Source of the DNA: a virus
Taxonomy: Duplodnaviria; Caudoviricetes
Reading direction: 5' to 3' (one strand)
Virus record (IMG/VR): IMGVR_UViG_3300031606_000339
Location: 1-64,000 of that record
Length of the DNA: 64,000 nt
This document shows, piece by piece, positions 1 to 64,000 of this stretch. Within the stretch, counting starts at the first letter, position 1. Every line of letters starts with the position of its first letter. A program made the translations under genes and the position numbers. The notes under the pieces were generated by a model, which saw nothing but the letters and a program-made list of their open reading frames with translations, ran no database searches and had not been told where the DNA came from.

Positions 1-539
1 ACCCGATGAACCCCCTTGCGCGTTATTATTTGGCTGATTTCCGTTACCCGATGAACCCCCTTGCGCGTTATTATTTGGCTGATTTCCGTTACCCGATGAA
101 CCCCCTTGCGCGTTATTATTTGGCTGACGCCCGAACGGAAAACTCACCCTTCCGTAAGCTGAACGAGGTAATCTCAAATTAATTCTTTGGTAACGTGCTG
201 AACCCTGCCCCGATGCAGTGGCGGGAATCATTCGACTTACCCGTCTGCCATAAGCATAACCATTATTAATCCTTCGTTGCGTCCTCCCGCCCGTATTATT
301 TGGCTGATTTCCGTTACCCGATGAACCCCCTTGCGCGTTATTATTTGGCTGATTTCCGTTACCCGATGAACCCCCTTGCGCGTTATTATTTGGCTGATTT
401 CCGTTACCAGATGAACCCCCTTGCGCGTTATTATTTGGCAAATTTCCGTTACCAGATGAACCCCCTTGCGCGTTATTATTTGGCAAATTTCCGTTACCAG
501 ATGAACCCCCTTGCGCGTTATTATTTGGCTGATTTCCGT
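1..539. repeat. 45-bp coding tandem repeat in two blocks (1-127, about 2.8 copies; about 293-539, about 5.5 copies)
   Basis: Unit acccgatgaacccccttgcgcgttattatttggctgatttccgtt, head-to-tail with no spacers; 45 nt = 15 codons. Confidence 0.95.
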
Positions 540-603
540 AGGTTTGAGCATATAAAGCGTTTGCGCCCATCGCAAATGCTAATAGTAGGAGTCCCTTTTT
601 CAT
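1..603 (-). CDS. Secreted Asn/Gln/Gly/Ser-rich tandem-repeat protein, 3' end beyond window (not in the ORF track)
   Basis: Manual translation from ATG at 603: MKKGLLLLAFAMGANALYA|QTYG (Sec-type signal), then repeats of NQPNNNAQGGSSGNG, an Arg-rich unique block, then more repeats. No stop codon down to position 1. Confidence 0.85.
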   Translation of the reverse strand, partial: MKKGLLLLAFAMGANALYAQTYGNQPNNNAQGGSSGNGNLPNNNAQGGSSGNGNLPNNNAQGGSSGNGNQPNNNAQGGSSGNGNQPNNNAQGGSSGNGNQPNNTGGRTQRRINNGYAYGRRVSRMIPATASGQGSARYQRINLRLPRSAYGRVSFPFGRQPNNNAQGGSSGNGNQPNNNAQGGSSGNGNQPNNNAQGGSSG

Positions 604-640
604 AATGATTAAGACGCTAAAAATGTAATTATACTTCGCA

Positions 641-1105
641 TTATTGTTCGATGTTAAGATATATCTCTACTTCTCGTCTGCTTGCTTTCAAGAGAAGGTT
701 GTCGTGTTGATTTACATAAATGCTTGTGCCGTGCACAGATAAGCGAAAGAAGGCTGATACCGCTTCTGAGCCGTGGTTTATCCATTCAGGGCTTCGTACA
801 GTTGAACCCTCAAAACGGCCAAGGACATTCAAGTCTTTTATTTTATATATCCTTCCAGCCACAGGGCTCCCCACATGGTCGCTGCTAATGGAGTCGTCAA
901 TCAACAGGCAATGTGGCGGTAAAGGAAGGGGTAGCGGAGTCGGAGGCAAGACGCCAAAGGGCTGGAACTTCTCTGCCAAAGCTGAGTTCTCGTTAACGTC
1001 CATCTCGTTTAAGTCATTTGACACAGCGATGTCAGCGTTATTCTCCTTCAAGAAGAAGATTGTGAACTCTGAGCCGTCTTTAGGCAGTAATTTGCTTTTC
1101 TTCAT
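641..1105 (-). CDS. Hypothetical protein
   Basis: 154-aa ORF in the run of - strand genes. Confidence 0.6.
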   Translation of the reverse strand: MKKSKLLPKDGSEFTIFFLKENNADIAVSNDLNEMDVNENSALAEKFQPFGVLPPTPLPLPLPPHCLLIDDSISSDHVGSPVAGRIYKIKDLNVLGRFEGSTVRSPEWINHGSEAVSAFFRLSVHGTSIYVNQHDNLLLKASRREVEIYLNIEQ

Positions 1106-1457
1106 TTTTAAAATCCTCCTGTCTTGAATTAGCTTTAATGTATAAATTGTCTGGAGCCACAGTAAAGTATTTGAACAGCGCGGGACAAAGCCAAGCGTCT
1201 TGACCAGAAGCCGCCTCTTTGTACCAAGTTCCTCCTTCTACTTCTCCGCTACCGCTGCTTCTCGTTAAATGAAAATCAAATTCCGGTAAGCCGCTGTCCG
1301 TAAAGATTAAATTAAAGTTGCCGTACTTCTGAAACAATACAGAGCAGAGCATATCTGCGCCGCAGACTAATGGTTCCGCGTAGAGTTGTCTGGCTGAGTC
1401 GTCGAAGACCCATTGCCCGTTTACCGTGTAGGGTGATATTGCGTATATTGCGTTCAT
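1080..1457 (-). CDS. DUF6717-like protein
   Basis: Pattern I.PY...G.WVFDD...L..EP.V.GAD and WLCPAL.KYF...P..LY recalled for this family. Confidence 0.65.
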   Translation of the reverse strand: MNAIYAISPYTVNGQWVFDDSARQLYAEPLVCGADMLCSVLFQKYGNFNLIFTDSGLPEFDFHLTRSSGSGEVEGGTWYKEAASGQDAWLCPALFKYFTVAPDNLYIKANSRQEDFKNEEKQITA

Positions 1458-1491
1458 AATTTATCCTTTTGTTCTGTCTAGCGTCGTTTAC

Positions 1492-1632
1492 CTATATAAT
1501 ATTAAATAATTTAAGAAGAATGACTACCTGCAAAGTTAATGTGCAAAGACCCAGTAAGGTTCTTAGTAACTCCATTAAGTGATTGCATCTGTCTAGTTCC
1601 CTTTCGGTCTTTTGTAGCCAGCCTCTTACCAT
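1492..1632 (-). CDS. Small membrane protein (46 aa, not in the ORF track)
   Basis: MVRGWLQKTERELDRCNHLMELLRTLLGLCTLTLQVVILLKLFNII; directly follows a sigma70-like promoter. Confidence 0.6.
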   Translation of the reverse strand: MVRGWLQKTERELDRCNHLMELLRTLLGLCTLTLQVVILLKLFNII

Positions 1633-1638
1633 GTCTTT

Positions 1639-1667
1639 AATATAGGATATTTCTTAATAAAGGTCAA
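1639..1667 (-). promoter_or_regulatory. Sigma70-type promoter
   Basis: TTGACC-17 nt-TATATT, with ATG 7 nt downstream. Confidence 0.65.
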
Positions 1668-1668
1668 G

Positions 1669-2232
1669 CTAATTATCGTTTAATTCTCTTAGCCTTTTTC
1701 GGTACTCAAAGGTTGCCTCTTGATCATAAAGATACTGAATTAGATTTTTTTTGTCGATGGAATACCCTCTTTTTAGGAATTTGCGTAACCGTCTAACATT
1801 AGTGATAACCCACCTATCTGACTGCTCGCTTCTTATAAGTTTTTTTTCTTTTAGATGTTCAAAAAAATCTACATGATGAAAGAAGTTAAGCTCGGAATCT
1901 AGCGCAGCCGAGCAGACAGTGTAGTCAAAATTATCTATGCATTCTTGTGGGTTGTTTTCGGCTATCATTAAACCGTAAAGCTCATTAGCACCTCTTCCAA
2001 GCGTATAATGGTTTGGGTGTTTTTTTAGAATAGTAAACCCATTGCCAATAAGGAGGTTCTTAGCTTTTAATTGATCGCTAGAAGTTTTTAGAAAAAGATC
2101 TATATCATTGCGTTCTTCATTAAGAAAAAAATCTCTTATCGATCCACCAGCTATCCAACAATATATATCTAAATCGCGAAACTGGCTAAGATACTCATCA
2201 AAGTAGGTTTTTAATTCTTCAACACTCTTCAT
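1669..2232 (-). CDS. Nucleotidyltransferase (poly(A) polymerase / CCA-adding head domain-like)
   Basis: IAGGSIRD...DIDLF and FDYTV motifs. Confidence 0.75.
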   Translation of the reverse strand: MKSVEELKTYFDEYLSQFRDLDIYCWIAGGSIRDFFLNEERNDIDLFLKTSSDQLKAKNLLIGNGFTILKKHPNHYTLGRGANELYGLMIAENNPQECIDNFDYTVCSAALDSELNFFHHVDFFEHLKEKKLIRSEQSDRWVITNVRRLRKFLKRGYSIDKKNLIQYLYDQEATFEYRKRLRELNDN

Positions 2233-2840
2233 AATATTTTATTCATGAAAGAGCGCATCTGCCAGTGCGGTCTTACTTCTTTATCATCTTGAACTTGAAT
2301 TGCCATCATGGGATTAATTAGATACATTTTAAAATCATTTAGAAAATAAAAAACATCTATCTGTCCCTTTGAGTGTCCCCTGAAGGTCGAGTCGTCACCT
2401 TTAAAGGCTAGTATTTTGTCAAATGCGTTCCCATTAATAGCGTAAGCGTGGGTGAACCATAGTTTTACAGAGCATAAATTTTCTTCTATATCTTCGAGTT
2501 TTTCTTCTATTTTTCCCCCTAGATAAAAAAGCTCCCAATCATGTTTTTTAAGGTTTTCTAATGAATCTAATAAGTGCTTCATGTCCCCGCTAAGCATACA
2601 AAAGTCATCTTCAAATATAAATATATTTTTTACTCCTTCGCCTTTTGCTTTTCTAACGCACAATTGGTGAGATAGGAAGCAGCCAGTAATGTTCTTGCCA
2701 TTTTTGACTCCCTGAATGCGTTCCGTCCTGTCGTAAATACCTAGTAGCTTTAATTGCTTAACAGCCATTTTCCAGCGGAAGCTGTTCTCATCCATGCTTA
2801 TGCAGTAGATTCTATCAAAAAAATCAAATGGATTGTTCAT
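2229..2840 (-). CDS. Glycosyltransferase, GT25-like
   Basis: IYCISM..R, GCFLSH, IFEDD and THAYAI motifs. Confidence 0.8.
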   Translation of the reverse strand: MNNPFDFFDRIYCISMDENSFRWKMAVKQLKLLGIYDRTERIQGVKNGKNITGCFLSHQLCVRKAKGEGVKNIFIFEDDFCMLSGDMKHLLDSLENLKKHDWELFYLGGKIEEKLEDIEENLCSVKLWFTHAYAINGNAFDKILAFKGDDSTFRGHSKGQIDVFYFLNDFKMYLINPMMAIQVQDDKEVRPHWQMRSFMNKIL

Positions 2841-3574
2841 ACCTTGTAGTCTATTGTTATGAAATCTTTATGTATAAAATAAGCTTCATGAAGAATTCTG
2901 TTATATGGATTATCAACCCTAATATATCCATTGTCTTTTATTAGATTCGTAAGTTCCCTGAAGGTGGTTGCACCCATCTCAATAGACATGGCTTTGAATT
3001 TGTAGCGATCAAAGGGAAATACTTTCAAGATCTCAAGCTCTGATCTTTCGACATCTAAAGCGAGATAATCAATTAGAGCGGGAGCTTTGTGTTCATCTAG
3101 GACTTGGGCAAGCGTGGTCGTTTTTATTAAGAAGGACTCATGAGCGTCAGTGTCTGGGTTGGCATACCTCCTTCGGGTCTTGCTAAAGTTTTTCTTTATA
3201 CCACTGCATCCTTTGTATTCTTCGTATTCAATGAATTCTGTTTCTCCTTTAACTGAGTCGAGGCACGCGTTAATGCATTTGTCCCGTGGGCGATTTTCTA
3301 CACACTGTCTATAAAGTGCGGGAATGGGTTCAATTAGAATCCCGCTCCATTCGTAACCCCTCTCTAGTAAGTAGGTACAACCATATGCTCCGTTGTTCGC
3401 CCCACATTCTACATAAAATCCACCCGTCGCACCCTTGAACACCTCTTCTATAATCCAGACGTCATTGTGGGTTGGAACATTTTTAGAAAACTCAGAAACT
3501 CCGTCGATCCATAATGAAGGCTTAACACGTTCTGGCGGAATGTCCCAATCCCTTCTTCTGCTCATGTAATTCAT
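2837..3574 (-). CDS. FkbM-family methyltransferase
   Basis: FYVECGANNG, WSGILIEP and IDYLALDVE motifs. Confidence 0.85.
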   Translation of the reverse strand: MNYMSRRRDWDIPPERVKPSLWIDGVSEFSKNVPTHNDVWIIEEVFKGATGGFYVECGANNGAYGCTYLLERGYEWSGILIEPIPALYRQCVENRPRDKCINACLDSVKGETEFIEYEEYKGCSGIKKNFSKTRRRYANPDTDAHESFLIKTTTLAQVLDEHKAPALIDYLALDVERSELEILKVFPFDRYKFKAMSIEMGATTFRELTNLIKDNGYIRVDNPYNRILHEAYFIHKDFITIDYKV

Positions 3575-3627
3575 AAGGATTTATATATAAATCTTCTGGG
3601 CAATCCTTTGGTAGCTCTATCGCGCTT

Positions 3628-3804
3628 TTATTTGGTCGGTTTAGATTTGCGTTTTTTTGTCAGCTTAGATTTGTCTTCTTCGCCGTATTTCTCGCAAATC
3701 TTTTCCCAATCGCTAGTTTTATCCCCATATTTATAGGGGTTATGCGGATTCACTTTGTGGAGCGGCTTAATCGCGTATTGATGTTGGATGCTATTCGTCT
3801 TCAT
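3628..3804 (-). CDS. Small hypothetical protein
   Basis: Start moved to MKTNSIQHQ, immediately after the guaC stop. Confidence 0.55.
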   Translation of the reverse strand: MKTNSIQHQYAIKPLHKVNPHNPYKYGDKTSDWEKICEKYGEEDKSKLTKKRKSKPTK

Positions 3805-3805
3805 T

Positions 3806-4963
3806 TTAATTCCTTCCAAAAACTTCGTTGGATTGTTGAGTGACCCGCACAAACGTGGCGCATTTAGGCATATCTTTTAAGTCTCTTGCGCCGATATAAG
3901 TACAGGTTGAACGCAATCCACCCAGAATGCTTTCGACGGTATTTTTAATGAATCCACGATGTTTTATCCTTATTGTTTTTCCCTCTGAGGAACGATACTT
4001 CGCGACACCTCCATGATATTTGTTCATAGCTGTGTCGGAACTCATGCCGTAAAATGTTTTATATTTCTCTCCGTTTACTTCTTCCTCTTGTCCTTCTGAT
4101 TCAGTATGACCTGCCAGCATCCCGCCCAACATAACAAAATCAGCACCAGCACAAAAGGCTTTGGCCACGTCGCCAGCACATACGCACCCACCGTCAGCCA
4201 TAATATGCCCACCAATCCCATGAGCAGCATCCGCGCATTCAATGACTGCGCTGAGTTGAGGGTAACCAACACCAGTTTGAATACGAGTAGTACAGACAGA
4301 CCCGCCGCCAATACCCACTTTAACAATATCTGCTCCACTTAATAATATCTCCTCTGTCATTTCGCCAGTGACAACATTACCCGCAATGATAATAAGCGCG
4401 GGGTGTTCGTCTCTGACTCGTTTAATAAAATCACAAAACCTTGATGTATATCCATTGGCTGCATCAATACATACAAATCTATTCCAATGAAAATTCCATT
4501 GAATGTCTCTGAGGTAATCTACATCATCATAATTATTTGGGTCATACTTGATGCCAATAGAAGGACAGAGATGGTCGTAAATTCTAGTTTGCCAATTCTT
4601 TGCTCCTCGTTCGTATTTCCAGTTCTTAGAGTTAGCTTCCTTGCTTTCTTGCGTTTTGAAAACCCCGTAGCCATCCAGCTTATGTAACCATCTCTTTGCG
4701 TCGTTGTGCTTGCTAATGCAAGTCAACATATGATGTTGAGCAAGAGCCTTGGCCGTTTCAAACGTGCCAACAGTATCCATGTTTGAGGCAACGATCGGAA
4801 CGCCTGTCCACCCGTAGGACTCGGGGTCAGAGCCTTCGCCACCAGCATTCTTAAATTTAAAAGTACGCATCAAGTTAACATCCTTACGGGAAGTCAACTC
4901 GGAACGCTTGGGGCGTAAGAGAACGTCCTTGTAGTCTAACTTTATTTCTGGTTCAATTCTCAT
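3806..4963 (-). CDS. guaC: GMP reductase
   Basis: [46 protein letters not shown] and GGLRSTCTY motifs. Confidence 0.93.
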
Positions 4964-5268
4964 CCCTTCCAATTTTTTTGCGGCTGTTCTAGGTCGCTGT
5001 CCTTTGTATAGTCTACAAAAATTTCTTCGCCCCGCTTTATTTCTCTTATACTAAATAGCTGCTTGTACCTTACTCCGAATTCATTTTCTATAGTTTTTAT
5101 TTTGCAATTTTCATTCATAATTGAATGATTATACAAACAGTTTGGCGTTATATTTATCCAACCCCAGTCCCTATAAGCATGAGTAATATGAATAAAGGTT
5201 TTCGAGGGGATGTTCTCCGTAGCTATTAAGCCACTCTTGTCGCAAGAGCTTTTATCGTATTTGACCAT
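4960..5268 (-). CDS. SET-domain protein
   Basis: GLIAT..I, YNHS...N and I..GEEI.VDY SET signatures. Confidence 0.75.
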
Positions 5269-5938
5269 TGTTTATTGAATTGGTTCTGCTTTGGCCACCC
5301 GATAGACTCGGACGAAACACAGGAGGGTTTACCAATCTATTGGGGTTGATTCTAAAAGTACGATAATAAAAATTAGTTGGCTTTGAGATGTCTTTACGCA
5401 TAAATACTACGCCATAATCCATTACGGTATAGGTAACCGGATAATCAAAAGACATAACGCATATATCCAAAACCTGCTTTAAGGTGATGTTGTGAAGAGG
5501 TACAGATAAACCCTTAATTTTAATCTGCTGCCTATTTCCTACGGCTAACGGGGCGGGAAGGAACAAGCCCAGCATTGGCGGCACTCCCAAGCCCGGAAGA
5601 GCACCATTAGGTTGCGGGGTCTGAGGAATCTCATTTCTCATATTAGGCTGCTGTGGCAGTCCCGTTATTGGGTCAACTCCAACCTGAGGAACGGCTGGAG
5701 TAACCTGCGCGGGTTTATTTATATTTTGATTAAATATAAAGTTTATACCCTTCCCTTTGCTATCAAGAGATAGCCTATACAAAATAGGCATAACTTCCTC
5801 AATGGTGAAGTGGTTAAGCGGTTCTAGCTTCTCTACTAAAGTAGAATCGAGTCTACTCCGCACTTCTTTTGACGTTTGGGGAGATGCGCCCATCATAGGG
5901 ACTACCAACAGCAGCGAAATAATTATATTCTTCTTCAT
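5252..5938 (-). CDS. Exported protein resembling the N-terminal periplasmic part of a secretin (no beta-barrel)
   Basis: Signal peptide; GINFI, Pro-rich DPITGLP linker, ITLKQVLD, YTVMDYGVVF and YRTFRINPN, recalled from Verrucomicrobia-type secretin N-termini. Confidence 0.5.
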   Translation of the reverse strand: MKKNIIISLLLVVPMMGASPQTSKEVRSRLDSTLVEKLEPLNHFTIEEVMPILYRLSLDSKGKGINFIFNQNINKPAQVTPAVPQVGVDPITGLPQQPNMRNEIPQTPQPNGALPGLGVPPMLGLFLPAPLAVGNRQQIKIKGLSVPLHNITLKQVLDICVMSFDYPVTYTVMDYGVVFMRKDISKPTNFYYRTFRINPNRLVNPPVFRPSLSGGQSRTNSINNGQIR

Positions 5939-5944
5939 AACTTT

Positions 5945-5973
5945 ATTAAAAGAGAATTCTATTTGTCAGTCAA
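5945..5973 (-). promoter_or_regulatory. Sigma70-type promoter
   Basis: TTGACT-17 nt-TTTAAT, with ATG of 5938 seven nt downstream. Confidence 0.55.
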
Positions 5974-5996
5974 GCGTTATTTTCGAAAAACCTCTA

Positions 5997-6260
5997 TCAC
6001 TTGGCGCGCGATTTCAGTTCCTTTTTCAATTTAATTATTTCACGCCTTAACCCCAGCTCAGACACCAAAGCTCGTAAGAGATTCTTGCTCATCTTTCTCC
6101 ACTCTGGAAGAAAGTCATCCTCAAAACTTATCATCCCATCATTCTCTAATGACTTAACATACATTATTCCCTCATTGTAGGAGCCTCTGAACGCCTCTTC
6201 GTCATCTATGACTATGACATAAGTAGAAGGTTTCGTGCTGTGGTCAAAATACTTTTTCAC
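5997..6260 (-). CDS. Hypothetical protein
   Basis: ORF track; tightly packed with neighbours. Confidence 0.6.
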   Translation of the reverse strand: MKKYFDHSTKPSTYVIVIDDEEAFRGSYNEGIMYVKSLENDGMISFEDDFLPEWRKMSKNLLRALVSELGLRREIIKLKKELKSRAK

Positions 6261-6460
6261 CGCAATATCCTATACTTCCAAATCTTCTCACTCTTTTTAT
6301 CTGTATAAAGAAACAAAATCTGATCCCGCCCCTCTGCTGGATTATAATATTTTATCCACTCAATATTGAACGGACTTTTGCCGCTTTTATAGAGGTCTGC
6401 CGTGTCCCAAGAGCCGTCTAGCTTCTTGGTCGGTTTGCGTTTGGATTTTTTCTTTCCCAT
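6257..6460 (-). CDS. Hypothetical basic protein
   Basis: ORF track; overlapping stop/start. Confidence 0.55.
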   Translation of the reverse strand: MGKKKSKRKPTKKLDGSWDTADLYKSGKSPFNIEWIKYYNPAEGRDQILFLYTDKKSEKIWKYRILR

Positions 6461-6464
6461 ATAA

Positions 6465-7130
6465 TTATTCGTCTTTCGTTTTTTTGTAAGTTATTTTTGT
6501 ACCCCCACGCGTAACCACCTTGAATCCACGCTTTATCAATACATTATCAATTATTGAATGATTATACATGCCGACATCATCATAAACAATAAACCCGCCA
6601 ACGGATACGCGTGGAATAAAAAATTCTGTTACAGCTATAACAGGAAGAGTCTTGTGCGAACCATCAACATGTATTAGCGCGTAGGTGTTTATGAGCTTCT
6701 TTTTTCGCCATCCTAGCGGGTTGTTTGTTTGTCGTCCGTCTTGGTTATGGTCTGCCTTTTGACTCTGCCCCACCGACTTTTTGTTTGAGTCGTGTTCATA
6801 GACGGTAATCCCGTCTGGATATTGTGCCATAAATTCCGCATCATCAAGCAAAAAATGCCTATAAAACATATTGTTTTCTAAACAGTAACTATACATATTT
6901 GCCAAAAACTCAGCCATCATCTGATCAGAATAATGAGTGCCTCCGTACGGATCGATTCCTATAAAATATCTATGATCTTTGTTTTGCGCGCAAGCCTGCA
7001 TCATTTCATAGATTCCTCTGCCAAGGCGAGTGCCTATTTCTAGAACCAACCCCTCTACCCCCCTTATTTGAGAAGCAGCCTGCTTAAGCTGCTCGTATTC
7101 CTTGCTGTCTCCTTCGAATTTAACATTCAT
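6465..7130 (-). CDS. Class I SAM methyltransferase (Methyltransf_24-like)
   Basis: VLEIGT..G, GIDPY, IHVDGSH and GGFIVYDD motifs. Confidence 0.8.
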   Translation of the reverse strand: MNVKFEGDSKEYEQLKQAASQIRGVEGLVLEIGTRLGRGIYEMMQACAQNKDHRYFIGIDPYGGTHYSDQMMAEFLANMYSYCLENNMFYRHFLLDDAEFMAQYPDGITVYEHDSNKKSVGQSQKADHNQDGRQTNNPLGWRKKKLINTYALIHVDGSHKTLPVIAVTEFFIPRVSVGGFIVYDDVGMYNHSIIDNVLIKRGFKVVTRGGTKITYKKTKDE

Positions 7131-7161
7131 ATTAAGTTATCCGTCTTTATGGTACATTTTT

Positions 7162-7383
7162 TTAATTTTTAATCAAGCCCAATAAGCAAAACGCCGCGAT
7201 AACAAAAGACATAACTGCTGTGGAGCGCGCGCGCTTGTGTATTGAATAAGCTCCCACAAGACAATTGCCAATCACCCAGACACCCCAATGATGACCCAAG
7301 GCGTTCGAGTTAAGATAATACCCAAAAATAACGAGCAAAGCTCCCGCGTACCCCGCCAACTCCCAAGTTTTTTCATAATTCAT
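7162..7383 (-). CDS. Small three-helix membrane protein
   Basis: Three hydrophobic segments; W..GN pattern. Confidence 0.65.
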   Translation of the reverse strand: MNYEKTWELAGYAGALLVIFGYYLNSNALGHHWGVWVIGNCLVGAYSIHKRARSTAVMSFVIAAFCLLGLIKN

Positions 7384-8153
7384 ATCGTCGCCACGCCCCT
7401 CTTCTGAACTACCTCACACGCGCATTCATTAGCGAATTTTATCGCCGCCTCTACGTCTCCAATTTTCATTGTCGCGACTGCTAACGCCGCCATGAAAGTG
7501 TCTCCCGCTCCAGACAAGTCCTGAGTAATAGCTCGTTGTGGCGGGGGATATGTTTTCCCCATGTATTTGCACCCCTTGTGTCCCAGTGTAACTACTATTT
7601 GGTCTGGTCTAGTGTAGCTTATATCTTGGCATGATCTAGACTCCAGCAAGTGGTCTTTAATGTGCGGGTTAATTTCTAGCTCTTGCTCGTTTATTTTTAG
7701 GAACCTTAAATTGATGGGAAGGTCTGTTGTCATTTTGACCTTGTTACTATCTAAGAAAACATTGTTATGATACAGGCAGATGCTCCTAACGTCTGACAAG
7801 CCGTTCACGAATCCTTTCCCATAATCCGAAACAAGAATTGCGTCATATTTTTTGTAATCCACGTCTCGATAGTTAAATTTTTCTTCTGTCGTGTCGTCTT
7901 CATCTACTCGTAGTAGCATTTGGTTGGTCTTTATGTCTACGTAGCGAGTTTTAAATATCTCATTAGAGTGCGTGATTATGTCACACTTTACGTCCAGAGC
8001 CTCCACGTTAGCCTTTACGTTTGCGGCCATTCCTCCGTTTCTGGTTTCTTTTACGGGTTCGAAAACAGGGACGGGAGCCTCTGGGCATATCCTTTCGCAT
8101 TTGCCGTAAATAAATATGTCCGTACAGCTATCGCCTATCACTAAAAATTTCAT
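7380..8153 (-). CDS. PfkB-family sugar kinase (HldE/RfaE domain I-like)
   Basis: VIGD..D...G...RICPEAPVPV, GMAANV, SDYGKG and DLSGAGDTF motifs. Confidence 0.85.
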   Translation of the reverse strand: MKFLVIGDSCTDIFIYGKCERICPEAPVPVFEPVKETRNGGMAANVKANVEALDVKCDIITHSNEIFKTRYVDIKTNQMLLRVDEDDTTEEKFNYRDVDYKKYDAILVSDYGKGFVNGLSDVRSICLYHNNVFLDSNKVKMTTDLPINLRFLKINEQELEINPHIKDHLLESRSCQDISYTRPDQIVVTLGHKGCKYMGKTYPPPQRAITQDLSGAGDTFMAALAVATMKIGDVEAAIKFANECACEVVQKRGVATI

Positions 8154-8755
8154 ATTAACCTCTGGCTCTCCTTACTGTCTGGAAAAATTTGCTTTTCAAA
8201 AGAATAAAACTTTTCGATGTCTTGAGTGTTTATTTTAAGCTCCCTCCTTATGTCCGAGGGTCTGCGATTCAGGAACTTATCAAATTCGACCTTAGATAAA
8301 TCTACGCCGCACTTGCTTCCCAGCATGACAGCAGAATTAAAAACATATCTTTCCTCTTCTCCAAATTTATATCCTTCAGGATACAAACGCTTGCAAATAA
8401 ACATAAATAAATTTCTTCTCCACCTAAACATCTTGCGTGATGTTCCCATAGTGTAGCCTATTACGAAAGCCTCGTCTTTGACTAACAAGCCTCTACCTAG
8501 TGTTACATGTATGCAATCATGAGTAAAGAGGTCAACATACCCAGCAAATAGTCCAATATCATATTTGGGGTTTTCCGCCAGCTTTATGATTAGGGGAACG
8601 TCCTCTTGCGAAAGTCTAAAGTCGTCCATGCTTCGCAAGCATTTTGAAAGGGTTGGATTTTCGCCTTGGGAAAGAGGTATGTGCCAATTATTTGCCTTCT
8701 CTTGGCTTTCTTTTTTTAGCTCAAGACTATGCTCAATGTATTCCCGTGGAGTCAT
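8150..8755 (-). CDS. Coq4-like HDxxH metalloprotein
   Basis: HDCIHVTLG...DEAFVIG metal-binding motif. Confidence 0.5.
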   Translation of the reverse strand: MTPREYIEHSLELKKESQEKANNWHIPLSQGENPTLSKCLRSMDDFRLSQEDVPLIIKLAENPKYDIGLFAGYVDLFTHDCIHVTLGRGLLVKDEAFVIGYTMGTSRKMFRWRRNLFMFICKRLYPEGYKFGEEERYVFNSAVMLGSKCGVDLSKVEFDKFLNRRPSDIRRELKINTQDIEKFYSFEKQIFPDSKESQRLI

Positions 8756-8945
8756 TGTTTAAGGAGGTGTAAAATTTTTCTATAACTGTCCTAGCCTTAT
8801 TTCTTCTCTGACAAGCTTCTGCCGCTTCAGACATGGAACTGGGAAAACTATTATGGCGTCTCCCCTTTTTAAACGCGTCCTTTACGTTCGGTAAAGAGCG
8901 AGCGTCTTCATACAGGAAGATATTCAGTGCTTCTTTAAGGTTCAT
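8733..8945 (-). CDS. Hypothetical protein
   Basis: ORF track; packed. Confidence 0.55.
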   Translation of the reverse strand: MNLKEALNIFLYEDARSLPNVKDAFKKGRRHNSFPSSMSEAAEACQRRNKARTVIEKFYTSLNNDSTGIH

Positions 8946-9193
8946 TTGTAGTTTTGGGTGTTTTTTTGCTTATTGATGGTATCACCTTTAAACATCCAGT
9001 CAATATATTTCCCTCTATTCTTGTGATAAGAATCGGAGTCTACTGGGCGCATTTCCTCTTTGACCTCTATGTAGCTTCCTTTGTGCTCTTCTGGCATGTC
9101 TTTTAAATATTTAAAAATAAAATCCACCAAGTGTTGATCGCCTTGACTGGTGGACTCTATAGCCTTAAGCAGCTTCTTGTCTAGCTCCGTCAT
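8942..9193 (-). CDS. Hypothetical protein
   Basis: ATGA overlap with the upstream gene gives the start at 9193. Confidence 0.55.
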   Translation of the reverse strand: MTELDKKLLKAIESTSQGDQHLVDFIFKYLKDMPEEHKGSYIEVKEEMRPVDSDSYHKNRGKYIDWMFKGDTINKQKNTQNYK

Positions 9194-9645
9194 ATCTTGC
9201 AATGAGAGGACGTGTTTGTGGCGCTCTCGCTACCCCGAACCAATTCTGAAGAAGACCTTATTTTCTCCCCAAGACCATCAACAATTTCTATACCTAAGTC
9301 TTTACAGACTTTTGTTTCAGCCACCTCGTCGTTGAATCTATCGCCTCCATTTGCGAATATATCTGGGTTAAGCTCGGTTAAGCTTTCGCACACCGAATCG
9401 TCTTTATCTATAGCCAAAAATACTTGGTCAACGCACCTCAAGGAAGAAACAATTTTGACCCTGTCTTCTTCTGACATAAAGGCTTTGCCCTTCTTGGACT
9501 CCGCCTGCCTGTTATTATTAACGACGACGATCAGCCAATCTCCAAGAGCTTTCGCTTTTTCTAAAAGCTCGATGTGTCCGACATGCAAAGGGTCAAAATA
9601 CCCGCTTGCAACCACCGTCTTTATTGGGGGTAAATTGTATTTCAT
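9190..9645 (-). CDS. HIGH-type cytidylyl/adenylyltransferase (TagD / RfaE-II / RibL-like)
   Basis: SGYFDPLHVGH, ANGGDR and KIRSSS motifs. Confidence 0.88.
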   Translation of the reverse strand: MKYNLPPIKTVVASGYFDPLHVGHIELLEKAKALGDWLIVVVNNNRQAESKKGKAFMSEEDRVKIVSSLRCVDQVFLAIDKDDSVCESLTELNPDIFANGGDRFNDEVAETKVCKDLGIEIVDGLGEKIRSSSELVRGSESATNTSSHCKI

Positions 9646-9648
9646 AAG

Positions 9649-10185
9649 CTAACTACATTCTACTTTGTTCCAGTTGGTTAAGCCTTCTCCAGTGTTGCGG
9701 TTAAACCCGTCTTGCTCCCAGATGACAGTTCTGCCCGAGTCTCCATTGTACCAGTGATGAGCCACTTTTATTTCTACTTCTCTTTCTGGATCTCTTCTAC
9801 TGACAAAATAAATATCATAAATAGAATCTATAAGATTGGTATCATCTTTAGCCCTAACGTGCGTGTCAACGAAATCAACAGCATCATCAAATCCAGAAAA
9901 ATGTAATTTTCCACCATCCATCCATCCAGCATAGCCGTTCCAAGTAAGGTCGTTCTCCTCATCAAAAGTCATATACTCTCTTTGGTGGGCAAAGCTTCCC
10001 CTAGTGTTGTGGCTAAACGTCCATTCGCCTTGGCCGCGCTCGTAGCAATAAACTCTATAATCCCAGCGTTTCCACATGGATTCTTCCTCTGGTCCCTTCT
10101 CATCGTCCTCGTACTTGCAGGTAATTGCAATGGCCGGCAGTGCTATGGCGGGAATTGAGGTTTTGATAAAGTCTCTTCTGTTCAT
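9649..10185 (-). CDS. Twin-arginine (Tat) signal protein, possible lipoprotein
   Basis: MNRRDFIK, a hydrophobic stretch, then AITC. Confidence 0.6.
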   Translation of the reverse strand: MNRRDFIKTSIPAIALPAIAITCKYEDDEKGPEEESMWKRWDYRVYCYERGQGEWTFSHNTRGSFAHQREYMTFDEENDLTWNGYAGWMDGGKLHFSGFDDAVDFVDTHVRAKDDTNLIDSIYDIYFVSRRDPEREVEIKVAHHWYNGDSGRTVIWEQDGFNRNTGEGLTNWNKVECS

Positions 10186-10190
10186 ATCTT

Positions 10191-10760
10191 TTAGTTCTCT
10201 GGTTTATTGAGAAAATCTGAAGGTCTTAAGGGGTGAAACTGCCACTCCTGATTTTGCGACTCGCTACCGTCGCCTTTTTCTTTCCCCTTTTCCTTTCCTT
10301 TCCGTCCATTACCTTTAAGCTTGGACAGTTTTCCTAGAACGGGTTGACCGCTTCTAAGTTTACCTCTCATTTGGTTTTCTATTTGTTCGTGTAGCTCCCT
10401 ACTGTAACTCACTTGAAACAATCTTGGCTCAACCCTGCTACTCCTGTAGTCAAAAAAGTCCAACCAAGAGTCTTCTTCTCCTGAGACTGATTCAACCAAG
10501 AAATATATAGCTCCATCAGATTTCGTTTGTTTATTGGGCTCTTTTACAATTACCCAATGAATTAATACCTTTTCTGGCATATCATTTTCATTGGCTGGCC
10601 AGCCTAAATAAGAATGGATGGCCGACCAAAAAACCACGGTGAAAACACAAAACGCAGCGATACACGACGACTTGAGATACCATCTGACCGAAGACTCGGT
10701 AAGCAGCCAAAGGGTCAGGCTAACAAAAATTAAAAGTAGAACTGGCAATGCTGCGTTCAT
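10191..10760 (-). CDS. Membrane protein with two N-terminal TM helices
   Basis: Two hydrophobic helices, GWP, and EPRLF.VSYSRELHE. Confidence 0.7.
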   Translation of the reverse strand: MNAALPVLLLIFVSLTLWLLTESSVRWYLKSSCIAAFCVFTVVFWSAIHSYLGWPANENDMPEKVLIHWVIVKEPNKQTKSDGAIYFLVESVSGEEDSWLDFFDYRSSRVEPRLFQVSYSRELHEQIENQMRGKLRSGQPVLGKLSKLKGNGRKGKEKGKEKGDGSESQNQEWQFHPLRPSDFLNKPEN

Positions 10761-10763
10761 TCC

Positions 10764-10841
10764 TCATGCTCCTTTCTTTTTGTTCTTGTCTTTTTTTGGT
10801 TTTTTCTTTTCTTTTTTCGGTTTTGCTTTGTCTCTTCCCAT
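10764..10841 (-). CDS. Lys-rich micropeptide (25 aa)
   Basis: MGRDKAKPKKEKKKPKKDKNKKKGA, preceded by AAGGAG. Confidence 0.4.
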   Translation of the reverse strand: MGRDKAKPKKEKKKPKKDKNKKKGA

Positions 10842-10886
10842 AATGTTTCTCCTTATTTTATTTTATTTAAATTTCAGTTTTCATAC

Positions 10887-11039
10887 CTAGCTCGGTCTAT
10901 GTCCTGAGTCCGTCTCCTTAAGAGATCTTTCCCAAGCTTCCATTTGTTGTTCTTTGGTCAATTCTTCTTTATTAAAAAGCATATGCGAGTTTTCTTTATA
11001 GTATTCTTCTCTCCATTTTAACCATTCTTCGTAGCTCAC
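10887..11039 (-). CDS. Small hypothetical protein (50 aa, not in the ORF track)
   Basis: GTG start; SYEEWLKWREEYYKENSH... Confidence 0.45.
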   Translation of the reverse strand: MSYEEWLKWREEYYKENSHMLFNKEELTKEQQMEAWERSLKETDSGHRPS

Positions 11040-11066
11040 TTTACTTATGCCTTGACTTACGCTTGT

Positions 11067-11096
11067 CTAATAGTGTCCACTCTGACCTCCTTCTGG
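11067..11096 (-). repeat. 30-bp imperfect direct repeat, copy 2 (gene remnant encoding PEGGQSGHY*)
   Basis: 27/30 identical to 11956-11985. Confidence 0.85.
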
Positions 11097-11121
11097 AATA
11101 TCGTTCTTCGTGTTTTAATTT

Positions 11122-11955
11122 TCATTTGTTGTAAAGTGGTAAAATGTTGTCAATATATTCTTCGAATTCTCCTCGCTCTTGAAAATACTTCCTAGCATCT
11201 GGTCCCCCCGCTAGCCCTGCATCTCCGTCGCTAATTAGTTTATTCGCCTTAGTGTCTCTTGATTTTTTGAGATTTTGTATAACGCAATCAACAATTAATT
11301 TTTTATTATTATGTTTTATATTGTTAAAAGAAAAATATCTTGCATCCAAAAGGCAAGCGTCTAATGACCCGCCCAAAAAATAAACAGTCTGATATTTCTG
11401 AGGATCAAATACATTATTTTTATTATTATATTTAAATTTACAGCCTATTTTTTTTTCTATTTCTTCTACTCTCAATTTCTCGCCGTTGAACAAAGACCAA
11501 TTTAAATAACATTTTTCAAAGTCGCGTGCCCGCCGCTTGCCTTGGTGGTCTCTGTCGTCCAAAAAAAAAGTAGGTCTCGACTTTCGGGACGTGTTCTGCC
11601 AAGGCACTCTGCCGTCTTTATAAAGCATTGTGTAGTTCGCGTTAATTATCGGTATCCCACGTTCTCCGCAGAGTATTAATGCTTTTTTTATGTTTAGTAT
11701 TTTGGAGCGTATCCACTCAGCATAGTACTTGAGAAATGTATTATTTATTTTTTGATTTTCTTCTTTGTAAAATCTATTTCGTGGCAGTGGCTCGTCTGGA
11801 GCCGGAACCGACATCCTTCGCAGGAATTCTCCGCCTAGATCAACAGCAATCAAACAAGCATTGCTTTTGTCAGAAGTAAAGTCATTGACCGTTGCCGTAT
11901 CGCAGTAATATTTCCCCGCAACGTTGTCTTCATATTTGTCTTCTTTAAATGCCAT
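11122..11955 (-). CDS. Isochorismatase/cysteine-hydrolase-like protein with a ferredoxin-like N-terminal remnant
   Basis: CLIAVD and YFLGGSLDAC; first 20 aa MAFKEDKYEDNVAGKYYCDT. Confidence 0.45.
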   Translation of the reverse strand: MAFKEDKYEDNVAGKYYCDTATVNDFTSDKSNACLIAVDLGGEFLRRMSVPAPDEPLPRNRFYKEENQKINNTFLKYYAEWIRSKILNIKKALILCGERGIPIINANYTMLYKDGRVPWQNTSRKSRPTFFLDDRDHQGKRRARDFEKCYLNWSLFNGEKLRVEEIEKKIGCKFKYNNKNNVFDPQKYQTVYFLGGSLDACLLDARYFSFNNIKHNNKKLIVDCVIQNLKKSRDTKANKLISDGDAGLAGGPDARKYFQERGEFEEYIDNILPLYNK

Positions 11956-12153
11956 TTAATAGTGTCCTCCCTGACCTCCTTCTGGCGCTAGTTTATTTAA
12001 ATTATCTTCTTTAGTTTTTAAATATTTTTGGTAACATCTTTCCAACTCATTTTCTACATTAAAGTCTAGTTCCCTATCCATACCTGTCTCGGCAAACATT
12101 ATAGACAGCTCTTCTTCGTTTTTCTCACACCATTCTTCAAATTCTATTTTCAT
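11956..12153 (-). CDS. Small acidic hypothetical protein (its 3' end is repeat copy 1)
   Basis: Ends PEGGQGGHY*. Confidence 0.65.
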   Translation of the reverse strand: MKIEFEEWCEKNEEELSIMFAETGMDRELDFNVENELERCYQKYLKTKEDNLNKLAPEGGQGGHY

Positions 12154-12197
12154 GTTTATCCTATCGACATATTACTCGGACGTATCCTTTAAAGTCT

Positions 12198-12467
12198 TTA
12201 ATTCATACCCGTCTTCCAATAATCATACTTGTTAAAAGCTTTTGTCATAATCTCTAGTATGTAATTTCCCATGCCTTTTTTAGTGACTCGCTTGCGACCC
12301 TTTGCTTTTTTGTATGACTCGCCAAGCGCTTTATTTGCATCAAAGGTCATTATACAATCACCGTCTGGTTGATCCTTCATGCTGTGAATATAGATTCTCG
12401 GGAAGTCACTCGACATGACCTCTTCAAGAGTTCCATCATTTAATTTGACTTCATTTTTTTTCTTCAT
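12198..12467 (-). CDS. Hypothetical protein
   Basis: ORF track. Confidence 0.6.
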   Translation of the reverse strand: MKKKNEVKLNDGTLEEVMSSDFPRIYIHSMKDQPDGDCIMTFDANKALGESYKKAKGRKRVTKKGMGNYILEIMTKAFNKYDYWKTGMN

Positions 12468-12468
12468 A

Positions 12469-13086
12469 TTAAAATTTTAACCAACGCTCAACCTTCCACG
12501 AAACCAATTCGCCTGTCCACTCGTGAATCCTTCTGCCCCCACGAAATACCCAACCTACTAGTCTATTCCAATACTTGAAGCAGTATTTGTATCTCCATTT
12601 TTTCCTGTATTCTTTTCGGGCTTTTGCTTTTTCTTTCCATTTCTTAGTGTTGGCTTTGCTCTCCGTATTGTCTTCAAGCCTGTATTCCGTTAGCTGCACG
12701 TCTCCTTGTACTTCTCCATTTTTTACATGGACGCTATAATCTACCCAAGCATCATGCGTACTGTCTACATCGTCAAGAAGGTCGTAGAACCTAATATAGC
12801 CTGTAAAATTGCCCTTGACCCACTCATGGCTCTTTTCTTCCATAGCCCACATGGGACTCCAAAACCCACCGCTGTCTCTATCCTTCTTTTCCTCTTCGGT
12901 TAGTTCTCTTTCCTCGTACTCTGCCTTTCTCTCGTATAAGACTTTGTCTTTACCAATCTTATACCCTATAAGAGCGTTAGCCAAGCTCTTAGTTTGGAAT
13001 TGGTAGTCATACCTAAAAGTAGGTATAGTATTCGCGCCACCTCGCGGTAGTGGCATTTCGCAACTTATATAATCAAACATCCCCAT
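12469..13086 (-). CDS. Phage hypothetical protein (MGMFD family), paralog of 20834-21379
   Basis: Shared M.MFD.....PLP, Q..SL, Y.I..D and FTG..RFY. Confidence 0.7.
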   Translation of the reverse strand: MGMFDYISCEMPLPRGGANTIPTFRYDYQFQTKSLANALIGYKIGKDKVLYERKAEYEERELTEEEKKDRDSGGFWSPMWAMEEKSHEWVKGNFTGYIRFYDLLDDVDSTHDAWVDYSVHVKNGEVQGDVQLTEYRLEDNTESKANTKKWKEKAKARKEYRKKWRYKYCFKYWNRLVGWVFRGGRRIHEWTGELVSWKVERWLKF

Positions 13087-13088
13087 AA

Positions 13089-13316
13089 TTAATATCCATT
13101 CTGTCTTATCACTGTAACACCAATCCCAAGGATTCTTAAGCTAAAAGTCCAATAATATTCATCTTCTACATACAAACAACATTCCGTAGGAAAACCAAAA
13201 CCGTATTTTAACCCGCTCAGGGAATGCTTCGGCGCAAATCTTTTCCCCATCCACGGGAAATTGATATGGATTTCCCAATAGTCGTGCCACTGTTTTTCTT
13301 TTTTGTAAAGTCTCAT
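13089..13316 (-). CDS. Hypothetical protein
   Basis: ORF track; packed. Confidence 0.55.
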   Translation of the reverse strand: MRLYKKEKQWHDYWEIHINFPWMGKRFAPKHSLSGLKYGFGFPTECCLYVEDEYYWTFSLRILGIGVTVIRQNGY

Positions 13317-13528
13317 TTTAAATATTTTTCAGGACTTTTATTAAATTTTTTAATGCAGGGGCTACAACAGAACTTAATCTTTTTCCCCTTGTGGACAATG
13401 CTCACAGGTGTTCCCATCGAACCTAATTTATTTCCCGACACGACACAAACATCACCTCCATAAGGGAGAACTTTTGTCGTGGGACAAGCCGTTGATAGGG
13501 CTGCTATAATTATTAATAAATATTTCAT
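13313..13528 (-). CDS. YHS/TRASH-like metal-binding lipoprotein
   Basis: Lipobox-like STAC; CVVSG.KLGSMG...KFCC.PC.KKF...PEKYL. Confidence 0.75.
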   Translation of the reverse strand: MKYLLIIIAALSTACPTTKVLPYGGDVCVVSGNKLGSMGTPVSIVHKGKKIKFCCSPCIKKFNKSPEKYLK

Positions 13529-13884
13529 TTCTTCTTTAGCCGTTCTTGTTCTTGCTTCTGTCGGGCTTTTATTTTGTTGAATTCATACTCTTCTAGGGAG
13601 TTGCGTTCATCTGTGAGCCTGTTTAGGCGTCCCACGATGCCGTTTAAGGCGTCTTTGAGCATTTCTGGTGGCACACTGGCGTCTTTTGGTAATTCATCCA
13701 ATTTATGCAGAAAATTACAGGTTTCATTAAATGTTTCTTTATCGCCCCAAAAGTATCCCTCTCGATGGCGGGGCACGTTTTTGTTTTCCCACTGATGCTG
13801 ACCCCACTCTTCGTTGTCCAAATTGCTTTCCCAAGGGTCGTTGTGCTTGGCAGAGTTCGGGTTGTAGTTTTGTTCGTTATTCAT
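13525..13884 (-). CDS. Hypothetical protein
   Basis: ORF track. Confidence 0.6.
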   Translation of the reverse strand: MNNEQNYNPNSAKHNDPWESNLDNEEWGQHQWENKNVPRHREGYFWGDKETFNETCNFLHKLDELPKDASVPPEMLKDALNGIVGRLNRLTDERNSLEEYEFNKIKARQKQEQERLKKK

Positions 13885-13918
13885 TTTGTCCCAACCGTAA
13901 AGGAATCCTTGTCAGTTG

Positions 13919-14605
13919 CTAATCCCACAAATTCAAATAATATTTACCAAACAAGTCCAGCCCTTCTTGAACTCTCTCGCTGTGCTTCTCGCATGGTGTC
14001 CAGTCCCATTTTCTCTCATCCAACCCCTCGTACCCAACGCTACCGTCGCTATATGTAGTCTTCTTGTGTCTTGGATCGTAGTCTTTGGGCTTAATTGGGC
14101 TAATTGAATCATCCCAGTGCTTGAATGACCAAATCATCTTATCCAAAGTCTTCTCCCAGCTACGCATAGCCCTGTCCATAGCTAATTCTCTCTCCTGTTC
14201 GGATAATTCGGAGTCGGCGTTGTGATCGTAATCCTCTGCGAACATCTCGGTAGGACAACCGTTAAGGTTATTTCGGAGGTGCTTCAAGCGAGGCACAACC
14301 ATCTCAGCGTTCCAACTTTGAAAATTCCACGCTTGTTCGTGCGGAAAACCCGTTCGCCAAGTCTCGCGTTTCTTGCGCCACCAATACTCAACCGCTTCAT
14401 ACTTCCATTTGAATCGCCACCAAACTAGCGCGTACCAAGGAATTTTTGACCTATCGCCGATGTCTTCCATGAATCGTTCAACGATCTCTTCTTTTACGAT
14501 TGTCCTTTCTTCTTTTCCCATTTTTTCGTACTCCGCTAATCTTCTAAAAAGCTCGGGATATTCGTCGAGAGTCTCTTCACAAATTTTCTTTATGTCTTTC
14601 TTCAT
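13919..14605 (-). CDS. Phage hypothetical protein
   Basis: W...LDKMIWSF...QEGLDLFGKYY..LWD C-terminus, recalled as common in phages. Confidence 0.65.
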   Translation of the reverse strand: MKKDIKKICEETLDEYPELFRRLAEYEKMGKEERTIVKEEIVERFMEDIGDRSKIPWYALVWWRFKWKYEAVEYWWRKKRETWRTGFPHEQAWNFQSWNAEMVVPRLKHLRNNLNGCPTEMFAEDYDHNADSELSEQERELAMDRAMRSWEKTLDKMIWSFKHWDDSISPIKPKDYDPRHKKTTYSDGSVGYEGLDERKWDWTPCEKHSERVQEGLDLFGKYYLNLWD

Positions 14606-14864
14606 CGCTTGTCTGATAAATGCTTTCGAGCATCGTTGCTTGGTCGTTTCTTCTGCCCAACCCGAGTTGCCACGCAAGTTCTTCATCGAGGTATCCCGCG
14701 ATGCTCTCGTTATGAAATCCCCACGCTTGCAAGGCTTTCACTACTTGTCCCATTGTCTCACCAATATCCAAGTCGTCGCTGGCGATGCTTACACTTACCG
14801 TTGAGTGCATGGTGTCTACGGTCGATATTGGGAGTTGTTCGGTTGGTTCAATTGTTATTTTCAT
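14577..14864 (-). CDS. Hypothetical protein
   Basis: ORF track. Confidence 0.55.
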   Translation of the reverse strand: MKITIEPTEQLPISTVDTMHSTVSVSIASDDLDIGETMGQVVKALQAWGFHNESIAGYLDEELAWQLGLGRRNDQATMLESIYQTSDEERHKENL

Positions 14865-14865
14865 A

Positions 14866-15111
14866 TTATTCCTTCACCATGAATTTGTCTATATCGTCGC
14901 TTCCTTCTTCAGCAAGTTTATCAAATCTTTCGAGGGTCATCGCCTCTTGCCTATCGGGTGTGTAGACCCAGCCTTCTCCTAATTCCTCTAGCCTATCTGC
15001 TGCCTCAAGAATAGCTGCGGTTGTAACACCTTCGGGGTCATCGATTCCGCCGTTTGCGATGAGGCGTAGGGCTTCAATTAGGGTTTTGGTGCTGGATTTA
15101 ATTTCTTTCAT
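14866..15111 (-). CDS. Hypothetical protein
   Basis: ORF track; EAADRLEEL. Confidence 0.6.
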   Translation of the reverse strand: MKEIKSSTKTLIEALRLIANGGIDDPEGVTTAAILEAADRLEELGEGWVYTPDRQEAMTLERFDKLAEEGSDDIDKFMVKE

Positions 15112-15388
15112 CTTTATCCATTTCTCTTACTGGCTCGCCTACATTGAGCAGAATCCACGACGCAAGTTCTATAGCTTTTTCTTTATTTAGAATAACCTGA
15201 TCTTCATAATAGTTACCTTTGAATAGGGCTAAATAGCACAGTTTTAGTCGCATCCGCCAAGATAATTTGATGGGGTCGATACCCTGACGCCAGTAACTAA
15301 AGTATAGTTCTTCTTCATTGTCGAACTTGGTGATCAGTAAGCCTTCGCCATAACAGTCACATTGAATGAATTTGTGTTTATCAGCCAT
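15098..15388 (-). CDS. Hypothetical protein
   Basis: FIQCDC motif; packed. Confidence 0.6.
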   Translation of the reverse strand: MADKHKFIQCDCYGEGLLITKFDNEEELYFSYWRQGIDPIKLSWRMRLKLCYLALFKGNYYEDQVILNKEKAIELASWILLNVGEPVREMDKDERN

Positions 15389-15389
15389 A

Positions 15390-15734
15390 TTATTTAGCGT
15401 CAACCTTTAGAGGCTTGTATCCTTCCTTTTCTTTTAGCTTTTGAAGCTCGAGCTTTAATTCTGCTAAAGCTTCCTGAAGATACTCAATACGGAGGTCTTG
15501 CTTGGCGTCGTCTGGTAAGGCTCCGAGTTCGCCTCTTGGCCACTTAATTCTAAATTCGCTGTTCATCTTAACAGCGTCTTGCATACGAATTACATCTAAT
15601 TGTAACTGTGAGAGTTGAGCGGTTAGAGAGAACCATACTCCCGCAATAGCTAGTATGCCTACGACAATACCTACTAGAGTCTTTACGTCTAGGTTTATCT
15701 GTGAGGATTCTTTGATGTTTATGTTTTTGCTCAT
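15390..15734 (-). CDS. Single-TM coiled-coil protein
   Basis: TM helix followed by KWPRGELGALPDDA.QD. Confidence 0.7.
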   Translation of the reverse strand: MSKNINIKESSQINLDVKTLVGIVVGILAIAGVWFSLTAQLSQLQLDVIRMQDAVKMNSEFRIKWPRGELGALPDDAKQDLRIEYLQEALAELKLELQKLKEKEGYKPLKVDAK

Positions 15735-15813
15735 CTTTTTATTTTAAACGCTATATACCAAACACCCGCAGCAATTATATAAAAAGGTATTTGTAGTAAT
15801 AAAAGGTATTCAA

Positions 15814-15999
15814 TCATTTTTTTAAAATTCTAATTAGTAAAAGAACGGCTATCACTATTAACGTCCATTTAATACAAAGCAAAGCCTCGGTGACCTCTGG
15901 GGGCGTCACTATTTCAATGTTGGGGTTAACTTCAACGTTAGGGTTAATTTCGACCTTAATCGGTGTCCCAACTATTCCATCTATTATACCTGTTCTCAT
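15814..15999 (-). CDS. Small C-terminally anchored membrane protein
   Basis: ATGA overlap; EINPNVEVNPNIE repeat and a C-terminal TM. Confidence 0.55.
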   Translation of the reverse strand: MRTGIIDGIVGTPIKVEINPNVEVNPNIEIVTPPEVTEALLCIKWTLIVIAVLLLIRILKK

Positions 16000-16241
16000 T
16001 TTCTTGAGAGCGGAGTCCCGCATCTTTGCTTTACTTGTATCCAATATAGCAGTGTGCTGCTGCCATGCCCAAATCCATTTGGTAGTCGCACATAATCTTT
16101 TGTTTGTATCTCTGGCGGCTTACCCCAATACGTAGGGAAAGCTTTACCGCTTGGGCTTAAGTGAATCGCCTCTTCGCACGTAAAACAACAACAACCAGTC
16201 AAGTAAAGCGCTAGCAATAAAATTGATAAAGTCGTTTTCAT
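15996..16241 (-). CDS. Lipoprotein
   Basis: Lipobox LTGC. Confidence 0.7.
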   Translation of the reverse strand: MKTTLSILLLALYLTGCCCFTCEEAIHLSPSGKAFPTYWGKPPEIQTKDYVRLPNGFGHGSSTLLYWIQVKQRCGTPLSRK

Positions 16242-16252
16242 AATTTATTTCT

Positions 16253-16849
16253 TCATTCTAGTGGGTTTAATAAGGTCGCTGGTAATTCGTTTATTTCTAT
16301 AACTTCTCCATTTTCGTCGGTCCTAAATCTAAACGCGGTTTTTTCGTCTCCCGTAGCCTGAAGCATCTTCTTTTTTATCACTATCTCCTTGTAAGGCTTA
16401 ATCTTTACAAGGGTAATCGTCGCTTCTATGGGTTCTTCGCCCGCCTTCCTGTAGACATGGACGTTTACTATGTTCTCGCCTCGCGTCGCTCCTCGAAACG
16501 CGACGATTTCCTCGTTGAACCCAACAACCTTACCTTCTGCGCTTTCTTCCAAGCTGTTGTTTCTGGATTTTCCTAGTGCGTCATGATTCAAGCTGACTAA
16601 GCTCCCCTCGCCGCCCTCTCTGTTATTAAAGCTTACTACGTGACCGGACGCGGCTTGAACATAAAGGTCTAAATCATCTTCGCTGTTTCCGTCCCACGTC
16701 AATATCACTTCATACAAAGTATTTGGTGGTCGTGTTTTAGTTTTCTCTTCTTCCGTTTTTAGCAAAAAAAGGATAGCTACCAACATTAATAAACAACAAA
16801 AAAGAGTATCAATGAAGGGTCGAAATGTAAAGTACCTTCTAATTTTCAT
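16253..16849 (-). CDS. ExbD/TolR/MotB-type TM anchor fused to a DLDL beta-domain (YfaP/DUF2135-like)
   Basis: PFIDTLF TM with the conserved Asp; LTWD....DLDLYV; N.E.V...G.G...VNVH.Y. Confidence 0.65.
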   Translation of the reverse strand: MKIRRYFTFRPFIDTLFCCLLMLVAILFLLKTEEEKTKTRPPNTLYEVILTWDGNSEDDLDLYVQAASGHVVSFNNREGGEGSLVSLNHDALGKSRNNSLEESAEGKVVGFNEEIVAFRGATRGENIVNVHVYRKAGEEPIEATITLVKIKPYKEIVIKKKMLQATGDEKTAFRFRTDENGEVIEINELPATLLNPLE

Positions 16850-16852
16850 GAC

Positions 16853-17332
16853 TTACTCTTCTAGCTTAAATTTTAAAATCATCAACTGTACTTGCAGGGG
16901 CAAACTGAAAACAATGCCGCAAATAGTAGTATAAAATGCTGTGTTAAGTCCGACTTTTAACCCAGATACGATATCCGTTACTTGGCTTCCTTCGACAAGA
17001 CTCGTGGCCGTTGCCACGCAAAGACCGAAGATAGTGCCCAACAGCCCAAGAGAAAAGAAATGCTCCGCAGCAAACCAACCCACGTCAGAGCGTTTTGCTA
17101 GGTAGTCTTTCTCTTTTTGAGCCTTGTCCTCGTCCTTCGTGCTGATTTTGTCAGAGAGATAGCATAATCTACCTACGAACGCCGACACTCCGACGTAAAG
17201 CCCCATGATTAAGATCGTAATATGGGAAACATCGCCGTTAATCATCGTTGAAATTGCGGCTTTTTGCTCAGCGAAAAAGACGGCTGTGAGCATTACCGCG
17301 TTTAGGAGAAACCATTTTGTAAAAGTAGTCAT
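16853..17332 (-). CDS. MotA/TolQ/ExbB proton-channel family protein
   Basis: LGLLGTIFGL and GLNTAFYTTICGIV signature helices. Confidence 0.85.
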   Translation of the reverse strand: MTTFTKWFLLNAVMLTAVFFAEQKAAISTMINGDVSHITILIMGLYVGVSAFVGRLCYLSDKISTKDEDKAQKEKDYLAKRSDVGWFAAEHFFSLGLLGTIFGLCVATATSLVEGSQVTDIVSGLKVGLNTAFYTTICGIVFSLPLQVQLMILKFKLEE

Positions 17333-17350
17333 TTGTTTATAGTATAGTTA

Positions 17351-17809
17351 TTATTTTTGATTCCATTGTGCGTTTGCCATTTTCCCTTCGATCATTACCG
17401 CTAAGCTTTCCCAAGTGTCGTCGACGTTTCTATCTGTATTTAGGGCAAATCTGGGGTTTCCCATCTCAAAGTCTTCAACATGATATTCTTTTCTGAGGTC
17501 TCTATTCGAAGTAAGCAGGATTTCTAAAACTTGCCCTTGGTTGTTCTTCTTTAATTCGCTCCTAAGCTCTTCGTAGGGATTAACTAAGGTTAACACTACG
17601 TCTCCCTCTTGGGTTTTGTTAAGGTAGGTGGCTACTGCGTTGGCCGCTCTAATATTCTCCTCTCTTCCATTCTTGCCGTAGTTCTTATTTGAGAACATAG
17701 CTCTAAACTCGTCTCCATCAATATGAAACGTAGTCATAAGCTTGGACGCGAGTTTTCTGCCTAGAACGGTTTTTCCTGACGCTGGCTGCCCGTATAATAG
17801 ATAAATCAT
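17351..17809 (-). CDS. cysC: Adenylyl-sulfate (APS) kinase-like P-loop kinase
   Basis: GQPASGKT, IDGDEFR, Y...GREENIR and VNPY...R motifs. Confidence 0.7.
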   Translation of the reverse strand: MIYLLYGQPASGKTVLGRKLASKLMTTFHIDGDEFRAMFSNKNYGKNGREENIRAANAVATYLNKTQEGDVVLTLVNPYEELRSELKKNNQGQVLEILLTSNRDLRKEYHVEDFEMGNPRFALNTDRNVDDTWESLAVMIEGKMANAQWNQK

Positions 17810-17810
17810 G

Positions 17811-18470
17811 CTAAAATTCCCGTGGAACTGGCTCCGGTTTCTCTAAAACAAAAATTTGATTTATTTCGTCAAAAGACTCTCCAGTATCAGTATCGTTTAA
17901 TTTAACTCCAAACTCGCTAGATAACAGAATCTTCCAGCCAGACCTATCCATCAACGACTCCCACATGGTGCTTCCCATTAGTGAGTAGTGATTAGGAACC
18001 GCCTCTAATGTCCTATGGTTTTCGGGGGCGGGCATCTCTATGTAAATTTTCCCTTTGGGCTTACAAACTCTGAGATACTCTATTAGCGTAAGGTATGGAA
18101 ACGGAGAATGTTCCAAGCAGTGCCTAGAGAAAAGAAAATCAAAACTATTATCTTCAAAACTCATAAAGGATTGGTCCATTTCTTCGCACTGGAAACCCCT
18201 ATCTAGGGTCGCTTCTACGTCTTCTTCACTTAAGGTAATTCCAGTTAGGTCAGTAAAGCCGTTTTCTCTAAGCTTCATCATCGCATAACCCTGACCACAA
18301 CCTATATCAAGAATCTTGATGTCCTTATCGCTCCCCAGCTGGTTCTTGACTAAATCACGAATAACATGATCAATCATGTTCTTGTGCATGTGCGAATCTG
18401 GTTCAGAATAAACTTCTGAATTAGTCCGCTCCAAGAAGCTCTCTATTTTTTTTGCTCTTTTATCGCTCAT
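17811..18470 (-). CDS. Class I SAM methyltransferase
   Basis: ILDIGCGQG and FDFLFSRHCLEH motifs. Confidence 0.85.
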   Translation of the reverse strand: MSDKRAKKIESFLERTNSEVYSEPDSHMHKNMIDHVIRDLVKNQLGSDKDIKILDIGCGQGYAMMKLRENGFTDLTGITLSEEDVEATLDRGFQCEEMDQSFMSFEDNSFDFLFSRHCLEHSPFPYLTLIEYLRVCKPKGKIYIEMPAPENHRTLEAVPNHYSLMGSTMWESLMDRSGWKILLSSEFGVKLNDTDTGESFDEINQIFVLEKPEPVPREF

Positions 18471-18529
18471 TCTACTATATCGTCCACTCAGTTCGGATTT
18501 GCGATTTCGGGAAAAATTTGACTTTTCTG

Positions 18530-18784
18530 CTATCCGAAGGTCGAGTCGTGGAATTTTTCGGCAATGTCCACGATTTTTTCATCGTCATCAATTTTTACAT
18601 GATATTTTTTCTCTAGCCCATTCAATCCAGACACCTGCCAATCTGCCCAACCTAACGAGCCGAAGTCAGATACCGTGCTATCATCAGAGACAAAGAAATA
18701 ATTGCCACTACCCGCAAGGGAGTATCCGATTTCGTTTACTTCTCTCTTGTATTTCTTAGCTTTTATGTATTCTGCTAATTTCAT
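18530..18784 (-). CDS. Hypothetical protein
   Basis: ORF track. Confidence 0.55.
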   Translation of the reverse strand: MKLAEYIKAKKYKREVNEIGYSLAGSGNYFFVSDDSTVSDFGSLGWADWQVSGLNGLEKKYHVKIDDDEKIVDIAEKFHDSTFG

Positions 18785-18878
18785 AGATCACGATTATCTA
18801 GCCATATTTCATAGTTCCAATCTTTTTCTGCTTTTTCTGCTTTTTTGGGGTTGATGGTCATGGGAATCGAAGTGTCAT

Positions 18879-19415
18879 TTACCTAAGCTCTTCTCTCAGC
18901 AGTCTCCATCTATCACTATCTATCTTTTTCTCGCCGCTGTCGATACTCTTTAACATAGATACCACCTCTTCGATGCTATCGTAAATATAGTGATGCGGAA
19001 GCATGCCCATCATCCACAGCGGCGTTTTATGTTTCCCTCCCTCCATGGAAATAAAAATCGGCTTCTTCATCCTAACTGCCGTAACTATTTCCTCTGCGCT
19101 ACCCCAGCTTGCGACCTCTGGCAAAAGGTGAGCTATAATAAAATCGCTACGGTCAACAAGGTTTAAGTCGTAACTGCGGATAAGCTTCATTCTACCTGCG
19201 ACGTCATTAAAATAGCCGTGTTCCATACAGTGAGCTATCGAAAGGCGAGTGTCTTCGTCTTCGTTCACGTCCTTCACAAAGGGTTTTTTATAGGGGTTGA
19301 AGACTCTTATGTCGAGAGGACTCAGTTCTGCTTCCGCATACTCTCTCCAGTCTCGACCACTCGCGTACTGCATGTGACCTACTAAATAAGTTCTGGTTTT
19401 TTTAAGTATATTCAT
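18879..19415 (-). CDS. Nucleoside 2-deoxyribosyltransferase-like protein
   Basis: YL.G.M..., WR, FNP, DL..V..SD.IIA and S.GS..EI motifs. Confidence 0.7.
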   Translation of the reverse strand: MNILKKTRTYLVGHMQYASGRDWREYAEAELSPLDIRVFNPYKKPFVKDVNEDEDTRLSIAHCMEHGYFNDVAGRMKLIRSYDLNLVDRSDFIIAHLLPEVASWGSAEEIVTAVRMKKPIFISMEGGKHKTPLWMMGMLPHHYIYDSIEEVVSMLKSIDSGEKKIDSDRWRLLREELR

Positions 19416-19447
19416 GGATGCATCAATGTAGGAGTGTCTTTTACCTA

Positions 19448-19657
19448 TTACCCATCGTTCCAGCGTTTATTTCTGTTGGCTTCCAGCATCGCCTCAAAAC
19501 GAGCTTTCTTCTTCTGCTTCTGCCTCTTCTCGCTGGGCTTTTCGTAATGCCTTCTATCTCGATAAAGCTGCAACGTGCCTTCTCTGTCTAGCTTTTTTCT
19601 TAGGGCTCTTAGGGCTGAGTCAACTGACTGCCCAGCTTTTAGTTTTATTTCTGCCAT
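19448..19657 (-). CDS. rpsU: 30S ribosomal protein bS21
   Basis: DSALRALRKK..REG.L......HYEKPSEKR. Confidence 0.9.
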   Translation of the reverse strand: MAEIKLKAGQSVDSALRALRKKLDREGTLQLYRDRRHYEKPSEKRQKQKKKARFEAMLEANRNKRWNDG

Positions 19658-19926
19658 TTTAGCGTAGCCCTTCTTCTTAGCTCTCTGACCGCTTGCACCG
19701 CATGTAAATAATACTTTTGGTTTACTTGCGCGCTGCTTTCTCTATAAAGTTTAGAATACTCCTCTTCTCTCTCGTTAAGGAATTGCATAAATTCTCTGTA
19801 AGAATGTGGCTCCATCCACTATTAGTTACAGTTTTTTTCGGTAAAATTGTCATTTTATTTTTAAAAGATACTGATCTGATTCGTGTCGTTTACCTATCTC
19901 CTTTGTAAAAGAATTTTGCATTCTGA

Positions 19927-20253
19927 TCAAGCCTTATTATCCCATATTTGGTCTTCGTCGCAGGACCAGCCAAACCCTTGCATTATATCTCTCAGGGTGC
20001 AACCAGTCGCCGCATCTATCCGCCCGACAGGCTTCAGATTTTCCTTTAACTCCATCTCTCTTCTAGCTATGGATATAGACAAAATTGACCCTCGAAAAAC
20101 GACTAGGACATAGCATCCTTCAGCTTCACCAATCCATCTGTCTTGGCCGAATATCTCAAAGCAGCTATCCACCCCGCGACTCTCCATTCTCGTTATAAAA
20201 TCGAGATGAAGGTTACAGAACCTTTTGTAGCTAGACTTCGGAAACACTTCCAC
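19927..20253 (-). CDS. Hypothetical protein
   Basis: ORF track. Confidence 0.5.
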   Translation of the reverse strand: MEVFPKSSYKRFCNLHLDFITRMESRGVDSCFEIFGQDRWIGEAEGCYVLVVFRGSILSISIARREMELKENLKPVGRIDAATGCTLRDIMQGFGWSCDEDQIWDNKA

Positions 20254-20830
20254 GGGCTTCTATCTCCTTAGGGGTCGCTAGCAGCTGCTTGAGGTAATGG
20301 CTTGCGGGGTTCAGTTTCGTTAGGTCTTTGGCAGATATGCAATCGCGCAATCCGTAGCCGTAATCATGTTCGTACCAAGATGACCCCTCTCTTTTCCGTC
20401 CTTCAAAATTGACCTTAGTTAGAAAACCCCAGATTTTTATGGTATTTTTCTTGTCCCTCAAGACTCCGACTGACACCGCAAAGTCAGCTTTAAACTGATA
20501 GCTTCCCTCTTGGTTAAAAATTAAAACAGGTACGGGGTTAAAGAAATTAGTTTTGACCTGTATGGTTTGATTATTTCTAGCTAAGTCAACCTTGCCTCCG
20601 TCTCCGCCTTTTGAAATAGAAAAATCTGGACAAATATTCAGATGCTTTGCAACGTAATACTCTCCCACTACTCCCCAAAAGTCTAAGTCTATATCATGGT
20701 CACCCGTGACCTTCGCCCACTCGGGGCACTTAGACATCCTCTGGTTTTGTTTTTTTGATTTAGACTTCGTCCTGCCTTCTGCGGCGGCAAGGAAAATCTT
20801 TTTTTCAAATTCGTTAAATATATACTCCAT
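20231..20830 (-). CDS. Phage protein, possibly PD-(D/E)XK-like
   Basis: GE..VAK.L...D.G..D....IQVKT pattern. Confidence 0.55.
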   Translation of the reverse strand: MEYIFNEFEKKIFLAAAEGRTKSKSKKQNQRMSKCPEWAKVTGDHDIDLDFWGVVGEYYVAKHLNICPDFSISKGGDGGKVDLARNNQTIQVKTNFFNPVPVLIFNQEGSYQFKADFAVSVGVLRDKKNTIKIWGFLTKVNFEGRKREGSSWYEHDYGYGLRDCISAKDLTKLNPASHYLKQLLATPKEIEARGSVSEV

Positions 20831-20833
20831 AGA

Positions 20834-21379
20834 TCAGCTTCCGAGTCTTTCTATTTTCCAACAAATTTTAATTAATAATCCTAGGACCCACCTGATCGGG
20901 TGAGTCAGGTGCCTTATGGTCTTGGTGTATAAGTTCGGCTCAGTGAACTGTCTTTCCACCTCTTCCATCATTTTTTCTGCGGCCAGTTCCCTCTTCGCGC
21001 TATCTTCTATCTGTAGGTTCTCTAAGGTTATCTCTTTCAACTCCCCTTTCCAAAACAACGCTAAAAACTCTGGAAAAAAATCTTTCTCCCCCTCTAGATG
21101 CATACAGTAAAATCTAAGTTCGCCAGTGAATTCTTGCTTTGATATGCCCAACTCTCTTTCCTTTATTTCAACTGAGCCATCTTTCCCCTCTACTAGCTCT
21201 CTCTCTATTCCCTCTTTGTAAAGTTGCCCGTCTTCTTCAATCGTATATTTTTGCATGGTGCAGTCCAGCGAAAGGCTTTGATATTCTATCTCATTCCACT
21301 TGGGGGGCGATTCCATTTTTCCTTCTACGTCCTCCACTGGAAGCGGGTAGTCTACTGTAACTATGTCGAACATTGACAT
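20834..21379 (-). CDS. Phage hypothetical protein (MGMFD family), paralog of 12469-13086
   Basis: Shared motifs listed for the paralog. Confidence 0.7.
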   Translation of the reverse strand: MSMFDIVTVDYPLPVEDVEGKMESPPKWNEIEYQSLSLDCTMQKYTIEEDGQLYKEGIERELVEGKDGSVEIKERELGISKQEFTGELRFYCMHLEGEKDFFPEFLALFWKGELKEITLENLQIEDSAKRELAAEKMMEEVERQFTEPNLYTKTIRHLTHPIRWVLGLLIKICWKIERLGS

Positions 21380-22095
21380 TAGCGTCCAATCCTTTCTAGA
21401 ATCCGCCTAGTTTTCGTCGGGCTTGTGGTCGTGTAAGATTTTCCATCCATGTTTGCCTCTATGTCTTTAACTATTGCGTAGTCGTTTCCGCCTTCATGAG
21501 TTTTGTCTCCAATAAAAATTATATCGCCGCTCTTATTGTCCCTAACCCACTTGCTGGCTAAACTCTTGTTGAATCCCCTAGGCTGAATATCTAAACTTAT
21601 TTCTCCGCCCAAGCAAGCCTCAAGGTGGGGGAATTCTTCGTTGATTGTCTCTGCCAGTCTCGGGCGTTCTCCGTTCTTCTTATCCCATTCGTGATAGTTT
21701 TTTCTTTCGCGCGTATTGGAATCCCTTCCTGCTGTAGAAAAATTCAGCATCCCCTGCCGAGACTCTATCCATCTCGCCTTTTTATTCGGGTAGCTGGAAG
21801 ACTTTCTGAGCTCCAAGAGCCTGCTTAATAGCTTCGTCGTAGGCTTCCATTCGTGATTGTAAATCAATTTATCTTTCATCCACAGCTGGTTGCCCATGCA
21901 ACAAAAAATGCCTCTACATTTAGAGATTATGCTCGCTGGGATTTGAGAGTTTACTTTCTCTAGGTCGCTACCCGCGACCAAAAAAACTCTTTTGTGGGTC
22001 ATCCAATTTATGAAAAAAAAACCAAAATCTGTATCCATCATCTTCCTAGGCTCGGTTAACGTGCCGTCTACATCGAAAAGATAATTAAATGTCAT
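21379..22095 (-). CDS. HAD-IIB phosphomannomutase-like enzyme (eukaryote-type PMM)
   Basis: LFDVDGTLT, VAGSD, IE.R.GMLNFS..GR, GG.IS.DI.P.G..K and FIGD...GGNDY motifs. Confidence 0.85.
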   Translation of the reverse strand: MTFNYLFDVDGTLTEPRKMMDTDFGFFFINWMTHKRVFLVAGSDLEKVNSQIPASIISKCRGIFCCMGNQLWMKDKLIYNHEWKPTTKLLSRLLELRKSSSYPNKKARWIESRQGMLNFSTAGRDSNTRERKNYHEWDKKNGERPRLAETINEEFPHLEACLGGEISLDIQPRGFNKSLASKWVRDNKSGDIIFIGDKTHEGGNDYAIVKDIEANMDGKSYTTTSPTKTRRILERIGR

Positions 22096-22469
22096 TTCTT
22101 CTTGTTTCTTTTGTTGCTCGCGCGCTTTCTGGCTACCTTGTCCTCTTGTCTGTTTCTGGTCTTTCTCCAGCCGCACCAATTATACAAGAACCTGCTAACT
22201 GTATTGGAGTAGGCAGCAATCTCTTTCTCTGTCTTGTCCCAAAAATAAGCGTGAGCTATTTCATGTATCGCCGTATTAAGTTCGCTCTGTTTAGTTAGGT
22301 ACGGGCTGATGTGTATTTTGGGGTGCAGATCGTGCGGGTCATTACAGATGCCATCCGCGTCGTCAAACCAACGCTTGTTCGGCTTTCTGAATAATACTTC
22401 GTATTCTACTCCTTCGCAATTGATGAAAGAAAACGTCGGTTTTTTCGCCATAAATAGCACTCCCCCCAT
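22092..22469 (-). CDS. Small HExxH metallopeptidase-like protein
   Basis: NTAIHEIAHAYF...E. Confidence 0.7.
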   Translation of the reverse strand: MGGVLFMAKKPTFSFINCEGVEYEVLFRKPNKRWFDDADGICNDPHDLHPKIHISPYLTKQSELNTAIHEIAHAYFWDKTEKEIAAYSNTVSRFLYNWCGWRKTRNRQEDKVARKRASNKRNKKK

Positions 22470-22513
22470 ATATATTTACACTGTTAACAGCTAGGGGACC
22501 AACTTGCTGCGAC

Positions 22514-22819
22514 TTATTTTTCATTTTTTGGTTTTTTAAGGAATTTTAGCGGCGAAAACACCCTGCTGACCGCAGATTCGTTAATTTCCTCCTCAAGCTT
22601 GTCTAGCTGCTTGATTTCGAACTCTCCGCGAGCACATAAATTTTGCATTTTTTTAGTTATATCGTCCATCCTCTCCTCGTGGTCTGGCCGATAGGTTTCG
22701 CCTTCTAGTTCTTCAGCCTCCTCGATGGTCTTCGCTATCTCCTCCCTCCACCAGTTCAGAGACTTAAACACCGCGTCGCATTCGAACTCTAGAGTTTCTG
22801 TTGTCTTTGTAGCTTTCAC
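22514..22819 (-). CDS. Hypothetical coiled-coil protein
   Basis: ORF track. Confidence 0.6.
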   Translation of the reverse strand: MKATKTTETLEFECDAVFKSLNWWREEIAKTIEEAEELEGETYRPDHEERMDDITKKMQNLCARGEFEIKQLDKLEEEINESAVSRVFSPLKFLKKPKNEK

Positions 22820-22853
22820 CTTAACTCAAGGTTAAAGAAGATTTAAGATAAAG

Positions 22854-23054
22854 TCAATTACTTTTGCGGTCTCGTTTGGCTTTTGCGCGCTGCTCTTCGG
22901 ACTTTAGTAACTCTCTTAGGCTCTTGAGGTGGAAGGTTATGAAGCTCTCTCCAATCTTATCCTCCATCCTCAGATGAGGGCTTCTCTTATCTTCTGAGTC
23001 TCTCTCAAGAGACGCATCCAAAATCTCATCTAACAACGCTAACGCCTTTTTCAT
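22854..23054 (-). CDS. Hypothetical protein
   Basis: ORF track. Confidence 0.6.
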   Translation of the reverse strand: MKKALALLDEILDASLERDSEDKRSPHLRMEDKIGESFITFHLKSLRELLKSEEQRAKAKRDRKSN

Positions 23055-23057
23055 CCT

Positions 23058-23375
23058 TTATGATGAAAGCATCTTTGTGACTTTGTCAATAGGTATCCTC
23101 GTCAAAATCTCGTCGTGAAGCTGGTGGATTATTTGCTCGGGAGAGAAGCCCTCGGTCTCTGCCCACTTTAGCCCCTTCCAGTTAACTAGATACGCGCAAA
23201 ACTGGAGACCAATTACTGCGTCGTTTTCTATGCCCACCGCAACTAGCTTCTTGCTCTTGTCGCTAGTTAAAAAGAACAGGTTGGGATACGCGGTTTTATC
23301 AACGGTAATCTCGACTTTCTTTTTAAAGGCGTCACGCTTTATGAGACCGATAACTCTTTTTAATAAAATCTCCAC
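23058..23375 (-). CDS. Hypothetical protein
   Basis: ORF track; preceded by an AAGTGTATTTA motif. Confidence 0.6.
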   Translation of the reverse strand: MEILLKRVIGLIKRDAFKKKVEITVDKTAYPNLFFLTSDKSKKLVAVGIENDAVIGLQFCAYLVNWKGLKWAETEGFSPEQIIHQLHDEILTRIPIDKVTKMLSS

Positions 23376-23380
23376 GAATA

Positions 23381-23416
23381 TAAATACACTTTTTTAAGTT
23401 AATTTAAGTGTAATTA
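23381..23416. promoter_or_regulatory. Divergent pair of AAGTGTAWWTA motifs (putative phage-specific promoters)
   Basis: AAGTGTATTTA on - (23391-23381) and AAGTGTAATTA on + (23406-23416), each just upstream of a start codon. Confidence 0.65.
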
Positions 23417-23417
23417 T

Positions 23418-23765
23418 ATGTATATGAATTTAATCATCGTCTCTCATCTGTCTTCTGACCCGCCCTCTGAGGGACTGTATTTCAGATTTTTAACTATGAT
23501 GGCAAAAGAAGATCTAAATTACTCTGTCGTTCTGGAAGCTGAAAAAGAAAGCGTAGACGCTTGTTACAAGTTTCTAAAAGCAAAGGGCTGGTTTGATTTC
23601 GTGGACGAGATAATCCTCCCCGAGTGGAGGGAGGAGGGAGTGAGGATAGACAGCGAAATTAATTACCCGCTAACAATACAAGCCCCCTATATAAGGTGCG
23701 AAAACACACCCCTTCTGCTGGGGCAGCTGAAATCTATTCGGGGCATTAATAATCTCACTCTATAG
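23418..23765 (+). CDS. Hypothetical protein (degenerate HAD-like)
   Basis: ORF track; GWFDFVDEI. Confidence 0.6.
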   Translation: MYMNLIIVSHLSSDPPSEGLYFRFLTMMAKEDLNYSVVLEAEKESVDACYKFLKAKGWFDFVDEIILPEWREEGVRIDSEINYPLTIQAPYIRCENTPLLLGQLKSIRGINNLTL

Positions 23766-23818
23766 TTATTACGGTTATTTTTACTCAGGTAAAAGTGTAA
23801 ATTATATTAAGGCGTGCT

Positions 23819-24355
23819 GTGAGAAAATGTAGTAAATCTTTGTTAAGGTGGCGTGGTCCGCTGTGGCTTTTGTGCGCTATGCTCTTGTCTTGGTACTTAT
23901 TTTTCGGTAAAAACTACCAGTTCATTTATAACGTGGGCAGCAGCATGGTTCCCACGTTTCAACACAAGGAATGGCTAGTCACGCAAAAGAAAACGTCACT
24001 ACAAAAAGGCTGGGTGCCGGAAAAAAATGATATAATCATTGTAAGCAACGGCGATGAAGATCTAACTAAAAGAGTTCTCGCTTTGGAGGGCGAGTACGTG
24101 AGAGTTAAACACGGAAGAATCCATGTAGATGACGAAAAATACAAAGACCCATTTACTCATCAAAATATAACGTACTGGTTAGAAGAGGAAGGGGAAAGAA
24201 ATAAAAAGCCAAGAGAAGAATGGCTTTTTCTGAATCTCGATATGGATATCGGAGTGGTTCCTAAGGGGTATGTCTGGGTCATAGGGGATAATAGACACAT
24301 GTCTTGGATGGGCTTCGTTAAGATCGAAGACATTAAAGCTTTAGTCATCTTTTAA
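23819..24355 (+). CDS. lepB: Signal peptidase I (peptidase S26)
   Basis: TM, GSSMVPT (catalytic Ser), KRVLALEGE (catalytic Lys) and GDNR..S. Confidence 0.88.
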   Translation: MRKCSKSLLRWRGPLWLLCAMLLSWYLFFGKNYQFIYNVGSSMVPTFQHKEWLVTQKKTSLQKGWVPEKNDIIIVSNGDEDLTKRVLALEGEYVRVKHGRIHVDDEKYKDPFTHQNITYWLEEEGERNKKPREEWLFLNLDMDIGVVPKGYVWVIGDNRHMSWMGFVKIEDIKALVIF

Positions 24356-24372
24356 AAAGTGTAATTACCTAT

Positions 24373-24582
24373 GTGGTTGAGCTATTTCTTATCGGTCTAT
24401 ACATAGAGATAAAGACAAGTGAAGACGAAGACTGGCAAAAAGATGTAGTCTACATTTACGACTGCCTTAGCAACTTGACCGACAAAGAAAGAGACTCGGT
24501 AATAGACTACCTATTCAACGAGGGCTTCATACAGGATCGAAAGACCTGCTGCCAAGTTATACGCGGAGAAGACTACCTCTGA
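24373..24582 (+). CDS. Hypothetical protein
   Basis: ORF track; preceded by AAGTGTAATTA. Confidence 0.55.
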   Translation: MVELFLIGLYIEIKTSEDEDWQKDVVYIYDCLSNLTDKERDSVIDYLFNEGFIQDRKTCCQVIRGEDYL

Positions 24583-25424
24583 GATCTGCGAAAGAGTTCT
24601 CTTATCATATTGAAAACCACGAACTTCAGGTTCTTCCACTCCTTTAATCTTCTCAGGGTGTACGGAAGCCAGTTCTCTCCGAAGGGCACATATATCCTAA
24701 CTCTATACCCCTTGTCTTTCATTTCCTTCTGCAAGTCTCTGCGTATTCCATACAAAAATTCATAGTCAAAATATTTCGCGTCTGGCAACATGCACTCTAT
24801 GTCCTCTAGTAATGACTCGTCATGAGTTGCAATCGCTGGTCTATTAGCTCTACTTTGATAAAGATTGGCTGCGATGTTAAAAAAAGAGCTCTCTATGCCT
24901 AGCTCCGATTGGTAAGCGGTTTCTTCATTCTCTTTGTACGCGCCCTTAACTAGGCGAACTGACACGCCGCTTTTAGCTAATGCTTTTATGTCTTCGGCTG
25001 ACCTGAGCAGGTTCGCCTGAATCGCCACTCCAACGTTGCCATATCTTTCGTTTAAAAAAATAGCCTGATTCAGCGTCAGGCTTGTCACGCTTGAGTCTTC
25101 CATATCTAGGCGGATGGTTGTTTCTGAAGTCTTCGCTAGCTCAGCAAGCCGAGACAATAGAGTCCTCGAAATTAACGGGTGTATCTTTATGCCTAGTTGA
25201 CTGGGCTTTATTGAAACATCAATCTTCTTGCCCTTGTAAGATTTTATTATTTCTACGTACTGAGAAAATGCCTTGTCGCAATCAGGGACCGTTTTGCTAT
25301 CCTCTCCGATATAGTCTACAGTGACTTCGTATCCATCGCTTATTAATTTATCTATGCTCTTTTTCGCTGCATCAAGGCTCTGCCCTGCAATAAATCTCTT
25401 TGCTAATGGATATAGCAACCTCAT
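24573..25424 (-). CDS. Monofunctional proline dehydrogenase
   Basis: RFIAG, SIKPSQLG, RLDMED, RLVKGAY.E, ATHD, EFLYG, Y.PFG..W..Y..RRL.E. Confidence 0.92.
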   Translation of the reverse strand: MRLLYPLAKRFIAGQSLDAAKKSIDKLISDGYEVTVDYIGEDSKTVPDCDKAFSQYVEIIKSYKGKKIDVSIKPSQLGIKIHPLISRTLLSRLAELAKTSETTIRLDMEDSSVTSLTLNQAIFLNERYGNVGVAIQANLLRSAEDIKALAKSGVSVRLVKGAYKENEETAYQSELGIESSFFNIAANLYQSRANRPAIATHDESLLEDIECMLPDAKYFDYEFLYGIRRDLQKEMKDKGYRVRIYVPFGENWLPYTLRRLKEWKNLKFVVFNMIRELFRRSQR

Positions 25425-25429
25425 CGCAG

Positions 25430-25639
25430 CTAGCAACCCCCGAACTCATGGGAGTCATCGTCAATCGCGTCTTCCTCGACCCGTTCTTCTTGAAACTGCC
25501 TCTCAACGATTCTGGTCGGGCGCACTTGAGTTTTAGTGTTGAATCTTTTTTCATGCTTTCGAGCCTCTTTGGCGGTCCTGAAGAAGCCAAGGTGATTCCA
25601 TCTGCCTCCAGCATCTTGTTGTAGCTCATAAAACTCCAT
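25430..25639 (-). CDS. Hypothetical protein
   Basis: ORF track. Confidence 0.55.
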   Translation of the reverse strand: MEFYELQQDAGGRWNHLGFFRTAKEARKHEKRFNTKTQVRPTRIVERQFQEERVEEDAIDDDSHEFGGC

Positions 25640-25755
25640 GACATCTCTTGTTTAATGAATTGAGCGGCGCAGTTAAGGGCAATATACAAGCTCTTCCTTG
25701 TGGCATGCTTACTGCGCCGCTCTCTCCACTCCCTTGGCACCTATAATTATTTTTT

Positions 25756-26703
25756 TCATTTCTGTCTCTCCCTTAGGATTAAAATTTTAGGATAAGTTAC
25801 TCGCAACATGAAGGGGAACATTTTCTTCGCCGCTGCCTCGTCGTCGCTTACGTCCTCATCTTCTTTTTCGTCTTTAGGCTCGTGCTCGATTGGAATTTTC
25901 TTTAGGTCTTCTTCGTCTGGCATGGGAACGCTCTTATCAATAGCCCACATGATTTTATTCTTCTCGCAATAATCTACCATTCTGCGGACAGGCACGATGA
26001 GGTTAAATCCCTCTCCCGCTCCACGGACGAGCATCCCCACGTATTGGGCGTTAGATTTTAGATAGACGCCCCCTCCGCTAGACCCGGGAAAAGCTGTGCA
26101 GGTCGTCTGATCGAAAACATGCTTGTTTAAGCTTTTAATTATCCTGCCATGCTGAGAATAAATTCCATCCGTCATGCTGTTCGCTCCCATCTGCCCCAAT
26201 AACGAGCCAACGTGCAGTAGGTCTTCTCCTAAGGGGGGAATTTTTTTATCAAGATGAAACGTTACCGTGTCAGTAACAAAGTCTAGCTTGCGGACGCGAA
26301 GAAGGGCGAGGTCATGCCCGTCTTTTGCGTCAGAATACTTTAATACTTCCGCGTCCATTTGAAGCCGCCCGACAGTTCTTCCGTTCTGCCTTATCTCTTT
26401 TACCACCATGGGGTCTTTGAATTCGACAACGGTTTTAGCGACTCCGTCGATCACTATTTTTCTGGTTTTGCGAAGATTGTCCACAACGTGACCAGCTGTC
26501 CATACTAAATTAACTAAGTTTCCGTCTTTATCTTTTCGGGTAAAAATTACCCCCGACCCTTCGCCTACAGAAAAGTCTCCTTCGGATCGAATTGTAACAG
26601 ATACGTTTTGGAGGTGCTCTGCTGTGGTTGGTTGCTTCTCTGCTCCGTGCACGGCAAAAGCCGTTAGAGCGAGACCGAAGAGTAAAGACACTAAAGTTTT
26701 CAT
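25756..26703 (-). CDS. Secreted trypsin-like serine protease
   Basis: Signal peptide; GSGV, TAGHV, DLALL and GSSGG catalytic triad. Confidence 0.88.
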   Translation of the reverse strand: MKTLVSLLFGLALTAFAVHGAEKQPTTAEHLQNVSVTIRSEGDFSVGEGSGVIFTRKDKDGNLVNLVWTAGHVVDNLRKTRKIVIDGVAKTVVEFKDPMVVKEIRQNGRTVGRLQMDAEVLKYSDAKDGHDLALLRVRKLDFVTDTVTFHLDKKIPPLGEDLLHVGSLLGQMGANSMTDGIYSQHGRIIKSLNKHVFDQTTCTAFPGSSGGGVYLKSNAQYVGMLVRGAGEGFNLIVPVRRMVDYCEKNKIMWAIDKSVPMPDEEDLKKIPIEHEPKDEKEDEDVSDDEAAAKKMFPFMLRVTYPKILILRERQK

Positions 26704-26771
26704 CTCTCTAATAGATACACTTTTTTATCAAGCTATTTAATCTTAAAGAAATAGAATCTTAAAAAAAATAG

Positions 26772-26857
26772 TAGCGAAGGCGGGACTTGAACCCGCATGA
26801 GCTTTAATTCTCGACGGATTTTAAGTCCGTTGTGTCTGCCAATTCCACCACTTCGCC
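26772..26857 (-). tRNA. tRNA-Leu(UAA), long variable arm, CCA not encoded
   Basis: Acceptor GGCGAAG/CTTCGCT; anticodon arm ACGGA-CTTAAAA-TCCGT; T-arm GCGGGTTCAAGTCCCGC. Confidence 0.95.
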
Positions 26858-27028
26858 GCCTAAGCCCCCAAGCCCTTCTAATTTCTCTTTCTCTCTTCTG
26901 CGGCGCATGTATTCTCTTTTTTGCCTACGTCTTCTCTCTGGGTCTCTTTCGTCATAGGCTTTCCTCGCTTTAGATAGGGCTCTTCTGCCCTTCTTGGTCT
27001 GGAAGTATTTCTTTTGCGATTCGTACAT
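26804..27028 (-). CDS. Small Arg/Lys-rich protein whose 3' end overlaps tRNA-Leu
   Basis: MYESQKKYFQTKKGRR...; stop codon lies inside the tRNA. Confidence 0.55.
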   Translation of the reverse strand: MYESQKKYFQTKKGRRALSKARKAYDERDPERRRRQKREYMRRRREKEKLEGLGGLGGEVVELADTTDLKSVEN

Positions 27029-27085
27029 ATATCGTCCACCCTGCTTCCTTTCCCTCTTGCGGAAAAAATTTTATCTTTAAAAAAC

Positions 27086-27162
27086 TGGCACCCTCGGTAG
27101 GACTCGAACCTACGACAAGCGGTTTAGAAAACCGCTGCTCTATCCAACTGAGCTACGAGGGT
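27086..27162 (-). tRNA. tRNA-Arg(UCU) with encoded CCA
   Basis: Acceptor ACCCTCG/CGAGGGT; anticodon arm GCGGT-TTTCTAA-ACCGC; ends GCCA. Confidence 0.96.
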
Positions 27163-27169
27163 AAGGGGA

Positions 27170-28120
27170 TTATAACTCGCTCAAGTCGCTGGCCAAGGGA
27201 ACAATTTCATCAAGAAAATTAGCCTCGGGTTCACCGCTTTTGTCATCGTCAACCACCGCCCTACCCTTATCTTTTTCCCAGTCTTTAGATGGTCTGTCAA
27301 CCGTCTCGTTTCTTTCTCTAACCGCCGCCAATACGTGACTCTTCATTCCCTCTTCTCCCATTTGGTATATGAGAGAGTTAAGGTCTTTTGGTAAGCACGT
27401 TCCGCCAAACCCTCTTTTCTGATCGGGACCGGGAACACGTGTGTGTGAATCGCCAACTCTATCATCCCTCGTCACAAAATTTCTAAAAGCATCAAAGTTG
27501 ATGCCCTTCCAATCACAAAATTCTTTTATCTCATTAAAAAAAGAGACCTTGGTTGAGAAAAAAGCGTTTTTCGCCAGCTTGGTAACCTCTGCTATCTGGG
27601 TGGTCGTAATGTCTACCCCAGTCCCTGCTATTTTTTTGTCTTCGTGGGCGAGGGCAAGCATTTTCATGAAAGACTTCACGCCCTTGTCTCCCGCTACTTC
27701 CGTGGCTACACCATATTTTTTCTTTAGCATCGGAACCCCTAGTACCCACCACTCGCAGTTTGTGACATCATCAAGCCAAGACCTTTCAGTTAAAAATTCA
27801 GGCATAAAATATACACCAAGGTCTTCGCAGGTTCCAACGGGCACGGTAGATCTCAGCACGACCACAGCGTCCTCGCTCAGCACTTCTTTCAGGTCTTTTA
27901 TCGCCTGCTCAACGATGCCCAAGTGGCATGAGCCGTCTTGGTTTGCCGGCGTTGGCACGCAGACAAAAACCAACTCACATTCGCTCATGTCCTTAAGCTC
28001 TGTGCCCTCTGGGCTACATTTTGTTGGGTCTATGTCATAAACGACAGATTCAATTTGACCGCCCGCAAAAATCCTAGTCGCCGTACCGACGTAACCGGCT
28101 CCAATGATACCAATTTTCAT
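27170..28120 (-). CDS. ugd: UDP-glucose/GDP-mannose 6-dehydrogenase family protein
   Basis: IGIIGAGYVG, VCVPTP, RSTVPVG, PEFL and GFGGTCLPKD motifs. Confidence 0.85.
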   Translation of the reverse strand: MKIGIIGAGYVGTATRIFAGGQIESVVYDIDPTKCSPEGTELKDMSECELVFVCVPTPANQDGSCHLGIVEQAIKDLKEVLSEDAVVVLRSTVPVGTCEDLGVYFMPEFLTERSWLDDVTNCEWWVLGVPMLKKKYGVATEVAGDKGVKSFMKMLALAHEDKKIAGTGVDITTTQIAEVTKLAKNAFFSTKVSFFNEIKEFCDWKGINFDAFRNFVTRDDRVGDSHTRVPGPDQKRGFGGTCLPKDLNSLIYQMGEEGMKSHVLAAVRERNETVDRPSKDWEKDKGRAVVDDDKSGEPEANFLDEIVPLASDLSEL

Positions 28121-28214
28121 AATAAGTAATTTAGCTAAAAAAAAGGAAAATACAATAAAAAAATCTCGCCGTGCCCAAATTAAAAGCACGACGAGATTCG
28201 TTTGGGGAGCTGTC

Positions 28215-28496
28215 TTACTCGTTTTCCTTAGCGTCTTGCGGGAGGCTTTCAGCGCTAGGCACGGTAGCGTCGACAGCTTGCTGGGGTGCGTTCCTCACAG
28301 TATCGCCTCTTGGCGCTGCGAGTGACTCCGACTGCATTTGCATCATTTGCTTCACGATATACCCCGTAAAGCCAAGCTGGAGGGCTAGCAGAATCATGGC
28401 CACCCTAGCGTATACAGTTTTAACCTGTGTCATGCCGTTCTTCGGCGTCGTTGTCGCGTCTGTGTTATCAGTTACTTCTTCTTGTTGTTTTGTCAT
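28215..28496 (-). CDS. Single-TM protein
   Basis: Central hydrophobic helix. Confidence 0.6.
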   Translation of the reverse strand: MTKQQEEVTDNTDATTTPKNGMTQVKTVYARVAMILLALQLGFTGYIVKQMMQMQSESLAAPRGDTVRNAPQQAVDATVPSAESLPQDAKENE

Positions 28497-28695
28497 AGAT
28501 CAAATCTCCTTCGTTCCTTATATCAAATATGTCAACTTCTTTCTCGCTTTTCGTCGAAAGGTTTTTAATCAGAAAAGTCTCTTCATCTAAGACCTCGGAG
28601 ACCTCGCCTCTCCAAGGGCTTTCAGCACCAGTTAAAACTAAAACAATTTTTCCAACTAGGTTTCTATTTATTTCTATTTTTTCGTTTTTATTCAT
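28468..28695 (-). CDS. Small beta-barrel (SH3/Sm-like) hypothetical protein
   Basis: LVGKIVLV...WRGEVSEV...FLIK strand pattern. Confidence 0.55.
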   Translation of the reverse strand: MNKNEKIEINRNLVGKIVLVLTGAESPWRGEVSEVLDEETFLIKNLSTKSEKEVDIFDIRNEGDLIYDKTTRRSN

Positions 28696-28996
28696 TGGAT
28701 TGGTAAATGATGTTCCCCTCGAGCATGAAGCATATTTCGTCGCAGTTCATCGACGATTTTATTTTGATCAGCTTTTCTTCATCGCCCCTCAGTTCAGTAA
28801 CCATTCTGTTGTATATGTTCTCGCACTCTTTTTCTATTGTTTTCTGTCCTCCGCAGCACTTTGCTCCCGCCGAGAGGCAGCTGCCTAAAGCCTTCATGTC
28901 TTCGCAAGACTTTAGCTCAGGGTGGCTTACCTGCTGATTCATCATTACGTAAAAATGGCTAGGTCCGTCTACGGAAAATATTATAGATTCAGTCAT
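28688..28996 (-). CDS. Cys-containing hypothetical protein
   Basis: ORF track. Confidence 0.6.
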   Translation of the reverse strand: MTESIIFSVDGPSHFYVMMNQQVSHPELKSCEDMKALGSCLSAGAKCCGGQKTIEKECENIYNRMVTELRGDEEKLIKIKSSMNCDEICFMLEGNIIYQSNE

Positions 28997-29342
28997 TATA
29001 TTTTTTAATAAATATAGATAAAGTATAAAACAGAAACAGAGAAAGCCAAGCGTTAAAAAAGAACGACGAGAAATTAATAAAAATTAGACACACTGAAAGG
29101 TTCAGCCAAATCGACAAGCACAACGGGCAGGTTATTAATCTAACATAAAAGGAGTCATGATAGATTTTAAGATAATTAATGTAAGTAAGCTGCGGATTCT
29201 CCTTTTGTTTCTCCTGATACTCATAAGTATGAAAGCAAAAGCCCACATTAAAGAAGTTGACATACTCAACAAAGGCGTTGCTATTAAACCATATGTTTAA
29301 AATAAAGCAAACGATAAGCGGGGGTTCTATTTCTTGAATCAT
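28989..29342 (-). CDS. Membrane protein with CPxC (DUF1360-like)
   Basis: LITCPLCLSIW plus hydrophobic helices. Confidence 0.6.
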   Translation of the reverse strand: MIQEIEPPLIVCFILNIWFNSNAFVEYVNFFNVGFCFHTYEYQEKQKENPQLTYINYLKIYHDSFYVRLITCPLCLSIWLNLSVCLIFINFSSFFFNAWLSLFLFYTLSIFIKKYND

Positions 29343-29343
29343 C

Positions 29344-29829
29344 TTACTCCAGTTTAAAAGAGCCGTTGCTTGAAAGGTCTACGGGTTTCTTGCATGAAAG
29401 GTCTTGAACCTGATCGGAGCTACCGTACCCGTCCTCTCCCCTTTCGGTTGGAGAAAGGTCGTCGGTTTCTTCCCACTCTATCGGGTGACATTTTTCTATG
29501 ATTAGCTGCGCTACTTTCGAGCCTTCGATGATGTGAGCGACCTCCCGCGAAAGGTTAATTAGAACCACGCCCACTTCTCCCGTGTAGCCTGAGTCAATAA
29601 CTCCAGCGAGCACATCTAGCCCCTGCTTGACTGCCAAGCCGCTTCGCGGAGCTACCCTTCCGTAATATCCCTTGGGGATTCTTACCCCAATTCCCGTTTT
29701 AATCACCTTCCTTTCAAGGGGTCTGAGGTAATTGTCCTCTGTTGAAAACAAGTCGTAACCAGCGTCCGAGTCATGCGCTCGCTCTGGGAGTTTCGCTTCC
29801 GGAAACATTTTTTTAATTTTAATATTCAT
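29344..29829 (-). CDS. dut: Trimeric dUTPase
   Basis: AGYDL, PRSGLA, GVIDSGYTGE, AQL and RG..GYGSS motifs. Confidence 0.95.
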   Translation of the reverse strand: MNIKIKKMFPEAKLPERAHDSDAGYDLFSTEDNYLRPLERKVIKTGIGVRIPKGYYGRVAPRSGLAVKQGLDVLAGVIDSGYTGEVGVVLINLSREVAHIIEGSKVAQLIIEKCHPIEWEETDDLSPTERGEDGYGSSDQVQDLSCKKPVDLSSNGSFKLE

Positions 29830-29851
29830 CGTGCGGGGTCGTCTCGTGTCT

Positions 29852-30301
29852 TTAACCTATCTTAATTAATTCTATATTATAGAAGTCAAAAATTGATTTT
29901 GCGAGCGTGTCTCTGCGGTACTCTTCTGCGTACACCACTTTACTTACTCCGTAAGCAGCTATCATTGTCGCGCAGGAAGAACAAGGTAAAAGAGTTGATG
30001 CCAAGGTGTCAACTTCTCCTCTAGAGCACAGGGATAAACAGTTCGCCTCTGCGTGAATCATGTAGACCCTGCGGCTATCCCTGTCATCCCAGAAGCCCTC
30101 ATCATCGACGTTCTTGCCTGAAGCAAGTCCGTTATACCCCAAAGCAAGAACCATGTGCTTTTCGTTCAAGGCACAGGCTCCGACTTTTTGAAATGGGTCC
30201 TCGCTTCTTTCTGAAGCTGTCGCCGCCAAGTTAAGGGCGTACCGCTCCCAGCTCAACCTATTCCCATCTGTGTTTTTGCTGCCGCTTGTACTCATCGACA
30301 A
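29852..30301 (-). CDS. dCMP deaminase
   Basis: RSEDP..KVGA, GYNG, HAEAN and PCSSC motifs. Confidence 0.9.
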   Translation of the reverse strand: MSMSTSGSKNTDGNRLSWERYALNLAATASERSEDPFQKVGACALNEKHMVLALGYNGLASGKNVDDEGFWDDRDSRRVYMIHAEANCLSLCSRGEVDTLASTLLPCSSCATMIAAYGVSKVVYAEEYRRDTLAKSIFDFYNIELIKIG

Positions 30302-30389
30302 GGTCGCCTTCAGTCTTAGACCAAGGGTACTTTACAAAAAGTCCCGTGAAAAAATACAATATAATTGCGGCGACGATTACCATCGGTAA

Positions 30390-30647
30390 TTAGCTAGTGG
30401 TTTTTTTAGCGTAAACCGACTTAGGTCTGCCCATCTTAGGTTTAACTCTTTTGACCAAGGTCAATTCGCCCGCCTCAACAGCCTTGTTGATTTTGGAGTG
30501 CACCGATACTCTAGAGAGCGAGCTTCCCATGCTTCTCGTCACCTCCTCTGCGGTGAACTCTTCGTCTGGCCAGTTCACGTTGACGGGCTTGCGCCCTCTC
30601 GGCTTTAGGGTCTTCGGTTGGTTGGTTTCTGTTGTGGTTGTACTCAT
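30390..30647 (-). CDS. Small winged-helix DNA-binding protein
   Basis: RGRKP, FT..E helix pattern, GRPK..Y wing. Confidence 0.65.
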   Translation of the reverse strand: MSTTTTETNQPKTLKPRGRKPVNVNWPDEEFTAEEVTRSMGSSLSRVSVHSKINKAVEAGELTLVKRVKPKMGRPKSVYAKKTTS

Positions 30648-30656
30648 CTTAGCTCT

Positions 30657-30722
30657 AGCATAATGCCTTATTAAACTTTCGTCAAAACTTTTTTTTGATT
30701 TTCTTAATATTTCTGCTACAAT
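30657..30722. promoter_or_regulatory. Back-to-back sigma70-type promoters at the strand-switch point
   Basis: - strand TTGACG(30685)-17-TATGCT(30657); + strand TTGATT(30695)-16-TACAAT(30722) with an upstream TG. Confidence 0.7.
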
Positions 30723-30729
30723 GAATCAC

Positions 30730-31191
30730 ATGACTGTTTTAGAGGCTAATATTAAACTTTTTTGCTGGTTTCAAGAAAACAATTGCTTTGAGCCCAATAA
30801 AAATATGCTAGAGCTACTGGTCGTAACCGACTGTCCCGAAGAGGATAAGGCTGCGATTCTGTGTGCTCTAAGAGAACTGGAACAAATGGGGTGCATAGCT
30901 TCTCAGCCGGTTGATGAAAGAACCTATTACGTACTCAAGAAGGACTTCGCTGCGGCCGCTGAGCAAAAAGTAGAAATAACTGGATACACCGCAGACATGC
31001 TCGCGGGGTGTCTGAATCATTTTTGTGACAAGATAGGCGACTTCAAGGATCAGTGTGACCCCGCAAACATCAAAGAGTCCGACATTAGGAACGCCATACT
31101 AATCATGCAGCACTACTACAAAATCGAACAGTCCATGTCTGAAGATATTTCTACACTCCCGGGCTTGCCGCCTGATCTTGAGGACGACTAA
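30730..31191 (+). CDS. Hypothetical protein
   Basis: ORF track; start set to the ATG downstream of the -10 box. Confidence 0.65.
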   Translation: MTVLEANIKLFCWFQENNCFEPNKNMLELLVVTDCPEEDKAAILCALRELEQMGCIASQPVDERTYYVLKKDFAAAAEQKVEITGYTADMLAGCLNHFCDKIGDFKDQCDPANIKESDIRNAILIMQHYYKIEQSMSEDISTLPGLPPDLEDD

Positions 31192-31198
31192 AAAACTA

Positions 31199-31227
31199 TT
31201 GACTCCAAAACAAAACGAACTTAGCCT
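31199..31227 (+). promoter_or_regulatory. Sigma70-type promoter of the large ncRNA
   Basis: TTGACT-17 nt-TAGCCT with no ORF downstream. Confidence 0.7.
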
Positions 31228-31233
31228 AAAGCC

Positions 31234-31641
31234 AGTTCTTTGTTAGAGTGATGACATTATAGCGCGGAAACTGATAAGTTCACCTCAAGCCCGTAAAAAG
31301 GCTCCAATCAAGAAGGTCACAAGACCTCACGTTACTTCGGGAGCGCGCGGCGTCCGAGATTGGATGGATATTTATATCAACCAGAGACTTCATCCCCCCT
31401 AAAGGGAAAAGGCTGGCAGACATAAAACCAAGAATAAAGTCCCATCACTTGTTGCAAAGACGAATTGAATACTTCTGGAAGGATGTTGCTCGTGAGCAAG
31501 TAACTCGGGGATAACGGGTGAAAGTGAAGGACTAAAGCGGGAACGCCTTCGACGCAACTAAGAATTGTACATTCTTAGAGAGGGAACCTATGTTCTTAAG
31601 CCTCCATCTAAGGGAAAAATAAAAGGCTGGCAGACAAAAAA
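31234..31641 (+). ncRNA. Putative large structured ncRNA (about 400 nt), family unrecognised
   Basis: ORF-free stretch with its own promoter and many nested helices, e.g. 31247-53/31443-49, 31303-09/31358-64, 31314-27, 31384-90/31437-42, 31486-99, 31558-78. Twice-repeated AAAAGGCTGGCAGACAWAAAA. Confidence 0.7.
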
Positions 31642-31679
31642 CTCCTTGATTCTAGCTCTTCCAAGGCTATATATAAAAT

Positions 31680-32477
31680 ATGATATCTTTAAATGATGCT
31701 GACAACCCAACCTTAACCCCCGACGAGATGAGGGACGGCACCAAGCTGTTTGTGGCGACACCTTGTTTCGGTGGTAATCTAGCCTACGAGTACGTAAACA
31801 GTCTTTTGGAGCTCCTTTACGTTTGCATGACTAACGGGGTCAATTCAGAGATTCATTTAGCAGCTAACGAAAGTCTTATCCCGAGAGGAAGAAACCACAT
31901 GGTTTCAGCGTTCATGGCTTCAGAGTGCACCCATATGATTTTTATTGATGCAGACATACAGTTCAAAGCTATGGACATCATGAAGATGATAGCCAAAAAC
32001 AAAAACATTATCGTCGGAGCTTACCCGCTTAAGTCCATGCCACCTGAATACGTCGTAAACTTAAAAGAAGAAGACGCTAAGGCTGACTCAGGGCTAGAAG
32101 TTATGGAGGTTCTAGATGCGGGTACGGGATTTATGATGATGAATAGGGGAGTCTTTGAGACAATGAAAGAAAATTTCCCAGAACTGCACTACACATCGGA
32201 CCTAGAGAGGGGATACCTGCTTGGCGAACAGATAAAAGACGAAGAATTGATGAACAGGCTCAAAGATAATCTCTATAGCTTCTTCGATACGATGCACGAC
32301 AAGGAAGACAACAACGCATACCTGTCTGAAGATTACGCGTTCTGCAGAAGATGGCAGAAGGTCGGGGGCAGGATTTGGCTTGACACTACTATAAATTTAA
32401 ACCATATTGGGAGGCATGCTTATCACGGCAACGTATCTCACTTACAGAATATGATTTCCTCCGAAGCTAACAAGTAA
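31680..32477 (+). CDS. GT-A fold glycosyltransferase-like protein
   Basis: FIDADI, AGTGFM and LSEDYAFC motifs. Confidence 0.75.
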   Translation: MISLNDADNPTLTPDEMRDGTKLFVATPCFGGNLAYEYVNSLLELLYVCMTNGVNSEIHLAANESLIPRGRNHMVSAFMASECTHMIFIDADIQFKAMDIMKMIAKNKNIIVGAYPLKSMPPEYVVNLKEEDAKADSGLEVMEVLDAGTGFMMMNRGVFETMKENFPELHYTSDLERGYLLGEQIKDEELMNRLKDNLYSFFDTMHDKEDNNAYLSEDYAFCRRWQKVGGRIWLDTTINLNHIGRHAYHGNVSHLQNMISSEANK

Positions 32478-32478
32478 A

Positions 32479-33162
32479 GTGAACTTTCACAGAGGCTTTT
32501 CTGAAGAGGTCAAAATCATTTCGCGAGACCCGCTGATTGGTTTAATTGATGACTTAATTTCTAGTGAAGAGTCCGACTTAATAGTCCGAGAAGGCGCACG
32601 CCTGCTAACCAGAAGCAAGATGGCAAGCCCAGATGGAGAACTGTTTTATGGAAAGGAAAGGACTTCTAGCTCTGCGCTGCTTGCGGGCTCCCCCGATTTA
32701 GAGAGTAAAGTTAAGGGCATCATCGGGAAGGGAATTAAAAGGCACTTCTTTTTTCGCGATAGTGAATTTGAAGACCTGCAAATGGTCCACTACAGGAATC
32801 AGGAAAAATTTAACTGCCACCACGACTCAGACCCCCCGATGAAAAGACTTTGTACCATATTAATCTACTTAAGTGATGTCACGAACCTGCAGCAACAGGG
32901 AGGAGCCACCATCTTCCCGCCCATAAAGACAGCCGTTGTACCAAAGAAAGGTCGAGCGCTCGTCTGGTATAACTACACCAACGATGGGGTATATGACGCC
33001 AGAGTGATGCATATCGGCCAAGCTATTAAGAACTTTGAAAAGTGGGCACTAAACGTGTGGATTCAAGACAACACTCTAGAGTTTCCCACGGATGATTTTG
33101 TGAGATCTGAAAAAGAAAAAAACCGCACAGAAAGCCTAGAAGGGACTAAGGTCATATTATGA
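32479..33162 (+). CDS. Prolyl 4-hydroxylase-like 2OG-Fe(II) oxygenase
   Basis: RTSS, HHD, LIYL, GGAT.F, H and KW..N.W motifs. Confidence 0.88.
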   Translation: MNFHRGFSEEVKIISRDPLIGLIDDLISSEESDLIVREGARLLTRSKMASPDGELFYGKERTSSSALLAGSPDLESKVKGIIGKGIKRHFFFRDSEFEDLQMVHYRNQEKFNCHHDSDPPMKRLCTILIYLSDVTNLQQQGGATIFPPIKTAVVPKKGRALVWYNYTNDGVYDARVMHIGQAIKNFEKWALNVWIQDNTLEFPTDDFVRSEKEKNRTESLEGTKVIL

Positions 33163-33773
33163 AGGCTAAAGTCATAGGTATATCGGGAGTAGCCGGCTCG
33201 GGAAAAGATTTATTTTACTCTTTGATAAGTAAAAAAATCAACTGCAAAAAGTTTGCTCTGGCCGACCAGCTTAAAGAGGAGTGCAGGGCACACGTCTTAG
33301 AGTCATACGGGGTAGACATCTTGAACTGCTCTAGAGAACAAAAAAATTTAGTACGCCCATTTTTAGTGGGGGCTGGGCTAACTAGAAGAAAGATGACTAA
33401 CGGTAGGTACTTTGTGGAGAAGCTCGAGCCAAAAATTAAAGAATTTATTTATAATTATTACTGCGTAAAAGGTAATTATGACTCTGTTTACCCCTGCGTG
33501 ACTGACGTCAGATATAGCTCGCACGAAAAAGACGAGGTCGGCTGGCTAAAAGGCACGATGGGCGGAACCCTAGTTCATATAACAAGATTCGATTATACTA
33601 AAGAGGGGAAGGTAAACGTGCCCCCAGCAAATGAAGAAGAAAAGAGACATGACCCCATCTTAAAGTCTCAGGCAGACTATATACTGGAATGGGAAACAGC
33701 AAAGGGCTCTCAAGAACAAATGGAAAACAGTTTATCGAGGTGCTTGGATGATTTTGTAAATTTTATGAAATAA
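33159..33773 (+). CDS. Deoxynucleoside monophosphate kinase-like protein
   Basis: GISGVAGSGKD, ALAD.LK, R..L...G and TDVRY motifs. Confidence 0.75.
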   Translation: MKAKVIGISGVAGSGKDLFYSLISKKINCKKFALADQLKEECRAHVLESYGVDILNCSREQKNLVRPFLVGAGLTRRKMTNGRYFVEKLEPKIKEFIYNYYCVKGNYDSVYPCVTDVRYSSHEKDEVGWLKGTMGGTLVHITRFDYTKEGKVNVPPANEEEKRHDPILKSQADYILEWETAKGSQEQMENSLSRCLDDFVNFMK

Positions 33774-33777
33774 AGCC

Positions 33778-33806
33778 TTGACTGCCCACTAATAACAACT
33801 TATCTT
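33778..33806 (+). promoter_or_regulatory. Sigma70-type promoter
   Basis: TTGACT-17 nt-TATCTT. Confidence 0.6.
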
Positions 33807-33816
33807 CGAGCTAGAT

Positions 33817-34122
33817 ATGAGTGAAAACACTACTAACACACAGAAAACGGAGTGGCAAAACCGAGAACTCGGCGCGCTATGGAAACGGACCTCAAAGAAC
33901 TCTGGCCAAAAATATTTGGCTGGGCATGTTAAAGAGGTTGACGAACACGGAGTGGAGAAACGCACAAAAGTCGTAATCTTCGCTAACCGAAACAAGCAGG
34001 ACGGAGAGAGGACTCCCGACTACCGCATCTACGAGTCCAAGGACGACCCGCAGAAACAAGAAGAAAAGCAGGCTAATCCTGCTCCCACTGACACGGGGGA
34101 GGCACTTGAAGACACCTTGTGA
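33817..34122 (+). CDS. DUF736-like protein (possible ssDNA-binding)
   Basis: ELGALWKR.S..G.KYL.G and PDYRIY; acidic tail. Confidence 0.65.
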   Translation: MSENTTNTQKTEWQNRELGALWKRTSKNSGQKYLAGHVKEVDEHGVEKRTKVVIFANRNKQDGERTPDYRIYESKDDPQKQEEKQANPAPTDTGEALEDTL

Positions 34123-35201
34123 AGTCTTTTTCTCTCAACCTACCCATTAACCAAGTCTCCTTTGGACAAGTCTCAACGACTTTCCTTAGGGGATTTTACG
34201 ATAGGAAGATAGAACCCCCTTTGTTTAGCATCGGGGGGACTATCGACCTTTCGTCTCAAAACCAAGACCAAAAATTTTTTGAATGGGTAGCTAGCCTAGC
34301 CCAAAAGTCTTACTCAGAGCATAAAAGATCTAACCCTACCCTGAAACTTTGGCACCTCAACGGAGGCTTGGAGTCATTTAGCAGAGAGCACTATTTGCTT
34401 ACATTTTACGAGCTAGATGAGCCCACGAAATCAGAACTAAACGTAGCCAAGTCTTGCGACAAATTAATTTTTACTAATAATTATTCGAAAGAAATATTTA
34501 AGAGCTTTAATGTAGACTCTCATGTAGTTCCCCTCGCTTTTGATAGGTATAACTTTGGAGTCACCAATAAGAAATATTTTGACGATGATAGAATAGTTTT
34601 TAACTTATGCGGCAAGTTCGAAAAGAGAAAGCACCACGAGAAGATTATTAGGGCTTGGGCTAAAAGATTTGGAAACGACAACAGGTATTTCCTACAATGC
34701 GCTGTATACAATACGTTCTTGAACGAAGAACAGAACAAAGAACTGTTTGCTAGGTCTGTCGATAATGTGAAGTATTACAATATCCACTTCTTGGGGTTCA
34801 TGCCTCAAAACGTCCTGTACAATGACTACCTAAACTCTGGAGATATAATTATCGCAATGTCAGGAGGGGAAGGATGGGGACTGCCTGAGTTTCATTCTAT
34901 TGGGCTAGGCGCTCACGCTGTAGTTTTAAATGCTCACTCCTACAAGGAATGGGCGACCGAAGAGAACTCGGTATTAGTTGAGCCGTCAGGGAAGATAGAC
35001 GCATACGATGGAATCTTCTTTAAAAAGGGTACAGAATTTAACCAAGGCAGGATATATGACTTCCACGAAGACGAATTTATTGCCGCCTGCGAAAAGGCAA
35101 TAGAGAATCATAAATCAAATCCAATCAACGAAAATGGTCTCAAGATACAAGAGAAATTTTCTATTGAAAATAGTGTTGACAGGATTTCAGAACTTCTTTA
35201 G
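34119..35201 (+). CDS. GT-B (GT4-like) glycosyltransferase
   Basis: GKFEKRK and S.GEGWGLP..H motifs. Confidence 0.85.
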   Translation: MKSFSLNLPINQVSFGQVSTTFLRGFYDRKIEPPLFSIGGTIDLSSQNQDQKFFEWVASLAQKSYSEHKRSNPTLKLWHLNGGLESFSREHYLLTFYELDEPTKSELNVAKSCDKLIFTNNYSKEIFKSFNVDSHVVPLAFDRYNFGVTNKKYFDDDRIVFNLCGKFEKRKHHEKIIRAWAKRFGNDNRYFLQCAVYNTFLNEEQNKELFARSVDNVKYYNIHFLGFMPQNVLYNDYLNSGDIIIAMSGGEGWGLPEFHSIGLGAHAVVLNAHSYKEWATEENSVLVEPSGKIDAYDGIFFKKGTEFNQGRIYDFHEDEFIAACEKAIENHKSNPINENGLKIQEKFSIENSVDRISELL

Positions 35202-35204
35202 ACT
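35176..35204 (+). promoter_or_regulatory. Near-consensus sigma70 promoter for the omegaRNA/tnpB unit
   Basis: TTGACA-17 nt-TAGACT overlapping the upstream gene's stop; predicted +1 at about 35211. Confidence 0.75.
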
Positions 35205-35210
35205 CAGGTT

Positions 35211-35364
35211 AGTTCCCCAAAAGGAACTCTAGGGCGGGTCGCGTCCGAAGTAACGCTCTCGGAGATATGAGTAGCTCATTAGAGTCTCAGCCAGAGAATT
35301 ACCTATCAGTCCTCTCGGAGCTTCGGCTCCGAGGGGACATATTTAAACGTCACCTTGTTGCTAA
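35211..35364 (+). ncRNA. TnpB omegaRNA (reRNA)-like scaffold located upstream of tnpB
   Basis: AGGGCGGGTCGCGTCCGAAGTAACGCTCTCGGAGA...TCTC-AGCC-AGAGAA matches the recalled IS605 omegaRNA pattern. Also a 5' hairpin (35211-28) and a 13-bp C(UUCG)G hairpin (35309-38). Confidence 0.7.
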
Positions 35365-36633
35365 ATGAAAAACGAAGTACAAAGAGTCCTGAAGTTCAGA
35401 ATCTATCCAACTGATTCTCAAAAAGCTATTCTACATCAATGCTTTAATGCCGCAGTAGAAATCTACAACAAATGCTTGGAGATGAAAAAGAACGACTGGG
35501 ACGCTAAGAAAAAACTGTACAAAGAATCAGGCTCAGAGGACAAGTTTTCTAAATGGTTAAAAGACAACGACCTGTCCATTATGTCTGTCTTCGAAACCAA
35601 AAGAGAAATAAAAAACTGGAGAAAAGAATTCCCTTGGTTAGAAGAGTGCGCCTCTCAGCTACTCCACCAAGCGGCGCTTCACCTAGACACCGCTTTCAAG
35701 AACTTTTTCAGGCGGCATAAAGCCGGAGAAAAACCGGGCTTCCCCAAGTTTAAAAGTAAAAGAGATGGCAAGAAGTCATTCGCCGTAGACACAGCAAAAC
35801 TAAACTGGGACAACTCCACGCTCCAATTACCTAAGTTCCCTGACGACATTAAGGTCAAGATTCATCGCAAGAAATTGACCATAAACAAAAAGGACATAGA
35901 ATTAGAGAAAGCAATCAAAGAGGGTAAGGCGAAAACAAAAACCATTACCGTCAGCATAAATCCCAGCGGAGAATACCACGCAGCAGTGAATGTGACCTTA
36001 GCGGGTAAAGAACCTGCCAAGAAAAAGTTTGGAGAAAAAAACACCGTAGGCATAGACCTAGGGACCACAACGTTTGCGGTACTGTCCGCCGTTAAGGGAG
36101 TCAGAAAGAAGATCGGAAACCCAAGGCACTTCAAGGCTCTTCATAAAAAATTAGCAAAAGAACAGCGCAGGATGTCTAGGAAAAAACTCGGAAGCGAGAA
36201 CTACAAAAAGCAAAAAATTAAAGTAGCTAAAATTTGGCAGCAGATTAGTAATTGTCGAAACGACTTCCTCCACAAAACGTCACACGGCATTATCTCAGAC
36301 AGCAAGATTAACGCCGTTGCTCTTGAGACGCTTTCCATTCAAGACATGCAACAATCCAACAAGTACCTAGCTATGTCTATTAGCGACGCCTCGTGGTTTG
36401 AGTTTAAAAAGAACATGGAGTACAAAGCCGAGAGGCAAGGGAAAACCATCATAAGTATTGGCAGGTTTGAACCGACCACAATGACTTGTTCAGTTTGCGA
36501 TTTTAAAATGGAAAAGAAACTGAACCTTAGCATTAGAAAGTGGGAGTGCCCGGAGTGTGGAACCACCCACGATAGAGACGAAAACGCCGCAGACGTGATT
36601 AAAAAAGTTGCGCTCAGAGACTATACTGACTAG
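35365..36633 (+). CDS. tnpB: TnpB RNA-guided endonuclease (stand-alone, RuvC D-E-D intact)
   Basis: KFRIYPT, A..NFF...GFPKFKSK, GIDLG, ALETL, CSVC...CPECG, HDRDENAA. Confidence 0.95.
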   Translation: MKNEVQRVLKFRIYPTDSQKAILHQCFNAAVEIYNKCLEMKKNDWDAKKKLYKESGSEDKFSKWLKDNDLSIMSVFETKREIKNWRKEFPWLEECASQLLHQAALHLDTAFKNFFRRHKAGEKPGFPKFKSKRDGKKSFAVDTAKLNWDNSTLQLPKFPDDIKVKIHRKKLTINKKDIELEKAIKEGKAKTKTITVSINPSGEYHAAVNVTLAGKEPAKKKFGEKNTVGIDLGTTTFAVLSAVKGVRKKIGNPRHFKALHKKLAKEQRRMSRKKLGSENYKKQKIKVAKIWQQISNCRNDFLHKTSHGIISDSKINAVALETLSIQDMQQSNKYLAMSISDASWFEFKKNMEYKAERQGKTIISIGRFEPTTMTCSVCDFKMEKKLNLSIRKWECPECGTTHDRDENAADVIKKVALRDYTD

Positions 36634-36642
36634 CTTATGCGC

Positions 36643-36990
36643 ATGCCTACATACATCTTTGAACATCCCGAAAGCGGAGAAATTATAGAAGTCATACAGA
36701 AAATTAAAGAACTCCACGCCTATATAGACGAAGAGGGCGTAAAATGGAACAGAGTTTTCACCGCTCCAAATACGAACGTAGACACTAAAATAGACCCCTT
36801 TTCACCAAAAGACTTTGCGGAAAAAACCAGAAACAAATCTCAAAACCTAGGAGACCTGTGGGACAGGTCGAAGGAGCTAAGCGAAAAGAGAAAAAAAAGC
36901 TTGGGGCACGACCCCGTAGAAAAAGAATTTTTTAAAGACTACACTAAGAAAAGAAAAGGGATGAAGCACCCAAGGGACAAATCGAAATGA
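36643..36990 (+). CDS. FmdB-like N-terminal domain protein
   Basis: MPTY.F.....GE..EV.Q...W.RVF pattern. Confidence 0.65.
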   Translation: MPTYIFEHPESGEIIEVIQKIKELHAYIDEEGVKWNRVFTAPNTNVDTKIDPFSPKDFAEKTRNKSQNLGDLWDRSKELSEKRKKSLGHDPVEKEFFKDYTKKRKGMKHPRDKSK

Positions 36991-38288
36991 AGATATCAGT
37001 CTTTACTCCATGTCATAAACTAGACTTTCTCGTGCGAGCAGGCAAAAGCCTGCAGGAGCAAACTCACCAAGATTATGAGTGGGTAATCTTGCTAAATGGC
37101 GAAGCGGCAGAACCCCAATCCCGACTGGGAGTGGCGAAAGAGGTTGGCAAGCTCCTCGAGGACAACGGAATGGAAGATGTCGCAAGCAAAACTGTAGTAA
37201 AGCAATTCAGAGATTACTCTGGATACATTGGAAGGTTAAAGAAAATGTGTTGCGAGGCAGCTTCAGGAGAAGTAGTCGCCGAATTTGACCACGACGACGA
37301 ACTAGAGCCAACCTGCCTAGAAGAGTTGGACAAAGCCTTCTCCGACGAATCAGTAGACTTCGCACACACCCATTGCTACCAATACCGAGGAGAAAAAACC
37401 GAGACTCCCTACAACCCATACTGGGGGTGGAAATACAGAAAAGACGAAGAGACAGGCAGGAATATCACCCTATGCTTCGAGCCCCAACCAGCAAGCTTCG
37501 GCTACATATGGTATGCCCCGAACCACATAAGGGCTTGGAGAAGAAGCTTCTACAATAAAATTGGGGGACACGACGAAAACCTAGATGTTTGTGACGACCA
37601 CGATATCCTGTGCAGGACCTATATACACGGGAAGGTCAAGCTCATAGACAAAGCCCTGTATAGATACCATGTAAATGAAGGGCAAAATACTTGCTACGGA
37701 GAAAAAAATGCAAAGATTCAAGACCTGACGCGAGCGCTTCACGATAAATACATTGAAGACTTGGCAGCCAAATGGAGTGACATAAACAATCTAAAAAAGC
37801 TGGACCTATGCTGTCACAGATTCAAAAAAGAAGGATGGCTTGGCGTAGACGCGTACGACTACCCAGAAGTGGACATCGTTTGCAATCTAGACGAAGCCCC
37901 TTGGCCGTTTGAGGACAACAGCGTGGGAGTCATAAGAATGCAGGACTCGCTAGAACACCTCAAGGACCCCATTCAGACCATGAAAGAAATATACAGATGC
38001 CTAGCTCCCTACGGCTGGGCTCTGATTGAAGTTCCCAGCACAGACGGAAGAGGCGCGTTTCAGGACCCAACGCACGTCTCTTTCTGGAACAGCAATAGCT
38101 TTTGGTACTACACAAAAGAACAACAGGCTCAATTTATTAACTCTCCAGTAAAATTTCAACTTAACAGAATATTAGACTACTACCCGTCAGACCATCACAA
38201 AGAGCACAAAATACTCTACACAAAAGCTCACCTGATGAAATTAGAAGAAGACAAATCAATCATTCCCCCGGGGGGCAGAGAAATTTAA
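36987..38288 (+). CDS. GT2 glycosyltransferase fused to a SAM methyltransferase-like domain
   Basis: SVFTP, FDHDD and CDDHD; C-terminal WPFEDNSV, LEH and AFQDPTH. Confidence 0.85.
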   Translation: MKISVFTPCHKLDFLVRAGKSLQEQTHQDYEWVILLNGEAAEPQSRLGVAKEVGKLLEDNGMEDVASKTVVKQFRDYSGYIGRLKKMCCEAASGEVVAEFDHDDELEPTCLEELDKAFSDESVDFAHTHCYQYRGEKTETPYNPYWGWKYRKDEETGRNITLCFEPQPASFGYIWYAPNHIRAWRRSFYNKIGGHDENLDVCDDHDILCRTYIHGKVKLIDKALYRYHVNEGQNTCYGEKNAKIQDLTRALHDKYIEDLAAKWSDINNLKKLDLCCHRFKKEGWLGVDAYDYPEVDIVCNLDEAPWPFEDNSVGVIRMQDSLEHLKDPIQTMKEIYRCLAPYGWALIEVPSTDGRGAFQDPTHVSFWNSNSFWYYTKEQQAQFINSPVKFQLNRILDYYPSDHHKEHKILYTKAHLMKLEEDKSIIPPGGREI

Positions 38289-38293
38289 ACTAC

Positions 38294-40711
38294 ATGGACT
38301 ATTCAAAACTTACAGTCAAGAAGAGGAACGGCAGAATTGCCAAGCTGGACATCAACAAAATCAACCTATGCGTGCAGCGTGCATGTCACGGGCTAGAAAA
38401 CGTGTCGGCTAGCGAAGTCGTAATAGACGCGAACGTCCAGCTGTATGACAAAATTCCCACGAAAGAGATAGATAAGGCTCTAATTATGTCCGCCAGAACC
38501 AAGATGGACAAAGAGCCGAACTATTCAAGGGTCGCGGCGAGACTCTTAACGGGCAACATACATAAAGAGGTTTTCGGCAGCAGTGTTGATAAAGACGCAT
38601 TCGCTCATCAGTACAAGTTATCTTTTATCAAAAACATAAAGCTCTTGGTTAACGAGGGTATACTATCTGAAAAGCTTTTAGAATATGACCTAAAAAAACT
38701 AGCAGGAGTCCTTCAGATAGACAGAGACTCCAAGTTTAAATATCTAGGTCTGCAAATTTTATATGACAGATACCTGCACAAAATTGGTGACCGCAGGCTT
38801 GAATCCCCCCAGTCCCTATGGATGAGGGTCGCAATGGGGCTGGCTCTGGACGAAGAGAACAAAGAAGAAAAGGCTATAGAATTTTATGAAGTGCTTTCGT
38901 CGTTTCGACTGTGCTGCTCTTCGCCTACCCTTTTTAATAGTGGGAGCGTTCGTAGTCAGCTTAGCTCTTGTTATCTTAATACTTTTGAAGATAGTATCGA
39001 TGGTATCTTCGAGGGGGCGTGGCAAGAGGCTAGGAAATCTAAATATGCTGGGGGATTAGGCTTTGACGTTACGAACTTCAGGTCTGCCGGTTCTCACATC
39101 AAGGGCACCAATGGAACCTCTAGCGGTCTGGTGCCTTGGCTTAAAATCTATAACGACCTATTAGTGGCTGTTAATCAAGGAGGTAAGAGACCCGGCGCGG
39201 GCTGTGCGTATATTGAAACTTGGCACTTGGATATCGAAGAGTTTTTAGAACTAAAGAAAAACACCGGAGATGAACGCCGAAGGTGTCACGACCTAAACAC
39301 GGCGAACTGGGTCCCTAACTTCTTCCTCGCCTGCGCCGAAAGAAATGAAGACTGGTACCTCTTTTCTCCCTCAGATGCAAAAGGTCTTCACGAATTATAC
39401 GGGAAAGAGTTTGAAAAAAAATACAAAGAGTATTGCCGCAAAGCGGACAATGGAGAAATTACCAATTTTAGAATCATAAAAGCCAAGAAATTGTGGAAGA
39501 AAATGTTAAGGTCGCTGTTCGAAACGGGACACCCTTGGATTACATTCAAAGATAACGCGAACATCAGATACTCAAACAGTCATGAAGGAGTAATTCATAG
39601 CTCGAACCTATGCACAGAGATATTCCTGCACACTAAGCCATCGCGGTTTGAGGGGGGCGAGAAATCAGAGATTGGAGAGACAGCGGTGTGTAACCTAAGC
39701 TCCGTCAACCTGAAGGAACACATTAAAGACAACGGCAAGCTAGACTTTAAACTGCTGGCCAAAACGATTTCAACTCAAATGCGGATGCTAGACAACGTAA
39801 TTGATTTGAACTTCTACCCCACTAAAGAAGCTGAAAAAGCCAACATGCTTCACAGACCGGTCGGCGCTGGCTCTATGGGCTGGGCTGACGTCCTTCACTC
39901 TTATAAAATAGACTACTCTTCTGACGAAGCAGTTAAGTTCTCAGACGAACTATATGAATTCATATCGTACCACTGTCTGCTAAACTCTAGCAAGTTAGCT
40001 AAAGAACGCGGAAAATACGAAACATACGAAGGCTCGCTGTGGTCTGAAAACATTCTACCAATTGATTCGTATAAATATCTTATGGACTATTTAGATTCTA
40101 AGCCTATCCTCCATAGGGGAAAAAAGTATGCGCCCGAACTGGATTGGAAAAACGTTAGAAGCCACATACGAGACAGCGGCATGCGTAATAGTAACACTAT
40201 GGCTATTGCTCCTACTGCTACTATATCTTACATTCAAGGTTGCTCTCCTTCTATTGAGCCCGATTTTTCTACTTTTTTCGTCTACGAAAATAAATCGGGG
40301 AATCTTTTTATAACTAGCGAGTGGTTTGTGGACGAATGTAGGCAGATGGGGCTTTGGAACACAGGTCTAAGCGAGGCGTTAAAGGCTGTAGACGGAGACG
40401 TAAGCAAGCTAGACCTCCCGCAAGAACTAAAAGATAGGTACAGGACCGCCTTTGACCAAGACCAATTTAAATTAATAGATTGTGCCTCGGTCAGGCAAAA
40501 GTGGATTGACATGGGGCAATCGTTGAACCTATTTAATAACGCTAGCTCGTTAAAGTACTTGAATGATTTATATATCCATGCTAAAAACAGAGGACTTAAA
40601 AGCACGTACTACTTAAGAAACAAAAGCGCAAGCGAAATTGAGAAATCCACCGAACCGAACGATGCAGAAGCCTGCTCAATCTTAGACCCCACATGTGAAA
40701 GCTGCCAATAA
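38294..40711 (+). CDS. nrdA: Ribonucleotide reductase class I alpha subunit with ATP cone
   Basis: V.KRNG ATP cone, SPTLFN, LSSC, SNLCTE, VCNLSS, APTA and C-terminal CESCQ. Confidence 0.96.
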   Translation: MDYSKLTVKKRNGRIAKLDINKINLCVQRACHGLENVSASEVVIDANVQLYDKIPTKEIDKALIMSARTKMDKEPNYSRVAARLLTGNIHKEVFGSSVDKDAFAHQYKLSFIKNIKLLVNEGILSEKLLEYDLKKLAGVLQIDRDSKFKYLGLQILYDRYLHKIGDRRLESPQSLWMRVAMGLALDEENKEEKAIEFYEVLSSFRLCCSSPTLFNSGSVRSQLSSCYLNTFEDSIDGIFEGAWQEARKSKYAGGLGFDVTNFRSAGSHIKGTNGTSSGLVPWLKIYNDLLVAVNQGGKRPGAGCAYIETWHLDIEEFLELKKNTGDERRRCHDLNTANWVPNFFLACAERNEDWYLFSPSDAKGLHELYGKEFEKKYKEYCRKADNGEITNFRIIKAKKLWKKMLRSLFETGHPWITFKDNANIRYSNSHEGVIHSSNLCTEIFLHTKPSRFEGGEKSEIGETAVCNLSSVNLKEHIKDNGKLDFKLLAKTISTQMRMLDNVIDLNFYPTKEAEKANMLHRPVGAGSMGWADVLHSYKIDYSSDEAVKFSDELYEFISYHCLLNSSKLAKERGKYETYEGSLWSENILPIDSYKYLMDYLDSKPILHRGKKYAPELDWKNVRSHIRDSGMRNSNTMAIAPTATISYIQGCSPSIEPDFSTFFVYENKSGNLFITSEWFVDECRQMGLWNTGLSEALKAVDGDVSKLDLPQELKDRYRTAFDQDQFKLIDCASVRQKWIDMGQSLNLFNNASSLKYLNDLYIHAKNRGLKSTYYLRNKSASEIEKSTEPNDAEACSILDPTCESCQ

Positions 40712-41718
40712 TGAAAGACGGATTAATACTCGGAGAAGAAATAGCGGGAGTAAACCAAATCCTGCCCCACAAGCACCCCTTTGTTTGGGACCTGTTCCTA
40801 AAAGGCGTGGCAAACAATTGGTCGCCATCAGAGGTGAACATGAACGACGATGTAGACCAGTGGAAAAATGGCTCACTAACGCCCGACGAAAAACTACTAG
40901 TAAAAAGATGCCTAGGCTTTTTTGCTGGAAGCGAGTCTTTAGTGGGAAACAACTTGCTGCTTACCGTGGCGAGGTGGGTGACAGACCCAGAGTGTAGACA
41001 GTATATTTTAAGACAGGCATACGAGGAATCGTTACATAACTGGACAGTTGTCACCTGCTGCGACTCCTTCTCGCTAAAGGTTAGCGACGTTTACGAAGCC
41101 TACCTCAACGTGCCCTCAATCAAAGCTAAAGATGATTTTTTGATAGAAATAACAGCGGACGTTAGCAAGCAAGACTTTACCACGAGAACCGCCGAAGGCA
41201 AAAAAGAATTCTTAAGAAACCTCGTCACCTACTACATAGTTTGTGAGGGGATATTTTTCTTTAGCGGCTTCGCCATGCTGCTAGCTCTAGGCAGGCAGAA
41301 CAAGCTTCCCGGGCTGTCTGACCAAATTAGATACACGTTAAGAGATGAAAGCCTTCACATACAGTTCGGAACATATTTAATCAACTCAATCAAGGAACAG
41401 CATCCGTCCATATGGACGAAAAAATTCGAAGAAGAAACTGTTAAACACATCAAAAAGGCAGTAGAGTTGGAAATCTCCTACGCTCACGACGTGCTCCCTA
41501 GGGGCATACTCGGGTTGAACGCTGACATGTTTATAAACTATATGCAATTCATAGGTAACAGAAGGCTTGAGGGAATTGGGATTGACTTTCGCTTTGAAAG
41601 CGACGAGAATCCATTCCCTTGGCTATCCGAGGTCGTGGACACCCGCGCTATGACGAACTTTTTTGAAAGAAAGGTTAAGGACTACCAGCAGTCCGGCTCC
41701 TTGGTAGACGATTTTTGA
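40711..41718 (+). CDS. nrdB: Ribonucleotide reductase beta subunit, class Ic (Mn/Fe)-type signature
   Basis: GFFAGSESLVGNN (Glu as first ligand), EESLHNWTV (Val at the radical-Tyr position), EGIFF, RDESLH, NFFE.KV.DY. Confidence 0.92.
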   Translation: MKDGLILGEEIAGVNQILPHKHPFVWDLFLKGVANNWSPSEVNMNDDVDQWKNGSLTPDEKLLVKRCLGFFAGSESLVGNNLLLTVARWVTDPECRQYILRQAYEESLHNWTVVTCCDSFSLKVSDVYEAYLNVPSIKAKDDFLIEITADVSKQDFTTRTAEGKKEFLRNLVTYYIVCEGIFFFSGFAMLLALGRQNKLPGLSDQIRYTLRDESLHIQFGTYLINSIKEQHPSIWTKKFEEETVKHIKKAVELEISYAHDVLPRGILGLNADMFINYMQFIGNRRLEGIGIDFRFESDENPFPWLSEVVDTRAMTNFFERKVKDYQQSGSLVDDF

Positions 41719-41726
41719 GAATAGAC

Positions 41727-41924
41727 ATGAAAACACTAGTAACACTAACTGTAGGGACGCTGCTTTTCGCGGCGTCAGGTTGTTCGAGTACAATGACAAT
41801 TGGACCTAACGCCAATAAAGATGGCTACCTAGGTGCATCAGCTTCCACAACGGGAGTCAGTGTCACCGTTCCATTCGTTAAGGCTGAATCAGCCGTAACG
41901 GAAACGACCAAGAAAAAGAAGTAG
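41727..41924 (+). CDS. Small lipoprotein
   Basis: MKTLVTLTVGTLLFAASGC lipobox. Confidence 0.7.
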   Translation: MKTLVTLTVGTLLFAASGCSSTMTIGPNANKDGYLGASASTTGVSVTVPFVKAESAVTETTKKKK

Positions 41925-41946
41925 GCACCCCCTAATTCCACACTCA

Positions 41947-41981
41947 CCCCTAGAACTGAGTCAGTTCTGGGGTTTTTTTTT
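41947..41981 (+). terminator. Rho-independent terminator
   Basis: CCCTAGAACTG-AGT-CAGTTCTGGGG followed by T9. Confidence 0.85.
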
Positions 41982-42011
41982 GAGTAAATAAATAGTAATA
42001 AATATTAAAAA

Positions 42012-42245
42012 TTATCCGTCTTTTATTTTCCTTTTCTGCCTGCCCAGAAAGCCTTCGGTTATTTTGAAGACTTCCCCGCATTTCTCGCACTTCATCGACA
42101 CCTTACATTCATAGTTGTCCTCCCTGCATTCTTTGTCTTTACCAAAAAATGTTTTTTTATGACCGCACTGACTTTCCTTTACTTTCTCAGAATATAAGCG
42201 AGACTCTAAGCTCGGCGGGCAGTATGGGCATGCATAAAAATACAT
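42012..42245 (-). CDS. Small zinc-ribbon protein
   Basis: CPYC...CEKC. Confidence 0.6.
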   Translation of the reverse strand: MYFYACPYCPPSLESRLYSEKVKESQCGHKKTFFGKDKECREDNYECKVSMKCEKCGEVFKITEGFLGRQKRKIKDG

Positions 42246-42252
42246 ATACAAT

Positions 42253-42286
42253 AAATTACACTTCTTTAAGAAACAAAGTGTATTTA
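42253..42286. promoter_or_regulatory. Second divergent pair of AAGTGTAWWT motifs
   Basis: AAGTGTAATTT on - (42263-42253) and AAGTGTATTTA on + (42276-42286). Confidence 0.65.
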
Positions 42287-42294
42287 AAAGAGAG

Positions 42295-42579
42295 ATGGAC
42301 TACCAAATATTAGTTAATATATCTGTTGGCATTGTCACCCTCATGGGTGGATGGGTCTTTAAAATGATTCTCGGTCACGTTAATGAAATCAAGTCTGAAC
42401 ACCACGACTTAATGATTAAGCATCACGACGACATAGATAAAATCAAAGAAAAATACACCGACCTCGCTCTCTCCCTTCCCGAGAAGTATGTCTCAAAAGA
42501 AGACTTCAAGATGTTCTCAGATAGAATGAACGACAGGTTTGACAGGCTAGAAGAGAAGATAGATAGCCTCAAAAACTAA
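42295..42579 (+). CDS. N-terminal TM coiled-coil protein (holin/XhlA-like)
   Basis: TM, then YVSKEDF...FDRLEEKID. Confidence 0.6.
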   Translation: MDYQILVNISVGIVTLMGGWVFKMILGHVNEIKSEHHDLMIKHHDDIDKIKEKYTDLALSLPEKYVSKEDFKMFSDRMNDRFDRLEEKIDSLKN

Positions 42580-42580
42580 A

Positions 42581-42609
42581 TTGACTTGCTCATTCATTAC
42601 TGGTAGCAT
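42581..42609 (+). promoter_or_regulatory. Sigma70-type promoter heading the glycan operon
   Basis: TTGACT-17 nt-TAGCAT, with ATG 8 nt downstream. Confidence 0.65.
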
Positions 42610-42616
42610 CTAATTG

Positions 42617-43462
42617 ATGCGCTATATACTTGCTAGTGATTTTTTTATAGATGATTTTATTGGAGGTGCCGCTCTAAATGATGAAGAGATATATAAAGTC
42701 TTCAAAAATAAGGGCGAAGATATAGAAAAAATCAAAACCTCAAACATCACCGAGGAGTTTCTAGAGAAAGAAAAGGACTCCTTCTTCATAGTCTCAAACT
42801 TTTTTCACCTATCTACAGAAGCCAGAGAGAAGCTATCAAGCCTTAAGTATCTTATCTATGCTCACGACTACAAGTTCGTGAAGCACACAAACCCCGCTGC
42901 TTACGACGACTTCAAGGTGCCGGAAGTCGACATAATTAATAAAGACTTCCACGAAAAAGCGGTAGTCATTATGTGCCAGAGCTCCCTGCAGCAAAAGATA
43001 TACAACCTGAACCTAGACGTGGAAGACTCTACCGTAAACGTCTCCGGTAACCTTTGGTCAGATGAAGACTTTGAGGTTCTAGAAGAGATGGAAAAGGTAA
43101 AAGAAAAAAAGCAGATGTGCTCTGTAATAAAGTCTCACTACTGGCAGAAAGGGGTGCCGGAAGCTATAAAAATTTGCATAGAAAAACAATTCAACTACGA
43201 CCTGATACACGACGACGATTACCACCAATTCCTTCGTAAGCTTGGCTTGAACGCAGCGCTTATGTTCTACCCGTTAACCCCAGAAACCCTCTGTAGGGCT
43301 GTCGCAGAAGCTAGAATGATGAACGTAAAAGTAATCACCAGCAACATGGTCGGCGCGACACACGAAAAATGGTTCGACGATATTAAAGGGAAAGAACTGA
43401 TAGACTACATGAAAGATCGCAGGGACTACGTTTACTCTAGGATCAAATTATCCTCAAGCTAA
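42617..43462 (+). CDS. GT-B glycosyltransferase-like protein
   Basis: GGA, HDY and PET..R..AEAR motifs. Confidence 0.65.
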   Translation: MRYILASDFFIDDFIGGAALNDEEIYKVFKNKGEDIEKIKTSNITEEFLEKEKDSFFIVSNFFHLSTEAREKLSSLKYLIYAHDYKFVKHTNPAAYDDFKVPEVDIINKDFHEKAVVIMCQSSLQQKIYNLNLDVEDSTVNVSGNLWSDEDFEVLEEMEKVKEKKQMCSVIKSHYWQKGVPEAIKICIEKQFNYDLIHDDDYHQFLRKLGLNAALMFYPLTPETLCRAVAEARMMNVKVITSNMVGATHEKWFDDIKGKELIDYMKDRRDYVYSRIKLSSS

Positions 43463-43465
43463 CAA

Positions 43466-44254
43466 ATGAAATACTCCATAGGCATAGTAACATACAGCAA
43501 GCGCTTTCACGCATTCTTCGAGCCCTTAGTTGACTCAATTAAAGAGCTCAAGCCCGACATTGATATCGTCGTTGCTGTGAACGGCGACTGCAAGAAAGAG
43601 TTCGACGAGACCTACAGGCAAAAAATGTTGTCTTTCTGCGCTAGTCACAAAAGAATATTCCCGATGTTTTTCACAGACCACAGGTCTTTAGCGAAGATGT
43701 GGAATAACACTATCCTCAACTGTCCGACGGAGAATATCCTGTTATTAAATGATGACGTTTATCTAACTGAAGAGTTCTGGCCGATTCTTGAAGCCTCAAT
43801 TGAGCGACAAGAAAAAATGCCATTGAAATCTTTTAAAATAAACTCAAGCTGGAGCCACGTTTTTCTGAACAGGGAAGAGGTTTACGAGAATCACTGGTTT
43901 GACGAAAGACTGCTGGGCGTAGGGTCAGAAGACGGAGACTTTGAGTGGAGGATGCTAAAGAGCAGGGGGCTGGACCAGTTTCCGGACTACCTGATAATGA
44001 AAGGGATCATAAACCGCACGAAACAAACGGCCGACTCCACGCTCGCGCAAAAAAAAGCCAGACTCATAAACCACAAATATTTCCACATCAACAGGGAAGT
44101 AATGCACGAAGTAAAATATAAACCAAGTCCTGAATCTCCACCAAGGGGCATACTAAAACTATCTAAGTACGGAACAAGGGTTGAGGAAAAGGATCCCTGC
44201 AAGCAACAGTACCCGTACGAAAAGTTTTACTGGGAAAATAAAAAAAACATATGA
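43466..44254 (+). CDS. GT2 glycosyltransferase
   Basis: LLNDD and FDER..G.G.EDGD motifs. Confidence 0.8.
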   Translation: MKYSIGIVTYSKRFHAFFEPLVDSIKELKPDIDIVVAVNGDCKKEFDETYRQKMLSFCASHKRIFPMFFTDHRSLAKMWNNTILNCPTENILLLNDDVYLTEEFWPILEASIERQEKMPLKSFKINSSWSHVFLNREEVYENHWFDERLLGVGSEDGDFEWRMLKSRGLDQFPDYLIMKGIINRTKQTADSTLAQKKARLINHKYFHINREVMHEVKYKPSPESPPRGILKLSKYGTRVEEKDPCKQQYPYEKFYWENKKNI

Positions 44255-45276
44255 AAAAAGAAGTACTGATTACTGGCGTAGCGGGACTGATTGGAGCTAA
44301 CTTTGCCGATTGGATCTTAAAGAACAGACCAGAGATCGGCGTCGTCGGGGTAGACGATCTAAGCGGAGGATACGAAAGCAACGTAGACGAAAGAGTTAAG
44401 TTTTATAAGCGTAACCTAATCCACGATTCAGTTTCAGATATCCTCGAGAAGCACAACATCGCTTACGTTTTTCATTTTGCAGCTTATGCGGCTGAGGGAC
44501 TTAGCCCCTTCATGAGGAAATACAACTACCTTAACAACACGGTAGCTACAGCTAATATAATAAATAACTGTATAAACCACAAAGTAGAGAGACTAGTCTT
44601 CACCTCCACGATGGCTGTATATGGACACGCAGGAATGAGCTCCAGAGATGGCCAACTTACAACTTCCTTCTCGGAGCACCAGACCCCAGAGCCCATTGAT
44701 CCATATGGCATAGCGAAATACGCATGCGAGATGGACATCAATGTCGCCGGCAAACAGCACGGATTAGACTATTGCATAATTAGACCCCACAACGTCTACG
44801 GCAAAAAGCAAAACATCTGGGACAGGTACAGAAATGTTTTGGGAATTTGGATGTACCAACACCTACACGGACAACCATTCAGCATCTTCGGAGACGGAGA
44901 GCAGAAAAGAGCCTTCAGCTGTATAGATGATTCGTTGCATTGCCTATGGACCGCGGCGGTTTCCCCGGGGTGCTCAAAGGAAATCATTAACCTAGGAGGA
45001 ACAAAAGAATACACCATCAACCAAGCGTCGAAAATACTCATGAAAGTTATTGAGAGCGGAGACGTAAGGTACCATGAAAAAAGGCACGAAGTTAAAAACG
45101 CGTGGGCTTCTTTCGAGAAGTCAGTAAGGCTACTGAACTACAAGAACAATACCCCGCTCGAGAAGGGCTTAAGAGACATGTGGAAGTGGGCACAGGTTCA
45201 ACCTGATAGACCAAGGCAGTCTTGGGACGAGTATGAAGTCGAAGAAAAAATATACGACTTCTGGAAGAATAAATAA
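44251..45276 (+). CDS. NAD-dependent sugar epimerase/dehydratase
   Basis: TGVAGLIG, HFAA, PYGIAK and RPHNVYG motifs. Confidence 0.92.
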   Translation: MKKEVLITGVAGLIGANFADWILKNRPEIGVVGVDDLSGGYESNVDERVKFYKRNLIHDSVSDILEKHNIAYVFHFAAYAAEGLSPFMRKYNYLNNTVATANIINNCINHKVERLVFTSTMAVYGHAGMSSRDGQLTTSFSEHQTPEPIDPYGIAKYACEMDINVAGKQHGLDYCIIRPHNVYGKKQNIWDRYRNVLGIWMYQHLHGQPFSIFGDGEQKRAFSCIDDSLHCLWTAAVSPGCSKEIINLGGTKEYTINQASKILMKVIESGDVRYHEKRHEVKNAWASFEKSVRLLNYKNNTPLEKGLRDMWKWAQVQPDRPRQSWDEYEVEEKIYDFWKNK

Positions 45277-45278
45277 AG

Positions 45279-46103
45279 ATGGGGTACAAATACCTAAGCG
45301 GCAATGCGTTTAAGAATATTTGCAAGTATTCTAGCGGACATTATTCATCCGCCAGAGAACCCCACTTTGACTTTAAGGTTAGAAAGGACCTAGAGAACAA
45401 TTATGTCTTCATTAAGACTGAGTACATCGCTACTTTTTTTGAGTATATACATTTAGATTTTCCATTTAAAATAATTACACACAACTCCGACGAGGCGATT
45501 GACCATAGATTTTTGAAATATCTAGACAACCCCTTGGTAGAAGAATGGTACGGACAAAACATAAGCGCCGACCACCCCAAGCTTCGATCCATACCCATAG
45601 GTCTAGCTAACCCTAAATGGGCTCACGGCAACGAAAGAACAATGGACCTAGCCATAGACGCGGAGCACTGGAAAAACAAAAAAAGATTTGTATATGTCAA
45701 TTTCGATATAGGAACAAATCCACCCGAGAGGCAAAAATGCCTACAGGAAACCGGACTACAAATGGCAGGAAGGGAGAGCTTCCCGAGCTACCTGAGAGAC
45801 ATGGGGGAAAGCTTCTTCGCTCTATCTCCAAACGGCAACGGCATAGACTGTCATAAGCACTGGGAGTGTTTCTACATGAGGACTATTCCAATCGTAACCC
45901 GTAGTTTAAACTTAAAATATTACAGAGACTATCCGTTCCTTATAATAGACGACTGGAAAGACTTCAAGGATCTAGAACTAACCCCAGAACTATACAAAAA
46001 AATATGGAATAACTTCAATGTAGACCATATACTACTAGACAATTATCTATTAAAAATCGGATTACAAAATGAACAAGCAACTTTTTCTGGACTTTTTAGG
46101 TGA
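45279..46103 (+). CDS. Exostosin (GT47)-like protein
   Basis: ITHNSD, IPIG and FALSP.GNG.DCH..WE motifs. Confidence 0.7.
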   Translation: MGYKYLSGNAFKNICKYSSGHYSSAREPHFDFKVRKDLENNYVFIKTEYIATFFEYIHLDFPFKIITHNSDEAIDHRFLKYLDNPLVEEWYGQNISADHPKLRSIPIGLANPKWAHGNERTMDLAIDAEHWKNKKRFVYVNFDIGTNPPERQKCLQETGLQMAGRESFPSYLRDMGESFFALSPNGNGIDCHKHWECFYMRTIPIVTRSLNLKYYRDYPFLIIDDWKDFKDLELTPELYKKIWNNFNVDHILLDNYLLKIGLQNEQATFSGLFR

Positions 46104-46536
46104 CAAGCTCTTATGTAGAATAAAGCCCTCAAAAATAGAGGGAGTGGGGGTGTTTGCTATAAAGGATATCCCCAAGGAAACCAAGCTTTTCGAGGCTTAC
46201 TTTTCTAGCGCTTATGAGGTATTTGTGCCGTGGGAAAGGTGGTACTCTTACCCAAAGGAAGAGATCGAGGACCTAGATGAAGGAGTCAAAAAATTAGTCT
46301 ATGATTTTTGCGAGGAAACGGAAGGGAGCGTGGCTGTTTGCTCAAACATGCCTAGAGACATAGAAGGGGGCTGTATTTATTTATTAAATCACTCAGAGGA
46401 ACCAAACGTGAAGTTTTTATATCCAGAAGGAGCATACGTCACTGTTAAAAAAATTGAAAAAGGAGAGGAGCTATGCTTCAATTATAGTGAAGATTTTAAA
46501 AAAGCTAAAGAAGAAATAAGCGAATGGACAGAATGA
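46069..46536 (+). CDS. SET-domain protein
   Basis: S.I.G.GVFA..DI, LNHS..PN and I..GEEL..NY. Confidence 0.88.
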   Translation: MNKQLFLDFLGDKLLCRIKPSKIEGVGVFAIKDIPKETKLFEAYFSSAYEVFVPWERWYSYPKEEIEDLDEGVKKLVYDFCEETEGSVAVCSNMPRDIEGGCIYLLNHSEEPNVKFLYPEGAYVTVKKIEKGEELCFNYSEDFKKAKEEISEWTE

Positions 46537-46537
46537 T

Positions 46538-47206
46538 ATGGCTTACCTTAATACTCCAGTACCAGTAATAACCGCCTACGTTAGGGGAAATTTCTTGAGG
46601 AACCAAGAAGACTCTTTTGAAAAGAAGTACCCAGCGTTAATATTTGGGGTATCAAGCATTCCGGGCTACGCGCCGCTGTTTCATTTCGTAAACGAAGACG
46701 GAGGTTTATGGTGGCGCATGCCGATACATGCCTTCTGTTGGAAAGAGGAATCAGAAGAGCAAGAGCTAGACGAGCTAGTGCTGTGGGATAGCTATAGCTA
46801 TCACGTAAGCGTAACTCAATTCCCTTGGCTTAAAAATAAAAAAATGTCATTCACCAGCAGAAGAAAAAATAAATACACCGGCAGGTACCTATTCACGCTT
46901 GACTGGGCAGAAGCAGACGAACAATATACGAACTCATCCATATCAGAAGACCCCGGACACCATAAGTGTGGGCACGTCATAGAGCTAGACAACGGTAACT
47001 ACGCAATACAGCCGAACAACAGAGTAATCGTTCACGAGCCCGCATTCTCAGTTAAGCAAGGAGAACAAATTCTAGACAGAAAGTTTAATACGCACATATG
47101 GACTGCAGAAGGCAGCGAGAAGTGGGTGACAGAAGACACAGACTCTAGCCACTCCTACGAGTTTAAGCCAAACAAGCCCAAAGGGATTGGACCAAAATCT
47201 AAATGA
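46538..47206 (+). CDS. Conserved phage hypothetical protein
   Basis: MAYLN..P, YLFTLDW, HKCGH and GN.A.QPNNR. Confidence 0.75.
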   Translation: MAYLNTPVPVITAYVRGNFLRNQEDSFEKKYPALIFGVSSIPGYAPLFHFVNEDGGLWWRMPIHAFCWKEESEEQELDELVLWDSYSYHVSVTQFPWLKNKKMSFTSRRKNKYTGRYLFTLDWAEADEQYTNSSISEDPGHHKCGHVIELDNGNYAIQPNNRVIVHEPAFSVKQGEQILDRKFNTHIWTAEGSEKWVTEDTDSSHSYEFKPNKPKGIGPKSK

Positions 47207-48006
47207 AATTTTTCTATTCTCATATCTTTGGAGATTTTGCAGATCATCACGACTTATACTATAGCCTGAGCTACGCAGAGATAGAGCACGGAGAGGAGAA
47301 TGAAGCTCTAGAGTCCGGATTCATACCCGTTTTTGATTCAATAGAGCTATCTAAATACTGGAGCGACCACAAGAACATATGGTTCCAAGGCAGGCAGACG
47401 AGGATTAATTTAGAGAAATTTCAATGGAGGAAGTCTGTTAGAAAAAAGTCTAAAAGCAAAAACAAGGTGACCTATTACAGTAAAAGAGTGCAAGATGTAA
47501 CGAGCGCAGAAGAAGAGAGGATGGGAGAGATATGCAAAGCCTACATCAAACACAAGTTCAGCAGGGAGCTTTCGGAAAAGGACGAAGAATATTTCTATGA
47601 CTACGTATTTAAAAGAGCAAGTAATAGAGAGATAATTTTTTATCTAAGGAGTAACGAAATCGTAGCGTTTAGCTGCCACCACATTTACGATAAAGCCAAG
47701 GTAATTAGCCAATTTTGCTGGGACTATGCTGAGCCGAGGCTGGGGCTAGGGATCTACTCCCTCCATGTTGAAATTGAAAACGCCAAAGAAAATAATAATT
47801 ACGTATACATGGGTCTAAGCTACGGAGACTGCTCGCTCTACAAGAAAGATATATGCGGCTTTGAATTTTGGACGGGCAGAGAATGGACAGACGACACGGC
47901 TCTTTATGAAAAAATGGTGACCCAAGAGACAGGACTGAAGACGCTCAAGGATCTAGAAAGGCTTCAAGACGCTCACTTTGAAAACCTAGAAACGATAAAA
48001 AACTAA
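47203..48006 (+). CDS. Arginyl/leucyl-tRNA-protein transferase (ATE/Bpt)-like GNAT protein
   Basis: Q.RQTRI.L..F, WDY....LGLG.YS...EI..AK and YVYMG......YK. Confidence 0.65.
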   Translation: MKFFYSHIFGDFADHHDLYYSLSYAEIEHGEENEALESGFIPVFDSIELSKYWSDHKNIWFQGRQTRINLEKFQWRKSVRKKSKSKNKVTYYSKRVQDVTSAEEERMGEICKAYIKHKFSRELSEKDEEYFYDYVFKRASNREIIFYLRSNEIVAFSCHHIYDKAKVISQFCWDYAEPRLGLGIYSLHVEIENAKENNNYVYMGLSYGDCSLYKKDICGFEFWTGREWTDDTALYEKMVTQETGLKTLKDLERLQDAHFENLETIKN

Positions 48007-48936
48007 ATGAGTAGCAAAATCAAACTGAAGTTCACGTGCTTTTGGTCAAGCCCAGAAGCCACCAACAAAAGGATGATCCACAACTGGGGAGTACCCCCAG
48101 AATGTTTTGAGCTTACCGCAGGCGACGACTTCGATTATCTAGTAACACTATGTCACGGAGAAGAGATGCTAACCACGGCAAAAGAAAAAAATATTTTAGT
48201 AGGAATGGAAGCAAGCTGGAGCCTCAACTCAAGGGGAAGCCTAGCGACCATGTGCAAATTAGTGGTTACCCCAGATGAAACCGTTAAGGGAAGCAACGTA
48301 GTACACAGACACCCATTCATGTTTAACGAAGACTCCAGAAATGACCAGCAGTCGCACTTTGTAAATGGACCGAGTCCCACGGAGTACTTAAGCAACATAG
48401 ATTTTCACCCAAAAGTAGACAACAAATTCTACAAGAAGAAATTGTCTTTTTTTGTAGCGAATCATTACGCGCTAGCCGGAGCCCCGCAGCACCCAGACTC
48501 TAACTACCTCATAAAAGAAAAACTACTTAAAAAAATATTAGAGTCAGACCTGAACTGTGACATCTACGGCAGGGGATGGGACATACAGGACTCTAGATAC
48601 AAAGGAGCGCCAGCGCTAAAGGTGGACGGTCTAAGAGACTATAAATACAGCATAGCAATAGACAACGCTCGCGAAAAATACTATCTATCTGAGAAATTAT
48701 TTGATTGCTTTTTAAACAACTGCGTTCCAATTTACTATGGTTGTAGCACGGCTCATGAAGCTTATGACTCTAGATCTTTTGCGATTTTTTTCCCAGAAAG
48801 AGAGGACGTCATAGGAGAACTAGAAAAGCATATTAGCTTTCCCGCAGAGCCGTACCACAAGTATGTATTAGAATCGAAAAGGAAATACTACACAGAACAT
48901 AATTTATTTATTTTTTTAATGGAAAAATTGACATGA
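48007..48936 (+). CDS. GT10 (alpha-1,3-fucosyltransferase-like)
   Basis: YKYSIAIDNA....Y.SEKL.D......VPIYYG. Confidence 0.8.
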   Translation: MSSKIKLKFTCFWSSPEATNKRMIHNWGVPPECFELTAGDDFDYLVTLCHGEEMLTTAKEKNILVGMEASWSLNSRGSLATMCKLVVTPDETVKGSNVVHRHPFMFNEDSRNDQQSHFVNGPSPTEYLSNIDFHPKVDNKFYKKKLSFFVANHYALAGAPQHPDSNYLIKEKLLKKILESDLNCDIYGRGWDIQDSRYKGAPALKVDGLRDYKYSIAIDNAREKYYLSEKLFDCFLNNCVPIYYGCSTAHEAYDSRSFAIFFPEREDVIGELEKHISFPAEPYHKYVLESKRKYYTEHNLFIFLMEKLT

Positions 48937-49607
48937 AATTAAACGTAGAAAAAGTTTTCGTCGCACACTATACGCCGCTTAAGCCAAGGAAGGAATTTTT
49001 AACTCAGTATTTTGAGCGCAACGGAATAGATATCGTTCAGTGGGTCGAGACCGAGACGTACCCCGATAATTTTTGGAGAACTAATGCGGAAAAATGGACA
49101 GAAAAAATAAGCTACGCATACCCGAAAGTGCACGACACAGCGAGAAGGCTATCCCCCCAAGAAAGATCAGTAGCACTTAAGCACTATACTATTTTTCAAG
49201 AGATCTTAAAGGAAGACGGTGAGAACTTTTTAGTATTAGAAGACGACGTCTTTTTCGCTACAGAATTCGCAGAGCTATTTAACACGAACCTAAAAGAGAC
49301 CCCCAAAGACTGGGATACAATAATGATCGGAACCGGAGCAAACCTGCGCATACCGATCAAGGAGCAAGGCAAGGTCGCCCACCTAAAAGACCACCCAGCC
49401 ACAAAGTGCCTAGATTCTTACATAATTAAAAAGAGTGTCGTAAAAAAGATAATGGAGATGGAAGACCTTTTACCCATAGACTTGCCTATTGACTTTGAGT
49501 TAGCCTATGTATTTAAAAAACTAGATATAAAAACCTACTGGTGGGAGCCGGGGATAACAATTCAAGGCAGCCAAAACGGCTTTTATAAATCAGCAATTCC
49601 TCACTAA
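48933..49607 (+). CDS. GT25-like glycosyltransferase
   Basis: S..LKH, LVLEDD and PID motifs. Confidence 0.75.
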   Translation: MKLNVEKVFVAHYTPLKPRKEFLTQYFERNGIDIVQWVETETYPDNFWRTNAEKWTEKISYAYPKVHDTARRLSPQERSVALKHYTIFQEILKEDGENFLVLEDDVFFATEFAELFNTNLKETPKDWDTIMIGTGANLRIPIKEQGKVAHLKDHPATKCLDSYIIKKSVVKKIMEMEDLLPIDLPIDFELAYVFKKLDIKTYWWEPGITIQGSQNGFYKSAIPH

Positions 49608-49608
49608 G

Positions 49609-50589
49609 ATGAAAGTAGCATTCCACACTAACGAAATTAACGTAAGGGGCACTGAGCTTGCAACCTACAGATACGCCCACTACAACGAGACGATGCTAGA
49701 CAACGAGTCTATATACATTGCTGGACCCACCACCTCAAGATTCGAGCACCCGCTCGCTGCTGAGAAGTTTGAAAAGCGCTTTAAAGTATTTCGATATGAC
49801 AAATGGGAAGAGGTCCAAGACATATTAGATCAAGAAAAGGTCGATGTTCTATACATGCAAAAAGGCGGAGAGTTTGACGGCAAGGTCTCAGAGAAGACGA
49901 AAACCTGCGTGCACGCAGTCTTTCAAAACCACGAGCCCCACGGAGATGTATATGCGTATATTTCCGAATGGCTTAGCCTAAAAGTCACCGAGGGAAAAGA
50001 AAAGTTTGTGCCCTACATAGTCGAAGTACCAGACGTCGAAACAGACCTAAGAGAGAAGTTGGAAATCCCAGAGAACGCAACCGTTTTTGGGAGGACAGGC
50101 GGACCAGACCAGTTCGATGTCCCCTTCGTTCATGAGGCTATCAAGAAAGTTTTAGACGAAAGAGAAGATGTCTATTTTATTTTTCTAAACACCAACAACT
50201 TCCTAGAGCATGAACGTGTCAAATATCTGCCGGCAACAGCCGATGAGGTTTACAAAACCGAATTCATAAACACTTGCGACGCGATGATTCACGCGAGATT
50301 TATGGGCGAGTCTTTTGGAATGGCGATTGCAGAATTCTCTCTAAAAAATAAGCCCGTAATAACTGGGTGGGGAGGAAACGACCAAGCACACTTACATATG
50401 CTCAAAGAGAAAGGGATCTACTATAACAGCTATGAATCTATTCTAGAGATTTTAAGATCAATGAAGAAGGGAGACTTCGAAGACGGGGACTGGAACGCCT
50501 ATGATGGGTTCCGCGCGGAAATAGTTATGAAGCAATTCGAAAATGTTTTCCTTGATGGTTATAGAACCGCGTGGAGGATGTCGCACTAA
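49609..50589 (+). CDS. GT-B glycosyltransferase-like protein
   Basis: RGTE, HAR..GESFG.AI.EF...NKPVIT. Confidence 0.75.
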   Translation: MKVAFHTNEINVRGTELATYRYAHYNETMLDNESIYIAGPTTSRFEHPLAAEKFEKRFKVFRYDKWEEVQDILDQEKVDVLYMQKGGEFDGKVSEKTKTCVHAVFQNHEPHGDVYAYISEWLSLKVTEGKEKFVPYIVEVPDVETDLREKLEIPENATVFGRTGGPDQFDVPFVHEAIKKVLDEREDVYFIFLNTNNFLEHERVKYLPATADEVYKTEFINTCDAMIHARFMGESFGMAIAEFSLKNKPVITGWGGNDQAHLHMLKEKGIYYNSYESILEILRSMKKGDFEDGDWNAYDGFRAEIVMKQFENVFLDGYRTAWRMSH

Positions 50590-50592
50590 GTA

Positions 50593-51348
50593 ATGAAAAC
50601 GTGCTTGATAAAGCAGCCCCAAGGAATAGGGGACATATTTTTTACTCAAAAAATAGCTTACCACTTTCGCCACCTTGGATACAGGGTAATCTGGCCGGTG
50701 GTTCCAGTATACAAAAGTATAAAAGAATACATGACCAACTTCGAATACCCCTGTATCGAGGATGACTTTGAGCATAAAGACCTTTACGAATCCTGCGGTA
50801 AAGATAAAATATTTCGATGGAAAGAAGGCTCACCAGATGAGATCATAGTGGTTCCCACAAATCATCTGTCAACGCCAGAAGAGATCCCGGTTATGTTCAG
50901 GAAGTTCGCCTTAGTTGGTTTAGATTATTCTGACTGGGCGGATTGGTTTAATTTTAAAAGAAACACAGAGAAGGAAAACAGGCTTTACTACGACGTACTG
51001 GGTCTAAAGGATAATGAAGAATACATATTTGTAAACCGAAACATAGGAACGCCGCCTCATGACTTCAGCCGGTGGGATGTGCCTGTCGATTCGAAAATAG
51101 GAAAACAAATAGATAGCTCATTTGAAAATGGGTTCACGCTATTTGATTGGTGCAAGGTCCTAGAAAACGCTAGCGAATTCCACGTCTTAGAGACGTCAAT
51201 AACCTACTTGATAGAAAAAATAAACACGAAAGCCTCAGTATACAACATGTTTAGCCGTAACCTTCATAACGACTTCTCTGAGTATAAAGAGATCTATAAG
51301 AACAAAAGCTGGAACTGGCGCAAGTTCAATCATCGCAGGATAATATAA
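50593..51348 (+). CDS. Hypothetical protein, GT-B/GT9-like
   Basis: QP.GIGDI N-terminal motif; operon context. Confidence 0.55.
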   Translation: MKTCLIKQPQGIGDIFFTQKIAYHFRHLGYRVIWPVVPVYKSIKEYMTNFEYPCIEDDFEHKDLYESCGKDKIFRWKEGSPDEIIVVPTNHLSTPEEIPVMFRKFALVGLDYSDWADWFNFKRNTEKENRLYYDVLGLKDNEEYIFVNRNIGTPPHDFSRWDVPVDSKIGKQIDSSFENGFTLFDWCKVLENASEFHVLETSITYLIEKINTKASVYNMFSRNLHNDFSEYKEIYKNKSWNWRKFNHRRII

Positions 51349-51349
51349 C

Positions 51350-52009
51350 ATGGAAGACGGCGAAAAAATGGTATGGTGCTGCGGCAATTACAGGAGCGGG
51401 TCTACCCTAATCTATAGAATAATCAAAAGCCTCCTCAAAGAGGCTGGATACAATTCAATTTACAGCACAATGAAAGTCCACCAAGATTGGATGGAAAAAT
51501 TTAACGAAAGAGACCTCTCCGTATACAGCTATCGAGACATGAGGGACGTAATGGCTTCTTTTTTCTACAGAGATAAAGTAAACTTTGAAACCTTTCGAGA
51601 TCACACAGGCGCAGGGAGAAACGTTGTAGAATTTATCAAGTGGATGATAGACTATGACGACTTCATCAAGAGCTACGAGCGCGAGAATCCAAGCAAGGTA
51701 ATCATATTTAAATATGAAGAAGACATCATAAACAAAAACTTTAATTTAGTAGAGTCCATACGTGATTTTTTATTAATCTTAGATGATAGACACAGTCAGG
51801 GGATAGCAGAGAAGCTCTCGTTTGAGAACTCCAAGAGGATAAGCGACAGTCTAACTCAACACGATCAATCCACTCAGCTTCACCCAAACCACCTGAAAGA
51901 CGGGAAGCCAAACAAATACAAGGAAGCCTTCACAGAAGATCAGTTAAAAAAGATAAATCAAGACGATAAAATTTCCGACTGGCTGAAAAGAAACGGATAC
52001 GAAATATGA
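51350..52009 (+). CDS. PAPS-dependent sulfotransferase
   Basis: 5'-PSB RSGST, 3'-PB YRD.RD..AS and KYE. Confidence 0.8.
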   Translation: MEDGEKMVWCCGNYRSGSTLIYRIIKSLLKEAGYNSIYSTMKVHQDWMEKFNERDLSVYSYRDMRDVMASFFYRDKVNFETFRDHTGAGRNVVEFIKWMIDYDDFIKSYERENPSKVIIFKYEEDIINKNFNLVESIRDFLLILDDRHSQGIAEKLSFENSKRISDSLTQHDQSTQLHPNHLKDGKPNKYKEAFTEDQLKKINQDDKISDWLKRNGYEI

Positions 52010-52821
52010 AAAAGTTTTGCGTATTAGAGCAGGGCAAGTATGTTAACCACCGAATTACTGTGGAAAAAAGAGACCTGTATGACAGCAGCGTTTCTGGTTA
52101 TTACCGTTTTAATTGGTACACAGACGAAGACCCGCTTGCGGACATAACCAAAAAGGATGCCGGAGAAAAGACCCTAAGGTGGGCGGAGGGAAGAAACTTT
52201 CTCTTCGAGAACGTAAATAAAGACTATGAATATTTTATATTTATGGACGAAGACGTTAAGGTAAAGACTTACCCAGAAAAAAAACATGACAAAGAAAAAA
52301 TTTTAAGCAGGATCTATGACTTTTTAGAGGAATGGAATCCAATTGCGGCAGTCGCGCACACAGTGAATGTATGGGGCTCAAACGGAGGAGAGGAGCTTTC
52401 GGAAGGAATGGTCAAAGAGGGAGAGCCTAAGTGCGTCAAAAAACACGACGCGTGCATGAGTGTGCTGAGAAAAAGCTTCGCCGAAAGAGTGTTCCCAATA
52501 AAGCACGACGGATCAGACCTGTGCTCAGCTTACCAGCAGTGGCTTGCGGCGACATATTACCCCAGCAAGTTCATGTTTATACCTGAGGTTTTCAGCATAA
52601 ACGCAATAGAAGAACAACACCACCACGTAGATGACAGGGGCGACGAGTGGAGGTTAAGGGTTATCAATGGGTTTGCTGACGAACTGATAGACCCGAGTAA
52701 GTGGTTATCTAATTTCACGAAAGACGGGTACTGGAAAGACCAAGAGGTACTGAGCGGCCATGAGCCGAGCAAAGAAATTGTAGAGGCTACGGATGAAAAA
52801 TTTTCCCAGATTTTTAAATAG
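52006..52821 (+). CDS. GT-A-like hypothetical protein
   Basis: W..GRN and YFIFMDEDV (DxD). Confidence 0.55.
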   Translation: MKKFCVLEQGKYVNHRITVEKRDLYDSSVSGYYRFNWYTDEDPLADITKKDAGEKTLRWAEGRNFLFENVNKDYEYFIFMDEDVKVKTYPEKKHDKEKILSRIYDFLEEWNPIAAVAHTVNVWGSNGGEELSEGMVKEGEPKCVKKHDACMSVLRKSFAERVFPIKHDGSDLCSAYQQWLAATYYPSKFMFIPEVFSINAIEEQHHHVDDRGDEWRLRVINGFADELIDPSKWLSNFTKDGYWKDQEVLSGHEPSKEIVEATDEKFSQIFK

Positions 52822-52843
52822 GCAAACGACACACCCCAGTGAT

Positions 52844-53515
52844 ATGGACAACCTGAAAGACACAATCGAAACCCTTAAACAGACGACGGGCACGCCCAAG
52901 TGCACCGGGTGGATGTATGACGAGCAAGGGCTATTAATCTACTCATTAATAAAATATATTAAGCCAGAAATCGTCATACAAACGGGTCACCTCTGGGGCA
53001 AGTCCGCGTGCTTTATACTGGAAGCGCTAAACGACGGGCTATTAAACACGCGCCACCTTGAAGAATCGCAAGAGTCTGACAAAAATTACACAGGCTTTGT
53101 TGACAGTCATAAACCAGACGCGCAAGAAGAAGCGAAGTTAATTAGCATAGATCCGTTTAGAAGCCCAGAGAGACATACGCCTCCTAGATGGGAAAAAGGA
53201 ATAGAATACTTAAAAGAAAAATATGGAAACAGTTTTGAATTTTACCACGAAACAAGCGATCAGTTTTTCGCGGACAACAGAGAGAAATACGCAGGCAAGC
53301 ATGTCCTAGCCGTGGTTGATGGAGACCATAGTCCCGAAGGCTTACTCAGGGACCTAGAAAACCTAGACGTGATGCAGTGCAAATATATTATCGTTGATGA
53401 TGTATTATTTCTACCTCACCTAGGGAAAGTGTGCAAAGATTTTGCGAGTCGAAAAAGCTTTGAATATGCCCCAATCAATCTGTATAACGGGTTCGGACTG
53501 CTAACCAAAATCTAA
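52844..53515 (+). CDS. Class I SAM methyltransferase (Methyltransf_24-like)
   Basis: QTG...GKS, SIDP, DGDHS and VDD motifs. Confidence 0.75.
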   Translation: MDNLKDTIETLKQTTGTPKCTGWMYDEQGLLIYSLIKYIKPEIVIQTGHLWGKSACFILEALNDGLLNTRHLEESQESDKNYTGFVDSHKPDAQEEAKLISIDPFRSPERHTPPRWEKGIEYLKEKYGNSFEFYHETSDQFFADNREKYAGKHVLAVVDGDHSPEGLLRDLENLDVMQCKYIIVDDVLFLPHLGKVCKDFASRKSFEYAPINLYNGFGLLTKI

Positions 53516-53554
53516 CCTTGCGACTTTAGTAAATTTAATTTAATATAAATAACT

Positions 53555-54226
53555 ATGGAAAAATATTCCTATAACACGAACAAGTATCCGTTCAGAAAGA
53601 TTACCGAAGAATATCTAAAAATTTCTAATTTAGAAAATCTACACGGAGACCACGAGTTCGAGGGAGTTCTCACCTCATCAAAGGGAGAGCATTCCGACCA
53701 GAAACAAGAGCTCCATAGGAAATTCTACGACAGGATGGATCAGGATAACTTACTAAAAGAAAGATACGACCACTTCATTAAAGAGATCATCGCTCCGATT
53801 TTTGACGAGGAGATATATTTTCAAAAATATCCCACCTTCAGGATTCACCAGCCAGACAACATAGCAGTCTTCGAGTTTCACAAGGATAAAACGTACAACC
53901 ACCCCGAGGGAGAGGTAAACATATACCTGCCAATAACAAAAGCTTATGACTCAAACACAATATGGGTAGAGAGCGAAGAAGACAAAGGCGACCACTCCCC
54001 CATGAATGCTGACTACGGAGAAGTCTACGTTTGGGACGGCAACAACTTAGAGCACGGGAATAAGCTAAACGAAACCGGAGAGACTAGACTTAGCTTTGAC
54101 CTTAGGGTAATTACTAAGTCAAATTACAAAAATCGCAAAGAAAAAGGGAGCAGCGTCACAAGCGATACCAAATTTATTCTCGGAGAATACTATGATAGAA
54201 TACCAGCCTTCATGAAGCATAGATGA
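53555..54226 (+). CDS. StrG-like cupin / 2OG-Fe(II) oxygenase
   Basis: FQK.PTFR, HKD..Y.H and HGN..N.T..TR.S.D.R. Confidence 0.7.
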   Translation: MEKYSYNTNKYPFRKITEEYLKISNLENLHGDHEFEGVLTSSKGEHSDQKQELHRKFYDRMDQDNLLKERYDHFIKEIIAPIFDEEIYFQKYPTFRIHQPDNIAVFEFHKDKTYNHPEGEVNIYLPITKAYDSNTIWVESEEDKGDHSPMNADYGEVYVWDGNNLEHGNKLNETGETRLSFDLRVITKSNYKNRKEKGSSVTSDTKFILGEYYDRIPAFMKHR

Positions 54227-55200
54227 AAGCAAATATAATAGGGTGCGGGCTAGCCGGGGTGACCTCAGCGATAACCTTAAGAGAAAAAGGTTATGATGTA
54301 GAAATTTTTGAGTCCCGCAATCACATCGGCGGAAACTGTTACGACGAAAAAATTAACGGCGTCACCGTTCATAAATATGGACCGCACGGATTCCACACAA
54401 ACAACGATCAAGTCTGGGATTTTCTAAATAGATATACTAAATTCAATAAGGTTTGCCTGAGGGTAAAAGCGAACACCAAAGAGGGCATAATACCCATACC
54501 GTTCAACAGGGAATCCGAAAAAATAATAGGAAAGAAGACTCCCGAAGAAATAATAGATCTGATTTTCAAAGACTATAGCGAAAAAATGTGGGGAGTTCCT
54601 TGGGAGAAGTTGCCGACAAGCATCACGTCCAGAGTGCCGAAGCTAAGAGACGATTTCAGTGCGTGTTTTCACACGGACAAGCACCAAGGCGTGCCGGAGA
54701 AAGGATACACTCATATGTTCCAAAACATGCTTAATGGAATTAAGGTAAACCTTGGCTGCGACACGAGCGAGTGGAGAAGGCGCGACTGCGACCTATTAAT
54801 CTACACGGGCAAGATAGATGAGTATTTTAACTACTGCTACGGGTGGCTAGAGTATCGCTCGCTATTAATACAATTAGAAACCGCGCCCAAAAGGAAAGAC
54901 ATTTTTCAGCTAAACGAATGCAACAAAAAAGACTCGACAAGAAGCGTGGACCACTCTCACTGGCACGAACAAGACGTCGAAGAAACCGTGATATCGAGAG
55001 AGTACCCACAAGAACACGACGAATCAAACACTCCCTTTTACCCAAAGCCTTTCGGAGACAACGTCTCCAGATATAAAAAATACAAAGAGCTTGCCAATCG
55101 AGAAAAACATACGATTTTTATCGGAAGGTTAGCGACCTATAAATACCTAGACATGGATGACGTGATAGCACAAGCCCTAACTAAACTTAAAAAAACATGA
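54223..55200 (+). CDS. glf: UDP-galactopyranose mutase
   Basis: IGGNCYD, HKYGPH.FHT, YS.K.WG and GRLATYKY.DMD. Confidence 0.93.
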   Translation: MKANIIGCGLAGVTSAITLREKGYDVEIFESRNHIGGNCYDEKINGVTVHKYGPHGFHTNNDQVWDFLNRYTKFNKVCLRVKANTKEGIIPIPFNRESEKIIGKKTPEEIIDLIFKDYSEKMWGVPWEKLPTSITSRVPKLRDDFSACFHTDKHQGVPEKGYTHMFQNMLNGIKVNLGCDTSEWRRRDCDLLIYTGKIDEYFNYCYGWLEYRSLLIQLETAPKRKDIFQLNECNKKDSTRSVDHSHWHEQDVEETVISREYPQEHDESNTPFYPKPFGDNVSRYKKYKELANREKHTIFIGRLATYKYLDMDDVIAQALTKLKKT

Positions 55201-56159
55201 CAAAAGATTCTACCATTTTTATCGCAGGAGCTAGGGGAATGGTTGGCTCAGCCATAGCAAGGGCTCTAAAAAAAGCTGGGCACAAAAATCTACTCACACC
55301 CAACAGGGAAGAGCTTGACCTAACGAGACAGCTAGACGTCGAAGACTTTTTTAAATCTAACAACATAGAGACAGTAATAGACTGCGCGGCAAAGGTCGGA
55401 GGAATACATTCCAACAATCTGTACAGAGCAGACTTTATATACAGCAATCTACAGATACAAAATAATGTAATCCATTCCGCCTATCAACATGGTGTAAAAA
55501 AATTGTTATTTTTAGGCAGTTCTTGCATATACCCTAAGTTTACTGATCAGCCAATTAAGGAGGAGTACCTGCTAAGAGCTCCCCTAGAATATACAAATGA
55601 GCCCTACTCCATAGCAAAGATTGCAGGCATTAAGATGTGCGAGTCATACTTCAAACAATATGGTTGTAATTTTTTATCCCTTATGCCGTGCAATCAATAT
55701 GGTCCGAACGACAATTTCCACCCTGAAAACTCCCATGTACTACCCGCGCTCTTAAGAAAGTTCCATGAGGCTTATGTATACAATTATAAAACCGTAAAGA
55801 TATGGGGAACAGGCAGGGCGAAAAGAGAATTCCTACACGTAGACGACTTAGCCTCTGCTTGCCTAACGGTATTAGATAAAGTAGAAGCGGAAGAGATGTA
55901 CGGAGAAGGAATATCCCATTTCAATGCGGGCTATGGAGAAGATATTTCTATAGCCGAACTAGCGGAGAGCATAAAAGAGACCACGAAATACAGCGGAGAC
56001 ATCGAATTTGAAATAGACAAGCCAGAAGGAACGCTTAGAAAAGTTATGGACATCTCTAGACTTAAAAAATATGGATGGGAGCCACAAATCCCCCTAAAAG
56101 AAGGCTTATCTTCAACCTATGAGTGGTTTAAGAACGCTAAGGAGGTGAGAAGCGTATGA
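55197..56159 (+). CDS. fcl: GDP-L-fucose synthase
   Basis: AGARGMVGSA, AAKVGGI, GSSCIYP, YSIAKIAG and REFLHVDD. Confidence 0.95.
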   Translation: MTKDSTIFIAGARGMVGSAIARALKKAGHKNLLTPNREELDLTRQLDVEDFFKSNNIETVIDCAAKVGGIHSNNLYRADFIYSNLQIQNNVIHSAYQHGVKKLLFLGSSCIYPKFTDQPIKEEYLLRAPLEYTNEPYSIAKIAGIKMCESYFKQYGCNFLSLMPCNQYGPNDNFHPENSHVLPALLRKFHEAYVYNYKTVKIWGTGRAKREFLHVDDLASACLTVLDKVEAEEMYGEGISHFNAGYGEDISIAELAESIKETTKYSGDIEFEIDKPEGTLRKVMDISRLKKYGWEPQIPLKEGLSSTYEWFKNAKEVRSV

Positions 56160-57247
56160 TAAATTCTAAAACCGTATTGGTAACAGGGGTGACAGGTCAA
56201 GACGGAGCAAACATGTGCGAGTTTCTTCTAAGAATGCCGGGGTACAAGGTCTACGGCATGGTCAGAAGGTCTTCAAATCCTAACTTTAGCAACTGCAAAG
56301 CCTTCATAAACCACAACAAGTTTCAGTTGGTGCACGGAGACCTAACAGACCCAACTAGCCTAGACAATTTAGTCAGAGAAATCCAACCTGACTTCTTTAT
56401 TAATTTCGCCGCGAACTCTTTCGTCGGATGCTCTTGGAACATGCCGCATCAAGTCTTCAACACCAACGCCTTGGGAGTAATAAACTGCTTGGAGGCGATT
56501 AGAAAGTTTAAGCCGCAATGTAGATTTTATAGCGCAGGTAGCAGCGAAGAATTCGGAGACGTAGACTATTTCCCGCAAGACATGAAGCACCCCATCAAAC
56601 CCCGAAGCCCATATGGGGCAGCCAAAGCAGCAGCAAGGCACATAGTAAAAGTTTACAGAGAGTCCTATGGCATGTACGCCGTACACGGCATACTGTTCAA
56701 TCATGAAGGAACCAAAAGGGGAGAAGAGTTTGTAACGAGAAAAATAACGAAAGGAGTAGCAAGGATTTACTGGGCTATAAAAAACAAAAAAGATTTTGAA
56801 TCTATTAAGCTAGGAAACCTAAACGCCAAAAGAGACTGGAGCGATTCAGAGGATTTCGTAGAGGGAATCTGGTTAATGATGAACCGAAACAAGCCGAAAG
56901 ATTTTTTGTTAGCCAGTGGAAAGACTCACACGATTGCAGACTTTGTTAATGCCGCGTTTATGTGCGCCAAGATAGAGGGAACGTGGCAAGAGCTCGGAGA
57001 AGGTGTGCTTGGAGAATACGTGCCCCTACCCAAATCCGCAAAACTTATCCACAAAGACAGCGGGAAACCGCTTGTCGAAATTGATGCCAAGTTTTTTAGA
57101 CCAGCAGAAATTAATTTATTACTAGGCGACCCAACGGAGGCAGTCTCAGAGCTAGGCTGGAGACCTAAAATTTCGTTTGACAAATTAGTTAAAAAAATGG
57201 TAGCATGGGATATCAATGAAGGGGAAGAAAAAACAGGTTCAACCTAA
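56156..57247 (+). CDS. gmd: GDP-mannose 4,6-dehydratase
   Basis: TGVTGQDG, PRSPYGAAK, LFNHE..RG..FVTRKI, RDW and RPAE. Confidence 0.93.
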   Translation: MINSKTVLVTGVTGQDGANMCEFLLRMPGYKVYGMVRRSSNPNFSNCKAFINHNKFQLVHGDLTDPTSLDNLVREIQPDFFINFAANSFVGCSWNMPHQVFNTNALGVINCLEAIRKFKPQCRFYSAGSSEEFGDVDYFPQDMKHPIKPRSPYGAAKAAARHIVKVYRESYGMYAVHGILFNHEGTKRGEEFVTRKITKGVARIYWAIKNKKDFESIKLGNLNAKRDWSDSEDFVEGIWLMMNRNKPKDFLLASGKTHTIADFVNAAFMCAKIEGTWQELGEGVLGEYVPLPKSAKLIHKDSGKPLVEIDAKFFRPAEINLLLGDPTEAVSELGWRPKISFDKLVKKMVAWDINEGEEKTGST

Positions 57248-57659
57248 GAGATTGATTTTTGACAAAAAGGGCAAGCCGCCCGTAGTTAAAAACAAATATC
57301 AATTAATGGTTTGGCAACTTTTAAAAATACCCGACGATTTATCAAGAAACGAATGGATGAGGGAAGTAAAAATAGGGAAGGATTTATTCGAAGAGTATCC
57401 CGACGAAAAGTTTTGGAGTCAACTAGATTTAGGTTTTTATTTAAATTCTTTAGCCTTTTTTAAAAGAAAAGAGGGCTCAGAAACCTTAAGAGAAGCGAGG
57501 TCAAAATACGTTGGCTTCCTAAATATAGACGTCCAGCCAAAAGAGAAAATTAAATTAGAGAAGAATAAGATAGGAAACGACACTGTAATACAGAAAAGGG
57601 GGAAAAACTTTAAAGATGTATTTGACTTCTTAAAAAATTATGGCCAAAAAACAAAATGA
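57216..57659 (+). CDS. Hypothetical protein
   Basis: ORF track. Confidence 0.6.
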   Translation: MKGKKKQVQPKRLIFDKKGKPPVVKNKYQLMVWQLLKIPDDLSRNEWMREVKIGKDLFEEYPDEKFWSQLDLGFYLNSLAFFKRKEGSETLREARSKYVGFLNIDVQPKEKIKLEKNKIGNDTVIQKRGKNFKDVFDFLKNYGQKTK

Positions 57660-58971
57660 AGTGAAGGTCTGTCTTTGGACCCACGTACAAGATGAGTCTG
57701 CGATCATAGAGAAAATGCTCGAGAGTTGCGCGGATTATATCGACTATTGGGTGCTGGTTGATAACGGCTCCAAAGACAACACTAAGGAACTTATCCAAAA
57801 CCTCTTTGATAAAAAGGGTATTCCCGGGAAACTCTACGATAGCGAGATCGGCTGGAAAGGGCACGGCATTAATAGACAGCATTCGTGGGACCTCCTGACT
57901 AAAACTGACCACGGGTGCGACTACATTTTAAGAGTAGATGCGGACGAGGGGATTCTCGTCGAAGACGACTTTGATTGGTCAATCATAAAGCAAAAAGAAG
58001 CTTGGCACATCACAATGAAGTCGGACAACCACTGCATAGCTAGAATGTGGATGTGGAAGTGGGGTCTCCCGTGGTTTTGGGCTGAAGACGTTGCCCATGA
58101 AACCATACATCTAAAGAAGCACCTTGACGCGGGAAAAGAAGAGACAAGAAGCCCAGACGTAGGAATGATGCCGCAGGACTTTGTGCACATACCTATGGGG
58201 GGAGGCAAAAGCTACGAAAACCCAATCAAATATATACAAGACGTTCTGAGGTTAGAAAATCAGATTTTTGAAAGACTACGCGACGGAAGCACGCTGGAAA
58301 AAGAAGCGTACCACCTTTATTATCTTTGTCAGTCTTTTAATTATGCGGGAATGGATTCAAATTCAGAATATCACTGTGACCTATTCCCGTATGGTCGCGA
58401 AAACGCCATAGAGTTTAACAAAAGGGGAATCTTTTACTGGACTAAGTACATGGAGAACTTCGGGGAAGACTGGTACGTCCTTAAAGAAAGGGGGTACCTT
58501 CACAAGTTCGCTGGAGACAAGCGGCTAGCGATTAAAGACTGGATTAAGTCTTACTCACTAAACCCCAAGAGATCCGAGTCCCTCTTCGAGGCTGTCCGGT
58601 CTCTTTTCGAAATCGGAGAGTATTCTATGGCAGCGAAGTTAGGGAAAAAATTATTAGACATCAAGTGCCCATACCCTGAAGACACTTACTTCGTTGAGTA
58701 TAATAAATACCACGATACCGGCTGGTGGGTTGGAGACTTGGTAGCGAGAAGCCTCCATAAGATAGGAATGGAAACCGAAGATAAGGCTCCAGTTAAAATG
58801 GCAGATAAGATAATTGAACAGCTTTTAAAAAGGAAGGAGATAGAAGAGGAGACGAGGGAAATGTTTTCTGATTACAGGGGGTTTTTTAAGTCTTTCCTAT
58901 TAAACGCAAACAAGGTCAGCGTTATCGCTTCTGAGCCGGAAAGGGAAAAGAAGGGCTCGACCGGTGTCTGA
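57640..58971 (+). CDS. GT2 glycosyltransferase with C-terminal TPR-like helices
   Basis: DNGS.D.T, VDADE and HE; helical repeats (P.R.E). Confidence 0.8.
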   Translation: MAKKQNEVKVCLWTHVQDESAIIEKMLESCADYIDYWVLVDNGSKDNTKELIQNLFDKKGIPGKLYDSEIGWKGHGINRQHSWDLLTKTDHGCDYILRVDADEGILVEDDFDWSIIKQKEAWHITMKSDNHCIARMWMWKWGLPWFWAEDVAHETIHLKKHLDAGKEETRSPDVGMMPQDFVHIPMGGGKSYENPIKYIQDVLRLENQIFERLRDGSTLEKEAYHLYYLCQSFNYAGMDSNSEYHCDLFPYGRENAIEFNKRGIFYWTKYMENFGEDWYVLKERGYLHKFAGDKRLAIKDWIKSYSLNPKRSESLFEAVRSLFEIGEYSMAAKLGKKLLDIKCPYPEDTYFVEYNKYHDTGWWVGDLVARSLHKIGMETEDKAPVKMADKIIEQLLKRKEIEEETREMFSDYRGFFKSFLLNANKVSVIASEPEREKKGSTGV

Positions 58972-59101
58972 AGATAAATTTCAATTAGTTTTAGAGTTAC
59001 TAAAACAACAAGCCGAGACTCTACAGTCAATAAAGTGGATGCTAGCTTCTATCGGAATAGCTATATTGTGGCAATGGATTCGTGGGGGAGATAAGAAATG
59101 A
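58964..59101 (+). CDS. Small membrane protein (45 aa, not in the ORF track)
   Basis: GTG start, C-terminal TM, ATGA overlap with the next gene. Confidence 0.5.
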   Translation: MSEDKFQLVLELLKQQAETLQSIKWMLASIGIAILWQWIRGGDKK

Positions 59102-59673
59102 GACTAGACCACATTGCCTACAGAGTAAATAACAGATATAAAACCGCCACCTTCTTCAGAGAGGCTTTCGGCTACGCTCTCGGAACCGAATTCCGAATTG
59201 AATTTGATGACGGTAGCGGGGCTGACTGCCTAGCGTTAGAGCCACCAGAGACAAGGCATCCAGATACAGACAGCTGGTCCTATAAGGCGTTGATGGGAAC
59301 ACATTTAGCGGGACCAGTAGACCCAGTATACAGCGTTCATTGCGAGTTTCATGCGCCTCCAGAAATTTTTGTGAGTGACGGGACAGAGGGCTCAATTGTC
59401 GGAGACTGGGTAAAAGAAAGGGGCAATGTAGGAGGAATACACCACATAGCCTACCAAGTAGAAGACGTGAAGACTGTTATGGACGAGTGGAAGAAAAAAA
59501 GGTATGCTGAATTTTACTCAGAGAAGCCAATCACTTGCGAAGACCCAAGCCTAACTCAGGTTTTCACAAAGCCCTCTGAGCTAACGGGAGTAATATATGA
59601 ATTTATTAATAGAGAAGGCGCGGGATTTTGTAAAGGCAGCGTTAAAGAGCTCATGGAAAGCACTAAAGGATAA
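59098..59673 (+). CDS. VOC-superfamily metalloenzyme (HPPD / 2-oxo-acid dioxygenase-like)
   Basis: LDHIAYRV, GIHHIAYQV, LTQVFT and YEFI.R...GF. Confidence 0.75.
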   Translation: MRLDHIAYRVNNRYKTATFFREAFGYALGTEFRIEFDDGSGADCLALEPPETRHPDTDSWSYKALMGTHLAGPVDPVYSVHCEFHAPPEIFVSDGTEGSIVGDWVKERGNVGGIHHIAYQVEDVKTVMDEWKKKRYAEFYSEKPITCEDPSLTQVFTKPSELTGVIYEFINREGAGFCKGSVKELMESTKG

Positions 59674-59680
59674 TAATGAT

Positions 59681-61219
59681 ATGAGAGACTTTGAAGGGAG
59701 AAATTACATAAACGGAGAATGGAGAGCTACTTCAGAAATGTACACTAAGATTAATCCTGCAACAGGAAAAGCTCAAGGAGCGTACCCGAATAGCGGACCG
59801 AGCGAAGTGAGTAAAGCTGTTCTCTCAGCAAGGAAAGCTTTTAAAAAATGGAGGAAAGTCAGCAGGTTCGTGCGTTCAGACTACATGAACAAAGTAGCTC
59901 AACTGATCGAAGAAAGAAAAGAAAAGCTAGCTAAGGTGATCTCGTTGGAGACCGGAAAAAACTACAACGAATCTATCGCAGAGGTTAACGAAGCCCTGCA
60001 CATGGCGCAATTTGCTTTTGGGTCTGGCCGCTATTCCCACGGGGAAGCGGTAGCCTCAGAGATAGAAGATAAAGATTCTTATATGCTTCGCAAGCCCAAA
60101 GGTGTAATAGCTATTGTAACGCCTTTTAATTTTCCGCTGGCAATTGGTATGTTTTGGAACGCAGCCCCAGCGCTAGTTGAAGGAAATACCATAGTAATTA
60201 AACCAAGTGAAGATGCTCCGATGTCAACTCAAATGGCTGTCCAAATTTATGCGGACGCTGGTATCCCACGCGGCGTCGTTAATTTGGTGCATGGCGACGG
60301 CGGTGCTGGCGATCTTTTGGTTCATGATGATGTCGATCATATTTGCTTTACTGGCAGTGCCGACGTCGGGCAACACATTCGTAAAGTGGCTGCAGAGTCT
60401 TGGCATAAAACTACCTCCTGTGAATTAGGGAGCAAGTCTGCCTGCATCATCTTTGACGACGTTGAATTTAAATTGGGCATGGAAGCAGCAGTGGCTAGCG
60501 CTTTTAAGTTGTCCGGACAACGCTGCGTTTCCTCTGGAAGAATGATTGTCCAAAGAACCATCTATGACCAGTTCGCCAAGGCGTTCGCAGAGGAAGCTTC
60601 CAAATTAAAAACAGGAAACCCACTCAGGTCTAATCTTGGCACCTCTGGTTGCCCCGACGGCATGGTTTGGGAAGAGCTTGTGCCGAATGAAGACATCTAT
60701 TATGGTCCAATCATTAACGAACAAGGTTTTAATAAGATAAAAAAATATAACGACATGGTTTTGTCAGACCCAAAAGCGGAAGTCCTATTGGAGCCAGAAT
60801 ATGAGACAGTAAACGATAAAGCTTTTTATTGCACTCCAACAGTCTACAAGTCTGAATGGAGAGGGCATGAAGCGCCCTACCTAAGAGAAGAAGTGTTTGG
60901 TCCTCACGTGGCCATCATACCCTTTGACACAATCGAAGACGCAATAAGAATATACAACGACACAGAGTATGGTCTCTCTGTTGGAGTGTTGACTAATGAC
61001 TTTAGGAAAGCCCGCATAATGAGGGACGAATGTGATGCCGGAATGATTTACTGGAACGGTGGCTCTATCGCGGCGGAATCTCACCTTGCTTTCGGGGGGG
61101 TGAAAAAATCCGGTAATGGCTTCCCAAGCGCAGCCAGAACATTCAGGGCAGTCACCCATGAAATAAGTTGGACAGTTAACCACGCAGACAAATTAACTTT
61201 TCCCCAAGGAATGAAATGA
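59681..61219 (+). CDS. Aldehyde dehydrogenase
   Basis: PFNFP, KPSE, FTGS, ELGSK, GQRC, EE.FGP and FGGVK.SG. Confidence 0.95.
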   Translation: MRDFEGRNYINGEWRATSEMYTKINPATGKAQGAYPNSGPSEVSKAVLSARKAFKKWRKVSRFVRSDYMNKVAQLIEERKEKLAKVISLETGKNYNESIAEVNEALHMAQFAFGSGRYSHGEAVASEIEDKDSYMLRKPKGVIAIVTPFNFPLAIGMFWNAAPALVEGNTIVIKPSEDAPMSTQMAVQIYADAGIPRGVVNLVHGDGGAGDLLVHDDVDHICFTGSADVGQHIRKVAAESWHKTTSCELGSKSACIIFDDVEFKLGMEAAVASAFKLSGQRCVSSGRMIVQRTIYDQFAKAFAEEASKLKTGNPLRSNLGTSGCPDGMVWEELVPNEDIYYGPIINEQGFNKIKKYNDMVLSDPKAEVLLEPEYETVNDKAFYCTPTVYKSEWRGHEAPYLREEVFGPHVAIIPFDTIEDAIRIYNDTEYGLSVGVLTNDFRKARIMRDECDAGMIYWNGGSIAAESHLAFGGVKKSGNGFPSAARTFRAVTHEISWTVNHADKLTFPQGMK

Positions 61220-61569
61220 GTTGGAAAGATTTAGCCCCAGACATATGCAGGCAGAGAATGGTTGTAGAAGGAACTTTGCACAACTCCTTCTCGCCCGAAG
61301 AAATGAAAACATTCTGTTGCGAAATATCAACAGTATTAGACATGACGCCTGTTTCCAAGCCTCAAATAGACCACGCAGAAGAATACGGATGGTGTTGCTT
61401 TATGCACTGGAAAGAGAGCGGCATGCACATCTACGGTTGGGACAACAGAGATCCAAAGTTTTTTTCAATTGATATTTATACATGTAAAAAATTTAAATGC
61501 TCGGAGGTAATTGGATATACCACAGAGTTCTTTGGAGACAACCTAGTTGAGCTAACTTGGAGGGAATAA
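61216..61569 (+). CDS. Pyruvoyl-dependent S-adenosylmethionine decarboxylase-like proenzyme
   Basis: ES cleavage site (WKESGMHIY.W) and IDIYTC. Confidence 0.75.
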   Translation: MSWKDLAPDICRQRMVVEGTLHNSFSPEEMKTFCCEISTVLDMTPVSKPQIDHAEEYGWCCFMHWKESGMHIYGWDNRDPKFFSIDIYTCKKFKCSEVIGYTTEFFGDNLVELTWRE

Positions 61570-61570
61570 A

Positions 61571-62662
61571 ATGAAAGCAGTAATTTATGGAGTAGGCAGA
61601 ATGGGTCAAGTAATTGGCTATGCAATGGACAAGTTCGGCTATGACATTATGGGCGTCGATGTTCATCGTGACGGCATAGATAATCTCCGAGACCTAGTTG
61701 GCAAAGACATATCTTTTTCTTTAAACCCTGCGGAGTTTGACTCCGTATTGCATTATGAGCCAGACGTAATTATATCGTCACTGCCTTATCATAAAACTGA
61801 AGCGGTAGCGAAATGGTGCATCGACAACAACATGCGGTACTGCGACCTAGGCGGAAGAGTAGACGTTTCCGCGAGCATTAATGAGTGGGGTAGACAGCGG
61901 GCAACTAAACCAATTTTTACAGACCTTGGCTTGGCTCCCGGCTGGGTTAATATACTTGCGGAGCAAGGAAGCAAAGAAATACACAGGGAAGTAAAAGAAG
62001 TCGAAATGATGGTGGGGGGCATTCCCGGCATACCCTCTAATCCGCCCTTGAACTACGCAGTGACTTGGTCTACGGACGGATTAATAAACGAGTACATTGA
62101 TGATTGTGAAGTCCTTTATCAAGGGGAAATTAAATCTGTGCCCGGAATGGATGGTCTAGAGACGGTCCATATAGATTTGATTGACGAAGACATGGAGGCA
62201 TTTTTTACTAGCGGGGGCGCAAGCCACACTCTTGAAAGCATGAAAGCGCGTGGGGTAGAAAATTGTTTTTATAAAACTATTAGGTGGCCGGGTCACTGCG
62301 AGGCAATTAAATTTTTAATTAAAACGTGCGATCTTTCTGAGGAGTGCTTGATGGAAGTGTTCAAAAAAGGCTGCGCCGATAACGGTGGAGACATTGTGCT
62401 TATCAGAGCCTTGGTAAAGTCTGATGAGGTTAGCTGGAAAAAAGAAAAAATTATTCCATGCGATCCAGCGACAGGCTTTAGCGCGATGCAAAGATCAACA
62501 GCATTCCCCATTTCTTCTATTGCAAAAATCATGGCAGAGGGTTACTTTGATAATCGAGTAACTCAAAACCGTGTCGGAGAGACAAAACTGCCTATAGTTT
62601 TAAATTATTCCGATATACCTTTCGATGAGTTTAACAAGAACCTAGAGACACTAGGCATTTAA
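61571..62662 (+). CDS. Saccharopine dehydrogenase family (lysine 6-dehydrogenase-like)
   Basis: YGVGRMG, DLGG, GLAPG, VGGIP...PPLNY, GL..EY, YKT.RWPGH and SAM.R.T. Confidence 0.85.
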   Translation: MKAVIYGVGRMGQVIGYAMDKFGYDIMGVDVHRDGIDNLRDLVGKDISFSLNPAEFDSVLHYEPDVIISSLPYHKTEAVAKWCIDNNMRYCDLGGRVDVSASINEWGRQRATKPIFTDLGLAPGWVNILAEQGSKEIHREVKEVEMMVGGIPGIPSNPPLNYAVTWSTDGLINEYIDDCEVLYQGEIKSVPGMDGLETVHIDLIDEDMEAFFTSGGASHTLESMKARGVENCFYKTIRWPGHCEAIKFLIKTCDLSEECLMEVFKKGCADNGGDIVLIRALVKSDEVSWKKEKIIPCDPATGFSAMQRSTAFPISSIAKIMAEGYFDNRVTQNRVGETKLPIVLNYSDIPFDEFNKNLETLGI

Positions 62663-62668
62663 TAAGGC

Positions 62669-63760
62669 ATGAAGAAAAAACCAGCCAATGACGCTCCTTC
62701 CCCCTTGGAGCAAATACAGGCGTATTTAAATCAGAATAAGGGAGACCATTTTAACTTTGAAGAAGAGCGCACCTACACTGTGTCAAGCGGCTCCCTGCTT
62801 CTAGACATTGAAATGGGAGGAGGGATAGGTCCGGGTATTATACGAGCCTCAGGAATCACTGAAGGAGGTAAAACTTCCTGCGCTTTAGCTTTCGCTAAGA
62901 ACTTTCAAAAAATGGACAACGCAATGGTTGTTTACGTGAAGTCTGAGGGCAGGCTTTCTAAAGACATGATAGCGCGGTCAGGAGTTAGCACTGAAGAGGA
63001 GAAATGGTTTGTCTATAAAAGCAATGTATACGAATCAGTAATTAGCTTAATGAGGGAGCTCGTAAAGAACAACCCCTCAAACACTAAATACATGTTCATT
63101 ATCGACTCCATGGACTCTCTTGTGCCAAAAAACGACTTGGACAAACCGCCAGAAGAAGCTAACAAAGTCGCTGGAGGAGCTCTATTAAGTACTGATTTTT
63201 TGAGAAAGATGGCTCTTGGTCTCACGATCCGTGGACACATTTGTTACATGGTGTCGCAGGTAAGAAGTAAGGTTTCGATAAACCCCTACGAAAGGACAGA
63301 CGCGAGAGTGACTAACGCTTCAGGAGGGAATGCCCTACTTCATTTTAGCGATTGGATTTTAGAGTTTCAACATCGACACCTAAAAGATGTAATTTCTACC
63401 GAAGCGAATGGTAAGGGCGACTTGCTGGGGCACTGGTGCAAGGTTGTATTCAGGAAAACCCCGAACGAAAAGACAGGGGCATTAGTTAGGTACCCAATAC
63501 GCTACCATAGACTCGATGGCAAAAGCATTTGGGTGGAATACGAGGTGGTAGACATGCTCCTAGCCTTTGACATGGCAAAAAAGGCTGGTGCATGGGTAAC
63601 GATTTCAGACGAACTAGTAGGAGAGGTAGAAAAAGAAACTAACCTCGAATTTAAAAAGCAACACCAAGGGATGGATAATTTAAGAAAATACTTTGAAGAA
63701 AACCCCATGATTGGTAAGTATTTGTTCAATAAATTTAGAGAAGTTCTTAAGAAATCTTGA
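62669..63760 (+). CDS. RecA/UvsX-like recombinase
   Basis: SGS..LD...GGG, Walker A G.TEGGKT, IIDS, SQVR and SGGNAL. Confidence 0.9.
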   Translation: MKKKPANDAPSPLEQIQAYLNQNKGDHFNFEEERTYTVSSGSLLLDIEMGGGIGPGIIRASGITEGGKTSCALAFAKNFQKMDNAMVVYVKSEGRLSKDMIARSGVSTEEEKWFVYKSNVYESVISLMRELVKNNPSNTKYMFIIDSMDSLVPKNDLDKPPEEANKVAGGALLSTDFLRKMALGLTIRGHICYMVSQVRSKVSINPYERTDARVTNASGGNALLHFSDWILEFQHRHLKDVISTEANGKGDLLGHWCKVVFRKTPNEKTGALVRYPIRYHRLDGKSIWVEYEVVDMLLAFDMAKKAGAWVTISDELVGEVEKETNLEFKKQHQGMDNLRKYFEENPMIGKYLFNKFREVLKKS

Positions 63761-63778
63761 TAAAGAACATGATTCCCT

Positions 63779-64000
63779 ATGAGGCTGTACAATATACACG
63801 GTAAACCCCAGAAGAGAAACGTATCCAAATTCGCCATTGATTGGGATAAGCCCTCTAGGTCTAAGATACAATATAAAGTAAAGCAATTTCTAAAGCCATT
63901 CTGGAAGGCGCAGATTATATATGAAGAGTTTCCGGTCTACGGCTCAAGGATGAAGGTAGACATCCTAAACGCAACGCGCAAAATAGCGATAGAAGTACAA
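63779..64000 (+). CDS. PD-(D/E)XK / DUF559-like endonuclease, truncated by the window edge
   Basis: Manual translation MRLYNIHGK...YEEFPVYGSRMKVDILNATRKIAIEVQ. Confidence 0.7.
   Translation, partial: MRLYNIHGKPQKRNVSKFAIDWDKPSRSKIQYKVKQFLKPFWKAQIIYEEFPVYGSRMKVDILNATRKIAIEVQ

Follow-up and report, generated by a model that had tools for sequence, protein, structure and literature searches.

Which product, if any, is encoded by the longest ORF-free stretch of the phage DNA analysed here? The window, i.e. the whole stretch of 64,000 nt under analysis, covers the initial 64 kb of an uncultured virus record of 100,489 bp with an estimated completeness of 63%, and the public runs containing the stretch are seawater and ice metagenomes. 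No near relative was found among cultured phages, the top nrdA match being 45% identical. When ORFs of at least 60 aa in any frame are counted, the longest gap spans 31192-31679 (488 nt), in agreement with the original prediction, and the runner-up amounts to 236 nt; with an ORF threshold of 80 aa the same gap ranks third. It had further been predicted that the gap gives rise to a large multi-domain phage RNA outside the known families, and this proposal is borne out by negative Rfam searches, purifying selection, covariation and a conserved promoter position.

Leftward genes end at 30647 and rightward genes begin at 30721, where a block of ~45 kb opens that runs in a single direction from 30.7 kb to ~76.4 kb. 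It carries the glycosyltransferase-like gene, a 2OG-Fe(II) oxygenase, a dNMP-kinase-like gene and more glycosyltransferases as well as nrdA, nrdB, a DnaB-like helicase and a DNA polymerase, and the structural genes come after it on the opposite strand. The gap is flanked by two genes of this block:

30721-31191, + strand: upstream neighbour, an acidic orphan ORF of 156 aa without family match
31680-32477, + strand: downstream neighbour, a glycosyltransferase-like protein of 265 aa (phrog_1574, weak Anp1 match)

The structural model of the 156-aa upstream protein (pLDDT 70) displays an N-terminal winged helix followed by helices, and Foldseek returned weak similarities to MecI/BlaI and MarR repressors (E 0.006-0.04); peptide patterns revealed no relatives of this ORF in viral contigs. 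The divergent gene at 30390-30647 (- strand) codes for a conserved basic protein of 76-85 aa with a weak sigma-70 region 4/HTH match. Together, the divergent HTH gene and the winged-helix ORF look like an early control region. Genes for a dUTPase, a dCMP deaminase, the 2OG-Fe(II) oxygenase, the dNMP-kinase-like protein and glycosyltransferases cluster around the gap (29344-35201), which is consistent with a DNA base hypermodification pathway. Furthermore, two operon genes are separated by an inserted tnpB gene (35365-36633, OrfB_IS605 with a Cas12f-like TNB domain); this gene represents a recent insertion in the window lineage, because L100-L105 have no gene at that place. After nrdB, inside the rightward block, a strong intrinsic terminator with an 11-bp stem and a run of 9 T is located at 41948-41972, within a 576-nt gap (41719-42294) where promoter-like sites come next. 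Distant phages share a synteny of dCMP deaminase, the 76-85-aa HTH gene on the other strand, sometimes an ORF of 135-156 aa, a gap of 420-520 nt and the glycosyltransferase-like gene, and two relatives of the window (L272 and L273) have no gene of the 156-aa type called between the divergent gene and the gap product.

Comparison with relatives indicated how strictly the gap is kept. L099, a Tara contig with 86% identity in the downstream protein, has a gap of equal length in a 3.9-kb alignment, with 94-100% nucleotide identity at 31250-31449 and 31500-31549 against a coding background of ~76%, and the identity falls to 40% at the end of the upstream ORF. Strain X17, obtained from another run, differs at 2 of 326 nt in the gap, compared with 26 of 463 and 40 of 774 nt in the flanks. 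Judged by these alignments, the gap is under stronger purifying selection than the flanking protein genes. Single-base indels between the gap copies of the window and L099 exclude a coding frame.

Carriers were searched with nhmmer and blastn on all fetched loci and by a 22-mer scan of viral contigs; for the glycosyltransferase-like protein 799 relatives were found, and the contigs of the nearest ones were examined. Eleven distinct carriers of the same RNA, hereafter type A, were obtained: the window, L099, L116, L266, L272, L273, L276, L277, L278, the divergent L275 and X17. Eight sister lineages (L100, L101b, L102, L105, L186, L187, L188 and L270) hold a different RNA of ~330 nt in the same gap, type B, and neither type was present at about 150 loci at which the homologue of the downstream gene is more distant. 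The RNAs are located as follows:

31234-31640 of the window, + strand: structured RNA type A, ~407 nt, both ends predicted
2575-2945 of L100: type B RNA of a sister phage
2606-2935 of L102: type B RNA of a sister phage
1014-1390 of L187: type B RNA of a sister phage

R1, a covariance model built on the type A core, recovered the window with E 1e-24 (102 bits) and the divergent L275 with E 1e-21 (90 bits). Neither nhmmer in both directions nor R1 gave a match between the types, and we consequently regard A and B as distinct RNAs that occupy one locus. In the downstream-protein tree, whose backbone lacks resolution, A and B carriers are not separated; this tree is compatible with a single origin of the RNA types as well as with swapping.

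To evaluate the fold, nine type A sequences were aligned with plain MAFFT and scored against a curated structure. Thereby, 80.4% of the cells were paired, compared with 36-48% for slid controls; 26 pairs were changed on both sides (controls 5-15) and the covariation score was 0.245 (controls 0.07-0.10). None of 500 shuffles equalled the observed cells paired, compensatory cells or covariation score and only one had as many compensatory pairs as observed; further pair types were no more numerous than in the shuffles (456/500). The + strand of the gap codes for a structured RNA of a new family, and the type A fold consists of two domains (31237-31461 and ~31480-31604) which are tied by a pseudoknot:

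31237-31461, + strand: domain 1, closed by P1 and P2
31237-42/31456-61, + strand: P1, UCUUUG/CAAAGA; G-C replaced by U-A in L276, as read from the sequence
31248-53/31443-48, + strand: P2, GUGAUG/CAUCAC; 5 of 6 pairs compensatory, 100% of cells paired
31269-72/31277-80, + strand: P3, among the well-supported helices
31284-31367, + strand: conserved core P4-P5-P6 (alignment A7)
31289-91/31300-02, + strand: hairpin P4, GCC/GGC, in the conserved core
31303-09/31358-64, + strand: P5, UCCAAUC/GAUUGGA, fully compensated in L275
31314-18/31323-27, + strand: hairpin P6, fully compensated in L275
31438-42/31529-33, + strand: pseudoknot of AGUCC with GGACU of domain 2; 97.8% of cells paired, 2 pairs changed on both sides
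31480-31549, + strand: core of domain 2, 92-97% paired, 5 pairs compensatory
31480-82/31547-49, 31485-87/31542-44 and 31489-93/31537-41, + strand: long helix P10 of domain 2
31503-07/31515-19, + strand: hairpin P11, inside P10
31558-65/31571-78, + strand: 3' hairpin P12, in the 3' hairpin region 31558-31604
31580-83/31601-04, + strand: 3' hairpin P13, in the same region

The long helix P10 encloses hairpin P11, a GAAAG segment and the pseudoknot strand 31529-33. The 26-nt junction leading from P6 to the 3' strand of P5 (~31328-31353) is invariant except for one R position in 10 of 10 sequences. P12 and P13 scored poorly in the MAFFT alignment, and compensatory versions of both are directly readable in L116, L273, L266 and L272. 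All features that define type A, i.e. the P4-P5-P6 core, the junction, P1/P2, the AGUCC/GGACU pseudoknot and the twin motif described below, are present in the window.

About half of the helices proposed in the original prediction were confirmed by compensatory change. The predicted AGTGATG/CATCACT helix corresponds to P2, and the UCCAAUC/GAUUGGA helix, the AGGUC-ACAA-GACCU hairpin and the CUAAGAAU/AUUCUUAG helix are likewise backed by compensatory change, which for GAGG/CCUC is partial. The remaining helices gave way to other pairings or were lost in relatives: GAGACTT/AAGTCC is not supported, AGUCC covarying with GGACU in the pseudoknot instead; in place of GTTGC/GCAAC, CAAAGA pairs with UCUUUG in P1; and the hairpins TTGCT-CGTG-AGCAA and GCG-GGAA-CGC (with its GNRA loop) are replaced by the pairing of CUCGU (31489-93) with GCGGG (31537-41). 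The TCGG/CCGA arm is often disrupted in relatives, and of the TTAGA/TCTAA closure just 3 bp are retained.

Single-sequence folding was uninformative (z = -0.72 for the + strand, which is chance level, and z = -2.14 for the - strand), so that the evidence for structure is comparative and not thermodynamic. The pairs of type A comprise 64 G-U versus 33 A-C, which identifies the + strand as the RNA strand. These observations also bear on the idea that the region acts purely at the DNA level, as a replication origin or a set of operators at the strand switch, without RNA function. The cumulative GC skew has its minimum at 30-32 kb, near the strand switch at 30650-30720, a repeated 22-mer could serve as an iteron or operator pair, and two putative DNA-binding proteins flank the region. 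However, the skew tracks gene direction too, the repeat is not palindromic and occurs just twice, and the G+C content is above what is expected for an unwinding element. Compensatory changes maintain helices whose G-U pairs can be read on a single strand only. The substitutions thus preserve RNA pairs specific to that strand, for which reason we consider a pure DNA element very improbable.

The RNA was then compared with the catalogued families. A cmscan of the window against Rfam 15 (including GOLLD, ROOL, OLE, HEARO, introns, RNase P, tmRNA, riboswitches and T-box) at the gathering threshold yielded two tRNAs only, which upholds the predicted position outside known families. At E up to 10, the only match in 31000-31900 was a chance snoRNA-like one outside the RNA; L099, L100, L102 and L105 gave nothing at E up to 1, and ARAGORN found no tmRNA. 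Furthermore, blastn of the window RNA and the type B RNAs against 50,697 cultured phage records returned no match, and a 22-mer of the invariant core is absent from 185,579 prokaryote genomes; no match was obtained either for a 21-mer chosen where conservation is confined to the window clade. A 15-mer of the repeat produced 90 single matches in viral contigs, which were judged to be due to chance. The conserved strings do not occur in the paper full text searched. By these searches, the type A RNA matches no catalogued RNA and is a new family.

Its closest analogues in kind are GOLLD (RF01998), ROOL (RF03087), OLE and raiA, which are likewise several hundred nt long, rich in helices and pseudoknots, strongly conserved, phage-borne and without assigned function. 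None of them matches type A in cmscan even at E up to 10. GOLLD and ROOL are larger, and unlike them type A does not lie beside tRNA genes and has a twin terminal motif. The 10,006 candidates of the IMG/VR screen (Fremin et al. 2023, PMC10690425) share with it the origin from uncultured viral contigs, the covariation and the position upstream of genes.

Two further identities are suggested by the neighbourhood and by one of the predicted helices, namely the partner RNA of the TnpB encoded nearby and a group I intron remnant. The tnpB gene starts 3.7 kb downstream of the RNA, and a bulged P7-like helix can be drawn at 31384-31442. The P7-like helix (GAGACUU/AAGUCC) is uncompensated, however, and fails covariation because AGUCC pairs with 31529-33 instead; neither an interrupted exon or ORF nor a match to group I (RF00028), HEARO or any other Rfam family was found. 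An omega-RNA or IS200-IS605 RNA was rejected as well, since the RNA does not adjoin tnpB and RNA-carrying relatives have no TnpB at the corresponding place. Both identities are largely refuted, and we give them next to no credence.

How the RNA is expressed was examined at its borders. The prediction had placed a promoter of its own in front of it:

31199-31227, + strand: sigma-70-type promoter with -35 TTGACT (31199-31204), 17-nt spacer and -10 TAGCCT (31222-31227); start expected near 31234

The sequence is present, and the -35 box TTGAC(T/G/C) and the 17-nt spacing are kept in ~12 lineages (L099, L116, L266, L272, L273, L276, L277, L278, L102-105, L100 and L186) in which the spacer sequences have diverged; the site was not listed by the consensus scanner because its -10 box agrees with the consensus in no more than 3 of 6 positions. 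The promoter proposed for the next gene fared less well:

31646-31673, + strand: possible weak promoter of the next gene, TTGATT, 16 nt, TATATA

TTGATT is present in the window and unlisted by the scanner; L099 has TTGCTT, the site is absent in L116, L272, L273, L276 and L277, and no convincing promoter was found between the RNA and the next gene in L116 and L277. No terminator is predicted between the type A RNA and the next gene in the window, and in six type A relatives the ATG of the next gene comes directly after the RNA. Regarding the transcription that the prediction entails, one RNA run yielded contigs which within 30700-32500 lie only on 31118-31268 and 31354-31553; such RNA-library contigs give neither ends, strand nor level and may stem from DNA carry-over, and the uncovered parts are not evidence of absence. 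The two contigs hint at expression.

Type B has a different layout at its 3' side. A promoter is followed by the RNA of ~330 nt, a G+C-rich hairpin of 14-17 bp with a U run and the same glycosyltransferase-like gene, and 3' of this terminator a promoter for the next gene is listed by the scanner in L187 and discernible by eye in L100. The arrangement of a small RNA gene ended by an intrinsic terminator is thus seen in type B (L102, L187), not in the window. The type B fold is well supported, with 90.6% of cells paired (slid controls 43-55%), 23 compensatory pairs (controls 2-9) and 54 G-U versus 14 A-C.

The type B layout is one reason to consider a stand-alone, trans-acting structured RNA in the manner of GOLLD and ROOL, which would be transcribed or processed as a discrete molecule of ~330-420 nt and could serve in early infection as an RNP scaffold, decoy or ribozyme whose twin motif binds a partner co-evolving with the phage lineage. 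The promoter is kept even with a gene upstream, the type B RNA ends in an intrinsic terminator with, in L187 and by eye in L100, a separate promoter thereafter, and nearly all nucleotides of 31250-31449 are constrained within a pseudoknotted fold, as in ribozymes and RNP RNAs. RNA-library contigs fall on the RNA and none on the downstream gene, a weak indication, and large phage-associated RNAs without assigned function are a precedent (bioRxiv 10.1101/2024.12.08.627333). The missing type A terminator and the adjoining ATGs speak against it, as does the fact that we found no partner, target or catalytic motif and, in the window, no complement to the 12-mer of the twin motif. A stand-alone molecule is a serious possibility, held with somewhat less than even confidence.

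The succession of promoter, conserved fold, terminator (B) or start codon (A) and metabolic genes is also that of a small-molecule riboswitch of the nucleotide/glycan operon, in which case one ligand would be recognised by two aptamer classes, A and B, and the 26-nt junction could be the binding pocket. Yet 330-420 nt is far above the known aptamer size, there is no Rfam riboswitch match, and the separate promoter after the type B terminator in L187, and by eye in L100, does not fit. Furthermore, by inspection no antiterminator of a stability comparable to the 14-17-bp terminator is available. A switch between the type B terminator and a GGGG/CCCC antiterminator was rejected, the alternative being far too weak by inspection. 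We regard a riboswitch as quite improbable.

A further feature is the 22-nt direct repeat at 31407-28 and 31621-42, which is part of a longer repeated module (AACC..CUUNA..C-rich..CUAAGGGAAAA..GGCUGGCAGACA), one copy closing each domain:

31399-31422, + strand: twin motif copy 1, CUAAAGGGAAAA followed by the 12-mer GGCUGGCAGACA (31411-31422); ends domain 1
31608-31636, + strand: twin motif copy 2, CUAAGGGAAAAAUAAAA followed by the 12-mer GGCUGGCAGACA (31625-31636); ends domain 2

The motif is A-rich and apparently single-stranded, and it occurs in the window as exactly two exact copies and nowhere else. Copy 2 ends 44 nt before the next ATG in the window and sits 0-11 nt before the downstream start codon in L272, L273 and L276. 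Type B contains two similar A-rich copies, one on each side of the terminator. Across the type A genomes the 12-mer varies, with both copies of one genome staying alike:

Window: copy 1 GGCUGGCAGACA, copy 2 GGCUGGCAGACA
L116 clade: copy 1 GGACGGUAGCCA, copy 2 GGAC(G/A)G(U/C)AGCUA
L266: copy 1 GGCUGAUAACAA, copy 2 GGCUGACAACAA
L272: copy 1 AGCUGGCAGUCA, copy 2 AGCUGGCAGUCA
L276: copy 1 AGCUGGCAGUCA, copy 2 AGCUAACAGUCA
L275: CCGGCAGA twice, 155 nt apart

That the two copies change together suggests a shared partner which differs between lineages. No complementary site that is consistent across the genomes was found within the RNA or nearby. The 12-mer has the core Y-G-G-Y-A-G, and its positions 3 and 8 are always pairable. 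Resemblances of the motif to lambda boxA/boxB, a type I-F CRISPR repeat, Shine-Dalgarno and CsrA sites and the T-box were considered and all dropped because each fits only some of the sequences.

The nutL and nutR sites of lambda co-vary as two copies, and the twin motif resembles them in this respect. Like the nut, put, EAR and ops/JUMPStart elements, type A closely follows a promoter and heads a very long operon that runs in one direction, and the strong terminator following type B recalls antitermination elements. On the other hand, type A is 3-6 times larger than lambda nut, HK022 put and Bacillus EAR, and it differs from the lambda and ops systems in that no N-, Q- or NusG-like gene was found with it, the phage records being incomplete. 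The core of the 12-mer (YGGYAG) recalls the ops core (CGGTAG), a resemblance that we treat as a lead only, and the glycosyltransferase-rich operon is reminiscent of the targets of RfaH (PMC5995543, PMC6775461). The ops sequence GGCGGTAG(nnTG), which is located in the long leaders of polysaccharide and other long operons, recruits RfaH (PMC5995543, PMC6775461); it is read on the non-template strand of the transcribed leader, where residues 4-7 lie in a small hairpin and RfaH contacts G5 and T6 (PMC5995543). The window (GCTGGCAG) agrees with GGCGGTAG at 5 of 8 positions and has C at position 6, where RfaH contacts T, so membership of the ops/JUMPStart group with RfaH recruitment is not supported for the window; the clade of L116, L273, L277 and L278 (GACGGTAG) agrees at 7 of 8 positions. 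No match to PF02357 (NusG-like) was found in the three incomplete phage records searched (G000, 63% complete, and the records containing L277 and L278).

Taken together, we tentatively lean towards a cis-acting leader that governs the progress of polymerase or ribosome into the ~45-kb block, which is slightly favoured over the stand-alone RNA because of its placement at the head of the block, the absence of a terminator in type A together with the abutting ATGs, the type B terminator flanked by the motif, and the terminator at 41948-72. The host sigma-70 polymerase would transcribe the RNA from the conserved TTGACT promoter, and the RNA would serve the rightward genes as a leader acting in cis. 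Its folded body would present the twin motif as docking sites for a factor, and the docked factor may decide on the entry of polymerase or ribosome, be it through antitermination, through attenuation or by controlling initiation at the first gene. Some observations do not fit readily. The downstream gene has a promoter of its own in type B and perhaps in the window, for which a separate gene is the better explanation; the known cis antitermination RNAs are much smaller; the window 12-mer does not have the T contacted by RfaH; no NusG-like gene was detected in the records searched; and no conserved alternative pairing able to form a switch was found. The glycosyltransferase-like gene is the first gene 3' of the RNA in every carrier with a readable downstream gene, and in all carriers read the RNA is co-oriented with it and directly upstream, the upstream neighbour changing; this adjacency is weak evidence because the synteny of the whole region is conserved.

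A bolder version can be formulated, which we consider rather unlikely: the folded body with its two ops-like, lineage-specific docking sites would load an elongation factor or bind polymerase, and would constitute a new RNA class that reprograms host transcription. If so, one early promoter would drive the ~45-kb replication/glycan block past terminators, and A and B, with their unrelated bodies, would have arrived at the twin-motif device by convergence. On an equal footing, the RNA may be a new large ribozyme. To our knowledge, bacterial and phage RNAs above 300 nt with complex conserved folds are rare, and those of known function are ribozymes, guide RNAs or large RNA assemblies.

In ocean and ice phages of numerous samples the type A family is conserved more strictly than the protein genes around it, and it sits at the control point of the genes for replication and DNA/glycan modification. 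Type B, which occupies the same slot and shares the twin motif, represents a natural experiment on function. Should the motif recruit an elongation factor, phages would have a new route to run very long operons.

Three minor observations were made on the loci of the relatives. The locus L280 (positions 1-5568, corresponding to G000 82001-87568, - strand) contains an ORF, incomplete at one locus end and no shorter than 1856 aa, with CAAGG-rich DNA repeats; weak matches of this locus to the RNA core model were rejected as spurious, arising from these repeats. L101 displays at 2340-3010 a run of N together with two partial RNA copies of different subtypes, and probably represents a scaffolding join of two strains. 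Finally, L275, the most divergent carrier, has at 350-480 (- strand) a Lys/Arg-rich ORF of 43 aa, preceded by a terminator and located directly upstream of the RNA.

What the first reader, a model, noticed from the sequence alone, without database searches (positions are those of the whole stretch)
35176..36640. Domesticated phage TnpB with its omegaRNA scaffold upstream of the gene
Seen: TnpB retains the RuvC D-E-D and the zinc finger. There is no tnpA in the window, and the next gene starts within 10 nt of the stop, so there is no downstream right end or omegaRNA. Instead, a TTGACA-17-TAGACT promoter drives a ~150-nt leader: 5' hairpin (35211-28), GGGCG/CGTCC hairpin, GAAGTAACGCTCTCGGAGA, inner hairpin, TCTC-AGCC-AGAGAA (CTCT/AGAG and GAGA/TCTC pair), then a 13-bp UUCG hairpin and ...GTCAC. 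Established: IS200/IS605 omegaRNAs normally overlap the tnpB 3' end and right end and take their guide from flanking DNA. Inference: the scaffold has been relocated and fixed, so this is a non-mobile phage RNA-guided nuclease, perhaps used against the host or competing phages or for regulation.
Basis: partly seen in the sequence, partly recalled or inferred. Interest (0 to 1): 0.88.

Follow-up and report, generated by a model that had tools for sequence, protein, structure and literature searches.

The report
Phage TnpB with guide-RNA scaffold upstream
A marine phage has kept an intact transposon-type RNA-guided nuclease gene (tnpB) without its transposon, and the folded guide-RNA scaffold that normally follows such genes sits in front of it, so this is a fixed, re-wired guide-RNA nuclease whose target is still unknown.

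Summary
ORF 35365-36633 is a full TnpB with the RuvC D-E-D triad and the zinc finger intact.

The 5' leader (about 35225-35353) is homologous to the canonical 3' omegaRNA scaffolds of distant TnpB relatives, shown in both directions:
- A covariance model built from the leader hits only the stretch just downstream of tnpB in 10-12 relatives.
- A model built from 22 such canonical scaffolds hits only the leader in this 100-kb record. It finds nothing at the tnpB 3' end.

Five related phages have the two flanking genes abutting, with neither tnpB nor scaffold. The cassette is therefore an insertion, without TnpA or transposon ends, single-copy, and present in every contig of this phage that I recovered.

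A sister lineage keeps it at the same site. Synonymous sites there are saturated, tnpB is under purifying selection, and the leader core is 97-98% identical.

What remains open is the guide. The scaffold-guide boundary is probably at 35353|35354, so the guide would overlap the tnpB start codon. The pseudoknot is imperfect and no target was found.

The scan has noted upstream TnpB scaffolds in other phages, usually as extra copies or with mini-arrays. Here the upstream scaffold is the only one. I rate it a new variant of a known kind.

The parts
35176..35204 (+). Sigma-70-like promoter. The -35 TTGACA lies inside the last codons of the upstream gene; the -10 TAGACT overlaps its stop codon.
   Evidence: 10 of 12 consensus match. 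Both hexamers and the 17-nt spacing are kept in L002. No transcription start site is known.
35211..35228 (+). 5' hairpin H1 (AGUUCC / GGAACU). It is not part of the canonical scaffold of relatives.
   Evidence: Predicted in the fold. One compensatory change (U:A to G:C) and one wobble change against L002.
35232..35246 (+). Scaffold stem 1 (GGGCG / CGUCC) with loop GGUCG. It corresponds to ISDra2 stem 1, whose loop supplies the 5' strand of the pseudoknot.
   Evidence: Aligned by both models. The helix covaries across the family. ISDra2 architecture from PMC10097598.
35250..35302 (+). Stem 2 (CUCU 35256-59 with AGAG 35293-96, extended by GUAA/UUAC) enclosing stem 3 (35262-35288). Conserved blocks are ACGC..GGAGAUAUGAG and CAGCC.AGAA.
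   Evidence: Blocks are shared with L039-type canonical scaffolds. The stretch is invariant between window and L002.
35309..35338 (+). Stem 4: a 13-bp hairpin with a UUCG loop. It is longer than in relatives, which have 8-10 bp and a UUUA-type loop.
   Evidence: I21. Two positions change with the pairing kept against L002. An RNA-library contig runs through it into tnpB.
35339..35353 (+). A/U-rich linker, then CGUC-AC. This is the candidate 3' strand of the pseudoknot plus a 2-nt linker, that is, the former right-end terminus.
   Evidence: Relatives end UGUC-AA| or GUUC-AC|, and their loop-tail pairing is 83 of 88. Here 3 of 4 pairs form in each lineage. CACCU is conserved between window and L002.
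35354..35373 (+). Predicted guide segment (16-20 nt, starting CUUGUUGCUAAAUG...). It overlaps the tnpB start codon at 35365.
   Evidence: Inferred from its position after the scaffold terminus. It differs in L002. No other match in the record beyond chance.
35365..36633 (+). tnpB, 422 aa, with catalytic D231/E321/D405 and a CxxC..CxxC zinc finger.
   Evidence: pN 0.17 against pS 0.78 versus L002.
36634..36642 (+). Right edge of the insertion: 3-9 nt between the tnpB stop and the next gene. There is no room for a right end.
   Evidence: No scaffold hit here.

Best explanation
An IS200/IS605-type tnpB unit entered the common ancestor of two marine phage lineages, between a glycosyltransferase-like gene and a 117-aa gene. 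It was then immobilised: it has no TnpA and no left or right end, and it is single-copy.

Its omegaRNA scaffold now lies in the 5' leader of tnpB instead of after the gene. Promoter, scaffold and tnpB most likely form one transcript. TnpB binds the scaffold and trims the 5' end, as shown for other TnpBs, giving an RNA-protein complex whose guide is the 16-20 nt after ...GUCAC (from 35354).

Because this segment holds the tnpB start codon, making a guide RNA should consume or block the mRNA. That would couple nuclease level to guide-RNA level (inferred).

Shown here: homology of the leader to canonical scaffolds, the insertion and fixation, purifying selection on both protein and RNA, and intact catalytic residues. 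Inferred: co-transcription, complex formation, the guide boundary, autoregulation and any DNA target.
For: - Leader model R1 hits only the stretch 0-30 nt after tnpB, on the + strand, in 10-12 distant relatives.
- Reciprocal model R2, built from 22 canonical scaffolds, hits only the leader in the window and in L002.
- Family helices covary: 95.5% of cells paired, 0 of 500 shuffles as high, slid controls about 40%.
- Five related phages have empty sites.
- Every contig carrying the exact flanking proteins also carries tnpB.
- The leader core is 97-98% identical while synonymous sites are saturated. tnpB pN is 0.17 against pS 0.78.
- D-E-D and the zinc finger are intact.
- A contig from an RNA library spans 35278-35472.
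- TnpB processes the 5' end of its own mRNA into omegaRNA (PMC10278001, abstract).
Against: - The pseudoknot strand is imperfect, 3 of 4 pairs in each lineage. It lies 12-17 nt further from stem 4 than in canonical scaffolds, which might prevent proper placement of a guide.
- The predicted guide is also constrained as the translation start, and it has no match elsewhere in the record or in the related loci.
- Only two lineages exist, so covariation within the clade is thin.
- The RNA-library contig could be DNA carry-over and shows no transcript ends.
- The record is 63% complete, so a partner RNA or a tnpA elsewhere cannot be excluded.
Confidence: 0.7

Rival explanations
1. The leader is only a cis-acting operator. 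TnpB binds the scaffold in its own 5' UTR to repress translation, and no functional guide is made from this locus.
For: - The segment after the scaffold contains the start codon and is poorly conserved.
- The pseudoknot is imperfect and displaced.
- No target was found.
Against: A nuclease with intact D-E-D under purifying selection needs some guide to be useful. No other scaffold or array exists in the 100-kb record. Regulation and guide production are also not exclusive.
Confidence: 0.15
2. Split system. The scaffold RNA ends at the strong UUCG hairpin, which in L002 is followed by a U-rich run. It would act like a tracrRNA and take its guide in trans from another RNA, possibly in the unsampled part of the genome.
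For: - Stem 4 is lengthened to 13 bp and is followed by CUUUUAAAA in L002.
- A near-identical hairpin serves as an ordinary terminator elsewhere in L002.
- Transposon-CRISPR intermediates (TranC) with split RNAs are known (PMC13565253).
Against: - No repeat or mini-array lies near the gene, and there is no second scaffold copy in the record.
- The window's own U-run is weak and is not called a terminator.
- An RNA-library contig reads through the hairpin.
- The nearby 410-nt conserved RNA also occurs in a related phage that lacks tnpB.
Confidence: 0.1
3. A decaying transposon remnant: a leftover right end next to a tnpB that happens still to be open, with no function for the phage.
For: The element lacks TnpA, LE and RE, and its canonical order is broken.
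Against: The leader core is the most conserved stretch in 8 kb, while neutral sites are saturated. The ORF has stayed open with pN/pS about 0.2 and all catalytic residues intact in both lineages.
Confidence: 0.03

Closest known systems
ISDra2-type TnpB with its omegaRNA (IS200/IS605 family; PDB 8h1j/8exa; PMC10097598, PMC8612924)
   Same: - Same protein family and domain order, with the catalytic triad and zinc finger.
- The RNA has the same plan: stem 1 with a pseudoknot loop, stem 2, a variable stem 3, a terminal stem 4, then a short tail before the guide.
- Sequence blocks are shared with canonical scaffolds of viral relatives.
   Different: - The scaffold lies 5' of the gene, not at its 3' end.
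- There is no TnpA, LE or RE, and the unit is single-copy and syntenic.
- There are 12-nt and 12-17-nt insertions around stem 4.
- The pseudoknot is only partly complementary.
- The guide would be the gene's own start region rather than flanking DNA.
Stand-alone omegaRNAs acting in trans, and upstream spare scaffolds
   Same: A scaffold without its own nuclease gene lies next to a tnpB. L056 carries a scaffold-like copy directly upstream of tnpB.
   Different: In those cases a canonical downstream scaffold is also present. Here the upstream scaffold is the only one, and it has been conserved through long divergence.
IscB/IsrB OMEGA loci
   Same: The guide-RNA gene lies upstream of the nuclease gene (PMC10691335).
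   Different: The protein and RNA families are unrelated, and in IscB the guide is at the 5' end of the RNA. The likeness is one of layout only.
TldR (nuclease-dead TnpB-derived repressors of phages) and TranC / type V CRISPR intermediates
   Same: These are TnpB descendants that have been immobilised and put to use by phages or hosts (PMC10705468, PMC13565253).
   Different: The catalytic residues are intact here, so this is not TldR. There is no array or repeat, so it is neither TranC nor Cas12.

Membership tests
TnpB (OrfB_IS605) RNA-guided nuclease | HTH/REC, RuvC and zinc-ribbon domains above the curated cut-offs | tested here: met
   PF12323 39.7 bits, PF01385 86 bits, PF07282 67.2 bits, all above cut-off. 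E 3e-52 to 8h1j.
TnpB (OrfB_IS605) RNA-guided nuclease | RuvC D-E-D catalytic triad and CxxC..CxxC zinc finger | tested here: met
   D231, E321, D405, C375, C378, C395 and C398 are invariant in A3 and align with ISDra2.
ISDra2-like omegaRNA scaffold | Stems 1, 2 and 4 with the conserved blocks (stem 1-GAA, ACGC..GGAG, ..GAA-stem 4) | tested here: met
   R2, built without the window, hits 35225-35347 at E 5.6e-5. Helices covary in A10.
ISDra2-like omegaRNA scaffold | Pseudoknot between the stem-1 loop and the 4 nt lying 2 nt before the guide | tested here: inconclusive
   Relatives pair at 83 of 88 positions. Window GUCG against CGUC, and L002 GUCA against AGAC, each give 3 of 4. The strand is displaced by 12-17 nt.
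ISDra2-like omegaRNA scaffold | Encoded at the 3' end of tnpB, running into the right end | tested here: not met
   There is no hit at 36400-36800, and the next gene starts 3-9 nt after the stop.
Mobile IS200/IS605 or IS1341 element | TnpA in cis or trans, LE and RE hairpins, and several copies or variable sites | tested here: not met
   No Y1 transposase. One copy only. No LE: 11 nt lie between the scaffold end and the ATG, against about 110 nt in relatives. The site is the same in all contigs and in L002.
TldR (nuclease-dead repressor) | Loss of RuvC catalytic residues or C-terminal truncation | tested here: not met
   The triad and the full C-terminus are present.
TranC / type V CRISPR | A repeat-spacer array or a repeat matching the scaffold's 3' part | tested here: not met
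   No such repeats in 33500-38500, and no second scaffold-like copy in the record.
Functional RNA-guided nuclease complex | TnpB binds this RNA and cuts DNA matching the guide next to a TAM | not testable with these tools
   Needs RIP-seq or small-RNA-seq and a TAM-library assay.

The most novel reading that the evidence does not exclude
A phage has turned a transposon nuclease into a fixed gene by moving the omegaRNA into the 5' UTR, so that the guide overlaps the start codon. Each mRNA would then be either translated or converted into one guide RNA, a built-in dosage control. The complex would be aimed at a lineage-specific target in a host or a rival phage that is not in present databases.
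Probability: 0.25. Interest if true: 0.75.

Novelty: new variant of a known kind. Interest (0 to 1): 0.62.

Why it matters
Published surveys place the TnpB omegaRNA downstream of the gene and treat immobilised TnpBs as mostly inactivated (PMC10691335). Here a catalytically intact TnpB has been kept by a phage through long divergence, together with a relocated and extremely conserved scaffold.

- It gives a compact natural example of promoter, guide-RNA scaffold, guide and nuclease in one short unit of about 1.45 kb.
- It shows that the scaffold can be separated from the gene's 3' end.
- It may represent a step on the road from transposon RNA to separately encoded guide RNAs.
- It raises a testable question about what abundant marine phages do with such nucleases.

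Tried and rejected
- **Rfam:** no family matches the leader or the tnpB 3' end.
- **More lineages:** an exact-core search of viral contigs found nothing. The same search of metagenome contigs found only the L002-type contig. The protein search shows only one relative above 40% identity. Only two lineages are therefore available.
- **Guide targets:**
  - 16-mers from 35337-35385 have no significant second match in the 100-kb record.
  - Two 15-of-16 matches in the epimerase gene at 44251 and 44466 are at chance level. 22% of random 35-start stretches, and 6 of 14 ATGAAAAA sites, do as well.
  - No match longer than 14 nt occurs in L002 or in the five empty-site loci.
- **Tail as an old guide:** the idea was that the tail after stem 4 is a relic of a guide against the start of the 117-aa gene. 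The window gives 12 of 15, p about 0.03 uncorrected, and L002 gives nothing. Not supported.
- **Mini-array or tracr-like split:** no repeats were found.
- **Empty-site variant within this phage species:** none was found among contigs carrying the exact flanking proteins.
- **TAM from relatives:** BLAST boundaries of left ends were too imprecise to read a TAM.
- **TnpB tree:** the window clade sits on a long branch in an unresolved group that holds all carriers of this scaffold type. This is consistent with a cognate scaffold but not specific.

Full report
**What is there.** The window is part of a 100,489-bp viral record, estimated 63% complete, from seawater.

ORF 35365-36633 encodes a 422-aa TnpB with all three Pfam domains above cut-off. 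It aligns over its full length with ISDra2 TnpB (8h1j, E 3e-52). D231, E321, D405 and the four zinc-finger cysteines are invariant among 24 homologues.

The upstream gene (34119-35201) is a 360-aa glycosyltransferase-like protein. The downstream gene is a 117-aa protein starting 3 nt after the tnpB stop, or 9 nt by homology. No Y1 transposase occurs in the record, and tnpB is single-copy.

**The leader.** Rfam has no match.

The only close relative of the protein is P0002 (71-72% identical, depending on the aligner). It lies in a TARA contig (L002) with the same gene order. Between the two phages the leader core is nearly invariant, and the first and last hairpins carry compensatory changes.

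Over 8 kb the two genomes are 77% identical. Synonymous sites are saturated (pS 0.7-0.8). tnpB has pN 0.17 against pS 0.78, which indicates purifying selection. The leader core, 35219-35318, scores 97-98% and ties for the best 60-nt windows. The 3' end of tnpB and the start of the next gene diverge as ordinary coding sequence.

**Is the leader an omegaRNA scaffold?** I fetched 80 viral loci with TnpBs 32-40% identical to this one and tested homology in both directions.

- *Leader model against relatives.* A covariance model built from the leader (R1) hit, apart from the leader itself, 10 full-length and 2 partial places. All were on the tnpB strand and all started within about 0-50 nt after the tnpB end. 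By position alone each such hit has a chance of roughly 0.5%.
- *Shared sequence.* The hits share stem 1 followed by GAA, the block ACGC..GGAG, and a terminal hairpin. Twenty-two of the 80 loci carry the block downstream of tnpB.
- *These are true right ends.* Copy boundaries of multi-copy elements place the right end directly after GTCAA or TTCAC.
- *Canonical model against the window.* A model built only from these 22 canonical scaffolds (R2) finds just two things in 117 kb: the leader of the window (35225-35347, E 5.6e-5) and that of L002 (E 7e-6). The 117 kb comprised the window, L002 and five related phage loci. R2 finds only the leader in the whole 100-kb record.
- *Structure support.* Family helices are backed by covariation: 95.5% of cells paired, 90 cells changed on both sides, 0 of 500 shuffles as high, slid controls about 40%. 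The alignment is fitted to the model, so these counts lean towards the structure.
- *Match to the solved RNA.* The plan fits the ISDra2 omegaRNA: stem 1 with a pseudoknot loop, stem 2, variable stem 3, stem 4, then tail and guide (PMC10097598).

**Insertion and fixation.** Five related phages (flanking protein 54-62% identical) have the 360-aa gene abutting the 117-aa gene. They have no tnpB and no scaffold hit. The cassette, 35202 to about 36642, is therefore an insertion shared by the window and L002 lineages.

All contigs that encode the exact flanking proteins also carry tnpB. They show at most a few SNPs and none in 35337-35364. Relatives have about 110 nt of left end before tnpB; here only 11 nt separate the scaffold terminus from the ATG. 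Nothing follows the stop. The unit has neither end of a transposon.

**Differences from canonical scaffolds, and the guide.** In relatives, positions 2-5 of the stem-1 loop pair with the four tail nucleotides that lie 2 nt before the right end. Pairing is 83 of 88, with three Watson-Crick combinations, and 0 of 5000 shuffles reach that.

In the window the loop is GGUCG and the candidate tail is CGUC-AC (35348-35353). In L002 they are GGUCA and AGAC-AC. Each gives 3 of 4 pairs. The motif CACCU is conserved between the two phages.

This tail lies 12-17 nt further from stem 4 than usual, because of an A/U-rich insert. A further 12 nt precede stem 4, and stem 4 itself is lengthened to 13 bp.

I therefore place the scaffold-guide boundary at 35353|35354, with moderate confidence only. 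An alternative uses GAC at 35336-38, directly after stem 4, but it has no counterpart in L002.

The predicted guide (35354-35369/73) overlaps the tnpB start codon and differs in L002. No second match to it exists beyond chance in the record, in L002 or in the empty-site phages.

**Expression.** One metatranscriptome run holds a 195-nt contig covering 35278-35472. That spans stem 4 through to the first 100 nt of tnpB. It is a weak hint of co-transcription: contigs show no ends, and DNA carry-over is possible.

**Mechanism proposed.** The promoter at 35176-35204 drives one RNA with the scaffold in the 5' UTR. TnpB binds it and trims the 5' side, a property shown for other TnpBs (PMC10278001). 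The 3'-adjacent segment then serves as the guide.

Because that segment holds the start codon, binding or trimming would shut off translation of that mRNA. This autoregulation is inference. The DNA target and the TAM are unknown.

**How the scaffold moved.** This is not settled. One route is loss of the downstream copy from an arrangement like that of L056, which has scaffold-like copies on both sides of tnpB. The other is an internal rearrangement.

**Known context.** Surveys state that the omegaRNA lies downstream of tnpB, in contrast to IscB. They also report that stand-alone omegaRNAs work in trans and that immobilised TnpBs are mostly inactivated (PMC10691335).

Earlier notes of this scan describe upstream scaffold copies or mini-arrays beside phage tnpB genes on other DNA. 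Here the upstream scaffold is the only one and there is no array. I file it as a new variant of a known kind.

Noticed in passing
window 31233-31640: A non-coding stretch of about 410 nt with its own promoter-like site is about 96% identical to L002 although neutral sites are saturated. Rfam has no match. A homologue exists in the tnpB-less related phage L090 (E 5e-14), so it is a conserved phage RNA that is not tied to TnpB.
   Followed up: partly
L056:1765-1879 and L056:3126-3241: This viral relative has a scaffold-like copy directly upstream of tnpB (R2 E 6e-4, with GAAGUUACGC..GGAG) as well as the canonical downstream scaffold. It could represent an intermediate on the way to the arrangement in the window.
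   Followed up: partly
window 35202-35203 and 36648: In two seawater DNA runs from different studies, Logan contigs end exactly at 35202 or 35203, the left edge of the insertion. One contig starts at 36648, near the right edge. These could be assembly-graph branch points, meaning variants that differ at the cassette edges. The alternative branches could not be seen.
   Followed up: no
window 35337-35351 versus 36653-36667: The tail after stem 4 matches codons 4-8 of the downstream gene at 12 of 15 positions (p about 0.03 uncorrected). L002 shows nothing similar. It might be a relic of an older guide against the empty site, but it is not significant.
   Followed up: yes
L002:12600-12655: An intrinsic terminator after the ribonucleotide reductase genes of the sister phage uses almost the same hairpin (..CAGAGCUUCGGCUCUG.. 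followed by a U-run) as stem 4 of the scaffold.
   Followed up: no
window 35365-36633 versus its neighbours: TnpB is 72% identical to its L002 counterpart, while neighbouring proteins range from 77 to 90% (flanking genes 78-90%; the 2OG-oxygenase gene 77%). In the tree it sits on a long branch (0.77). It therefore evolves faster than the surrounding phage genes, though still under purifying selection.
   Followed up: partly
window 35235 (locus L096): One contig of the same phage carries C>A at 35235, which would break a stem-1 pair. It is a single low-depth contig and may be an error.
   Followed up: no
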